A model generated the notes under the pieces. That model saw only the letters and a program-made list of their open reading frames with translations, was not told the origin of the DNA and did no database searches. A DNA stretch of 60,778 nt, filler included, from Sluysia triapertura (Eukaryota), in the NCBI GenBank assembly GCA_046118255.1. It is 4 parts of 4 records of this genome, joined end to end, with 100 filler letters (N's around TTAATTAATTAA, not from the genome) between each part and the next. Parts side by side here need not be neighbours in the genome. Positions count along the whole stretch, not along the records: positions 48,356 to 60,778 come from JBJNIA010111090.1; 3 more parts are not named here. One strand, given 5' to 3'. Each line of letters starts with the position of its first letter. The stretch's first letter is position 1. This document shows positions 1 through 60,778 of this stretch, one piece after another. The position numbers were made by a program, and so were the translations under genes.

Positions 1-134
1 TTAGGGTTTATGAAGGTTTCTCTTATGATTGTAATTTGTTTGTTGAAATATTTAATGCATGAATGTGGTGAAGTGTTCGAAGTAAAATGTGGAAGTTTAT
101 TATGAGATAGATGGTTGAGATATTAGTTGATTTG

Positions 135-770
135 TTAGTGTTTATAAGTTAGTGAGGTGTTGTGATTGTAGAATGTTGTTTTATGATGTCTATAGTGATG
201 TAATTGTAAAATAAAAGTATGACTATTAAGAGAATTGTATTTTAATGAAATTAGATTTATAATTGTTAGGTTTAAATCTAAGTTAATGTTATTATAATTA
301 TGAATATGAGCAATATTACGATAATCATTGTAATAAATACCAATGGATGAGTAGTATCTAGATGATTTAGGTAGGTACGTTTCGTGTAGTATTAAATGGT
401 CACTTTTACTAATATTACATTTTGGTATATACATTTTGTTTGATACTAAATGTTCATTATTACTAATATTACTACTAAGTCTTTTGTCTAAATCGTGATC
501 AAATATATGATCTTTATAGTTGTCACGATGTGAAGTAATTCGTTTAAAATCTTAAGCAAATTCAATTCGTGAAGAAAATACATCTAAATCATTACCATAT
601 CGATTACGTACATCTTGAGCATAACGTTTATCATCAAAAACTACAAAAATAAAAAGTGGTTCATTAAGAATTTTAATATCTATAAATAAAAGCTTAAAAC
701 ACCAAAAATGTTTGTTAAATTCTGATACTGAACAATCTGTTGTCATGAAGACATAATAACTGTTAAGATT
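135..770 (-). pseudogene. Decayed intronless SR-protein (SRSF1/SRSF9-like) RRM fragment with a low-complexity tail
   Basis: ORF 552-746 (TTDCSVSEFNKHF..DIKI..FIFVVFDDKRYAQDVRNRYGNDLDVFSSRIEFA) resembles the SRSF RRM (FAFVEFDDPRDAEDAV.GRDGYDFDG.RLRVEF). It is followed by a stop and a His/Asn/Tyr-rich tail. No introns are visible. Confidence 0.55.
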
Positions 771-3284
771 AGGTTAAAAACCGTCTTTTGTAGCTCCTGA
801 TCCGATGTACCATTCGCTCTAGAAGTCATTAAATAAAATGGCTACTGAAAAATTTATTAAGCATGCCCAATCAATAAATTAAAAAGTAATAATAATTATT
901 ATTATTAAATTTTAACTATTAAGTGTATCACTACATACGCTATACTCGGAGAAAAGTATTTCATAACCATGTATATAGCTTTATGAGAAAATTTTTGAAA
1001 ACTAAAGAATGAACAACGTTTCAACCGTTATTAACATAATTCGTTTTGAATGAGAAACTTTAACATGTAAAATAAAGTTCTAACAATTAATCCTTTGAAC
1101 TATCAAAACAATAATTGTCTTTTAGTAGCGCATATATATTTAACAATTCTGTATTTACGATAAAAATACTAATAGATTCAATATTTGTTACAAACAATTG
1201 AATAAACCAAACTGGTTTAAAAATCGAGTCGAAACCCGATATATTATGTGAATTGTTTGCTTAAATAATTTCAAATTTTTATCGTGAGATAATATACGAG
1301 AATAGTTAGGTGAAAGTGCAGCTCCACAGTTTGATCGCACATTTCGACCAAAATATAAAATATTATTAATAAATTTCAAAAACATTTTCCTTATAATGAC
1401 TCATTTAAAGGAACAGCTTGAGATACTATAGTAAATCTCAATTTAACTAATTCATGGTCATCATTCAAGAATTTAGGTTCAATTAAACTAAAATCATCTT
1501 TAATTTGTACTAATATCACTTGAATTCGATTCATTGTAAAATTGGTCTCCATTACTGTTGTTATTTCATCATCTTCTACTAATGCATCTAAATTACGCAC
1601 AAGATCAATCACAATGACAAGGCTTTAGTTTCGTGACTTCCTGATATACTGCCAGACAATCGTATCATATAATGATCAACAGGAAACATCTTTTTCAAAA
1701 TTATTCAATCTTCATCATCATCAAACAGCAGCTTAATATTTTTACTTATTTCAAAATTTTTTAAAAAGTGATTTAACAGTTTAACATTTAAACAAATAAT
1801 TTCAAAAATAAAGATCTATATACAAATTAATATGATACAGCAAGAAACAATAAACGCACAATTTAACCTATATGCACCACAATCAGCGTTTCTTGTTAAT
1901 ATACAATTTTCGAAAATACACAAATTACAGAAATATATTTTTTTGATAATAATAATTTTAATATTTGAATTTTTAAGAACAAATAAATAACAAATACAAC
2001 TTATAATGCTATTACTAGTAGTAATAAACAGTATATCACAAAACGGAATAAACTGTATAATATTAAACATGATCAATTTTTTTTGAAAATAGAATCTTTT
2101 AAGATTATATCTACAAAATGTGTGCATAACTTACTACGAATTGTTCGAATTTCTACATCATTATGATTACTACTTGACGTGTTGACTCGATTGAGTTATT
2201 TATTTTTAGATAAAATCATTGATAATTTAACTTCTTCAATCTTTTTATTCATTTCTCGTTCTAAAGCAACCGCAAATTTTAAAACGGGAACTGATTCAAT
2301 AATTGAAATTAAATAAAACACCCAATAAGGAGATTGAATACGATCTTTAACAATAGTAATATGACTAAATGCACTTTAACAACAATATATTGTAAAAAGA
2401 TAAAAATGAAAAATTGGGAGACACAAGAAAAAGGACAGTGCGTCATAATGATGACAAGATGACAATGAGCGTTGTGTTTAAAGAGAATTTTAAGCATTAA
2501 CAATTTTGTAAGGATGAGTGGTGTGGTCTTGTAATTGATATGGGTAAAATTTGTTATTATGTATTTTTTTGTGATGAGATTTATATGATGATTGTTATAA
2601 TTTGTGTAGTGTGTGGGTAGGTAGTTGATCTACTGAGAATGTGCTTCAGTCATACTTTCCACTTAAAATTATACTTCGTCCACTCGCATTAATATTGTTT
2701 TTTCTTTTTCATATTAAGAACTGGCAGTCACATCTTTCACTTGACCAACAGCTTTTTAGTTTCTGTTTGTGAAATAATTGAATTTTCAATGCTTGTTGAG
2801 TAATGCACATAACAAGCCAAATCACTAAAGCTGAAATTTCTATAAATTTATATTAAAAATGTAATATAAAGAAAAATATTATTATCTTATGACGCAACTA
2901 CAATGAATTTTAATTTTTAGGATGAAATAATAAATATTTTGATCAAATCTCTACACCTATTAATCCTTTAATGCAAAGTACGCAACAAATCATAACCAAA
3001 AATCTCTTACGTCATTGTAAATTGTTGAAAAAACTTTATAACAAGGTAGGCAATTATTATTGTGAAGTTGTTTACCAATTGTAACTTAAATTGATTTGAT
3101 TTAAATTGAATTATTAAGTTTAGAATACTTACTTTGTCATGTGATATTATTTAATAAACGTGACATATGGTTATTAATGAATGTTTATAATTTACACTTA
3201 AGTTTTTAAATTAGCTTTAGAACACATGTTTATTCATATTTTTAATCGATATTTAAATTATATTAATTAATAATAAGATATATT

Positions 3285-3783
3285 TCAGTGAAAATCTACA
3301 ATGCTTTCTAAATTAACTATTTCTGATGGTGTCATATGTGTTTCTGAAATAATTCGTGAAGCTCCATACGTATCATTTGCAAAATCAACACCAGCTTTTA
3401 AACCATACATTATATTATCCATAAAAACATGTTCTTTGTTTTTTTTAACATTTTCCATAGAGATTTCTTTAAACATCCTGAACTTGGTTGAAGTATTCTC
3501 CTAAATTGTTTTAAATCACATTCAGTTGTAGATTTACTTTATATGTTTCTTGTGAATATGTTGCTGCATCACATGATACCGGTATTGGAATTGGATGAAA
3601 TAATTCAGTACCATCACTAAGAATCATTTTGTGTTCACTTAAATCATATCTGAAAAAAAGATGATCTCTGGAAACAGGTTCGGTAATTTCAAGCCTGGGA
3701 CGAGATTTCAAACTATTTTCATTTTTCGAGTCATAAATATTAACTTTGTATTTCGATAAAATATTTTTTGTATCTTGTGCCAT
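3285..3783 (-). CDS. Hypothetical protein, ~154 aa, 2 exons (3783-3538, 3500-3285)
   Basis: Two adjacent ORFs join in frame (ETYK|ENTSTKFRMF) across a 37-nt GT..AG intron at 3537-3501. ATG at 3783 has an upstream in-frame stop. Confidence 0.75.
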
Positions 3784-4428
3784 TGTTTCTTCTCCAAGAT
3801 ATTATTGTTTTAAACAAAAAATTTTGTATAAACAGAATAAATCCATATAATAAAATTTTATTTTGAATAATAATAAATTTTTGATATAATAATAAAAACA
3901 GTACATCGATGTTTATAATTTAATTCAATTAATTGATTTTTTAGAGATGATAATAAAATATAATTTTGAAATCTTTAAGTGAAAAATAATTTTATTATTT
4001 AGTGCTCGTTTTCAAGCTTTTCAAGAGAAAAATAAATATATTAAATATTTTAATCTTTTAAATAATAGATTTGATTATGTTTTAGTGACCATTTTTTTAA
4101 ATTCAATATCGAAAATATATAAAATTAATGGTTAAAAAAATTACATATGAAATTATTTTTTCCAAAAACTGTTTATAATAAAAAATTTTAAATTTAAAAT
4201 AAAAAATGTGCATGTTTAATTAATATTATAAAAAGTGTTGATATTATTTAGTAACGTATACATAATTTATACATAATTCATCTGTTATTTATTGATTCAT
4301 TTTGATACAATTTTAATCATTTTGTTTGGTTTCAAGAATTATTTTAATACTAAATTACACTTGAATTAACTATATTGAATATTAATTTTTTAAACTATAT
4401 ATTTGACAAGATATAAATTTTAATTAGC
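3784..4428. promoter_or_regulatory. Probable bidirectional promoter between divergent genes
   Basis: A 645-bp AT-rich gap separates head-to-head ATGs at 3783(-) and 4429(+). Inferred from position only. Confidence 0.35.
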
Positions 4429-4871
4429 ATGACTGATCAAACAGATCCTCATGCAAAAAGCGATTCAGAATTGTTTTTGGAAACAGAAAATTTAAAAAAT
4501 AAAGTATCAGAAGAAAGAAATAAGTTACGAGACGGAAATTGTATTTAATTGATATTTAAATAATTTTATTGTAATAGTGTCTTCTTTAAGTCAAAAATTA
4601 GATCCAGTACCGAGTTTGAATGTAAAAGTTAGACGTTTATTAAAAGGTCACCAAGGACGAGTGTTAAGCTTGGCTTGGTCTCTTGATAAGCGTCACTTAG
4701 TGAGTACTTCACAAGATGGAAAATTGATTGTATGGGATGGATTTACGAATTCGAAAGTATGTTTGATGAATTGTTAATTAATCTATTTAGGAATTTGGCT
4801 TATCAATGGCTACAACTTGGGTTATGGCTTGCGCATACAGTCCTACTGGGAACCATGTGGCTTGTGGGTTA

Positions 4872-4926
<55 letters not shown>

Positions 4927-5202
4927 TTTAGTGGATTGGATAACAAATGTACATTATATCCATTGATAAATGATGATGATCCAGTTTTGAAGAAGCGCCT
5001 TGTTGCTACTCACACATCATATTTAGCTGCTTGTCAATTTAATTTAAGTGAACACCAGCTCCTCACGGGTAGTGGAGACAGTACTTGTGTATTATGGGAT
5101 GTGGAATCTGGTCAGATGATACAAAGCTTCCATGGGCATGCTGGTGATGTTATGTGTCTGGACTTATCGCCATCGGAATTAGGAAGAGTATTTATTTCCG
5201 GG
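4429..5202 (+). CDS. GNB5: G protein beta-5 subunit, 5' part only (exons 4429-4540, 4578-4756, 4791-4867, 4932-5202)
   Basis: Motifs [56 protein letters not shown] and [27 protein letters not shown] match Gbeta5. GT-AG introns of 37, 34 and 64 nt keep the frame. A GTAAGT donor follows at 5203, but the remaining WD repeats were not found. Confidence 0.92.
4871..4923. repeat. (TTA)n microsatellite in GNB5 intron 3
   Basis: Directly visible trinucleotide run. Confidence 0.95.
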
Positions 5203-6744
5203 GTAAGTGATAATTAAATTAGATAAATTAGATGATAATTAAATAAGTGATGATAATTAGACATCAGGACTTTAACTCTTAATGCGTATACCTCAACGTA
5301 TCTTTTCCATTTCCACTATTAAATTTACATTAGAAAAGTTATTCGATTTATGAATATGTTTGAAGCATTTATTTTCATTAGTCAGTTATATATCTTAAAA
5401 TTTCTTGTAGAAAACCGAAGTGGGCACAATTTTTTCAATAAACTTGTAATGACACTTAGAAAACGATGACTATGTTATGTGAAAAATTGAACTAAATAGA
5501 GCCACACATTACAAAAACCACATGCATCAAAAAATGCATGCATATTTACAATTTAGTTTTAGTGAATCTTTTCTTCATTAGAATATTTAAATATGAAAAC
5601 TATGCCGTGTTTGGGAACATTAAAAGACTATAGAGCAAATTGTTTGTTACTTGTGAGAATAATTTTTATTTATTGTCTTTTAATTAATGCTTTTAAAAGT
5701 TAACATCCCAATCCTACATATGTGCATATTTTTCTTTTATATACTTATGTACTGTTATTATTCGATTTAACTTCGATTTGATTAATATTCATGTTGAATA
5801 TGTAAATATTAATATTGTTCCAGTATATTTTATTAAGTTAACGTAAATGTAGCATGATATAATGTATTATCTATGCAAATAATATGGTGCAATGTAATAG
5901 TTAATAATATATTCAATTAAATAATTAATATGAATATTTTTGTAAATCAATCAGTTATTCGATTGGTGATTTAAAAATTAATAAATTATGTGCGTGCTTT
6001 GAATTTCTGACTCTACTGGAAGTATTTTCAATCTTATACTTATACTTATAAAGGTTTAATGAACACATTGTACAACTTTAATTACACGATATAAATAATT
6101 ATCAACTTTAACCACACTTAAAACCTTAATTATACTTTAAATAAAATATAATATAAATATAATGTAATATAATAAAATATAATGTAATATAATCAATGAT
6201 CAATGATTAATAAATCGTAATTGTTTTGTCTATCTATTAAATGTTAGAATGGGTGTGTTTGTATTCGGTTCATGGTTGCTTGTTCTATGCTTGCAAAGGG
6301 CTTTAGTGGGCTTATAATATAATATAATACATAATATATAATTTAACTAGGTCAATTGATAAATTCTTTTAGTGATTAATAACTTGGCTTAAACCATAAT
6401 ACGTAATGTTATCGTTTCTTTAGAGTTAAATTTTTCTTTTCGCAAAATCAATGTATAAAATTGTTTACAATTTTGAGTATGATTTAACGGTTTCGCTTTC
6501 AGAAACCTACCTTATGATACAAGAAACAAACTAATTATTATTGTAATTATCTGCACAATTTGAATTTCAAATTCTGAACAATGAAAATTCTTCTTACAAA
6601 ATTACCGTAATACTAAAATGAAAGTTTAACTGAAGAATTCTTTTTACGAAAATAGAAGTTACTGTTACAACTTTTTTCTGTTTTTTTAATTGTCAATTTT
6701 ATTAAGTTTCAATCTAGTTTTATCTAACTCATTTATTTTTCGGA

Positions 6745-6745
<1 letters not shown>

Positions 6746-6789
<44 letters not shown>
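6746..6789. repeat. (TAT)n microsatellite
   Basis: Directly visible trinucleotide run. Confidence 0.95.
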
Positions 6790-6857
6790 CACTGTTCCTG
6801 TTTATTATTATCATTACATTATTACATTGTTATAATGAAAGTTTTTCAGTGGTTTTA

Positions 6858-7030
6858 TTCTGAACCCACTTTGACATGTCGCCACTTTCCTGAATGCATA
6901 CATACTGCAACAGATAAAACTACTCTGTGACAGGACGGTGTGTTGTTCAAAGAGGGATAACAATGGCAAGAAAATTCGCAAAGAAACACAATTTTATGTG
7001 GCATAGACTAATATGCTGTGTCTTGCTTTA
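6858..7030 (+). mobile_element. piggyBac (PGBD4-like) transposase C-terminal remnant
   Basis: Frameshifted translation LTCRHFPECI..TGRC..CSKRDNNGKKIRKETQFY resembles the piggyBac Cys-rich domain (RHFP...RRC.VC..GKK.RKET.F.C). Confidence 0.65.
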
Positions 7031-7884
7031 AAAATTATCATATTTTAAATAATTGAATTGAACACCAACTTTTCAATATGTTTATTGAACGATGTAGTTT
7101 CAAATTAGTACTTATTTATTATATGTTTCAGAGTAAAGAATACCTTATAATATTTTACATTGACATTATATTTTAGTTAAAATTTGTACGAAAATAAGGA
7201 AGATATAGGGTTATAGTAAATACCGATAATAAGGAAATCTTAAAAAATGCGATAAAAATTAAATTTCCAGGAAAAAGAGACGTCTTATTAAACTAACATT
7301 AAACCAAATTTTATCTAAGTTAAAGTATTGTGAGGATGTAAACGATAACTATTAGATTCCAACCTCTTTATTAAGTAATAATTAAATTACCTTCTAAATT
7401 GTAATAGTATTATATTAATTTTGATAATTAGTAATATTTTAATTAATTAATATAGAAATATTATGTATGAACAAAAAAGCCGGTGAAAATGGTATTATCT
7501 TTATCGAATTTTAAAAGAACATTTAAAAAATAACCATTATTGTTTTGAAAATCCAAAATCAATATTAGATTTATCAATTGATAATATTAATATTGTCAAC
7601 ATAATAATAATTAAAACAATAAAAATCAAAATAAATAAAATTTAGTATACAAAAACAATGTATGTGTTGGTTTGAACGTATTGATATTATAACAATTAGT
7701 TAAAATTAACAAATTATGATTGTTTATTAGCGAAATTAGATTTACTTTATTAAGAAATATTATTAAAACTTTATTATACCGAAAAATATTATATTTCATT
7801 CTTACGTTATTCAATAAAAATATTCCAAAATTTGACAAATTAAAAAAGACATATGAAAACCCAAATTTATTTATAATAATTAGT

Positions 7885-9576
7885 CTAAAAATGTTTGAGA
7901 GTTAATTTCTGAATATACCATGTTCTTCGAGATCCAGTTTCATAAACTAAATAAAAAGATATAATTAAACTATCATCATTATAATTATGTTTTTTATTGA
8001 CTTTAATTTCATCAGGTAAAAGATCATCCAACTGTATTTCTGTGAAATTGTTGGATTCTTTGAGTTCTTTTGTGGATGGATACCGTACTGGAGAAAAAAT
8101 ATCTATAGATGTCAACAAGCCATTTATTCTGCCAAGATGCATACTGGTAATTTTTAGCTCTTCAAGCTCGCTGACGGAGTGAAAGTACTTACATTTCGTA
8201 CCATATCTTGTGCATTTTCTTTCCTCATTGTTATATACGGACATAGAGCCATTTTGTAATGTTTATCAAAGTTGAACTAGAAATGTTTGTATGTAGGGGT
8301 TTGTTGTCCACAGACGATGACTTAAAATAAATATACTCTGCATTATCAATATGAATCTTTGATTGTGGAGCATGGAGATTATTGTTAATGCTTAATGAAT
8401 CAATATTTTGTACAGTAAGTCCCAATTTATTTACCATCGCAATAAAATACTTTTCAATTTCAAGAAATATGAAAGTAGTAGCATAATCTGTTTTAACAGC
8501 TCGTACAGTTTGACTAATACTATGACGATAAGCATCAACAGTTTTTGGAACATTGAGATTGGCAACCATGGCAATATCTTCGAAATCTAATCCTCTACTG
8601 GTAAATGGATGATTAAACATATCACATGCGTTACTTGATTTGGAAAGATTCACATTTTCTTTTTGGCTTCGATCATACTGCCGAAAAGTCTTTAATATTC
8701 ATTTTATTTATAATGGATTCATAATACCACGTGACATAATAAACTTTAACAAATACTAAAACTTTAGATAGGTATGATTTATAAGTATAATGCATTAATG
8801 TTTCACATATTAATCTAAAAGTACCTTTTCTCTAGCATCATTAATCATAGACCAACTACATTGTTTCAACTGTGTTGTAAAATTAATTTCTGATATGGCA
8901 TCAACAAATTGTGGATCGTGTAACAAAGATCTGTACTTTTTTCAACATCACTATAATGTGTTGCTACATACATTTGTAGTTGATTAAAAATCTTTATATT
9001 TTTATTTTTATTACTTAATTTTAATGGCATAATTCGTAAAACTTTATCAATGTCTTCAGCTAATTGATAACTCATCATTTTATCTGCCTCCTCAATTGCC
9101 AAATGTCGTATAGAATAAAGAATTTCTTTAATTTGATTTGTGTGGTGAAACATCATTAAAATTCGACCAGGAGTTGCTACTACAATGTGGACAGCTAAAA
9201 TACTAAGTTCCGTTAGTTGATCGGTCATATCTATATCTCTAGTTGAACGCATTATTTTCAGATTTAATCATTTACTCATTTTTATTAATTGACCATACTT
9301 TTGTATTGTTAATTCAACTGTGGGAATCAAAATCATTGTATACATTAATGGTTGATCGTTATCTAAACATTGTTGAGTAACTGGAATACAATAAGAAACA
9401 TTTTTCCATTGTCGGTTTCAGATAAACCAATAACATCTTTATGTTTCAGTAATAATAGTATAATATGTTGTTGAATTTGAGCTGACTTTAAACATTTTAA
9501 TTTAGAGATATTGTATAAAAGCTCTCTCCGAAAACAAATATTATTGAAGACAAACATAGTCCGAGTAGAATATTAA
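7885..9576 (-). pseudogene. Decayed intronless DEAD-box RNA helicase followed by a CCCH zinc-finger segment
   Basis: Degenerate motifs occur in the expected order across frameshifted ORFs: Q (SAQIQ), I (DVIGLSETDNGK), Ia (LIPTVEL), Ib (VVATPGR), II (IEEADKM), V (RGLDF) and VI (YRHSISQTVRA). The downstream ORF has KCTRYGTKCKYFHSVSEL. Confidence 0.85.
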
Positions 9577-9967
9577 CATACGTTGATTCCTTCTGATCTT
9601 TAATATTAGTTTTTAATTTTTACAAAACATAATTATTTATTATAATGTTGACTCAATCAATAAAAATTAATCTTTTTAAAACAATGAAACTATTCTTGCT
9701 CACTGTCACTGGCTGTCCAATAACAGAACTGTGTGCATTGAGTTTGACGCTTCTCTGTTGATTGGACGTTCAATCAATCACTGAATAAAGGCAATTGAAT
9801 CTGTGAGTATGTGCACTCACATAACTTCACATGTTGACTGAGTGTATGAACAACTGTCAACAAATGACAGTAAATTGTATAGATATTATTTTATTTAAAT
9901 TAAAACTGTAAATTGCTGGCAGTTACAATAAAAGTTGCATAAAATTAAAATTATTGAACAATAAATA

Positions 9968-10394
9968 CTGTAAAATCCCGAGCATAAGCTGCAGCGCGTA
10001 TTAGCTACAGAGAACGTTTTTATGGAAGTGTATTTTTTAGTCGTATAAGCTGCAGCAAGTATTTGTTGCACCATTTGCGTTGATAACACATGATTTTAAA
10101 ATCAGCAACCTATTATTAAAAAACAAATGTCACAGTGACAATAGCCATTTTGTTTTGATTGTTTACATTGTTTACATTGTTTATTGCACTGTTTTGAATC
10201 CTTGATTAAAATGGATAACGATTCTGAACAAAAACAAAAGAAACAACGAAGATCTTTTAGTTCAGCAAATAAATAATCTTATCTTCAATTTGAATTGTAT
10301 TTTAGTTGTATAAGCTGCACATCATATTAGCTGCAATTCAAAAACGTTGCCTTTATGTAAGTATTAGCTGCAGCTTATGCTCGGGATTTTACAG
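9968..10394 (+). mobile_element. pogo/Tigger-type MITE (427 bp)
   Basis: Perfect 28-bp TIRs (CTGTAAAATCCCGAGCATAAGCTGCAGC) flanked by TA on both sides. Subterminal TAAGCTGC/TAGCTGC repeats and an internal MDNDSEQKQKKQRRSFS transposase start remnant are present. Confidence 0.9.
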
Positions 10395-10419
10395 TACATT
10401 CTGTTAATACATTACAAGT

Positions 10420-11000
10420 GACTTTTGAAATATGTGATCTTGAATTGTTAAGCAACAAAATTATATCCTTTCTTTTGATCAATGCTGACCGAATTTCAAA
10501 CATTTTCTGGTGTAAGTGATGCAGTTGCTGAAAGTATATGTCAAACAATACCAATATAATAAATGTATGATATCAGTGACAAGAGTTGAAAAAGAACCTT
10601 TTTGAGTAGTCGGTTTACTTTGTTGATCTGTTTCTCTCAACAATTCAGTCCAAAAGAGATGAAATACTCTATCTTGATAATAAGAAATTACAATTGAGAC
10701 ACTTAGAAATTTTGCTATGCTGACAAATGTGGAACCAAAATACCTCATTTTCGTATCTTTCCCAGTAGTTCAAATGATTTTTAAAACGGTTATGTGGTTT
10801 TTAAATATCATGGTTAATTTTCTGCCTGAAAGTCTTAACTTCGATTCAACGAGTGCGTTGAATCCGATATATCCTGGTTTTCGAAATTACTAATACAGAA
10901 GGTTTTAAAATTTTATTCAAATATTCAGCGCTGCACTTAAGAATGACGCAATACCGAATATAAACCTTATCGTAAAAATATCTAAAAATAATAAGTAATT
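10420..11000 (+). mobile_element. Possible highly decayed hAT transposase fragment
   Basis: Weak translated resemblance only (VQKR*NTL vs V.TRWNS), with many stops. Confidence 0.25.
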
Positions 11001-11272
11001 ATAACCCTACAGCATTTTGTTAAATTTGAGCTATTCAATTTGTATTTCTAATTAGAAATTTTCCTTAAAGACTTTTGGCCTAATATTTTTATAATTCCTT
11101 TCTACGAAGAATTTATTTCGTAATTTTTTGGATTTTGAAATGAATGATATATTAACTAGTATAACTCATTAAAATATTAAAAATAGTGACACTCTTTATT
11201 TTAATGAAGATTTTTCTAATTACATAAATATTTTTTTTAATTTATACTTAAAAACTTCGTTTTTTATTGTAG

Positions 11273-12284
11273 ACAAAATTTTACGGTCCTCTATTTAATG
11301 GTGCGATTGTTGGTGAAAATGAATTACCAGGTTTAGTTCGAGCCACTGCTGTCAATGCCGGTAAAGCTATACGGGAACATAAACAACATTTTCGAGAATA
11401 GTATGAAAATTTTAATTACATATATATTATAAACTTATTATGATTATGGAGATTTATAATTTATATTTTAAAAATGTAAAGGTATAAAATTTATTGAAAA
11501 TAAATAAATTATCATTTTACTATAGCTTAATACGTATAAATTTAACATACAATTTAATTTATTTTTAGTTATATCGAAAGAGCAGAATATCTAGAAGAAG
11601 CGATTGCAAATTATAAGTTAAATTTGAGTTTTGAAAAATTTGCAGAATGCGTTTATGGAACGAAAGGTTTGAAACATTTTTTTAGAATCGTTTTTTTATT
11701 TTATGATTTTTATTTCATTTTTGTCAATTTTAATATAAAACTAGTACAAGGTGAGACTTAAATGATTCATAAAAAACAAAAGATGCAAGAATTAAATTTT
11801 AACATTCATTATCAACGCAGTTTATTTACTTTTAGAGTTACTTTTTAAAGAATATATAATGCAGTTGAATTTCTTAGAGTCATTAGGTTTCTACTTTTAA
11901 AGGAAACTGGGAAAAATTGTTCAGTAGCTTGAATATTGAAGAAACGCGATGAGATGTTAATCTATGAAAAATGAAGCTTTTCTTCAAAATGAAATTTTCT
12001 GTTCTTGGTAAAACGCTAAAAAATTTTCTTAATATAAATAGAAATTACACTGAAAAGTAATGACTTTTTTCCTTGTTTTTATATTTCCTTTTTCTATGCG
12101 AGTGCAAGATTTTTACACGATGACCAGTCATACTAACATCATGTATAAAGTAGGAAAAATAAAATTTTATGCGAATAAATATTAAAAGCTTGTAATTAAG
12201 AAGTGGTAATTTTTATTGCAATTGTAAGCAAGTATAATTATTTTTGTGTAGTGAAAAATCATTTAATTGATTATTATTCATTAG

Positions 12285-12351
<67 letters not shown>

Positions 12352-12538
12352 GATTCATCTCAGAAACCTCCTCAAACTGAACTGTATCCCACAGTTGATA
12401 CAAATAAAAATATAGCTTCACGAGGTTCTGATATTTTAGGTAATTTTATAAATTTTATTGGTTTTTAATATATTTTATGTTATACTTTTATTTATTTTCT
12501 CAATAGATTGGCATTATAATCTCGAAATACTTAAATAA
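11273..12538 (+). CDS. RALGAPA: Ral GTPase-activating protein alpha subunit, 3' exons (11273-11400, 11569-11666, 12353-12439, 12507-12538)
   Basis: TKFYGPLFNGAIVGENELPGLVRATAVNAGKA..YYIERAEYLEEAI..LSFEKFAECVY matches the RalGAP-alpha C-terminus (FFGPLFDGAIV..LP..VRATAINASRA..FYEERARYL..FEDFAAQVF). Splice phases are consistent. TAA at 12536-12538. Not in the ORF track because the exons are short. Confidence 0.88.
12286..12350. repeat. (TTA)n microsatellite abutting the 3' splice site
   Basis: The run ends directly at the AG at 12351-12352. Confidence 0.95.
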
Positions 12539-15500
12539 ATAAAATGTTTTCGTCAAGTAAAAGAAATTCTTTCCAGTAAGTATGTAATATCTCTGGTATT
12601 TCGTTCGATTATTGAATTATTTATTGTTATTGTTTGGTTTCATATGATTAGCATGTGTATGATTTTTAATAAAAAATCCATTGCATGTTACATATATATA
12701 TATATATGGTGTCCCAAAAATCTTTCAGTGCCTAAATATATTGTTTTAAAATTTAACATGGAAAAATTGTAGCCTAGTTTTATTTGAATTTATTTAGTTT
12801 TAGTTTTGAACATGTATATTATATCTATTTTGTATTTATGTTTGATTATTTTTAAATATAACTTTTATATGTATAAACGTAAGTATATAAGGATTAGGTT
12901 TAGCATAAAAACATTATACAAATCATTTAAAAAATGAGGTCATTCTATATTTATATATTAGAATTATAAAATATGTTCAAAATTCTACATAATATGTTAC
13001 GTGTGAAAAAATGTAATCAGATTATCTTAATTCGTCTGTTGCATTGACTTATTCATTGATAATTGTCATTATTTTGTTAACTTTAGCGATTAATGACCCA
13101 CAAGTTAGTAATTTAGAAGTGCCAAATGTATAGATGTTGAAGGATATGTGTGTTCACAACGACAATTTATGTGTTAAGGGGACATTTCATATGGATGTTC
13201 TGACTACAACAACATTGTGTCACACATGTCACACTAGGCTGCTGTGATTTAAAATACTGTTAGATGATAGTAATTTCGTACTACGTGCTGCAACTTCTGG
13301 TTATACAAATAATTGTCTTATATTATTTATATTACTGCTATCCTGAATAACTCATTGGCTAAAATAAATTAATCTTATGTTAGTTTAATTCTATTATTAT
13401 CATCAAGTCTAATCATTGCCGAAATAGTAAAAATAATGTTAATGCGTTATCTTTATCTCATGAACATCCTGGTATATATGATGGAAATTTATGTTATTAT
13501 ATTTGTACATTTAACGTCAATGAAAAATATTTATATCATTAACATTTATCAACTTATTTTATATTAGAATTCTTTCGACTGTTTTATTAGACTTTGTAGT
13601 ATATCTGATTTGTCCGTGAAGCCCATATTTTTATATTCTATTACTGTTGTTGGTTTTCTTAGTCATTATTTTATTTACGGAAATATAATATATGTGGTCT
13701 GAAAGTATAAATAAATTAAAAATTATATTTATTGAATATTTGATAATTTTTTGTGGTACGTCAATTTTTTGTTTTGCATGAGGTTTTTTGGCGTTTAAGA
13801 TTAAATTATATCTTTTGCCAATTATTGATTTACATGTTTGATGTTTATGTTAAAAAATTAATGATTATATAACTTATAATACTATTTAATTATCCCTTAA
13901 CAGAAATTCAAAAAGTGTTAAACGCAGTATTAAACTAAAAAAGTGTACATATTTTTTACGAAGTACATATATTATATTTATAATGCTAACTTTTAATTTT
14001 GTCAAGCGCACATAATAAGTATAATTTTGGTTATATCAAATCTTTTCGAATGTCGAATATTATAAAATATTGAAATATATTTTGGTATGCGTATTATAAA
14101 CTGATTTGTATTTACACTATCCTGTGTACTTATTAAGTTTTAATTTTTTTGATCTCTCGTGTTATATTCACTTTAAATAGTATTTTTTATTGTGGTCAAT
14201 AATTTCTATAATAAATTCTTTTTACGGCCAATTTGAGTTCATAGGAACATGTATGCATGTTACCTTAATCTGGATCAATTTATTCTATTTAATAGTTAAA
14301 TTATATTCTACAATATTACTTAGCTTTTATTTATATATGTTAATATTCTTTTTTGTCGTTATTTCAACATTTTCGTTTGATTTATATTCTCATCGATATT
14401 TTACATCCTATTTTATTATATTGGTTTATTTCAAGGGGTTTTTACTATAGATATATATTTGAATTATTTTCAATATTCTTTGTCTTATTTTCTAGACTTG
14501 TCAAATTATTTTTTAAGAGTAAATTTTTAATGATTATTTTTTTTAGATTTGGATTTACATATCTTAAATTAGGTTTATTCTTTGCATTTAATGAAAATTA
14601 TTTATATTATGTCTTACTATTACCATGATGATGATTATTATTAAATTAATTTAACTCGAAACTGTGCTCTCACACAATCCTGATTAATTTTATTAATAAT
14701 TTATTTTATGTGTACTTACTTGGAATTATTATTTTAATATTATCCAAAGATATTTATTCAGCAAGTTTTTCTTAATATGATATTTTAGGCTTTTTAAATA
14801 AAATTTGTAACTTAAATTTAAAAAATGTATTTTTGTTTTATATAAATGTGGAATTTTTGCTTTTATTATAAAACTTTTCAACTGATTTTTTACATAGTGA
14901 AAGAAATTGTTTTTAAATTATTTAACTTTTACTATATTCATAATGTCTTAATGTGTTTTCTTACTCAGTTTACGTATAAAAATTATTTAATCAATGAGTT
15001 CGCTTATAATGTACAGTTTATGAGACGGAACTCGACATATCTATAGGTAAGCGGATATTTAGTAATGACAAATTAAAATAAGTCTAAATCCACTAATGCT
15101 TATTTAATTAGTTTTAAACACTTAATAAAAAGTATACAGAAGATATATAAGTACGTTAAAGCTAACAGTAAATTAGCTGGACAATATAGAATGAATTTAG
15201 GAAAAACAGTAAGAGGTTTGTATAGAAAATTATACATCACTATCATCCGCCAATTTATGTTTATAAAAATGAATATAAATAAGTATAATTTGTAATTTTT
15301 TACTCTAAAAGCCGCCATTTTCTGGAAACCGCTACCTTTTTTCATAGTCCCGTTTTGGCGGATGTGTGTGTGTTAGATTTTTAAACCTAAAACCAATTAT
15401 TTAGTTTATTTATGAGTTTAACACAATCCTTAAACTAGTGGAAAAATTTTATATATTTTGATCCTTCCTTTAAAGAAGGAAGTATATTTCTTGACATGGA

Positions 15501-15672
15501 TAATTATTTGATAGTAGTCCAAATAGATTGTAGTTCTAAAGAAAATAATCCGATTATCATTTTCAAATCGTTTGTCGATGATATAATCTAGAATGCACAA
15601 TTGCGATCGAGTAGTCATTTTGAAATCGAACTTAGATGAGTGTTCTTTAAAATTTTTATGGATACCGTTGCT

Positions 15673-15772
15673 NNNNNNNNNNNNNNNNNNNNNNNNNNNN
15701 NNNNNNNNNNNNNNNNTTAATTAATTAANNNNNNNNNNNNNNNNNNNNNNNNNNNNNNNNNNNNNNNNNNNN
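15673..15772. other. Artificial contig spacer (44N-TTAATTAATTAA-44N)
   Basis: Exactly 100 nt with a linker giving stops in all six frames. Identical to the other two spacers. Confidence 0.98.
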
Positions 15773-18700
15773 CAAACCCGAGAAATTAAGAAGGAATGTA
15801 ATTTTTATAACTTTTTTTAATTGCGAATATATTCTTGTAATGGACAATAAGAAAATAATGGACAATATAAGAAAATAAGGATTTTTTCCAATAATTTTAA
15901 CAAATTATAAAATTTCGTAATTGAAAAAGTTATTTAAATGATATTTTTGTGTTATTAACTGGATAGTTATTTTAAAGTATTTTAAAATTCTGGCTTCCCT
16001 TTGTTATGATGAAATGGCACCATTTTATTGAAGATGATAATAGGTTTATTGTATATAATGTATTAGTGAAATCATATGTTTCTTACGTTGTCGACTGTAT
16101 TTGTAATTTTTTTAAATTGCGTTTGAGTTTATTTTAAGTTTATTTTGAGTTATTCTTAACTTCGAAAAACTGATGGTGAGTTATAAACTGCGTGAACTAC
16201 GTTTAAATTCTAATTTTGCGGTTGCAATTGCATTTAAAATTTAATTCGTCTTTATCTTCTGCAAAAAAATGTTAGTTAATATTAAAATTAGTTTAGTGAT
16301 TTGACCTGAAGAAAGTTATGAATAAATAGAATTCATTTAAACAAATAATTTTTTTGCTATTTTATTGCTCTTCATTTTCATTACATGGTGAATAGACAAC
16401 AGTCTCGGCTCGGATTTATTTCAATTCGATTACCGAATATCTTAAATTTATTGCCTTTTAGAAATTTGTGTTTATTTTTCATATTAAAAATCATAACATT
16501 GGGGTAAATTGCTAATGTAACTTTACGGGCTAAAATTACCTGTGTAAAAGTAAGGAAAAAATGTCTACGTAAAACTAAAACATTTAAATATCACATAAGA
16601 ATGAATGTTGAGATTCGTAAAACAATAATAATTTTGGCTATACGATAATTTTTACCAAGAATCTCTGACGTTGCCTTTTCCATATTCTAGTTGTAGGTGA
16701 TGTACTAGTACTGTATCTGCACGTAGTTATATAACAATGCAGTGCTCTTTGCCTATTTCTATCACTTAGATTGAGGACTGAATATTTGTTTATGTGGCCA
16801 CAAATTGACAATGGGTTTTAAAACGCTGTGGCAATCTCGAACAATAGGTATGAGTAAGTGACAAAATGTATTATAACAGTTTATTGTTGTATCGACACTA
16901 TCACTAATGATAAAATAATCGACATTTTCTTTCCTACTTAATTTCTCAACAATTTTTTATTCTAAAAATCTTAATACGATCAGAAAAAGCATAGAATATT
17001 TTACCTGTAATGTACAAACAAATGACTTATAAGATTAACAATATTAACGTAAATATTAAGATAAAACAAGTAAAGAAGATGTCGTACTTGTCGAAATTAT
17101 TATTATTATCGTATTGATATTGCAATTATCATCGTATGTCTCCATCATATACATGTGATGTTGTGTGGTGGTGCCACAGCCACACACAATAATTTTGTTA
17201 ACACATAAACTCATCCATAAGATCATACCTAAACCCATATGCAATTTACATACAAAACATTTTAATACATTGTCATATCGATACAGCCAATACAGACTTC
17301 TAATCTTACAATAAATTATATGCAAGTTCCAGCAACAATTTTTATTACCATCCACTAACAAAGACTTCGTTTTACAAACTCACCTTACACATTACCAATT
17401 TATTATACCAAATACAATTTACGAATCATAAAATTTCAAACTATAAAATTTTACAATAAAATCTAAAAGTAACTATATCAAAATCATAATAACCAAATAT
17501 GTTAATATTAAGCTCTGCTTTTTTTTCTGAACTGTGTCGCTCTTGTTCTAACTAGCGCCATTACAAATATATAACTATTATTATAAAACGAGTCATTTTT
17601 TTACTTTGATTAAAATAAAATATTGGATTATGTATTTAGACATTACACATAGTTCTTATTGCGTAACAATTATCTGCTCAAACAATTAACTATTCAAATG
17701 AAACCTTTATAAAAAAAATTAAGTTTCATCCGAAATATATTTTTTTAATGTTTGTGCATGTCTAATAAAATTTTTTATTAATATGAAATGTAAAATTGAA
17801 TTAAAATATTGTTTTGATAAGAAATGTATTTTTATGTATTATATTTTATTAATGATTATGTCGATTTTGAGTTGTATTTCGTTCATTCAATTTGATTTCG
17901 TCCTTACTTGTATATTAGATATACAATGACGACATTTTATGGTTCTCCGAATTATTGATTTTAGGTTTGTGTCTGTGTAGTTATGTTTTTTTAGCAAAAT
18001 TTAAACACTTTTTGTTGCCATTTGTAAACAAATCAATGGGTAAAAATATAACTGTTTATTACGATTACAAAAAATCGAAAACTTTTATCTTTAAATGTTT
18101 TACGTTTGTAATATTATAATTTATTATTACTAATATTATTACTACTTTATTATTATTTTTATTTTTGGCAATTCGGTAATTTGAATAATGTGCCTTGAGG
18201 CATCTTTTTTGCTTCTGTGAATTTAAAAAAAAATAACTTTATGTGACTCTGTATTTCTCTATTTTAAAAATGTACACGTTCGGCGATTTTAGACATGAAT
18301 TAGACCACATTTTGCTCAATTTTAATGGCACAGATGTTTTAGTAGAGACTAAAAATTATAATGAATTGCAAAAATCATTGATTATCCTTCTATTACACGT
18401 GCAAATATTGCCTATTAACTAAAATCGTTGATGTTAATGATTCTACCTGATGTCTCCTTTTGTTACGTCGAGTAATCTACGAATTAAATCCACTTCAGAA
18501 TTTAATTCATTTTTTTAATTTACACATTATTTGCGGTAGTTACGCTAGCATTAAATCACTTTTTTCTACAAAACAAACATTAATATGCCATATGATTAAG
18601 TGTATCTCCAAGACATATGAATAACTAGATGAAGTTCTTTAAAGCTTTCTGAACAAATATAGCACGAAAACGTAAACGATTTTTGTTCTTGAATAGCTTG

Positions 18701-19169
18701 AAAATCTAATTTAGATATTAATTGAAATTGTTGATTAGAAATGTCACAAACTAATGATGATTATCGAACCAGCAAAACATTATGACATGACATATTAGAT
18801 ACGTAAATTTATTGAAATTCAAATGAAACTCTGGATATATTAAGAATGGTGGTAAATGATGCTGTGGCTGTTCACATTGGTAATTTTTTATCGCGACCTA
18901 ATTGTTGTGATATGTTACAGTTTATCCAAAGTAGACTGAGTTTCGTTTTTTTATTACTATAAAAAATTATTAAATATGATTCAAATTCATTTCTTAAATT
19001 AAACACAAAATTAACAAGTCAAATTTACATGAAATTTTATTTATTACACTAATATATGTTAAGATTATTGTCCTGGATATTGTGCCACTTAACCGATACG
19101 ATTGGCTATCTAAAAGAAAATTAAAAAATTATAATGTCATTTAAATCAGTTATAAAATTGTTTACTTAG

Positions 19170-19620
19170 AGTTCCATAATGCTTGCCTTGTCCTTATCCA
19201 TGTTCGAATTTGATATTCCAAGAGTTGCCAAAATGTTTCCGATTCGAAATAGATTATGGAAAGTCATCATTAGTAATCATTAGAAACCAATTTATCGACT
19301 GAATGGGCGTAATTACAAGTGCTACTCTATCTGATACAGTTTCCTTTTTGATCGGTATTGAAGAGGCATATTCCTCTTTTAACGTCATTAACAGAACTTG
19401 TATGTAGCCTGCGCGTTTCAAATAAGCGAGTTTGTAATGAGTTTGATGATGTTGTGCCATTGTCTTTGCTATGATTAAGTTCCTGATCATTCTTTTCATT
19501 TATTTCCAAATTCTTTATCCTTTAATAATGTTACAGGATTAATTCCTGAGCATTTATTGAAACTCTCTGTCATCTCCCGTGACAAATTACATCGATTAGT
19601 TTCTTCGGTAACTTTCAAAT
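19170..19620 (-). pseudogene. Decayed CCCH zinc-finger coding fragment
   Basis: GICLFNTDQKGNCIR*SSTCNYAHSVDKL has CCCH-type spacing interrupted by a stop. It resembles the finger and tail at 8050-8244. Confidence 0.55.
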
Positions 19621-22600
19621 ATCTTATTAAGGTGCAACGAGATAACAACAATTAAAATTAATGTGAAATTCATAACGTAATTCAAATAAACTGCAAACGA
19701 CTAAATCATTTAAATTAATTTTATGAATTTTCTCTTGATGGTTAGAAAAATTATAAGAACGTTTTACTTTGAATTTCCCAACAATGCAAACAACGTCGTT
19801 CCAAGGTAATTTTACTCAGAATAGATGATGAAAACAAATTAATATATTCATTAATTGAATCTACATTAGGTTAAGTGTAGAATATCGATTTAATTTATTT
19901 AATAAACTATGAATCGAATTAGATACACGTATTTGTAGTTATTAGTTAGAATTATGATAATTTTGAACGAATCCAGCATCGTATATTCATAAATATTATT
20001 AAATTTTTCATCAATAGCATTATTTTCAAGATAGCGATGGTTATTCAATTAGGCAGACAGTTTTGATTTGATTTCGTATCAATCATACTCTTTGCTGATC
20101 CTATCGATTAACAAATAAACAGTATCTTCGAAAGCATGTAATGCTTAAATTGTACATTAATATATTTAATAAAAACGTAGCATAATATCTTCGTTAATTG
20201 TCGAAATTCTTCCATAGGCTTTAGATCGTCTTTTTACGTATATTTAGTTGAAACAAAATGAGCAACAGTGGGTTTCTTAGCTTTACTGGTATCAACTTTA
20301 TCGGTTCTATGGTTTGTAGTCAATACTTTTTTATGATTTTCTCCAAATATTCGCATTTGACTTTTACTCCAGGGAATAATAATAGTTAACAGAAAAAGAA
20401 TGATAAATTGACTGATTTTTTTACTTTTTATTACTTACATTAATATTTTTATTACTCTTAATTATTAATTAATTTTTTAATTGTGGTAAAAGTATTGCTA
20501 AGATTATTTTTGTAATTATACAATTTTAGATTCTTTTTGTTGAGCTGAAGCTTTTTTGTTAAATTATAAAATTGTGAAATAAATAAAACCTCTACATTGA
20601 ATATCAATCTGATTGGTCGTCCAACCAGAGTAATATAAAAATAGTAATAAGATTAAATCTGGTTGGACGACTAATAATAATTTTGGTAAAAATGGATATT
20701 GGTTGTTGTTAATTATTGTTAAAATTACAAAAAAATTATTTTTATTAATTAGAATCTTTACGTGACTTAACTTATGTGCTGAAATATTTACATTTAATTA
20801 ATGTTTACATTTAATTAAATTTAATTTGAAACTAAAATCACAAAAGATATTAACATCAAAAACATAAAATTTATTAACATTAATAAAAATTTGATTATTC
20901 AACTTTACATTATGGGTTTGGTTATTCCCAACATATTTAGACAGAATACTCTTGATACTACTAAAAGATTTAAAAGAAAAATTATCAAATATAATAAAAA
21001 GGTTATCACGTAAAAATATTTTAAAAATTCTCGCCGATATTTAGTTTTGAATTTTCTTAATTTTTTTTACTTGTTATCTTGCTTGTGAGTTAATGGCCAC
21101 CATCTTATTTTTCAACTTATACAACCTCTAATTTTTATTGGTCATCTTCATATTAGTATTTAGAGTCAGCCAATTATATTTAGTCTACTTCAATTTTAAT
21201 AAAAGTATCACATTGTGATGTAATAATCAATAGTGATGTAACCATCAATGTCAAACAGGTTACTTGTCGACAAAGCCATGATGACTAATGATTTGAAATT
21301 AATTTATTATTATATGTTTAATTATTATTTTGAGATTTAAAAAAAGTACATCCGCATTATTCTATATTTTCTCGATGTCATTAATAGTCGCATTATTTTT
21401 TTGTCTATCTTTGATAATTAGCTTTAGGTGATACAAATTTATTCGCACATTTATCAAGTATATTAAATAATTCAAATATTTTGTTTTATTATTTTCTTTA
21501 ATATTTTGTAATTCTATTTCATATTCTTAACATTTGTTAATTAGACATTGATTTGTTATATTTATTGTTTTCTTCACGTCAAAAATCACACTAATTTATT
21601 TAATTCTGATTCGTATTCGTTTTTTGATATTGCTTGATGTTCCAATTTATTATATTCTAATTTTAATTGTTCCCTTTCTAAATTTAATCGAAATATATTT
21701 TGAGATAATTTTAAAAGTTTTTCATTTTCTTTCAACATTTTCTGGCGTTATTTGTTCGATTTTATTTTTGTGAAAATGTGTTATTTTATTTTATGAGTCC
21801 CCCCACCTACGATTCTAGTATTACGTGTTACAGCTAGTTCGTAGGATTTTTAAGAAATTAATATATAGCTAATGGAAGCTTATGCTACATAATTCTGAAG
21901 GTAATGTTAAGCCACTTATTGTACAAAGGTTTTAATTTTTAATTTCCAAATTAACACAGAATTTATTACGGTTCTATATTAGTATAATTTTAATTTTATT
22001 ATTAATGCACGTGTCCTTGAAGTAATAAAGTAAAAACAATTTTTTTTTAATTTTTAAAATTGTATTACAATTAAATAAATACTAATTAATTACCATTAAA
22101 TAATACTAAATATTATATAATATTATTAAATTTTACTTATACTTATTATTTACAAAATATAACATAATAACAAATCGATAATATATTATTATAATTAAAT
22201 GTATACTAATACAAATATAATTATTAATTGTATAAATAAATAATTTAAACATAAATCTACATACAACTGGTAAAGCATAAATTGACAATATAACATGGCA
22301 TAAATCGATATAGATAATGACACATTTATAATGGCCGTAAGGCGTTTATTTTAATTAGTTTAGTTGTGTAGAGATATAGAAATGAAATCGAAAAGGTTTG
22401 GATTTAAGGTCCTCGAACATATTAATTACTATGAAAATTAGTGAAGGATTGTAGTTTAATAATTTCTGTTAAAATATTCGATCGAATAATTATCATTACA
22501 AACAAAAAATAAATAATTTAAGACGTCATATATTGAAGTTATTAACAAGTAATAAAAATAAGTGAAACTAAAAATCAAAACGTCACGATTTCGACTGGAG

Positions 22601-23017
22601 TGTCTCTTCTCTTGGCGATTAGCATTTCTACCATTAACAACAAAACAAATAGCTATTTTCTCGGCAGCCATGTAAATTAAAATTGTAGAGATCACATAAA
22701 AAAATACATAACAATGATGGAAACTGAACGTCTAAAAATAGAAATCTATTCCGTAAATCGGTGACATGATTCGAAGAAAATCAGCTGACTTAGACAAATT
22801 CCAGTAAAATATACTAACTTGTTCTGTAATCTGCACTGATTTTGTGTAGGAATTCTCTAAATTAATTTCATTTAGTGGTACGATTTTTCCATTGTTTTCA
22901 AAATTTTTATCAGCAGATTTTTAAAAATATTCATAATATTGTGAAATATTAAAACAAAACTTAAAATACAATTATTATGTTCCGTTTTTCCATCGTGTTA
23001 AATTGGCAATGTCCTCT

Positions 23018-24052
23018 TTATACAAATTGGTAAGAAAGGACTGGAAGGAAGAAGGAGGCAAAGGAAAAAGAAAAGCAACTGATGTAGGGTATCCTTGTAT
23101 TTTGGTAATTTCTGTCTGAATTTTGGTAATTTCCTGAATTTTGATAATCTCTTCCTACATTTTGATAACTTCTGCTTGAATTTTGATAATTTTTTCCTTG
23201 ATTCCGATAATTGTTTCTTGAGTTATAATTGTTTAATCCTCTTTTATTTTCTTGAGATTTATTTATTTCAAAATCACTATCTTCGAAGTAATCTCTAGGT
23301 TTATTTTTTAGGTGATTCACTTCTTAAACTAACAGTCTTAACCTTGTCTATATAATTTATATTACCTTTTTCTTTTCAGTTTCTTTTTGTGATCTTTCAA
23401 TAACCCTTAATGTCTTCACTCCTTCCTTAAACGGTTTATTATCTCTTAAACTTAGAAATACTTGCAATTCGGGTCGTAGACCATTCTTAAGTTTATCTAT
23501 TAACGTTGCTTCTTTCTTATCATTAGGTATTTTAGCTCTTACTACTACTAAACAATTTAACGCACATGCGAATTTATAAACAGTTTCATCTTCTCTTTGT
23601 TTCCTAGTATTTAACATTCTAAGATGATATTTACCTATGTCATCCAAGGCGATTTCTTCTGTAAATGCATTTAAAAATGTAGTCCACTCTTGTATTTTCT
23701 CTGGTTCAATTTCTTTGTATGTCTGAATAGTGACTTCTGTCAAGTAATTTTGAATTCTTTAATTTTATCTATTTCTGACTTCTGCAGCGCTGTCATATTC
23801 ATAAAGAAAATCACATAATTCTTCTTCGTTTCCATTAAACTTACGCATTTTTGGGATAATATCTGCGGATTTCACATTTACTGAAAGATGCTTAAAACAA
23901 TCTCTTAAATCCTCTACTGTTTGCTCCATGTTTCTCTTATTTTGTTTAATTTTCCTAGTCTTACTTTTAATATTTTCGAATGAATTTACTCTACGAAGTC
24001 CACTCCTACTTTCTTTATCAATTATGTCAATCCTTAAAACAAAGTATAGCAA
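23018..24052 (-). mobile_element. Ty3/gypsy LTR retrotransposon gag, disrupted
   Basis: Capsid-type motifs KFNGNEEELCDFL, WTTFLNAF, RKQREDETVYKF and LKNGLRPELQ are spread over three ORFs. The C-terminus has NYQNxxR heptad repeats. No pol follows. Confidence 0.85.
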
Positions 24053-24136
24053 AAAAATCCAACAACAAAATGCTCAAACTTTAATTAAATATTTTAAAAC
24101 TTAACTTAAACTTTAATATTTTAACGTTCCAAGTCA

Positions 24137-24154
24137 TCCCAATTCGTGTGCCAA
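24137..24154 (-). promoter_or_regulatory. Primer binding site (tRNA-Lys-like) of the gypsy element
   Basis: On the minus strand, the LTR end ..GAACA is followed after a few nt by TGGCACACGAATTGGGA, similar to the TGGCGCCCGAACAGGGA Lys-type PBS, just upstream of gag. Confidence 0.6.
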
Positions 24155-24159
24155 ATAAT

Positions 24160-26520
24160 TGTTCAACTTTTTCTAAGTTAGGAACAATTATGAAATTACT
24201 AAGCTTACGGGTTCACCTGTGATGCACGTTTTATATTACGCGAAAGACGTATTTTGTGATGAAAAATACTAAGCAACGAATTCCTTATAACTTGGACGCA
24301 ATACTCGTAATAATTTCTTAACAACTTAATTTTTAATCTGGTCAAACTACTTTAATACCCTAGCTACTTTTCAATATATTTATTCTTTTATAAATTACTT
24401 CTTTAGAAATTTTAATTTTAAAAACGACTTTATAAAGTTATTTAACAATCGAGAATTAATTACAAAAATGACTATTACCAAATTCAAATTTAAAAACACA
24501 GAAACTACACAATGAGTATCTATTCTTTCACCTAAAATTAAAAGTATAATATGTATACGACAAATTACAAGAATATATTGTAAATAATAATTTGTTGTAA
24601 AAAATTTTTGTAAATAATATTTTATCGAATTTCTTGTAATAATTATAAATAATAATCTAAATAATAATCATAATAATTATAATAATTAGTTAATCATAAA
24701 TAATAATAATAATAATTAATTTGTACAAAAGGATGTTTAATTCTAAAGGAAGTCGTTAATTAGAATAAATAATTGTAAATAATAGTAATAATTAAATAAT
24801 CAACAAAGAAAACTGTTTATTTAAATCTGTCCATTTTATTATGTTTATTTTAAAAAATCCATTTTATGTTTATTTTAAAAACTGTGATTTTAAGAACTGT
24901 CCAATAATCGGAAATTTATTATTTATTGTTAAAACTTATAATCGGAAATTTATTATTTTATTAAAACTTATAATTGGAAATTCATTATTTTATTAAAACT
25001 TATAATCGGAAATTTATTAAAACTACGGATATAAAATCGGATATATAAAGGTAAGGAGCTCAAAAAATTGATGATAATTTTTAATAGTGAAAAGATTTAG
25101 ACGACTTTTTGGAGCAACAAATCGGATATATAAAGTGAAAAGATTTAGACGATTTTTTTTGGAGCAACACATTGGAACGTCATATTGAAAAAGGAATTGT
25201 TGAAAAACGACCTATTGGAACGAATTACTGGACGACAAATCATTGGGACGATTTATTAGAGCAATTCATTGGAGCTATTTCTTGGAATATCAATTTTGTC
25301 GGAGTGATCAAGCATCATTTTTTGCAATATCTTATTGTCAGTTTTTTGTTGGAACACCTTGGTTAATCACAACTGCTCAGTCGCTGATTTATCGATTTTT
25401 CAATTGGAATACTTGTGCTAAGATATAGTAAGCTTTTTATTATAGGTTATAGACCCGATTACAAACGGTCTCAAAATCTACTTAAACTTTCTATTACAAA
25501 TATTAAGAAAACTCACGATTAATAATCCTGAGTCAAAATCTACTCAACATATTAATTTGACTATTATTATTATATCTAAATTACGAATCGTTCATATTAT
25601 TATAGTAAATATTGTTGATACCATTTACTTAGAAATTTTTATTGGACATATAATCAAAAGTTCACTTTATATTAATTGTTACTTAGTCTAAACTTGTGTA
25701 TATTATTGTTTTATTTATAAAAAGACTGTTATTGAATAATAAAAGCTATCAAATTCAGAGTTTCTTTTTAATTTTTAAAGTAACAAGAAGTTATAAAGAA
25801 GGATAACTTGTAATAGTCATAAAGAAAAAGAATAGAGAAGATTTAAAGAAATTTTGTTATTAAGGGTTTTTGAGTAATTAAGGAAGTACTTCAAAATTGA
25901 TCGATTTATTAAAAAGAAAAAATACTAATATATAAACTTTGTGAAAAGATACATAAAGAATAAAATAATTATAAAACGGTCCTTTATAAGGTAAAAAGTT
26001 GTTAATTAAAGGTTCAAGTACAAGTTAAATTAATTAAGAGATTGTGAAATAGTATTGAACCAAACATCATCTTTTCATTAATATTGTAAGAATTGAAAGA
26101 AATTTTATTAATTAATTTAAAGATAGGATTTAAAATCTCAGAAGAAGTATATAATTGAAAGTATATTTATAAGTACCTTGGTTAAAGACATTAGTAAAAG
26201 ATTTTTTAAAGGTTAAAGGAATAAAGTTACGCAGAGATCGCAATATTCTTACGTTAGTATTTTCACAGCTTTAAAATCCTACGCACTCGTCCATTTTAGG
26301 TAAACCGACTGACGTAGGCGAACCCAAATTATAAACATAAAATTTTTCATAATTGTTCAGGTAGGAATAAAACCGAACAATATAAACAAATATAATAAGC
26401 TCAGGATTTCTCCTGGATAAAATAAAATTGATATTTTAGTTAGGATTTTGACTCAGGCTAATGCTTGAGTTTCGAAAAAATAGTTATTTTAAGTGGATTT
26501 TAAGGCAAGGTATCTATGCC
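24160..26520. mobile_element. 5' LTR of the gypsy element (minus) interrupted by an oppositely oriented related solo LTR (~24552-26379, plus)
   Basis: 24160-24550 is an inverted, diverged homolog of ~25740-26379 (both end TTTCATAATTGTTC..GAACA). 26400-26520 is an inverted homolog of 25470-25560. Internal tandem repeats lie at 24900-25020 and 25035-25168. Confidence 0.65.
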
Positions 26521-27499
26521 AAGATCTTAATGTAATGATCCTTTAAAAGTGTAATGTTTTTTGTATATCAATCAAACTGGTGTTGATGAAGATAATTAAA
26601 TATTGCCAACTCGAATTAACGTATTGCCAAAATTTCCAAAAGGATCTATTATTCGAAAGTTTACGAAGAAAAATCCTTGTCCGTGATTTAACGTATATTT
26701 TTTTGTGTGTCGTTTGTTACAATGTTAAGTTTTATATATTATCCTTTTCGCCAATGAGATACAAATGATTTATTTGTTCCACTTTTCAATGAATAATATA
26801 ATATTTATTTGTATTAGATTTTAATTAATTACGATAGAAATAAACATTTCATAATTTTAATCTTTGACCACCAAAAAATGTAAACAATTTTTTAACTCGC
26901 ATCAAATAACGTAAATATTTAATTTTTTGATTTCCTTGATTAATAATTTAATTATATTTCGAACTTTAATCTTAAATTAATATTATTCACAATAATATAT
27001 TTTAATTAACAATTTTTTAATACAAATTTTTTATTAAATCTATTAAAAAAATTTTATTACATCAACAATTTCCATCATTAACAAAAATTTATTTTAGTAT
27101 TTACATTTTTTACATAACAAAACTCAACTATAACTCGAATAGCATTAAGAAAGCCTTAAGATTCATGTTTGTAAGAACTTTACTTTACTTAAAGAACTAC
27201 CCAATCTTTATAAAGTTGTGAGGTTAAACTTCACTGGACGAAACCTTAATTGTGTAAGACTCAGATCACAAACAAATTATTAAAAAATTGTGATTGTAGG
27301 CTTTCATTAGGAAAACACATCATGTTGCATTACCTTAAAACTATCTATTCATATTATCGTATCTTTTAAATAATTTAAATGAATTCTTTAATAACTTTCA
27401 CATTCATAATATGATTTAACCATAGTTATATTTTCAATAGCATAATGCATACAAGTTATCATTTTTCACAGTAAATATCTATTATCACAAATAAGAGAT

Positions 27500-27870
27500 A
27501 AATGCGCCAAATTAAATAATCAATTAAATCAACTTCATGGAGCATTAATAACATAAAAAGTACACAAAAAATTAGGATGTCCTCCGAAATTAAATCCTTA
27601 AAATCACTTTAAGGCAAAATAATAACAAGCATTACCCTGCATTACTATAACTCGAATCTACGCACGGCTTCACTCAATTAAGTTAGACGAAATATAATTT
27701 CTGGTTCATGATCTCAATAATTTTTGTTATGAAATTAGAAGCGAAGTCAACTCGCGCAGGCAATAAAATTTAATATCATTTATCCCAAGTAATCAGGAAT
27801 TAATAAATAACGCCAATCAAACATACTCATTCATTAAACCATCGTAGATTAAATCTGGCAAACCATGACA
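27500..27870 (+). mobile_element. Possible Tc1-like transposase N-terminal remnant
   Basis: GCPPKL (cf. GRPPKL) and HRRLNLA (cf. ..RL.FA) occur in decayed frames. Confidence 0.3.
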
Positions 27871-28929
27871 AATTCTTAATTTTATAAAAATTATTGCGCA
27901 TTCCATTTTTTAATAAACATATCTCATTTTATAACATTATTTTTTCTTGATATGATTTTATCTACTATTATTAACTTCTGACGTAAGAAACTCATTTCAA
28001 TTCGTAATATGTTAAATAAGTATTAAAGTTTGATTCGTACTTCAATAAGAGTTCACTCTATTTACGTTTCTAGTTTATACGATTATTTTATGATACGTAA
28101 TTCCATGTTAATACTTAAAAGTAGTTAAAATATTAATTTCTTGTGCTTTCATCTCTGTTAATTTAAATCGCAATCCTCTAATTTTTCTATGAATGATATG
28201 TCATAATGACATTATTAAAAATAATATCTCAATCTAAAGTTGCAAATGTACTTTTATCGTTTTTGTTCCTTAAAATATATTTTAATACTTTCACGAACTT
28301 TTTATCATATTATCTTTAATATAATATATAAATAACAGTGTCTCATTGATACCTTTTTGGTTGTACGTGTTACAAGATTGAGTTTATGTTATTGCTGGGA
28401 TTAGTGAAGTCTAAGGGTTGATATAAGGGTCAAAACTTAGGATAACATAATAAGTTGAACGCTATTAAAGAACTAAGATAAGGTATTATGATGAACTGTA
28501 ATAGTTGGATAAGAATATAAAATACTTAAATCAAGATAAAATAATGAAACAATACGAAGAAATAAGCCTTTACAAGACTTTATCTATTAAAATATTAAAG
28601 TACATTTGTTAATTAATTTAATTATAATTTGTTTAATTTCATAACTCAATAAAAATGTTTGCTCATTATAAAATGATATTGGATTTAGTGTATAATATTG
28701 AGTTTTGATAGTGTTTTTAATAATGAAGTATTGCGAAGCACGTCAACGTAGATAATGTAAAAATTAGTTATTTTAATTAATTTTTATAATTTAAAATTAA
28801 AGTTTAATATAAGGTTCCGATGTATAAGTATTAATAAAGTATATATTAAATTGATATATAAACAAAATCGATAAAATAAATTTTTTCTAAATTATAAATC
28901 AATTATAAAAATCAATAAATTGTCTCAAT

Positions 28930-29330
28930 GATAAAATAATCAAGTACACATAATGTTTGTAATTAATACACATAAAGTAGTAGTTTATGTTTATACACAG
29001 TGTCATATTTACAAATAATGTATGTTTGTACACTACATTACTATTATAAGTCCTCACTGAACAATGATAAAAATAACTAAAATTAAAGAATTAACAATAA
29101 TATTGATGGAAAAAAATCTGTATAACAAAACTAGGAGTGACGCAAAAAACACTAAAAATATCAATATCTGGAAAGTTTAATGCTTAAATATTTTTAAATA
29201 AGTTAACTAAGCTTAATCACGACTGAATATCATAACAGTAAAATCTAAAGTAAAAAATCAAATATTTAATGTTTTAAAAATAAACTAATTTAGAAATTAC
29301 TAAAAATCAAATTTAATATTTTAAAAATAA
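28930..29330 (+). repeat. Dispersed repeat related to the hAT element at 47.6 kb
   Basis: Shares AGGAGTGACGCAA...ATATC(T/C)(G/A)GAAAGTTTA and flanking sequence with 47780-47930. Confidence 0.55.
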
Positions 29331-29536
29331 ATTGTGAAGGATGTCTTCAACAAAACTAACTTTATAATATTACCTCAAAAACCAAATAAAATAATAATAA
29401 TAATATAATAAAATAATAATATTAAATAATAATAATTAAAATAACAATATTAAAATAATAAAATAAAGAGCATGAATATTCTAACTTAATTGTGCACTGG
29501 TTTTTTTCTGTTCCAAAATTTTAAAATTTTTTTATT

Positions 29537-29966
29537 TTATACTCTCTCATCATCCAATCAATCCTCAGATTTACAATCAAACACTTTCTCACACAAATCA
29601 TCTAAACTTCTTTGAGAATTAGGCCGACAATAACTTTAACAATTACATGGTATATATTGGGGGAACTGTCAATTAATTTTAATGTTGAAACTAAAGTTAA
29701 ATTCATTATTTTTAAGTATGTCAATAATAATAATAATTGTTATTTTAATGTAAGAAGTAATTCAGGAAAAACTAGATCGAGTAGAGTAAAGACATTATGG
29801 GAGTTGATTGTTAATCGAATTATTTTGTTTTGCTTGCCATGTCGTACCATGTAAGTGTCAAAGTCGTTTTAGTCTGTTTAATCTTTAAAAGATGTTTTGA
29901 TGATTTGTGTAAGAGTAATTTCTGATTGCGAATGTAGAAATGATTGGATGACAAAAAAGGTATAAA
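29537..29966. mobile_element. Foldback/MITE-like element with ~120-bp imperfect inverted arms
   Basis: 29537-29655 and 29843-29966 are diverged reverse complements (shared TCATCCAATCA, CACAAATCATC and TTACATGGTA blocks). Confidence 0.6.
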
Positions 29967-30599
29967 TTAGAATACTTGTAAATTTTTAGTCACACGTAAA
30001 AAATTGAATTTATTCGCCGCTGATTTCAAACAGGAAGATCCATGCTATTGGTAACTTTTTATTTTATTTTGTTTTTAAGTATTAATATTAATTAACGACA
30101 TTTTATTAGAATTATTTGTAATTAATTTAATTGCTTTAAGTATTAAGTATTTTTTTTGGGTACAACTTAATAAAGTTTTATAATAAGATTAATTTGTAAT
30201 TAATTTAATAGTTTTAATTATTTTATTTTTGTGTGATTTAATAAAGATTTTTATAGTGCCTAATATTAATTTGTAATAACGTTAAGTTGTAATTGTTATA
30301 ATCATTAATTTGTGTTAATATTAAATTGTAATAGATTTAGTCATTTTTTAGTAGCATCTGATAGAAATTTGTAATAATAGGAATATGTGATTGATATTTT
30401 GTTTAATTAGTATATTATTTTGTTTTTGCTTTTAATTTGATTTTCTTTTTAAAACATTTAATTTTAGAAAGAATAATTATTATTATTAGTAAGTAAGAAA
30501 ATTGTTGATATTTGATATAGGGAATATATAAACGATTGATTTATTTTTATAGTTAATTAAATATTGTAGTTAACTACCCAACAATACTAATGGCGAACA

Positions 30600-31600
30600 T
30601 TAGAATCTTAATATCTACTCAAATTTATTTTTAAAGTTATAGTAATTTATCCCGATATATTGAAGCCCTATTCGTTATAATTTAATTTTATTAGTTCTCT
30701 ATCTATTCTTTATATTATACATTGATTGTTAATTTTTAAATTTTTTTGAGATTTTTGAATAAACTTCCTGAGTTTATAGTTTCATTATTTCATTAGAATT
30801 AGAATTTATTTAGTGAAATTAAGACATTTTTTGAAACAGTTGATTGAACATTTGATAAGACCCTAATTAAGGAACGTTACCTTTTGGATAAAATATTAGC
30901 TTATACAGTTACAGAAACGCCCTCTTCACGATATAAAACTTTTACTGTAAGCGGAACCTGATCAAAAATATTTTGCTGTAGGTTGAGTATTAGAAAATCC
31001 GCAGCAATTCTATCCTTAATCTAAGTTATTAAATTGCGTTATTGATAGAATATCTATGTAATAGTGATGTTAAACTTAGATTTAATTATCCTGAAAAGAT
31101 AATTGTATATCACAAATTCCATTACCATTTGGTAATTATAAAATATAATGAAATTGGACATAGAGGGAAATTACTGTTAAAATTTAACCTTTAAAATGGG
31201 TCCCTTATCAGTGACTAAATAGAATAGATGATTAAATAATTAATTATTTTCGTCTGTCCAGTTTCCAATCTCCTAAATGATTGTCAAACTGCTTTATAAG
31301 CAGTCATATTTTTGTAGAAAAACAGATTAAAAAGAGACAAAAGCGAAAAATAGACAGAGGACGAAAAATTAAAAGATTTTATTTTAAGCTTTAAGGGCAT
31401 TACCTCAATCCTATGGAAAACATTGAGATTGAGGTTTATTTTTTAGTAAGCAATTCAAAATACCTAGTAATGGATTGCACCAAGGTTAGTAATGTGTGCT
31501 AATTTTTGTGATTTTTAGTTATACGGGCGCCAACATTTATTAATTTACGTTGTCAATCCTGGTGGTAACTTTTGAATATTTAGAGTTTTGTAATTGGAGA
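30600..31600 (-). mobile_element. Highly decayed Ty3/gypsy integrase remnant
   Basis: VTDKG/GTHF (cf. SD.G.HF) and PNGNGICD (cf. HPQ.NG..E) occur in the expected order on the minus strand, with many stops. Confidence 0.4.
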
Positions 31601-32838
31601 TTTATAACTTTGAATTTGTAAAAGAATAATAAAATTATATATTGAAGGCATATACTTTGATACAGACAAAGCGTGAATTTAATTGAAAAAAATAGTTAAA
31701 ATTAAAGATAGGAAAGCTAAATGATAATAAATGAATTTCGGCATACTATTTTATACTGAACTAATTTTAATACAAAAATCAATTTAAGTTTAATTGAAAA
31801 ATGAAATTATTTTCATCGCAGAGTTAACTGCTTTAGTTGTCAATCATTACTAATAATCAGTTACGTTATTTTGATTAAATTCTAAGTTTATTCAAAGTGG
31901 AACTAAAATCAGTAAAATCATTAATCAAACAAATGTTTAAATATATAAAATACTAAATTCAATTACATAAAATTACATAAATTCAATTACATATGATTTT
32001 GATTTTGTTATATGATCTTACTGTAATTACTATCATTCTTTTCATTAATTTTTATACCAAGTTTAATAAAAATATTAATTTTAAACGAATCCTTTTTTAT
32101 GTGTGAATTATTGTTACAATTTTTACAGCAGCATTTTAAATAGTTGCTTAAAATCCTCATTAAATTATTGAATATAGTTTAAGAGTTGAAATAACCATAA
32201 GAATACAAAACTATGTAATCAATGTATACAATGCATAAGGTTTAAGGTATTATGCAATATTTCGAGTTGAAAATTTTAAAAAAATTATAAAATATTAAAT
32301 ATTCATATTTAATGTTTTATTTAATTAGTTTGTTGGAAAAAATCGATCTAGATCAATAGTAGAAGTTCGAAAGATAAGTCACACGTTGTAAATAAGTAAA
32401 TAAATAAATAAATAAGGATAAATTAAAAAAATTTAAGAATCTCTATATGATTTTAAAAAATGAAGTCTAAAAGATTTATTAATTCGATATAAGTTTTCGC
32501 TTATCCGATATTAGTAAATGTTATTTTAATTACGATTTACTAAACGATTTTAAAGATCGTGTCATTTATTAACATTTAACTTCTCTAACGTTAGGTAATC
32601 ATTACGTAATCGTGTGGTTTCATCACATTATTTTACATGAGCATCGTAATCGCAACCATATTCGAAGCCTAGACGTACTGAGGCGCATTAAATTTAGTGG
32701 ACGGTACAGTACTACGAAATTACATTATGAAATATAATTATCTGTTTATATTTCATAAAAACCTGGAGTGGCTGATTCCTAAACATCGAAACAAATTTAG
32801 TAGAACCATTAGATAATTTTTTTGTTGTAATGTTTCAA

Positions 32839-32900
32839 TGAACTAAACGGGGATCGAACCCGAGCCTTTCGCTGCGCTCTACCCACTGAGCTATCAGCCC
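32839..32900 (-). pseudogene. tRNA-derived pseudogene or SINE head lacking the anticodon arm
   Basis: The minus strand reads GGGCTGATAGCTCAGTGGGTAGAGCGCAGCGAAAGGCTCGGGTTCGATCCCCGTTTAGTTCA. A box, B box, acceptor, D and T stems are present, but only ~12 nt lie between the D and T arms. Confidence 0.75.
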
Positions 32901-34633
32901 CGTCTAACAATTTTAGATTATTATAGTCAATTATCCTAAATGGCACTTTTATAAATTCATTTATTGTCTTTCCATAGTTAAATAATTCTAGCGATGGTAT
33001 TTGGTGAATTATTGGAAATACATAGCCATCAATTATTATCTGCTTTCAATTCGTCCAAAAATATTGGCATCACCGAGATAGAATGAATGAAGTAACACTT
33101 GATCCTTACTATTGTATGTTTGTTTTTTTTCGTCATATTGATTTTATTAGAAAATTTGTCTTTTAAAGCCGACATTTAAATTAAGTAAAATCAAAAATTT
33201 GATAAAAAATACAAATCCTATTAATAAAATCAAAAAATTTTAAAATATTTTAAACAAATTCGAAAATAAAAGTATCAATATGAGAATAAGATCCTTAGAT
33301 AAGTCATCTAATTGTACAGATATGAATAAGATAAATATGTACAATGAAGCAGTAATAAAATCAAAATATAGAAATAAAAATACAAGAGTACTGGTAAACT
33401 AAATATATAAAAATTTATGACTAAACAAAAAAATGAAACTGACGCTACAGTTTCATTACTCTCTGAAGTCCTTTATATATCGTAAGGAAAATTAGTGATT
33501 AAAAATGATTTTCCGACAATTCTAATTAAATTAATTAATATACTTATAAATTTTTTTGTAAAACTTTATAAAATATTGATCCATTACGGTGAATTTATCT
33601 TCTGATACCCCTAACAATACTCAATGGGATAAAATTTTGAATTACCATTCCTAAGATTAATAATTGTTCAAAATCCTCTGGTCAAGCCTGTTTATTTGTG
33701 ATCAAAGTTGTAACATAAATCCATCAAACATAACCTGAGCATGCTTTTAACCAATTATTTTAATATATTTTAATTCTTAAGAACACTAATAATTTGTTTA
33801 AAAAGTATATTAAGAACTTTTGAGAATGGTTTAAAAGAGTTTAAAGTATTAAAATTTACTAATCTAGACACTACATATTGTTGGATTTGACACTTAGCAC
33901 AATCTCTGATACGACTTTTTAATGGATTCGGTGATTAATTGATAATTATTATCGTATTACATTTGATTATTTATTTTATTATTATTTTATTATGGTTTTA
34001 TTTATTTTATTATTATTTTATTGTGGTTAACTATTCATTTTATTATTTAACTTTATTATTTCATTATTAATATTCTTTTATTTATTTAAAATATTATCAT
34101 TATTATTATAAATTAAAATCATAAAATATTATAAATTAAAATCAGAACTAAAATTTTAAAATCAAGAAATTAAATTTAAAATTTTGTTTGAATGGATCAT
34201 TTCTAAAATATGGAGGCAAGTAAGCTAAATTATTATAAATAGTAACAAAATCTAGAAAATTCACACAAGACAATAACACAGAAGTTAATTCAGAAAAATT
34301 CAGTCTAGGCGCTGCTATTGAAATTCAAATCTTTGTTCCATGAAGAAGTAATTTATTTCTACATAAGATTTTGCGAGTTCTAATTTTAAAATAATAGGAC
34401 ATAAAATCATACTCAAATTTTTTATATATATGTCAGACCGTAAAAAGGCTGACTTAAAATCTTTTTAAAATAACTTAATCTAAGTGTTGAGCTTAAGATT
34501 TAAATTGCATATTTTTATTATTATAAATAGTGTTATTAATTTAAATTATTTTTTTTATTTAATAATAAAGCTTTTTATTTGTACATTGAATATTTATTTA
34601 AAATTTGCATAAATTGACCAGACCGTAAAAAGG

Positions 34634-34733
34634 NNNNNNNNNNNNNNNNNNNNNNNNNNNNNNNNNNNNNNNNNNNNTTAATTAATTAANNNNNNNNNNN
34701 NNNNNNNNNNNNNNNNNNNNNNNNNNNNNNNNN
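34634..34733. other. Artificial contig spacer
   Basis: 44N-TTAATTAATTAA-44N. Confidence 0.98.
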
Positions 34734-34966
34734 ATTAAATCGTTGTAGTTTTTTTGTTTAAAATAAATTTGAAAAAAAACGCTCATGAATTATTCCTCAA
34801 CCCAATAGAATATGGTCGAGTATTATTTTAATTAATTTTATAATCTTTAAGAAATTATTTTTTTCGAAAACAGACATTTTCTTCTTTTTTCTAATACTTA
34901 GTTTTCATAAAATATACAAAGTGACTATTTATATTACTTGTATCATTATGAATAATTTAGACTTAC

Positions 34967-35482
34967 ATTACTTGAATACAAACCAATCAAGTTAGCAGGT
35001 TCTATACGATAACTAGCCCACATACCACCACTACCAGGAAATTCAAACAGAATTGTACAAATAGCAAACAAATTTATATTTGGATTATAAGTAGTAAATT
35101 CAATAAATATGGCTCGAGTTTGAGCATCAATCCAATGATCGTTTTTTAATTGTTGAAATTGATGAAATACCTAGGTAGAAATATAAATAAATTTATGTTA
35201 TTGATAATTGTAAAACGATAATTGTTATTTTATTTATTACTTGACTTATGTTTCCTTGAAATTCATGCACATATCCTCCACCAGAGTAAAATGTTAATCT
35301 ACCTACATAAGGTAGAGATTTCAGTTGATCAGAAGTTTTATAACAAAATGCAGTATCTTGTGAAGTATTATTTTGAACACTCCAGCCTTTTTCAAAATTG
35401 CGTGTTTCTTCATTTGACAGCGAATAGCCTCCATAACATGTTTCGAATAAGTTCTTTACATTACTATCTACTTTACACGTTT
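34967..35482 (-). CDS. Polycystin (PKD1-like/PKD2 family) channel TOP-domain exons (35482-35241, 35170-34967), partial gene
   Basis: TCKVD..CYGGYSLSNEETRNFEKGW..YSGGGYV and WIDAQTRAIFIEFTTYNPNINLFAICTILFEFPGSGG are polycystin hallmarks. A 70-nt GT-AG intron keeps the frame. The IEF motif suggests the PKD1L subgroup. Confidence 0.9.
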
Positions 35483-37540
35483 CTGAAATAGAAATTTAAT
35501 ATTTATTTTGCCAATTAAATTTAGTATTCACTATTTTACTAATTTTTCCTACGATTGTTAAGTCGTGAGTCAATTTGTGGACCACTCTCAACTGGACATA
35601 TTTAATCGACATACATTTGTTGGGACTGTCCAATTAGTGAGTGCAAAATATGTTAAAAGGTTAGAGAATTTAAAATATGATATAAAAATATGAAAAGATG
35701 GTATAAAATATCTAAAACGTAATAACATAAGCATAATTAAACATTGCTGGAGCAAGAATGTCGAAGAAGAAAATGTTTATAACCGATGAATACCATGGAG
35801 GTCCAAAGACCTTTGCATGGTATTAAGGCCTTATGAAGGCCTAATAAGGGTTTGGAAAGATGTTTTGAAGTATAAAGATACCTTTCAATATCTGAACCTT
35901 AAGATCATTTGAGACATTGTTGAACTTTTGGAACCTTGGAGACCTTCGAAACCTTAATAAACCTTCGAGTAACATTGTAAATTGTATGGAACCTTTAAAA
36001 TGTTCAAGAATTAAAATCATGGTTAATAATATTAAAGATAAACTTGATACATTAATAATTAACATAAAAAAGTAGAAAAGGAATCAGAGTGGTGAAGGTG
36101 AAAATATCTAGAGGCTCTGGGTACCTTATAAAGTATTTAACAACTTTGTAATAATTAATTAATTAACTTAATTAAGAAAAATTACATTTGCGTGAATAAC
36201 TTTTGAATGAGGAATGATATGTTAAAATTTTAACTGTGTATATATTTGTTTTAAAGATAAGCTAGTGCGAGAAAAGCCTCTATAATGAGCAAAGTCTAAT
36301 TTTAATTAATTTTTAATTAAAAATGTTGAATTTTTCATAATTAGAATGATAAAAAAGATAATGAATTGAATATGAAATGATTGCTATGAAAGAGAAGAAT
36401 CTAAAAATGAGGTTGCAATGTTTGTGAAATGGTTTGTTTGGGAATGAGACCTTAAACATTTTCCATTAGAAAATTGAGTGTGAGAAACTGAAAATTAATT
36501 GAATTCCAAAAACTAAAGTTCAATAATTTTCTTTTATTTTATTTGGTAATTATTAGAAAGATATATCAAAGTTTTTTATTATTTTGATTTTAGTATTTAG
36601 TTATTGTTAATAATCATTATTAAAAAGATTTGGAAATTATTTAATTAATTTATTTGCGATTAAAATTTTAAAATTACACTTGAAATTAATAATATTTTTA
36701 CATTAATTTTAATATTAAATACAATAGATTCATTATAATTGACTTAGTTCGTTTTAAAAATTAGCCTTTACTTAATGTAATCAGTGGACCCCAAAGAACT
36801 AATACATTAATTTGTTTATATCTTCGAGATTGAATTTAAAAGATGTCTATGGTTTATTCTCACTTCATAACTGTAGAAACTGTGTTTTTGTTTAACTAGT
36901 TTGTTTCTTTTTTCCACATTATATTTCACAATATCTTTGAAAATCCTTCCATTGTTTCAAATTGGTCAGAATTATATTCATTTTTTATAAATATTATTTC
37001 TTCTTTCTTTATCGCCATTTATTCCGTTACTTTGTGCATTTTAAATTCGACATTGTTAATTAATGTGCAATGGCGCCAAAGAAGCTTGAAAGAGATTGAA
37101 TTAATGCTGCTAACATAACAGGTACTTCGAAAAGACTGCGTAAGAATATGATAAGCTTTGACATTTAGGTTTACTGAGTTGTAAGTGTGAATGGTCATGT
37201 CGAGAATTTGGTGTACTTTATTCGATAAGAGATTAGATTATATAATAATATACACATTTCTAAATATACGTCTTTATAAAGGTTCATTATGGATGTTAAT
37301 ACAAAATTTGTAAAATTATCTCATATTTTAGACACTGCAAAATATGTATTCTCCTACAATACTGTTTTTGCACAAGTAAATGATGTGTGACATAATTTTG
37401 TGTATGTTTAGAATAAAAATCATATTTTCGACATGAAACATAAAGTTTCTTATCAGATATGAGTGAAGGTATACTTGTAATATAATTTTTAACGTAATTT
37501 GTATCTGTACCGGTATTTAAAATAGTTATTATGTGCAGTA

Positions 37541-37964
37541 CACCAATACCTCTCTTTGTGTCGTTTCGTTTTGCATTTTTTCGAAGTTGTGTCGCTGCTT
37601 AATTAGTACTAATTTTCACTGTGCGTCGTTAGATTTTCGAGGTGGCGTTGTTTTGGGTACTTTTTTCTAAAAGATTGCACCACTTTTGTTTCTAATTGCG
37701 GCATTCCATCAAAACTTTGGATTCGCTTTCTAACTGAAAATCAACGCAATTTTAATACAATTTGTTTTGCTAATTTTAGAGTTAAGTTTCAATTATGTAG
37801 TGTGTTGTGCTTTTTACTTTGCTCAATTTTCTTTTTAAAAAGTAGTATTTTCGTAACCCTGAAACCTTTCTTCGATATTTACATGGTTTACTATAGAAAA
37901 TCTTAATTCACTTTGCGTCGTGTTTTTTTGGAACGTAACCCCGACGCAAAGTGAGGTATTGGTG
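37541..37964. mobile_element. Tigger/pogo-like MITE (424 bp)
   Basis: TIRs CACCAATACCTC(T/A)CTTTG(T/C)GTCG match 21/23, with TA on both flanks. Confidence 0.88.
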
Positions 37965-38159
37965 TATTTATTATTGAAATTACTGATTTATTATTGGAAT
38001 TATTTAACCAGTTACTATGAAAGGCGATTATAATTTTTGAGATAACACAATTTTTTGATTGAAATAACTACGAATTCTGATTACAACTACAATATTTTGA
38101 TAATTTTATTTCGAAGAAGACTACAATTTTTCTTTAAGCGAACTATTATGATTCACGAC

Positions 38160-38450
38160 AATATCCTGAATAGAGGTTATATTTGTTAACTTTTTGGCAA
38201 ATTTACATGTTGATAAAATATTTTTTGAATTTAATTTACAAATTCACTTTCTATATGAAATTGAGTTCAATAAACCATTGTTAAAATCTATGTTGCTAAT
38301 TATCAATGAATGAACAATAAGTTTAGCTGTTTCTTTAATAAATTCTCGAATGTGTGATAATTTATTTAATTGATATTTACACTTTTTAACAATACAATTA
38401 ATATTTTCTTCCATGTTCATGTCATAATTTGGTTTCATTTATTTTGGTAT
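38160..38450 (-). mobile_element. L2/CR1-type LINE ORF2 C-terminal fragment
   Basis: INCIVKKCKYQL..IREFI..AKLIVHSLIISNIDFNNGLL. Nucleotide similarity to 54400-54550. Confidence 0.75.
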
Positions 38451-39000
38451 AATACTAAAGATTATAAATTCTGACCTGTGAACTAATTTTTGAAGGTATT
38501 GTATTCGCTTTTTGCCTAATGACTTGTTCTGTTACACAAAATACATCTAAAATGAAAATTGTTACAGCTAGAAAACAATGAATATGAGTTTGCAGTTGAA
38601 GGTTCTTTCGAATACATTAAACATCAAATAATAAAAGACTTTATTTCACACATTACTTACAATTGTCTGTTGTACATTAAATAGTGCTAATTTAGAATTT
38701 TAGCACAAATTCGATGCATTTTATCAATATTATGTACTACAATAACCTTCAGTTAATAATTATTGGTTTAAAATTTAAAATGTCAAACATTTCTAGGATG
38801 CTGATTTCCACGTGCTAGCATTCGACAAAGTAACCAAATCTGCTTTAGTTCAAATCGACACAGAAGCAAAGGCTGCGAGTGTTGTTTCTAAAGGAAGCAC
38901 TTCAAATAAGGATTTTGGTGCAAAATTTATAGGTACGTTTATTGTTAATATATTTTAGTTTTTTACAATTTAAATTGAATTTAAAAATATGAAAAGTGTA

Positions 39001-39439
39001 CAGTAGTGGCCAAATTATTAGACTAAAACAGGAAAATTTGTTAATTGGTTTTTGTAATATTTGCCAGACATGAATCCCATAGAAAATCTGCGGGAGATTG
39101 TCAAAAGGAGAGTTTCTACCCATAAACCAACCACCAGGACGGAACTTATTGAAACCCTGATAAAAGTATGACATCACGATGACGAGATCAAAGACTTGTG
39201 ACCCAAACTCCTCCGTGGCATGCAAATTGTGTTATCACATTCTACATGAATAAAATTTCTCTCTGTTTCTGATCTCAATATTTTTATCTATTATTTTACT
39301 TTCACCCGAATTTTCCAACATTCGACATGTTCCATGACAATGTTTTTATACATTTTGATTAATAGATTCATAATATTCTTGAAAAATGTTGATTTTTAAC
39401 ACAAAAATGGTCGTTAGTCTAATAATTTGGCCACCGCTG
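39001..39439 (+). mobile_element. Internally deleted Tc1-like element
   Basis: TIRs CAG(TA/CG)GTGGCCAAATTATTAGACTAA with TA flanks. Internal PDMNPIENL..VKRRV..KPTTRTELIE matches the SPDLNPIENLW motif. Confidence 0.9.
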
Positions 39440-39959
39440 TAAGTGTTAAAAAGTATTGAAAATTTTGATTTTGTTTTAAGTGATTTGTTTTGTTATTTTA
39501 TCGCGCTTTGTTTATGTTTTAAGGATACAAAAAGAGACAAAGTTATTCCTATTTCAGTTATATTATAATGAATGATTTTGTTTTTATAATAGGTAATATT
39601 AATAATAATAATAATAATAAAAAGACAAATATTAACATAATAATTAATTAAACTAAAGAACATCTTAGGAATTTGAAAGTGGAAAAGAAACATGTCAAAA
39701 AATACATTCAAAGATGAAGCTACCACATTTAATTGGCCAAGAAAGGAGTTGTAGAAAACCATAGAACACGAATACGAGACTATAATGTAGAAAAAAATTA
39801 AAACAAATGAAAAAATATAAGCCAAAATTTAAATATAGAATGCAACTAAGTAGTATATTGAGAAAATTGGTCATGCGAAGGTAAAAATGTTTCGCATACA
39901 ATGAAAATTGATTATGAAGAAATTATTATACAATATAATCAAGAAAATATTTCGTTCGT

Positions 39960-40245
39960 TTTTTACTGCAAAAATGAATATTTCCGCTCCATGCCGAATT
40001 ACTGGTCTCACATTTGAAAACGAAGAAGCAATAACAACGCGGATTGAAGAATTTTTCGACCAAAAATAACCAAACTTCTTCAAACTACCAGAACGGTGGG
40101 AGGAAATGATCGATTCTGGCGGAGAATATCTCACCGATTAAGACTGATATAATAAATTCATTGTTATCTGGAATTTTTTTGCATAGTTTTTATTCTTGAT
40201 CAATATGCATTTTTCATAATTGTAAAAATCCATACGAACTTATGC
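39960..40245 (+). mobile_element. mariner transposase 3' remnant
   Basis: YFRSM..FENEEAI..IEEFFDQK..KLPERWEEMIDSGGEY followed by a CATACGAACTTATGC TIR remnant. Closely similar to 45830-46095. Confidence 0.85.
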
Positions 40246-40317
40246 GTTTTAGAGAAAATATCTGTGAGATGACATAAAGTAATGCGTCGACAACTGTGCC
40301 ACCTTCGTGATTATTAA

Positions 40318-40548
40318 CCCCTTGAGTCCTAATTTATTTAAACTTTTTTAACATATTGAACATATTTAATTTTATTGTAATATCATGATGAATACTCATG
40401 TATTATATAAACATAAAATATAATTTTATTCAGAAAACAAGTAAATGAATACAAGATTGATTAACCATTTGAATTCATTGGATGAGTGAGAGTCGTCATC
40501 TGTAGCTTTGGTTATTCACATTGATGACGAGTCTCACTCGTCAAAGGG
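40318..40548. mobile_element. piggyBac-like MITE remnant
   Basis: TTAA-CCCCTTGA ... TCAAAGGG-TTAC ends, with a subterminal inverted repeat at 40481-40500/40523-40542. Confidence 0.5.
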
Positions 40549-40708
40549 TTACTAGGTAGGTAGGGTTCTGTAGGTAGGATATGATAAGGCAATTTGTTGT
40601 AATGAAATAACGAAACAAAGATACTTAAAATAGCATCCAACAGTATGAAAGTTTTCAGCTTTAAAATAATCATTCACTACTACTTTAATTTATATTGTTA
40701 TTCCACAG

Positions 40709-43700
40709 TGCCGCGTATTGTGCTCGATGGCAAGTTTCCATCACAAACCACTCATTTGCCCAAAATGTTTGAAGCAATTCGAGCTTTATTACTTCAACTC
40801 GGCGAAACTTTGCTAAGCAAGAGACGAAGATTTCATCCGAATGATTTAGATATTCGTTTCCCAGATAATTTATATGTATCCATGGAATTGTTGAAAAAAT
40901 TGGTCAGACAAGTAAACTACTATTTCAGTGACGCTAACATAAAGAATGATTTGTTTTTGCTAAGTCGAATGAAAAAGAACAGTGGCTGGGTTGATATAGA
41001 TACAATATTTCAATTTAAAAGAATACAAAATTTGACGAAAGATAAATATGTATTAATATATTCGATATGTTTTTCGGATGAAGTACAAATTGATCGATTA
41101 GGTCAAAAAGTACGACGTCGTTTGCCATTACCAATTTGGGATGTGTCGATTTATACTAGAACTTTGTTTGTCTGGGGTTACAAAAAGTATCTTAGTGATG
41201 CTCATGAATTGTATCATTCCTTGACGGTTAGCTTATTGATTTTAGTTTTTTAATTATTTACATATCTATTATACAGGTTGTCCCAAAATTAACTGAACCG
41301 CAAACTTAACTAAAATTAGATATCAAAAACGAGAAATTTAATAGGTATATATTTAGTATTTACAATTGTTCAAAATCTGTCCACCTTGAACTTCAATACA
41401 GCAAAACAACTTTTGACAACTCTGTGACATACTTTCTGGCAAGTTTCCTCTTAAATTTTGTCCCATTCGTCCTGAATACTTTGTTTTAGTTGATCAATAA
41501 TCCGCGGCTTTTTAGCATAAACTGTCAGATTCGAGGATCTGGAAGGCCATTCGATTGGTCCTCGGCGTCCAATCCAAAGTCCACGAAATTTTTCATCAAT
41601 AGGAAACACTTTAGTCTTAAGCATATTAAGATAACGTTCACCATTAACAGTTCCTTCAAAAAAGAATGGGTCAACTATGCCGATTCCAACCCAGACTATG
41701 ACTCTAGGAACTGTGACTTCCGTTTCAATAATACGATGGGTATTCTCACTCTCCCAATAAACACAACTTTGTCTCTTAACACGCCAATTCAATTTGAAGC
41801 TAGCTTCATCTCTCCATAAGATGAAACATGGTAATTCTTTACAAAATTTCCAGGTCATCCTCATTTAGGGCGTGAAGTAGATGCAGTTTCTATGGTTTTA
41901 GACCAATGCCATGCAAGATGCGGTGGAGTGAGGTTCGATAAAGGTTCAGCTCTTTATTTAAATTTGCATTTCGGTTACCCTTTATGTTGATAATAATAGA
42001 TGATATTAGTTTTTTGACAGCTTATTAAAATCATGAATAAATTTAAGACATTCTCAATCCCAACTTCTTTATCTTTAAATATCTGATAAATTTAGTCATA
42101 TTTGAATTGTATATTTTCAATGTTTAATTTAAATATCTTCCAATTTCTGATAACTTTTATTATAATATTGCTTATAAATTTATTTATAATTTCTAATTTT
42201 TGCATTCTAAAAAAATTTTAAAAGTCGGCTTAAGGCCTGACAAACAATATTCAATGGGCAAGTTATCGTAATAAAAGAACAATCATTAATCGTATTTTTG
42301 ACAATATCCGAGTAAAAGAAGAGTTGTTAAAATGTTATTGATATATTTTCACACCATATTTCCTGACTAATAGTCTTAATCGATATAATGGACTAATAGA
42401 TGAAGTTATTCTTTCGATTAATCTATCACCAGTTAGTATTATTAAATCTGGAATTAGTTCTGCCAATATTTTCGCTAAAACTTAAAATTATCATTTATTT
42501 TTACACTTTCAGAAATGTAAAAATTGATGTATTTTTACATAGACTTCTCTTAAATTCACCAAGAAAATTCAGTACTACTAATTCAAGGTAAATGTAATAA
42601 AAAATTACTGCCTAAATTATTATGAGACAAGTATACATATTTAATTGATGTAGCCATTAAGTCACATAATACCATTGAAGCATTATCATAATGACTTAAA
42701 TTTATTGTTATCACACTTATGCAATTCGATAATTTTTTACCAAGATTTTGTGATCATAAAGGAGTTAACCGATTATTATTGTAACATAGCATTAATAAAA
42801 ACGGAGTAATGCCGATGTCACTTAGATAATTACTAAGTAAATTAAATTTTGTTCATTCAATACTATCATAATCTGTTAATTTGCTTTCATCAGTAAATGA
42901 TTGGATTAAAAATTCGGTAATGTCAATTAAACATAAAATTTAACAGTACTAATAGATGTAGAGCTCTCCGTTACGTAATATTTTAATATGTAATGTAACA
43001 AAAATAAAAAACATAATTAATTAATTAATAAAAAAATCAATAAATATTTATTTCATGGAATTACACATTATTTCTGTAATATGTAGTCTATTAGAGTATG
43101 TTGATTTTGAGCTTACTATCCAATGTTTTTCAATCAACTTATCTTATTGTAAAATAAGAAAATCGAACTTGTTGAAGAACAACGTACAATATAAAACAAA
43201 AGTAGAAGTATAAACAGAAGTAGATTAAAGTTAATCATTGAAGTTATACTTTAGATTATAATGAAATTGCCAGTTATCCAAGCACGACTTGTTAATGCAA
43301 GCAAGCACTTACCGGCTGATTTAAAAAGCGCTGCAGTACATGTGCCTGGATTAAATGTTAAACACAAAATAACCGTGGCAGTGATTGAATTTACTGATAA
43401 AGAATCAATGCATTTGTCTATTCCTAATATCAAAACTTTTTTTGGAACTTGCAGCTACAAATTCTTGGGTTAGTTTAATAATTCGAATTGTCATATGAAA
43501 TCGAATGACGTTAATTAACGTTATTTGGAATTTCAAGCAAAATTGTGAATAAATAAAAAACATTAAACTGTGTTTTACGAAATTATCAAAATACGGAAAT
43601 TCAAGCTTACATGTGAGCACATCCTCCAATTTTCATTTTGAACAAGAATCCTCTGATTTATTTTCGGAATCATTACTTCCCTGATCAATAGTTTCTGTTC

Positions 43701-46700
43701 CAATTCTTTCATCGTAATTTATCCATACGCAGCCGTCCTTGGATACATTTATCGGTGTTTCGATTTTCATTTTCTTCTGGTTAGTATTAACATTGGTCCT
43801 GATATTGTTAGCTTCTCTTGTCGCTTTGACACGAACCATTTATACAAGCTCTGATCAAGTCACATCCTTTCATTTTATTGGACAATGATGATGTATCTTA
43901 TGCAATATCTTACGTTTCTGTTTTCTTCAGTTGAAAAAGTAGTTCTGCCAATCTTGTATTCATTGTCAGAGGCAATGTAATGTTACCTTTCCAATACGTT
44001 TTCTGTGCATCTAGAAGTTCGATAAACTTCTTTATTCTAGAGTAACAAGTTAATGTAAAATGAATTTAGAGCCAAATTGTATCTGCATTACAAGTCAGAG
44101 ATGAATTCGTCTGATTTGTATTGTAATGTTGAATTTTATGATGTAATTTATCTTTCGAATTAAGATAGTAGTGTTATCTTTTGATTTGAATGTTAAGCTA
44201 TATCAAAGTTATGAATCATAATCATATTATACAATGTTCTAAATGTCACACAGCTCATAGATATAAAATAATAATAGTAATAATAATATTAATTTATATT
44301 GCACTCATCTACTGCAAAGTACTCAGAAGCGCTTTGTACAAAAAGCTATCATTGTACAAAAAGTCTGAAAATGCTCTAAATTTGGTATTCAAAATGTTGG
44401 GTTTGTTAAAAAAAATGAAATTATGGAAATTGTTGAGATAGCATTAGTTTTTTTGGTTTAATCTAAACTTGCATCAAAAATGTAATGGATATTTTAATAA
44501 ATAATAGGTGTTACATTAGTGGACATTGTTTCAGTTAAATATGAATCTTTTGAATATTAGTAATACAGATAAATCATACAGACAACTAATTAATTCAAGA
44601 AAAGAAGTTTTAGATGAATTTTATGATTATTTGCACATTATTGTGGATTGAAAAACGAGTAGAAATTTTTTAGCCTAAAATGTAAGTCATAAATGATGGC
44701 CAATGTTATATTTATTAATAACCGATAATTATAGTAATATTATTATTATTATATTATTATATTTCAAATTGTATTATTGTTATTAATTATTAAGTGTTTA
44801 TCACTAAATAAATTGAACAAATAATTTGTTATTTGAATGTATTATTTTTTAATGAAATAATAATAATGATGATGATGATGATAATGATGATAATGATGAT
44901 AATAATAATAATAATTTGTATTAAGGTGATTTTAAGAAATACAAAAAAGCAGAGGTAATAACTGAACTATACAAACGAGATGAAGAATTCATGGATTGTC
45001 CTGTTGTACAAAAAAGAGAGCCAAGTTTAGAAATTGTGCCTGGCGGTAAAATGAAACCAAAGCCACAAAGAACAAAAAGGAAATGTATTAATAAGAAAGT
45101 TGCATTATATCCACCGATTTTCATTAATTGGACCAGAAATTATGAGTTGCTTAATAAAACTCAGAAATTTACATCCTTAAATCCAAATGTAAATGAAGCA
45201 TTTAAAATAGAATCAGAAAAAAAGAAGAAAGCTGGAGATGTAAAAAAACAAAAAGAGGAACGCCACAAAACTCAAGTAACAAATGAGCAACGCAATAGGG
45301 CAGAAGGAAAAATACCGAAAAAGAAAAAGAAAAAAGGATCTGCTGTAGTAAGTTCTGCAAGTTCAGTTCCATCAATTCCATCTACTTCAACTGCTTTATC
45401 GCAATTGAGTATTAATAGTTCTACAGGCTGCACTTCAAGAGGAAGAAGCGCTAAACGTACCTTAACTCGCAGGTTAGACCCAAGGTCACAAAGTGAAGTT
45501 TCTGTACGACCACGTTTTTCCACACCTACGCAGACTGGATTAGTACGACCTATGAGTCAACCTATGCTCTACACTGAACATTATTATAACATGGCTCAGT
45601 TGCAGTATCAATTACAACTTCAAGCCCAGGCTCAAGCTCAGTTAGTTAATTATTTTATATTGTTATTTATATGGATTAATTCCATTTGATATGCTGATTT
45701 TCTAAATATTGGGTTGGTGCAGAAATTCGTGCTGTTTTAACTGATTTGAGTTATGTTATCCATTCATCTGAATTATCTATTTATATCATTTTCATTACCC
45801 TCATTAAAATGGAGTGTAGGTAGATAAAAATGAACATTTCCGGCATCTTTTCTGTCCATGTCGAACCGTCATCTTTGAAAACGAAGAAGGACCAAAAATA
45901 ACCGAGCTTCTTCAAAAGCGTGGAATTGACAAACTGCCAGAACGATGAAAGGAAGTGATCGATTGTGGCGGAGAATATCTCACCCATTGTGACAGATTTA
46001 ATAAATTCATTTTGTTATCTGGAATTTTTTGCATGGTTTTTATTCTTGATCAGTATGCATTGTTCGTAATTGTAAAAAACCATACGAACTTATGCACCCC
46101 AACCAAATAGTATCGTTTAGCCCTTTCAGCAGCCCCGGGACCGCCATATGGCGTCAATGGCGATTTTTTCTCTTACACAACGGCTATGCAAGATCCTACT
46201 AAAGTAATACGAAGAGCATAATTTTAGCTTCCTCCAGGTATAAAGATTATTTTTTGTCAAATGTTTACTAACTTTTTATAAACTTTTTCGTAACTTTTCA
46301 ATAGATATTTATGTTTGAACTTTGACCTATATATTTTTACTTCACGTCAATATTTACAATTTTCATACATTTTTCCTAAATCATCATCTATAAAGACAAT
46401 AAATCACCATATATCTTAAGGGAAAAAAATTCGGGGCTGAAAGGGTTAATATTTAACAAAGTAAAAATAATAAATTGAGAAAGTTACAAGGGTAAATAAA
46501 TTAAAAGCTCTAAACCCTAAATAACATGCTGATTTTATTTGATCAATTTAGACAAGAACTTATGTACACGTACTATCCACCTGTGCAACCGTATTACATT
46601 CCTGTTGTACCTCAGCCGAATGTGGCCGATTATTTAGAATTTCCACCTTTGCAACAGGTACAAATAATGCAAAACATTTATTCTCCTAGTGTACCTATTA

Positions 46701-47077
46701 TGGCACAAACATCTGATCATTCGATATCAGCTAGTGCAGCTTCAGTTTCATCCACTGGTCGTAATATAGCACCTGACGAAAGAAGTCGTTCTTCGAATGT
46801 TTCTGCGTCGAAGGTAGCCCAACAAGCGACAGGAGCAGAAGTAGGTGCAGCCTCGGCAAATACAGCCTCAGTATCATCCAGTGGCCGTAATATAGCACCT
46901 GACGAAAGAAGTCGTTCTTCGAATGTTTCTGCGTCGAAGGTGGCTGAACAAGCGACTGCAGCAGGTTCGGCTCCGCCAATCGATCCGAACAATAATGCTG
47001 CCAGTGCAAAAGCGCCTGATGAAACAAGTTGTTCGAGTAGTAGAAGTAAATCGAAGGATAGCAAACAAAATGCATAA
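40709..47077 (+). CDS. LARP6: La-related protein 6-like (La motif + RRM + long low-complexity C-terminus); exons 40709-41226, 43255-43468, 44926-45640, 46552-47077
   Basis: La motif LVRQVNYYFSDANIKNDLFLL..KKNSGWVDIDTIFQFKRIQNLTKD..KVRRRLPLP. LARP6-type RRM ..KHLPADLK..VAVIEF. All three GT-AG junctions (phases 0, 1, 2) keep the frame. The 5' start is uncertain. Confidence 0.82.
41273..41960 (-). mobile_element. Tc1/mariner (rosa/DD41D-like) transposase remnant in LARP6 intron 1
   Basis: ILWRDEASF..VYWESENTH..VIVWVGI..PFFFEGTVNGERYLNML..WIGRRGPIEWPSRS. A TA-CAGGTTGTCCC TIR is at 41273. The segment with the second catalytic Asp is deleted. Confidence 0.85.
44265..44345 (-). mobile_element. LINE (L2/CR1-type) 3' tail
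   Basis: Minus strand TGTACAAAGCGCTTCTGAGTAC..TGCAATATAAAT followed by (TAT)n resembles L2-type 3' ends. Confidence 0.45.
45709..46107 (+). mobile_element. Internally deleted mariner element in LARP6 intron 3
   Basis: TA-TTGGGTTGGTGCAGAAATTCGT ... ACGAACTTATGCACCCCAACCAAA-TA ends. Internal GIDKLPER*KEVIDCGGEY. Confidence 0.88.
46121..46445. mobile_element. piggyBac-type MITE
   Basis: CCCTTTCAGC(AGC)CCCG / CGGGGCTGAAAGGG TIRs, flanked by TTAG and TTAA. Confidence 0.8.
46735..46965 (+). repeat. 126-bp (42-aa) in-frame tandem duplication in the last LARP6 exon
   Basis: ASVSSxGRNIAPDERSRSSNVSASKVAxQAT occurs twice. CGTAATATAGCACC is at 46760 and 46886. Confidence 0.95.
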
Positions 47078-47600
47078 GTAAAAAATGTATATTTTGAAAT
47101 ATGTTCAATTAAATATTGTTTCAATTGTTTGTTTATTTGTTTATAAGCAATTTGTTTTCCAGATAAAGACACCTCATGTTTATTATTATTATTAGTTTAT
47201 TATTATATATTTTGAAATTGATTGATCTATGTAATTGATGATTTGAATAATTCACAAAAAGTATAGCCCTAGTCGATAACTGTGTATATCTACAATGATT
47301 AATTTATTGAAAAATAAGCAACAGTATCGAACAAGAAAAGAGCAATAAATAATATTATTTTGTTATATCTTGAATTTTCTATATATATTATATCTTGAAC
47401 TATATATTTATATATAATGTTTTTTAAATTAATTTTCTATTGAACTTTTATATGAAGTTTTATTCTGATATGTTCATGTATTCTGATGCGAATATACTTT
47501 TTACAATAAATGTCCTGTTTTGAGTATTGATAATATTTTATAATCATAATTATCAGTTTGGAATAAAGAACTTACAACGAAATGTTTTAAATATTTAAAA

Positions 47601-48255
47601 CAGCGTTTCTCAACCTTTTTAACTCGCGGCCCAATAAAATTTTGTAACTCTATCAATAACTATTATCCCAAATTTAAGTTCACGGAACAAAATCAAAACT
47701 AAGTCGATAATGTACTATTAAACAAAAATTCGTAATAAAATTTATTAATGAAAATCTTTACTAAAGATTGAAAAGCACTAAAATAACAAAAATGACAATA
47801 ATGTTTATAATAAAATTAAAGACACTAAAATCTACTTAAACCAAAACAACCAGGAGTGACGCAACATCAAAAAATGGATATCCAGAAAGTTTAGAATAGT
47901 AATCTTAAAAATATTTTAAAATAAATTAGCCAGAGAGTTGTCTGTAAAATCACTTTAAAATAGCTGAAAATCAAAAGTATTTTAAATATATAATCATTAA
48001 CAAAAATTGGGCAGGTAGTTGTATCTAAAATCACTTTAAAATAGCTGAATATAAATAAAATTTCAATAGGTGTTTCCTAGCAAAAATCTTCACAAAATAT
48101 TTTGCAATAATTTATGCGATTAGTATTAAAAATTTATAAAAATTACGAGGGACTTTTCCCACAAAATTATTATTAAAAAAATTCAAATAAAATTTATCCG
48201 TTAATTTAAATAAAATAAAATTAACAATACAAAAAAATTTACCACAAACATGGAT
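47601..48255 (+). mobile_element. hAT (Charlie-like) non-autonomous element, left part
   Basis: Starts with CAGCGTTTCTCAACCTTTTT..CGCGGCCC, typical of Charlie-type TIRs. It has an internal direct repeat and runs toward the gap. Confidence 0.6.
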
Positions 48256-48355
48256 NNNNNNNNNNNNNNNNNNNNNNNNNNNNNNNNNNNNNNNNNNNNT
48301 TAATTAATTAANNNNNNNNNNNNNNNNNNNNNNNNNNNNNNNNNNNNNNNNNNNN
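48256..48355. other. Artificial contig spacer
   Basis: 44N-TTAATTAATTAA-44N. Confidence 0.98.
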
Positions 48356-48419
<64 letters not shown>

Positions 48420-48432
48420 AATACTAATAATA
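48356..48432. repeat. (TAA)n microsatellite at the contig start
   Basis: Directly visible trinucleotide run. Confidence 0.95.
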
Positions 48433-51230
48433 ATGTTAATATTAATAATAACATGCAGTATGTGTTATGATTAATCTCACATCTTAATTCATAGACGGTT
48501 TTAGATTTTAATTCTGCTCGAAAGTTATTCTTTCACTGATAATGTTAAATTTGAAGACTATTAAATTCTCTTCCATAATAAAATTTTAACGTAAAAACCG
48601 ATAGCTTTATTTATATTTCTTTAATTGTTTACTGTTATTATAAATGTTAACTTTATATTTATAAATTACTTCAAAGTTTATTCTCCAAAACTTTACTGAC
48701 TAAGCTTTAAATCTTAGTTATTAATCTAATGATTCTTGATCTAATTTAAATTCTCTTTATAACTTTAACTTAAATGTGCTACCTAATTTACGTAATGCCT
48801 TTCATAAATTTAACTTGATGAGTGTGAGTTCAATACTCGTTTCTGTTCTTACAGATGGAAGTGCTAGTTGAAATCTTATAAACATAAACTTTTATAATCT
48901 TATTTTTCGATCCATTACTGATCACTAGATAAAGTTTTATTCAATTATAAATATATTAGGCGACATACTAGAGCTTGTAAACAGTGTACAATTGTGGTTA
49001 TAATAATGACAAAAACAGGGAAAATTAATTTTATATTTTGTGCAAGAAGATAAAATTCACTTACGTTATCTCTGGACTGTCGTGAGTTGGCTAAAATTCA
49101 AATAGTAGAATTCTCTAACAATAAGTTCTCGATCTGTAATAAAAATAAGTAAATGAGTTCTTGGTCAGCAGCAATTAAATTCTGGATAAACAATAATAAT
49201 GTCAATGAATTATTGGTACTTCTATTTATACTGTGTATCATATTAAAATAAATTACTTATTAGTGATTTATGTTACAATTCTACCAAAATTATGTGCATT
49301 GTATTTTATTTAAAACTTTATATTCCTGCATATTAATTTATTTCAATATTAAATGCTACTAAATTATTTTATAGAAATTATAAACATATTTTTATAAGCA
49401 TATTTTACATTTCTGCATATTAATTTATTTCAATATTATAAATTTAGACTACTAATTTATTCAGTAAATTATTTATGCAAGATAATTGTTAATGTGGTTG
49501 TTTATTTGGATTTTAATCTGCGTGAATCCCTTCGGATATTAAGCTTACTCAATTAAGGGCTAATGCGTAAGTGACGCATAAAATAGTTAATTGGAGGTTT
49601 TATAAAGAAACGTCGATAACCTAGCTAAAGAGCTAATTGCAGTGGTGTCAGAAGTTTAGTTTCTGTCTTATTGCAATGACATGTTGAAATTATGTAATTT
49701 ACGTCAGATCTCGAAAGGGAAATCTGCAATTATTTGATTTTAATATTACAATATCTATTTGTCAATAATTTTGAGGTAATTTTACAACTATGTAATATTT
49801 TAGTTACGAAAAGAAAAAATAAATAATTTTTATGATAAGTAAAATATATTTTGACAAAACCTTGAAATATTGTTACAATAAAATATGCTCTAATGATAGT
49901 ATTACTATAATATTTATATAAGAATTACAAAAATTATGCGCTTGGTAATAATTTTGTTTTTTTAATTGAGTTTAGAAGTAAGTTACATCAACCCTTTAAA
50001 CGTTTGAAGAAAAATTGTAAAATATTTTTCATCAATTAAAAATTGTATAACTTAAAATAAAATAGACTAACGGAACTATTAAAAAAATAATTGTCTTGCG
50101 AGTTAAGATTTGAATTGTCTGTACTGCTAAAGGTGTCACTAAACTGTTACTGTTGTCTGCTAATGCTATATTAATATTACTAAAAATCTTTTTGTGTGAA
50201 TTTAAGCATTTTTGATATTGCCTGTAGATACTAAAATTTATGAAGGTCAAATTTGTAAACTCATTTAGTTTAAACAAAAATTTTAAATTATTTTAAAAAT
50301 TAAATTGTTCCGTTTAATCATATTTATAGAAATATTAATAAAAAACAAAATATACTAGCATAAAATTAAAATGTCCGAAATATTAAAAACAATCATAAGA
50401 TTTTTCAAAATAGTGATTTAAGAATAGCTTAAAATGTTATTTTATACAAAATGATTTCATATAAAATCACATACGTACGTACACAAGTCTTTATTATTTT
50501 TGACGTATGTACACACATAAATGATTAAATGATTAATTGAACACATATGATTAGATGATTAGTTGACATTTATTACAAGTAAATTCACGCATTAAAAAAT
50601 TATACTTATATTTGTCTGGGCTCGTAATTTATTTACAGAATCAACATTGGCTGATTTATTTATTTACTTTAATAATTTATTATTTTATTTTATTTATTAA
50701 TTTAATTTAATTTAATTTAAATTCTTTAATCCACAAAACACAATTCTTAAACAAAAAAATTTTTATTCAATAAAAACATTTAATTATTTAACAATATAAA
50801 CGAAAAACTTAGCAACATTAGATGAAATTAGAAATTAGCATTACTTTTAGAATCATAGTTTGATCCATTATGATCTCAAAATTTTGTCTTTGCCAACACA
50901 TTATGTTTTACATATTTCCTATAAATCAGTATCCACTTTTGCCATAGCGTCGTGATAATGTAAGACGTTTTAATTATTGAAACTGTCTTTTGAGAACGTA
51001 GTTAAAATTAAAGCTTTTTACTAATTGTTTTTTCAAGATTTCAAGCTATCATTTGTATTAGTAACATTATTAGTGACATTTTGAGTTTTAATTCTTTAAT
51101 CGATTAAATTGTTTAAGCTGTTCCATTCGGTCTACTTTATCAAAATAAGTATAAATACAGATTGTATGACTTAATAACTGTTAGGTTGTCATCACAATTT
51201 TTTAAAATAATCAAAAATGTTATAATACAC

Positions 51231-52451
51231 CTATCCCCCTATGTGCGTAGGGGTTTTTGTTTGTTCATCATTCTTGGATTTTAACTTTTTAATCTTATCT
51301 TTAGTATGCAATGATTTATTGTTATCAATTACTTGCTTAAGGCACTTGAAATTAAAGTTTTGTGAATAAAAGTCAATATAAGACATCGAAATTCTATTAC
51401 TAGAACTTTTAAATGTATCTACAATTAGTTTATCAATACATGACCTGTCCGATAACGGTCTGATTCGTTCAATAGCGTTGTAGTGTCCGAATGTTATAGC
51501 TAAACACGATCCAGATCCTCGATTCCGAGCTTGAATTGTCCCGTCAGCATTCCCGCGGACAATAATACAGGAAGTTTCATTACTCTCAGTAAAACATCGT
51601 ATTTGAAAAGAAATAATAAGGCTTAACGGTAAAGAAGAATAACCAGAACAACTAACAGTTCGTAAACTGTTTTTAGACGACCATATTCCAAGAATATAGC
51701 CGAAACTAAATGACACAATTTTAAAGTTACTAATTACATTAGATGACATAATTTTAAACTTGTTATTTATATTAAGAGATATAATTTTAAATTCATTATG
51801 TATATTATAATATATATCAACAGAGAGACATAACTTCTTCTCCCTATTTTCTTCAACTTCGTCTTTACCGTCACCTTTAATATTTTTGAATTGTGCAGAT
51901 TTAAAATATTCGATTTCAAAACTTTTAAAACTTGGTGATACTGTAATCATTCTCGTCAGAATGAATTGAATTGCATAATTGTTATCACGATCTCTCATAT
52001 AATAAATCTGCACAAATTCATTTAATAAATTAGTTTTAAAATCAGCATTTAAGGCACATCCAACATTTCTGGATAGTGACTTAGAAAATTTTTTAAATCT
52101 TTTTGGCTTTTCTTCTAAGTCATTATCAATTAAATCAAACGACGCATGATAATTACTTACGTTTAAATTAAATTCAGACATGTAAATTAAAAATTTCTCA
52201 AGACTAAACTTGTTACATAACAGTAGGTATAAATGATCTTTGCCGTGATACTTTATCATCATTTGATAGTCACATTTATTAACATATTTATTTAAATGAG
52301 GTTTCATATCGCTGTCTTTGTATTTACATGGTTTGTAATGTAGCATTTCAATGGAATCATCCTCAACACTAAAATCGCACTCGTCTGTACGTAAATCTGG
52401 AATAATAGCTTGGAAATCCTCACCGACTTTAAAACTCATGTAAGAATTCAT
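51231..52451 (-). CDS. 406-aa intronless chimeric ORF: degenerate ELM2 + SANT-like region fused to beta-TrCP/FBXW-like WD40 repeats
   Basis: FKVGEDFQAIIPDL..EMLHYKP is ELM2-like. EEKPKRFKKFSK..LNEFVQIYYM is SANT-like. KIVSFSFGYILGIWS and IIVRGNADGTIQARNRGSGSCLAITFGHYNAIERIR resemble [36 protein letters not shown]. Whether the ORF is functional is unknown. Confidence 0.6.
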   Translation of the reverse strand: MNSYMSFKVGEDFQAIIPDLRTDECDFSVEDDSIEMLHYKPCKYKDSDMKPHLNKYVNKCDYQMMIKYHGKDHLYLLLCNKFSLEKFLIYMSEFNLNVSNYHASFDLIDNDLEEKPKRFKKFSKSLSRNVGCALNADFKTNLLNEFVQIYYMRDRDNNYAIQFILTRMITVSPSFKSFEIEYFKSAQFKNIKGDGKDEVEENREKKLCLSVDIYYNIHNEFKIISLNINNKFKIMSSNVISNFKIVSFSFGYILGIWSSKNSLRTVSCSGYSSLPLSLIISFQIRCFTESNETSCIIVRGNADGTIQARNRGSGSCLAITFGHYNAIERIRPLSDRSCIDKLIVDTFKSSSNRISMSYIDFYSQNFNFKCLKQVIDNNKSLHTKDKIKKLKSKNDEQTKTPTHIGG

Positions 52452-52498
52452 AAAACATTCAAGGTTTGCTAAAGTGCACTTGGATGCGTTAAATTTAT

Positions 52499-52798
52499 CT
52501 ATTTAAATTGGTTATTTAAAATTAAACATTTACCTTTGACAATTAACAAGTATCGATACACTTGTGTCATTCTATCGCTTACACGAAACACATCAACTAT
52601 AGCTCCAACAATGAGCTCTGGTAAATTCATGTCGCTTTCTAAAGGAGTATAATGGACAAAATGAATTGGAACATTACTTATAATAATACCAAAATCTTTA
52701 TATTTGACTCGTATAAAATCATCATAAATTTCTTGCAACTGAACTAGGTAATTTCCTCCATTTTCGCTTCGGATTTCTATAGTTTTTAAACCGGTCAT
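52499..52798 (-). pseudogene. Intronless FMR1/FXR N-terminal Agenet (Tudor) domain fragment
   Basis: IEIRSENGGNYLVQLQEIYDDFIRVKYKD..VPIHFVHYTP..VDVF aligns by eye with FMRP [39 protein letters not shown]..VEVY. No KH domains follow. Confidence 0.7.
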
Positions 52799-53372
52799 TC
52801 GTACAAAATGATTTTTAAAATTTTTTAATTTTTGTGCCATATAGTAATAATAAAACAAAAATAATAATAAAAATAAAATAATAAGATTAATAATAAAAAT
52901 TAGTAAAATAAAATAATAAAAATAATAATAAAATAATAATAAAAATAATCAAAATAAAAATAATAAAATAATAATAAAATTAATAAAAATAAAAATAATA
53001 AATTAATAATGATAATGGTGATAATAATATCTATATAGAGGTCACATCGAATTTTCTGAAACAACTTTTAACAGCCATAATTTAATTTATTGTGCTTAAT
53101 ATATATTTTACATAATAATAATTATTGCTCAGTACAGAAATGAAAAAACCCCAAATAAAAATGATATTGTCAAAAAAATAAAAATTTGAAAATAAGCTAA
53201 AATTTATTTTTGACTGCGTTGCAATAATTTACATTTAGTAATTAAATTACATATACAAAATTTTGAACATTTAAAAAAATATGATTTAATACAAATGTCT
53301 AAAGATAGAGTTCTTCTTCTTTTTTACTTTGTTATCGTGACACCGTTTTCTCTAGAAAAACGAATTTAAAAA

Positions 53373-53588
53373 TTAATTTTCATTATTTTCTATTAATTTC
53401 CTTTCGTCCAACTCCTCATGCGTAAAATCTCCACTCCTTAAGTCATTTGTAACACATTTTGAATATAATTTCACTTTATCTGTGGATGGATCATTTGTAT
53501 CTCCAGCTGAAAATCTGGGAAAAAATTCTTGAAAGCATTTATCATAAGATTCCTTCGATGTTTGACACTCCGGATAAATACATTAGAT
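53373..53588 (-). pseudogene. TRIAP1/Mdm35-like twin CX9C protein pseudogene
   Basis: The frame reads I*CIYPECQTSKESYDKCFQEFFPRFSAGDTNDPSTDKVKLYSKCVTNDL, matching TRIAP1 (C..MKREYDQCF..WF..KFLKGD..DPC.DLFK.YQ.CV). The start is lost, codon 2 is a stop and the third Cys is Ser. Confidence 0.8.
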
Positions 53589-54329
53589 ATAAATATCAAT
53601 AAGTTAGATTAGTGGCGGTAAAATGTCATCGTTATCATTCCTATAGTTGTTGTTATTATCACTTTTTATGAACATTTTCTTCTTCTACATCCAAAAGTGT
53701 CGATGGCCATACAGATCTGTAAAATCTATCATTTGATATAGCTGATTCGGTTGCATTCGTTTGCTTGTTAGCCATCATTTTAAAATTATTTATAAAAGCT
53801 TTAAAATTACAGTAATAAATATAATAAAAAAGGTAGTGTTGTAGTGATGATGAGTTGGCAATAGGCGTTATGTATAAAAAATGTTAACAAAGGATTTTAA
53901 TTAGAAAAATTTTAATAAAAGGATTTTATTAAGCGTTTGTGATTTACCGGGGGTAAAGTCTGATACTGCAGATGTTGATATGATTTGTGTTTGTGATGTA
54001 GTTGATGTAATTGATGGTGATGATGAATAAGATGTATGATATATGTTGAAGTGTGACACCACAAGTTATTAATTGATAATCATTATATAACAATAATGAC
54101 TATAATTATTATATATATTTTAATGCGATCTGAATTGTAATAATAATAGCGGTAGTTCATGATAATAAGATGCGATGATCATGTTTGTTTTTTGAATGAG
54201 TTTAGTAGTTTGTTTAATAGTCTGTGTACATGTGAGTGCTTTTATGTGATGAAGTGTGATGAATTCCCTACACTTCTCTTGCTTTTATTGGCAACCAATG
54301 TAATTCCTTAAGAAAAGTTGATCTTCCCA

Positions 54330-56430
54330 CTTGGAAAAGTAGTCTTGCTGTTTGATTAATTATTAATTTTAATTTTTTCAATTTTCTGTCTGAAGTTGAA
54401 TGCAATTTACCATTGTTAAAATATGTTGTTATCAATGAATGAACAATTAGTGTAACTGTTTCTTTATTAATAAATTTTCTGATATTTGATATATTTTAAT
54501 TGATATTTACACCTTTTAACAATACAATTAATATTTTATTCCATGTTCATTTTTGAATCCATATAACAATCTATATTTTATATTTTTGGTTTCGTATTTA
54601 GTGTTTACCACTTACAATTAATTTTGTGTCGTTTATTTTGGCATTTTGACTATTTTTAATACTGAATATTATAAATTTTGATTTTTTTCATTGATTTTCA
54701 AGTATTTCCAAATCATTTTATCACTTTAGGTACTAGTACTTCTGTTCTTTGAATAGTATTTTCTGTTATTTATTTGCACATCATCAGCATATATATGGTA
54801 TTTAAATCCATATGATTCGATTATAATTGAAAAATCATTGACATATATTATAAACAATAATAGAGCAAGTACTGATCTCCGAGGAAGTCCATGCTTTACA
54901 CATACCTCATTTAACTTCACATTATTCAATAAAATGTATTGCCTTCTTTCTTTTTAAGTATGATTCAAACCATTTTATTGCACTAAATGAGAGACACATT
55001 CTTTGGAGATCACAAAGTCATATTTCATGGTCAACTATATCAAAAGCAGCAGACATCTAACAAAACCATCAAAACACATTTATGATTGAAACAATTTAAA
55101 TTATAATTTATTCTTAAAATAGCCGTTTCTTTTTAGTGGTAGATTCTGTAAGCTGATTGATACATTGTAAGAAGTTTATTTTCATCTAAGAACTTTGACA
55201 ATTGTTGTAAAACTGCTTTTTCAATCAATTTTGATAAGTGTGTTACATTTGATACGGGTCTATAATTATTCAAAAGCAATGTCACCATGTTTCATATGAC
55301 GTAATACGACGGATACTTTTTCACTTGATGGAAATTTTGTACTTTATAATGAATCATTAATAATTTTCAATAAAGCCCAAATAACTTTATTTAAAATTGA
55401 ATTATTTTTTATAAGTTTGGTTGGTCAATAGAGCTTTTTTTTGACATTTCTGTGATAATATTTTATTTATTTGTTCTTTTTCTTTTGCATTTCTAATTTA
55501 ATATTTGATTTATTAATGCTATTTCGTACATTTTACACTTTCTGTTTGACGTAATTTTATCATTTTCAAAATGATTTCCATTTTGTTTACCAAATAATTT
55601 ATTTAATAATTTATAAATACCTTTAATATTTGATTTGTTGACTTCAAACAACTTATTATAAATATCCACTTTTTTCTTTTTAATATCTTGGAATAAGATG
55701 TTACGGTATTTCTTCATTCTTTCTTTGTTTCATCAGTTTTTTTACAGCTCATTATTCATAATTCAGTAATTGCAGAATTAAACCAAAATTTCTCAGTAAC
55801 ACGCATCTTTCATTTTTTTAAAGGTGTATGCTTATTTAAATAAAAGAATAATGTTTTGTATAAAGCGTTTAATGTATCTATATCGTCTGTAAAATTTATT
55901 TTTTTTCAATTCAAATTTGCTCTTCAATATCAATTTATATCAATTTAATGATAAGATATATTTAATAGTTCATTCACTTTTATATCAGTAACGATATTAC
56001 TATCAATATTGGTTATTAATAAATCTGATATATTTTCACATTTATGAGTTAAATTGAATGTATTTAGTAGTTTGATGAATGTTTTACATTCTTCATTCAT
56101 TTTTATATTAAAATCTCTTGTTATTAAAACTTTGGCTTTTTCCGAAATAATGTCCAAATTATCATAAAATTCATCTAAAAATTCTTTAATCGAATTACTT
56201 GGTGGTCAATATATAGCAATTAATATTGATTTATTTGTTTCAGTAATATTTAATTCTATATTTTAAATGGAACAATATCAACTAATTTGCCACCCATTCG
56301 ATTTACCACCATCATTTGATACTTCTCTGTATTTATGAAAAAATAAATATTATTTAGAGGAAATAATGAATTAAATATTTTATCATCTTTGATCTAAGTT
56401 TCTATCAAACAAAGTATGTCATGCTATTTT
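54330..56430 (-). mobile_element. Decayed L2/CR1-type LINE ORF2 (APE endonuclease + reverse transcriptase)
   Basis: In order on the minus strand: IAIY*PP, LITRDFNI, NYRPVSN..SKLIEK, YQSAYR, SAAFDIVDH, GLPRRSVL.LLFIIYVND, YADDVQI. Confidence 0.9.
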
Positions 56431-57848
56431 CATAGATGATCTCAATAATTTCCACAATTTCTGTGAAAAATTATTACAAATTGCATTATCTTGGTGGTGT
56501 TCAGTGCAAGTAGAAAACTAATCTTAAGGCCAACACACCATTTAAATTCTATTGTCATTTACGATAGTGGATAACTGAAGCATTTTCTAATAATTATGTA
56601 AAATTATACAAAAATGCATTTGAATTGGTTTTAATAGATTACAAGTCTCGATTAGTGTAAATGGCAAAAATTTTGATGTTTGCAGTTAAATTTTAAAATT
56701 TTAATAGTCTGAGTATATTGTAAAGTCATTAGAAAAATAATGAACTTATTAATAAACTTAATAATAACTTTATATTATTACGTAGTAACTAGTTTTTTGT
56801 ACTTTAAAATAACTTATACTAATGTAATTAAATAATTTGTTTTTATATCAAATTAAAACACAGAATTTATTTTACAATTTATTATACATTAAGGTTTTTA
56901 AAGGTTTTCTAAAGAACAAACATGGTTTATTTATTTGAGTAAATAAAAACTTGGTCATAAAACAGTATCAGAAACAGAAAGAGTGCCTTTTCTGGCTTAG
57001 AAGTAAGTGATATAGCCGTAGGTCGATAGTTTGTAAGAATTGAAGATAGTAATGTTGACCTTATAAATAAGAGCTGAATTATTTTTATACTATTGTAATT
57101 AATATATGATTCTTTGAAATGAATTTAAAAAATTATCCAATTAATTCGAGAATTTTCAGCATATTTTAATACTTTATCAGAATCATATTAAAGAAATTGG
57201 TATGATATAAAAATGGGCGAATGGACACCATTCGAACTAAGTGATTTTCAAAATATTTCCTGAATTAAATAGATATAATAAAGCGAATTATATGCAATAA
57301 AAACACTCTGCACGAAATTAATGAAATTAATGAACAAAAAGTAATACTCACTGCATGGTGATGCATATAGGATATTATCAATTTTAATGATTGAGAAAGT
57401 GATGAATCTATTTGGCCAGGTATTAAAAGAATTAGAAAAAGTTATCAATAACGTGCTCGTCATTGATTAGAAGAAAATGATCTGCTTTACTACGTGACAA
57501 TCAACAGTCACTTGCACATATTGCAGAAACTGGATTACTAAGTCCCATCACCCTTCATGTATCCCTGACATAGCCTAATCTTAACATTTATATAAACATT
57601 TGAATCACTTTATTGAAAAAAGGTCGGGAAATTATCAAGTAATGTGTTAATAAGTTCTTTGATTTCAAATGTGTGACTTAGAAATATATATACGATATAA
57701 AATCAGATGATGCTATTTTGATTATTAAATTTATTTTGATTCTGCATGTCTTATTTGGTCAATTCATATAGGATAACGTAATATTAATATTTTAATAATT
57801 CCTCTGTATAATTATTGTTACTTTTATAAAATAAATGGATTTCTTCAG

Positions 57849-60651
57849 GAAAAAATATTAGCGACCATAACCAATTACAGGATGTTGACCAATCACCATC
57901 CCCGCAACATCAAAAAATTAATGAAAATCTAGTTTCAACTAATTCTAAATTAACTTGTTCAATGCTTGTTAATCCTTCAGAAGTAGATGACGTACATACT
58001 TCAATTTCATCACAAACAAATCCTCAATCAGGTTTATATTTCAAACCTTTACAACAAACACAACAATCACAAGCGCAACATCCAAGTCAACATTCTCAGC
58101 CGTTTCTTAATCGTTTTATTCCTCAACAAAACTTAAATCCTCAACCTGCCCAATCATTCGACATATTTAATGTATCGGAATCTCGTTCACGGACTCAATC
58201 TACGACATCTGTTGGTAGTAACGATTACCATCATCATTATCAACAACCTCATTTTAAATCAAGTTCGAGAGCTTCAAGATCTAGAGACAATAGTGAATCT
58301 ACTAAAGTGGATAATTTGCCAACCCCATCTACAATTCGTAATCATTTAGAACAAACTAATGACGAATCCGATTCAGGTTCTTAATTTGCTAACGCATTTA
58401 TTTACTAAAATATTTAATAGGTAATTGTTATTTATATTGAATGTATACTTAATTATTTTGAAATAATTTACAACACGCACCACAGAAATGCAAAAACAAT
58501 TCGAAAATTAAAGATTAAATCTAAACGTTTTTCATTTTATAAAATAATATTAAGGAAGAAGTTCAAACATAGAGCTGATGAGTTGCACACATGAAAATGC
58601 GTACGAAAAAAAGTGGCGTACTTACAATTTTATAATTGTTAAATTTATAAATTTAATAAAGTTTTTTGTAATTAATTCTTTATAAAAACTTAAATGTCTT
58701 TGAACACTTTATTGTGTCAGTAGATTTATATATGCTTATGATAAATGTATTCTGTATGTTTACAATCAATGTAATTTTCTTTATGATTTCTTATTAGTGC
58801 TATCTTATATTCCTTTATCAATGTGTTCACTTTATTATAATTTTTAAAATTCAAACTCTTTAATGTTAAAAGTTACGGAAGTATTAAAGTTTGATTATAT
58901 TTGTTTTAAAATAGTTTCATTGTAAATAAGCTCACAAATGCAAATTTAATTATTAGCAAAAATAAAAGAGATAAAACTTTTTAATTATCTTATGAAGCGA
59001 CTACAAAATACTGCCGGTTTAGTATATCTCCAAACTATTTATAAAAGCACCAAAGGCCTCTAATGGATTACCATAAAATTCTATAAGTAATCCGCAAGAA
59101 TTTTTTTGTTTTCTATATAATTTGCACTTTAAATAATTTTAACAGAATGTGTCATAAGTATTTGCAGAGCAAAATAAATGAGACATGATGTAATTATTTT
59201 TATAATATAAATACATCATATTTTGTAATATTCATGAAACACAGTCCAATAAACAAATATAACATAATTTTTTAAATGATTTAAAATACTTCATTCTATT
59301 TCCTTTTTAGCAATAATAGGTATAAATAACGATTTCTTTGATTATTTACACATTCAGATATAATTTCACTAAATTTAATAACAGTTTAAATTGCAAGTCG
59401 TAGATTTTTGAATTATTTAATATAATTAATTATATTAATGTTAATTATATTATATTAATATATTTAATTATATTAATGCGGTGGCCAATTCAAAACATCT
59501 GTATTATTTTTCATGAAAATTGTTGTTGCTTTGATCGTATAACCAAGAACTTTGTAATGTGATTAATATTATAGAGTTTAAAGGTAGTGATAGATGAAGT
59601 TCAGCAGCTTTATTGTAAGAAATAATTTTTAATTCACTAATTTTGTTTACCTATTTTATAATTGCACTTATAATATTTATATTCATATTAGCTGAAATTA
59701 CTAAAAGTCAGAAAGGTTATTAAAAAAGTGATTAAGAATTAATGTGGTCTTTCACGTCTGTCGAAGAATGTTAAAAGCAAAAATGTTGGAAGGCATTTAA
59801 AACAAATATTTTATAAAAAATTATCAAAATTTTATCAATCGAAATATATTGTGAGGTTAACTTATTAAGTAGATTTAACATCAATAATATAATTGTAATT
59901 CTTTTGTTTTAGATCAAGTTATTCAGAAATCAGAAATATCCAATTCACAATCCCCTTCCACAGAATCACAAACTCAAATTAGTACTACTTCCAATCGTAA
60001 TACAGGAAGTTGGTTTTCAAGATTTCTACCGATACGAAGCAAAGAGGTTTACTTACCTGATGATACAGATAAAAAAATATATTTTGATGAAAAAGCTAAT
60101 TGCTGGCGCGACAGTAGCAAGACAGAGCAAGTAGGAGGAAATATTAAGCCTCCAGTCATGGCCCCACCTCCAGCAAACATTGACAATATAAGTTTAAGTG
60201 TTTCATCACCTCTATTGACAACTTCTAGTCGGTATGCAGTTCCAGGAGCTATGAAGACAATGAAAACAAATGCAAGTAGTGAGGCACTAGCGGATGTTAT
60301 GAAAATATTACCTGGTCACAGTAGTCATCAACTTAACAATGTGAGAGAATAAATTTTGAACTTAAAGCATAATTCTAATTGGAATTATTTCAGTGATAAT
60401 AAATGAATTAATTTTTCAACATAGTTGTTTTATTTATAATAAAAAGTAGTTTGTTTATTTAAATAATTATTTAGATGACAAATCAGACAGAAAATAATAA
60501 TATTAAAGAAAGTAATATAAATATGTTAAATAGAAAAACTTCGTATGTATACCCTAATTCAATTTCTTCGGTATCTAGTCCAAATTCAGGATTTAATCAA
60601 TCGAATAATTACAATATTTCAATTGAATCACATGGTCATTACCCACAGTAG
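57849..60651 (+). CDS. SEC16: Sec16 (ER exit-site protein) C-terminal exons (57849-58376, 59913-60340, 60475-60651), partial
   Basis: GSWFSRFLP..EVYLPDDTDKKIYFDEKANCWRD..APPP matches the Sec16 C-terminal motif (W....K...LPDD....I.WDE....W). Flanks are S/Q/P-rich and splice phases are consistent. The central conserved domain is not in this contig. Confidence 0.78.
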
Positions 60652-60778
60652 TGGTATTTACTACCCTCGTCAATATCAGTAGCACATGGATCAACACAAA
60701 ATGCAGGGCAGTACGAGTCTTTCTATACTAAACAAAACTAATAAATCATTGAGAATACTATTTTCATGCACATGCAAA

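What the first reader, a model, noticed from the sequence alone, without database searches (positions are those of the whole stretch)
51231..53780. Train of intronless fragments from four unrelated host genes (TRIAP1, FMR1 Agenet, ELM2/SANT, beta-TrCP-like WD40), partly fused in one 406-aa ORF
Seen: within ~2.4 kb on the minus strand lie a dead TRIAP1/Mdm35 copy, an FMRP Agenet domain without KH domains, and a 1.2-kb uninterrupted ORF joining ELM2-SANT to WD40 repeats through a triple 11-aa repeat (FKIISLNINNK/FKIMSSNVISN/FKIVSF). All are co-oriented and intronless, while real genes here have tiny introns. Known: human FMR1 has an intron after codon 17, inside the region that is contiguous here, and I know no family with an ELM2-SANT-WD40 architecture. 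Inference: these are mRNA-derived pieces concatenated by a gene-capturing element (RT template switching, 3' transduction by the adjacent co-oriented LINE, or Helitron/Pack-type capture). The long open frame in very AT-rich DNA hints at a new chimeric gene or a recent origin.
Basis: partly seen in the sequence, partly recalled or inferred. Interest (0 to 1): 0.85.

Follow-up and report, generated by a model that had tools for sequence, protein, structure and literature searches.

The report
Multi-copy chimeric ORF from host-gene fragments
This stretch is one decaying copy of a repeat present tens to over a hundred times in the genome. Its long open reading frame is stitched together from pieces of unrelated host genes (a CoREST-like ELM2-SANT module and a single WD40 blade), so it looks like gene fragments that were captured and amplified, though how they spread is not settled.

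Summary

**Domain calls**
- The TRIAP1/Mdm35 segment is real: Pfam E 5.7e-10, human TRIAP1 E 4e-6. It is broken: no in-frame ATG, and the third Cys is Ser.
- The 406-aa ORF is real (no stop in 423 codons, P about 4e-17).
- Its N-terminus is a CoREST-like ELM2 followed by a degenerate SANT.
- A 33-nt repeat (about 3 copies) follows.
- Only one WD40 unit is detectable, not a propeller.
- The FMRP "Agenet" call stays weak (E about 0.6, no Pfam hit).

**New evidence: the stretch is repeated**
- In contigs of a run that holds this exact locus, the unique flank has depth 18.
- The ORF region sums to 1,300-3,000, with copies 85-99% alike.
- The TRIAP1 part sums to about 100-140.
- The chimeric junctions also occur in two other runs, so this is not a misassembly and not a set of single-copy genes.
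- This copy differs from most others by 9 synonymous and 18 non-synonymous changes, which fits neutral decay.
- Most length differences between copies keep the reading frame.

**Mechanism**
The mechanism is unresolved. 3' transduction by the neighbouring LINE, a Helitron and a TIR element are not supported. A 5'-truncation-like depth gradient hints at retroposition.

No RNA data or parental genes could be reached.

The parts
53662..53778 (-). Short ORF of 39 aa that starts exactly at the upstream edge of the 'cargo'. No relatives were found.
   Evidence: The joints place the cargo edge at 53778/53779.
53376..53582 (-). TRIAP1/Mdm35-like pseudogene segment. It is intronless, the ATG at 53583-53581 is one base out of frame, and the third Cys of the twin CX9C motif is Ser. 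It is present in a few copies.
   Evidence: Pfam PF05254 E 5.7e-10. Human TRIAP1 E 4e-6 with DPSTD aligned to DPCTD. Depth is about 100-140 against 18.
52841..53029 (.). A/T-only low-complexity spacer between the TRIAP1 part and the ORF119/ORF406 repeat unit.
   Evidence: periods 3, 23, 35, 55, 58. Reads were skipped here.
52502..52858 (-). ORF119, the putative FMRP-like Agenet module. This is weak and unconfirmed. The Met at 52795 aligns with FMRP Met1.
   Evidence: FMRP residues 5-51 at E 0.6-1.4. No hit for the second half. No Pfam hit. The AF2 model was unusable. Depth is 180-1,330.
52499..52533 (-). 35-nt GT..AG stretch that would join ORF119 to the ORF406 frame in phase. It is either a tiny intron or a chance match. 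The two frames hand over at an A-run at 52504-52502.
   Evidence: Sequence. No length variant at this site was listed among the copies. The only clear host intron here is 133 nt.
51234..52451 (-). 406-aa chimeric ORF, the core of the repeat family.
   Evidence: Depth is 1,300-3,000 against 18.
52167..52436 (-). CoREST-like ELM2 domain (ORF residues about 6-95).
   Evidence: Pfam ELM2 21.9 bits. Profile A1 against RCOR1/RCOR3 gives E 9e-6 to 1e-4. Relative P0002 gives blastp 1e-14.
51957..52103 (-). Degenerate SANT-like segment (ORF residues about 117-165).
   Evidence: Aligned to the SANT part of P0002. The profile hits the SANT of MTA1/RERE at E 0.06-0.4. No Pfam hit.
51710..51816 (-). 33-nt tandem repeat of about 2.5-3 copies (the FKI.S motif three times). 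It links the SANT part and the WD part.
   Evidence: Contigs of three runs cross it (table 8).
51447..51581 (-). Single WD40-like blade (ORF residues about 291-335). Most other copies have W where this copy has R309.
51236..51253 (-). G+C-rich hairpin (6-bp stem, 6-nt loop) overlapping the last codons of the ORF.
   Evidence: Sequence.
51200..51208 (.). 9-nt direct repeat TTTTAAAAT next to the downstream cargo edge. Its partner is at 53778-53786.
   Evidence: chance 0.0015. The cargo-less copies keep both repeats.
53779..54059 (-). Separate repeat 'U' (depth about 5,000-6,700) between the LINE end and the train. In about 3 other copies it is joined directly to 51208-51142.
   Evidence: tables 2 and 5c.
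54060..56205 (-). Decayed non-LTR retrotransposon (RT fragments, many stops and frameshifts), co-oriented with the train. Its last ~150-200 nt are hyper-abundant.
   Evidence: Pfam RVT_1 fragments. Sequence. Depth is 60,000-150,000, with loose ends at 54063/54082.

Best explanation
The stretch 51.14-53.78 kb (minus strand) is one old, neutrally decaying copy of a non-autonomous repeat unit. The unit is built from intronless fragments of unrelated host genes. Its core (about 51,142-52,850) carries a chimeric reading frame: a CoREST-like ELM2 plus degenerate SANT, a 33-nt triplicated linker, one WD40 blade and an unassigned tail. An upstream module faintly resembles the FMRP N-terminus. A TRIAP1 pseudogene lies further upstream.

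**Shown**
- The domain identities, apart from the Agenet call.
- The open frame.
- The multi-copy status.
- The same chimeric junctions in independent read sets.
- Neutral divergence of this copy.

**Inferred**
- The fragments were captured, most likely as cDNA.
- The composite was then amplified, most likely by retroposition in trans with frequent 5' truncation. Copy number rises from the TRIAP1 end (about 5-7x) through ORF119 (10-70x) to ORF406 (130-170x).
- The whole 2.57-kb block sits as one insertion inside another repeat, whose cargo-less copies exist.
- The element encodes no enzyme for its own movement.
- Whether master copies make a protein is open.
For: **Domain identities**
- TRIAP1.
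- ELM2-SANT of CoREST type.
- One WD40 unit.

**Open frame**
- P 4e-17.

**Repeat status**
- A contig identical to 50800-51277 has depth 18.
- Summed depth is 1,300-3,000 over 51142-52623, from many contigs that carry consistent alternative letters.
- Depth is 98-138 over 53080-53535.
- In two other runs the repeat parts are seen, while the unique flank 50800-51141 is absent from one and gives only a single low-depth bin in the other.
- Contigs cross the SANT/repeat/WD junction and the ORF119/ORF406 junction.

**Decay and ancestry**
- 27 sites where most copies differ from this one give 9 synonymous and 18 non-synonymous changes, equal to the neutral expectation for transitions.
- The majority letters restore the W of the WD motif and a D shared with P0002.

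**Insertion as one block**
- Three contigs join 51195-51208 to 53779, skipping the whole train (table 5c).

**No introns in 1.2 kb**
- The neighbouring host gene has introns of 133 nt and more than 1 kb.
Against: - No other copy could be fetched, so ends, target-site duplications and genomic distribution are unknown.
- There is no poly-A, no similarity to the LINE tail, and no TIRs.
- The depth gradient is not monotonic: the last ~230 nt at the 3' end are lower.
- The 9-nt repeats that flank the block are also both present in cargo-less copies, so they are not a clean target-site duplication.
- Four of the five length differences with known size keep the frame (+3; 45-6=39; 293-2=291; +1/-1). 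This hints at selection on the ORF and fits a functional gene family as well.
- Contig depth is only a rough guide to copy number.
- Parental genes were not found, so 'captured fragment' rests on domain logic alone.
Confidence: 0.55

Rival explanations
1. This is a lineage-specific, functional multigene family expanded by DNA-level duplication. The family would be a chromatin protein with a CoREST-like ELM2-SANT and remnants of other domains. This locus would be one dead member, and no mobile element would be involved.
For: - Most length differences between copies keep the reading frame, some in sub-families of about 20 copies.
- The frame is open over 423 codons.
- The majority letters look more canonical than this copy.
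- No transposon hallmarks were found.
Against: - The copy count is high and divergence is wide (85-99%).
- Copy number falls stepwise towards the 5' end.
- The block sits inside another repeat that has cargo-less copies.
- One WD40 blade cannot form a propeller.
- The SANT is degenerate.
- No paralogue or orthologue is present in 5.8 billion predicted proteins.
Confidence: 0.2
2. A DNA transposon of Pack-TIR, Helitron or similar type picked up the fragments and carried them around.
For: - The arrangement is a multi-copy train of co-oriented fragments of unrelated genes.
- Cargo-less short copies of the flanking repeat (U plus the 51142-51208 tail, about 340 nt together) resemble the relation between a MITE and its cargo-bearing version.
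- Pack-TIRs and a young TE-borne protein family are known in animals (PMC8277862).
Against: - No terminal inverted repeats were found at the tested ends.
- There is no 5'-TC / 3'-CTRR with a subterminal hairpin at either cargo edge.
- The fragments have no introns, whereas DNA-level capture normally keeps them.
Confidence: 0.12
3. The adjacent co-oriented LINE read through into downstream DNA and carried the train along (3' transduction). Alternatively, its reverse transcriptase switched templates, starting from the LINE RNA.
For: - The LINE and the train are co-oriented and adjacent.
- The pieces have no introns.
- Chimeras made by template switching, including tripartite ones, are documented (PMC2104539).
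Against: - Most LINE copies continue with a different A/T-rich tail beyond about 54060-54082.
- The LINE end is about 50 times more abundant than the train.
- A different ~280-nt repeat lies between them.
- There is no poly-A or LINE 3' end at the train's 3' end.
- In template-switch chimeras the LINE or SINE part lies at the 3' end, not the 5' end (PMC2104539 abstract).
Confidence: 0.06
4. These are ordinary single-copy, very divergent genes (TRIAP1 and an ELM2-SANT gene with a 35-nt intron) that happen to lie side by side.
For: - A frame-preserving GT..AG stretch of 35 nt lies between ORF119 and ORF406.
- The domain hits are weak, as expected in a fast-evolving lineage.
Against: - Depth is 70-170 times the unique flank, with many divergent contigs.
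- TRIAP1 lacks an in-frame start and one essential Cys.
- The pattern of substitutions is neutral.
Confidence: 0.04

Closest known systems
Chimeric retrogenes made by LINE reverse-transcriptase template switching (bi- and tripartite; PMC2104539)
   Same: Copies of different transcripts are co-oriented, intronless and fused directly. They are sometimes flanked by short direct repeats and lie near LINEs.
   Different: In that system the 3' part is a LINE, SINE or poly-A end, and each chimera is usually single-copy. Here there is no such 3' end, the LINE lies upstream, and the unit is amplified to about 100 copies with an open chimeric frame.
Pack-TIR / Pack-MULE and Helitron gene-fragment capture (PMC8277862 for animals; own knowledge for Helitrons)
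   Same: Trains of fragments of unrelated host genes, multi-copy, sometimes giving a young protein family (Ssk-FB4).
   Different: No TIRs, no target-site duplication of the expected kind and no Helitron termini were found. The fragments here have no introns.
LINE 3' transduction (own knowledge)
   Same: Host sequence lies directly downstream of a co-oriented LINE.
   Different: The LINE consensus ends earlier and continues differently. Copy numbers do not match, and there is no terminal poly-A or target-site duplication.
Macrosatellite or megasatellite retrogene arrays such as D4Z4/DUX4 (own knowledge)
   Same: An intronless ORF, probably derived from cDNA, is carried in a repeat unit present in tens to hundreds of copies.
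   Different: This copy is not in tandem: it has a unique flank on one side and other repeats on the other. No head-to-tail joints were reported.
REST corepressor (CoREST/RCOR) ELM2-SANT module
   Same: The ELM2 region aligns with RCOR1/RCOR3 over about 90 residues, followed by a SANT-like segment in the same order.
   Different: The SANT is degenerate, there is no second SANT or linker, it is fused to a WD40 blade, and it is multi-copy. Binding to HDAC1/2 is untested.

Membership tests
TRIAP1/Mdm35 (Pfam UPF0203, twin CX9C) | Profile match above the curated cut-off | tested here: met
   39.7 bits against 27, E 5.7e-10. Human TRIAP1 E 4e-6.
TRIAP1/Mdm35 (Pfam UPF0203, twin CX9C) | Four cysteines in two CX9C motifs | tested here: not met
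   The third Cys is Ser: DPSTD aligned to DPCTD.
TRIAP1/Mdm35 (Pfam UPF0203, twin CX9C) | Intact frame with a start codon | tested here: not met
   A stop lies directly upstream of the homologous frame, and the nearest ATG (53583-53581) is one base out of frame.
ELM2-SANT corepressors (CoREST/MIER/MTA) | ELM2 domain | tested here: met
   Pfam ELM2 21.9 bits against 21.7. Profile against RCOR1/RCOR3 gives E 9e-6 to 1e-4.
ELM2-SANT corepressors (CoREST/MIER/MTA) | SANT domain directly after ELM2 | tested here: inconclusive
   No Pfam hit. It aligns with the SANT part of P0002. The profile hits the SANT of MTA1/RERE only at E 0.06-0.4.
ELM2-SANT corepressors (CoREST/MIER/MTA) | Binds and activates HDAC1/2 | not testable with these tools
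   This needs biochemistry. The AF2 model was unusable.
FMRP/FXR N-terminal tandem Agenet | Profile or sequence match to both Agenet domains | tested here: inconclusive
   First domain only, E 0.6-1.4 against FMRP residues 5-51. The second half has no FMRP hit. No Pfam hit. The AF2 model had pLDDT 38.
FMRP/FXR N-terminal tandem Agenet | KH domains downstream | tested here: not met
   ELM2 follows directly. No KH hit was found.
WD40 beta-propeller | WD40 repeat signature | tested here: met
   One unit at residues about 291-335. Twelve of the 13 hits in the 1.84-billion library matched that stretch, and the four checked are Pfam WD40 proteins; best E 5.7e-9. Pfam WD40 itself gave no hit.
WD40 beta-propeller | Six to eight blades forming a closed propeller | tested here: not met
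   Only one unit is covered by matches. A few alignments reach residues 250-345.
LINE 3' transduction | Transduced DNA continues directly from the LINE's own 3' end and shares its copies | tested here: not met
   Most LINE copies continue differently beyond 54063/54082. Depth is 150,000 for the LINE end against 5,000 for U and 100-3,000 for the train.
LINE 3' transduction | Poly-A or LINE-type tail plus target-site duplication at the far end | tested here: not met
   No poly-A. No similarity to the LINE tail beyond shuffles.
Helitron | 5'-TC, 3'-CTRR with a subterminal hairpin, insertion between A and T | tested here: not met
   The cargo edges read A|TC... on the plus strand but end in ...TCAT|T. 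The only G+C hairpin (51253-51236) is not followed by CTRR.
Pack-TIR / MITE-type DNA transposon | Terminal inverted repeats and a fixed-length target-site duplication | tested here: not met
   Local alignments of the candidate ends score no better than shuffles.
Template-switch chimeric retrogene | Intronless, co-oriented, directly fused transcript copies | tested here: met
Template-switch chimeric retrogene | Flanking direct repeats and a poly-A or LINE 3' part | tested here: inconclusive
   A 9-nt repeat flanks the block (chance 0.0015), but both copies persist in cargo-less relatives. A 13-nt repeat flanks the core (p about 0.03). There is no poly-A.

The most novel reading that the evidence does not exclude
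The repeat family's master copies are expressed and kept open by selection. Together they would form a young, amplified protein family that joins a histone-reader-like N-terminus and a CoREST-type HDAC-recruiting ELM2-SANT to a WD40 fragment. For example, it could act as a decoy that interferes with host chromatin silencing of the very repeats that carry it.
Probability: 0.12. Interest if true: 0.8.

Novelty: new member of a known kind. Interest (0 to 1): 0.5.

Why it matters
Capture and amplification of host-gene fragments is well known in plants. It is documented far less in animals. A ~100-copy unit that carries an open, in-frame fusion of a corepressor module with pieces of other genes would be a clear animal example of how repeats shuffle domains and seed new genes.

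It also matters for annotation. These copies would otherwise be called as dozens of spurious 'CoREST-like', 'WD40' or 'TRIAP1' genes.

If the family is expressed, it becomes a testable case of a selfish element carrying a chromatin-regulator mimic.

Tried and rejected
**Searches that found nothing**
- The word-indexed protein search with the whole ORF, with its first 130 residues and with P0002 found nothing beyond P0002 itself.
- Exact look-ups of encoding contigs were not on record.
- JGI metagenome and IMG/VR scans found no relative, so a viral origin has no support.
- PHROGs gave only weak hits to ORF119, which I take as compositional. The same holds for Pfam Phage_Gene33, which is below its cut-off.
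- Pfam scans of sub-fragments for SANT, WD40 and Agenet gave nothing.
- PDB searches of the 39-aa ORF, of the C-terminal tail and of ORF406 residues 165-290 (the SANT-WD linker) gave nothing.
- Rfam and tRNA scans gave nothing real.

**Models that failed**
- AlphaFold2 without an alignment gave pLDDT 38 for ORF119 and 33 for ORF406. Both were unusable, so no fold search was run.

**Tests of transposon hallmarks**
- TIRs, LINE-tail sharing and Helitron ends were tested and not found.

**A test I discount**
- The shuffle test of the WD40 match is circular, because the targets had been picked by the query. I give it no weight.

- The joined ORF119+ORF406 model, whether spliced or read through, was not searched or folded.

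**Limits of the read data**
- No RNA runs exist for this stretch.
- Read laying could be called only once, and it gave contigs only.
Full report
**Setting**

The piece (48356-60778) is very A/T-rich, 16-35% G+C in 500-nt windows. All features of the finding lie on the minus strand.

**Check of the four domain calls**

*1. TRIAP1.*
- The open segment 53582-53376 matches Pfam UPF0203 at 39.7 bits (cut-off 27, E 5.7e-10).
- It matches human TRIAP1 in the PDB at E 4e-6, and yeast Mdm35 more weakly.
- It is not intact. A stop lies directly upstream. The nearest ATG (53583-53581) is one base out of frame. The third cysteine of the twin CX9C motif is serine.
- One search lists no length variant between the ATG and the motif in other copies.

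*2. ELM2-SANT.*
- The 406-aa ORF (52451-51234) has Pfam ELM2 at residues 9-56, just over the cut-off.
- An exhaustive phmmer search of 1.84 billion representatives found one relative over residues 6-161. This is P0002, a 199-aa orphan ELM2-SANT-like protein (E 7e-8; blastp 1e-14, 28% identity).
- A profile of the two sequences hits the ELM2 of REST corepressor 1 and 3 (E 9e-6 to 1e-4). It then hits the SANT of MTA1 and RERE (E 0.06-0.4) in the right order.
- So the module is CoREST-like, with a degenerate SANT. Pfam sees no SANT.

*3. WD40.*
- Twelve of the 13 hits (best E 5.7e-9) all align to one stretch of the query, residues about 291-335. The four of them scanned with Pfam are WD40-repeat proteins.
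- FBXW7 and designed WD40 proteins are the best PDB matches.
- This is one blade, or at most traces of its neighbours, not a propeller. Pfam WD40 does not fire.

*4. Agenet.*
- ORF119 (52858-52502) matches FMRP residues 5-51 only at E 0.6-1.4.
- Its second half gives no FMRP hit, and Pfam gives none.
- FMRP Met1 aligns with an internal Met (52795). By eye the similarity can be carried on through the second Agenet domain if the frame change at 52502 is read through. That is my reading, not a test.
- I rate this call as about even.

*Other checks.*
- The 33-nt triple repeat is real (51710-51816).
- The open frame of 423 codons cannot be chance: P is 4e-17, and the longest frame in 2000 shuffles was 150.

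**The decisive new fact: it is a repeat**

No RNA run holds the stretch. I laid the contigs of three DNA-type runs on 50800-54200.

- In run X1 a 583-nt contig is identical to 50800-51277 at depth 18. So this very locus is in that sample, and 18 is the best guide to single-copy depth.
- Summed depth is 18-23 over 50800-51141. It rises to 1,450-3,040 over 51142-52623, then falls to 880 and 180 towards 52851.
- It is 98-138 over most of the TRIAP1 part (53080-53535), rising to 250-590 towards 53763. It is about 5,000-6,700 over 53764-53991, and 62,000-151,000 over 53992-54200.
- Many separate contigs carry the same alternative letters. At 51912, for example, 16 contigs all read A. This is a true family with copies 85-99% alike, not low-complexity noise.
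- Runs X2 and X3 (other organisms or samples) show the repeat parts. The unique flank is absent from X2, and in X3 it gives only one low-depth bin. Their contigs cross the SANT/repeat/WD junction. An X1 contig identical to the window crosses the ORF119/ORF406 junction.
- Hence the chimeric order is not an assembly artefact, and these are not single-copy genes.

**State of this copy**

- At 27 listed sites most copies differ from the window. Nine changes are synonymous and 18 are not. That is exactly the neutral share expected for transitions, about 0.34.
- The majority letters give W for R309, the W of the WD motif. They also give D for H73, as in P0002.
- So this copy is a decaying descendant of a more canonical master.

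**Hints of selection in the family**

- Four of the five length differences between copies whose size is known keep the frame. These are +3; 45 skipped with 6 put in; 293 skipped with 2 put in; and +1/-1 four bases apart. The -16 is the exception.
- Two of the variants are carried at depths equal to about 20 copies.
- P is about 0.045 for four or more of five events in frame. This is suggestive only.

**Anatomy around it**

- The co-oriented LINE (RT fragments) is riddled with stops and frameshifts.
- Most of its relatives continue past 54063-54082 with a different A/T-rich tail (table 7). The LINE therefore ends near 54060.
- The next 280 nt ('U', 53779-54059) are a separate repeat.
- Three X1 contigs of about single-copy depth join U at 53779 to 51195-51208. 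The few letters between are a diverged version of 51196-51210 (table 5c).
- So U and the 67-nt stretch 51142-51208 are contiguous elsewhere. The whole train (51209/10-53778, about 2.57 kb) sits between them as one block. It begins at the ATG of the 39-aa ORF and ends 21-22 nt after the stop of ORF406.
- The block is flanked by TTTTAAAAT (chance 0.0015). The cargo-less copies keep both repeats, so it is not a clean target-site duplication.
- A 13-nt repeat flanks the core (51204-16 and 52942-54, p about 0.03).
- No TIRs, Helitron ends, poly-A or LINE-tail similarity were found.

**Reading**

- Copy number rises along the minus strand from the TRIAP1 end to ORF406. Together with the one-block insertion, the co-orientation and the lack of introns, this fits a composite non-autonomous unit. 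A few copies would be full-length and many would be 5'-truncated, which points to retroposition in trans.
- For comparison, the neighbouring host gene has a 133-nt intron and a longer one.
- The fit is imperfect. The 3'-most 230 nt are at lower depth, and no 3' recognition signal is visible.
- 3' transduction by this LINE is unlikely, for the reasons given above.
- A functional gene family remains a serious rival because of the in-frame length variants.
- The 35-nt GT..AG stretch (52533-52499) would join ORF119 to ORF406 in phase. The two frames hand over at an A-run (52504-52502), and no copy shows a length change there. Whether it is a tiny intron or an old frameshift cannot be told without RNA.

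**Known relatives**

- Template-switch chimeric retrogenes (PMC2104539).
- Animal Pack-TIRs, including a young TE-borne protein family (PMC8277862).
- 3' transduction and macrosatellite retrogenes (own knowledge).

None of their defining end structures was met here. I therefore file the finding as a new member of the general kind 'captured host-gene fragments amplified as a repeat', with the mechanism open.

**Limits**

- No other copy, parental gene or transcript could be fetched.
- Contig depth is only a rough guide to copy number.
- Both AlphaFold models were unusable.
- The joined ORF119+ORF406 model was left unsearched by rule.

Noticed in passing
window 53992-54200 (and on into the LINE 3' UTR up to about 54270): The last ~150-200 nt of the decayed LINE are hyper-abundant in run X1, at summed contig depth 62,000-151,000 against 18 for unique DNA. 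That implies thousands of copies. Most copies continue past 54063-54082 with a different A/T-rich tail.
   Followed up: partly
window 53779-54059 and 51142-51208: A separate repeat ('U', depth about 5,000-6,700) is joined directly to the 67-nt stretch 51142-51208 in about 3 other copies. Together they make a SINE/MITE-sized unit of about 340 nt, which the 2.57-kb train splits here.
   Followed up: partly
window 57830-58381, 59913-60341, 60475-60648 (+): A spliced host gene lies on the plus strand, with Q/N/S-rich exons. It has a clear 133-nt GT..AG intron (60342-60474) and a longer one upstream. No Pfam or PDB match was found. By memory the motif around 60010-60110 resembles a Sec16 C-terminal motif, but this is untested.
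   Followed up: partly
window 51236-51253 (-): A G+C-rich hairpin (6-bp stem CCCCTA/TAGGGG, 6-nt loop) overlaps the last codons of ORF406 in otherwise very A/T-rich DNA. Its function is unknown.
   Followed up: no
window 52638-52678: A 39-nt in-frame deletion inside ORF119 is shared by contigs of all three runs. It therefore marks an old sub-family.
   Followed up: no
window 50465-50526 (-): A weak Rfam mir-3149 match of 32 bits, against a gathering score of 100. It is almost certainly chance in A/T-rich DNA.
   Followed up: no
window 48356-48451: A (TAA)32 microsatellite lies at the edge of the piece.
   Followed up: no
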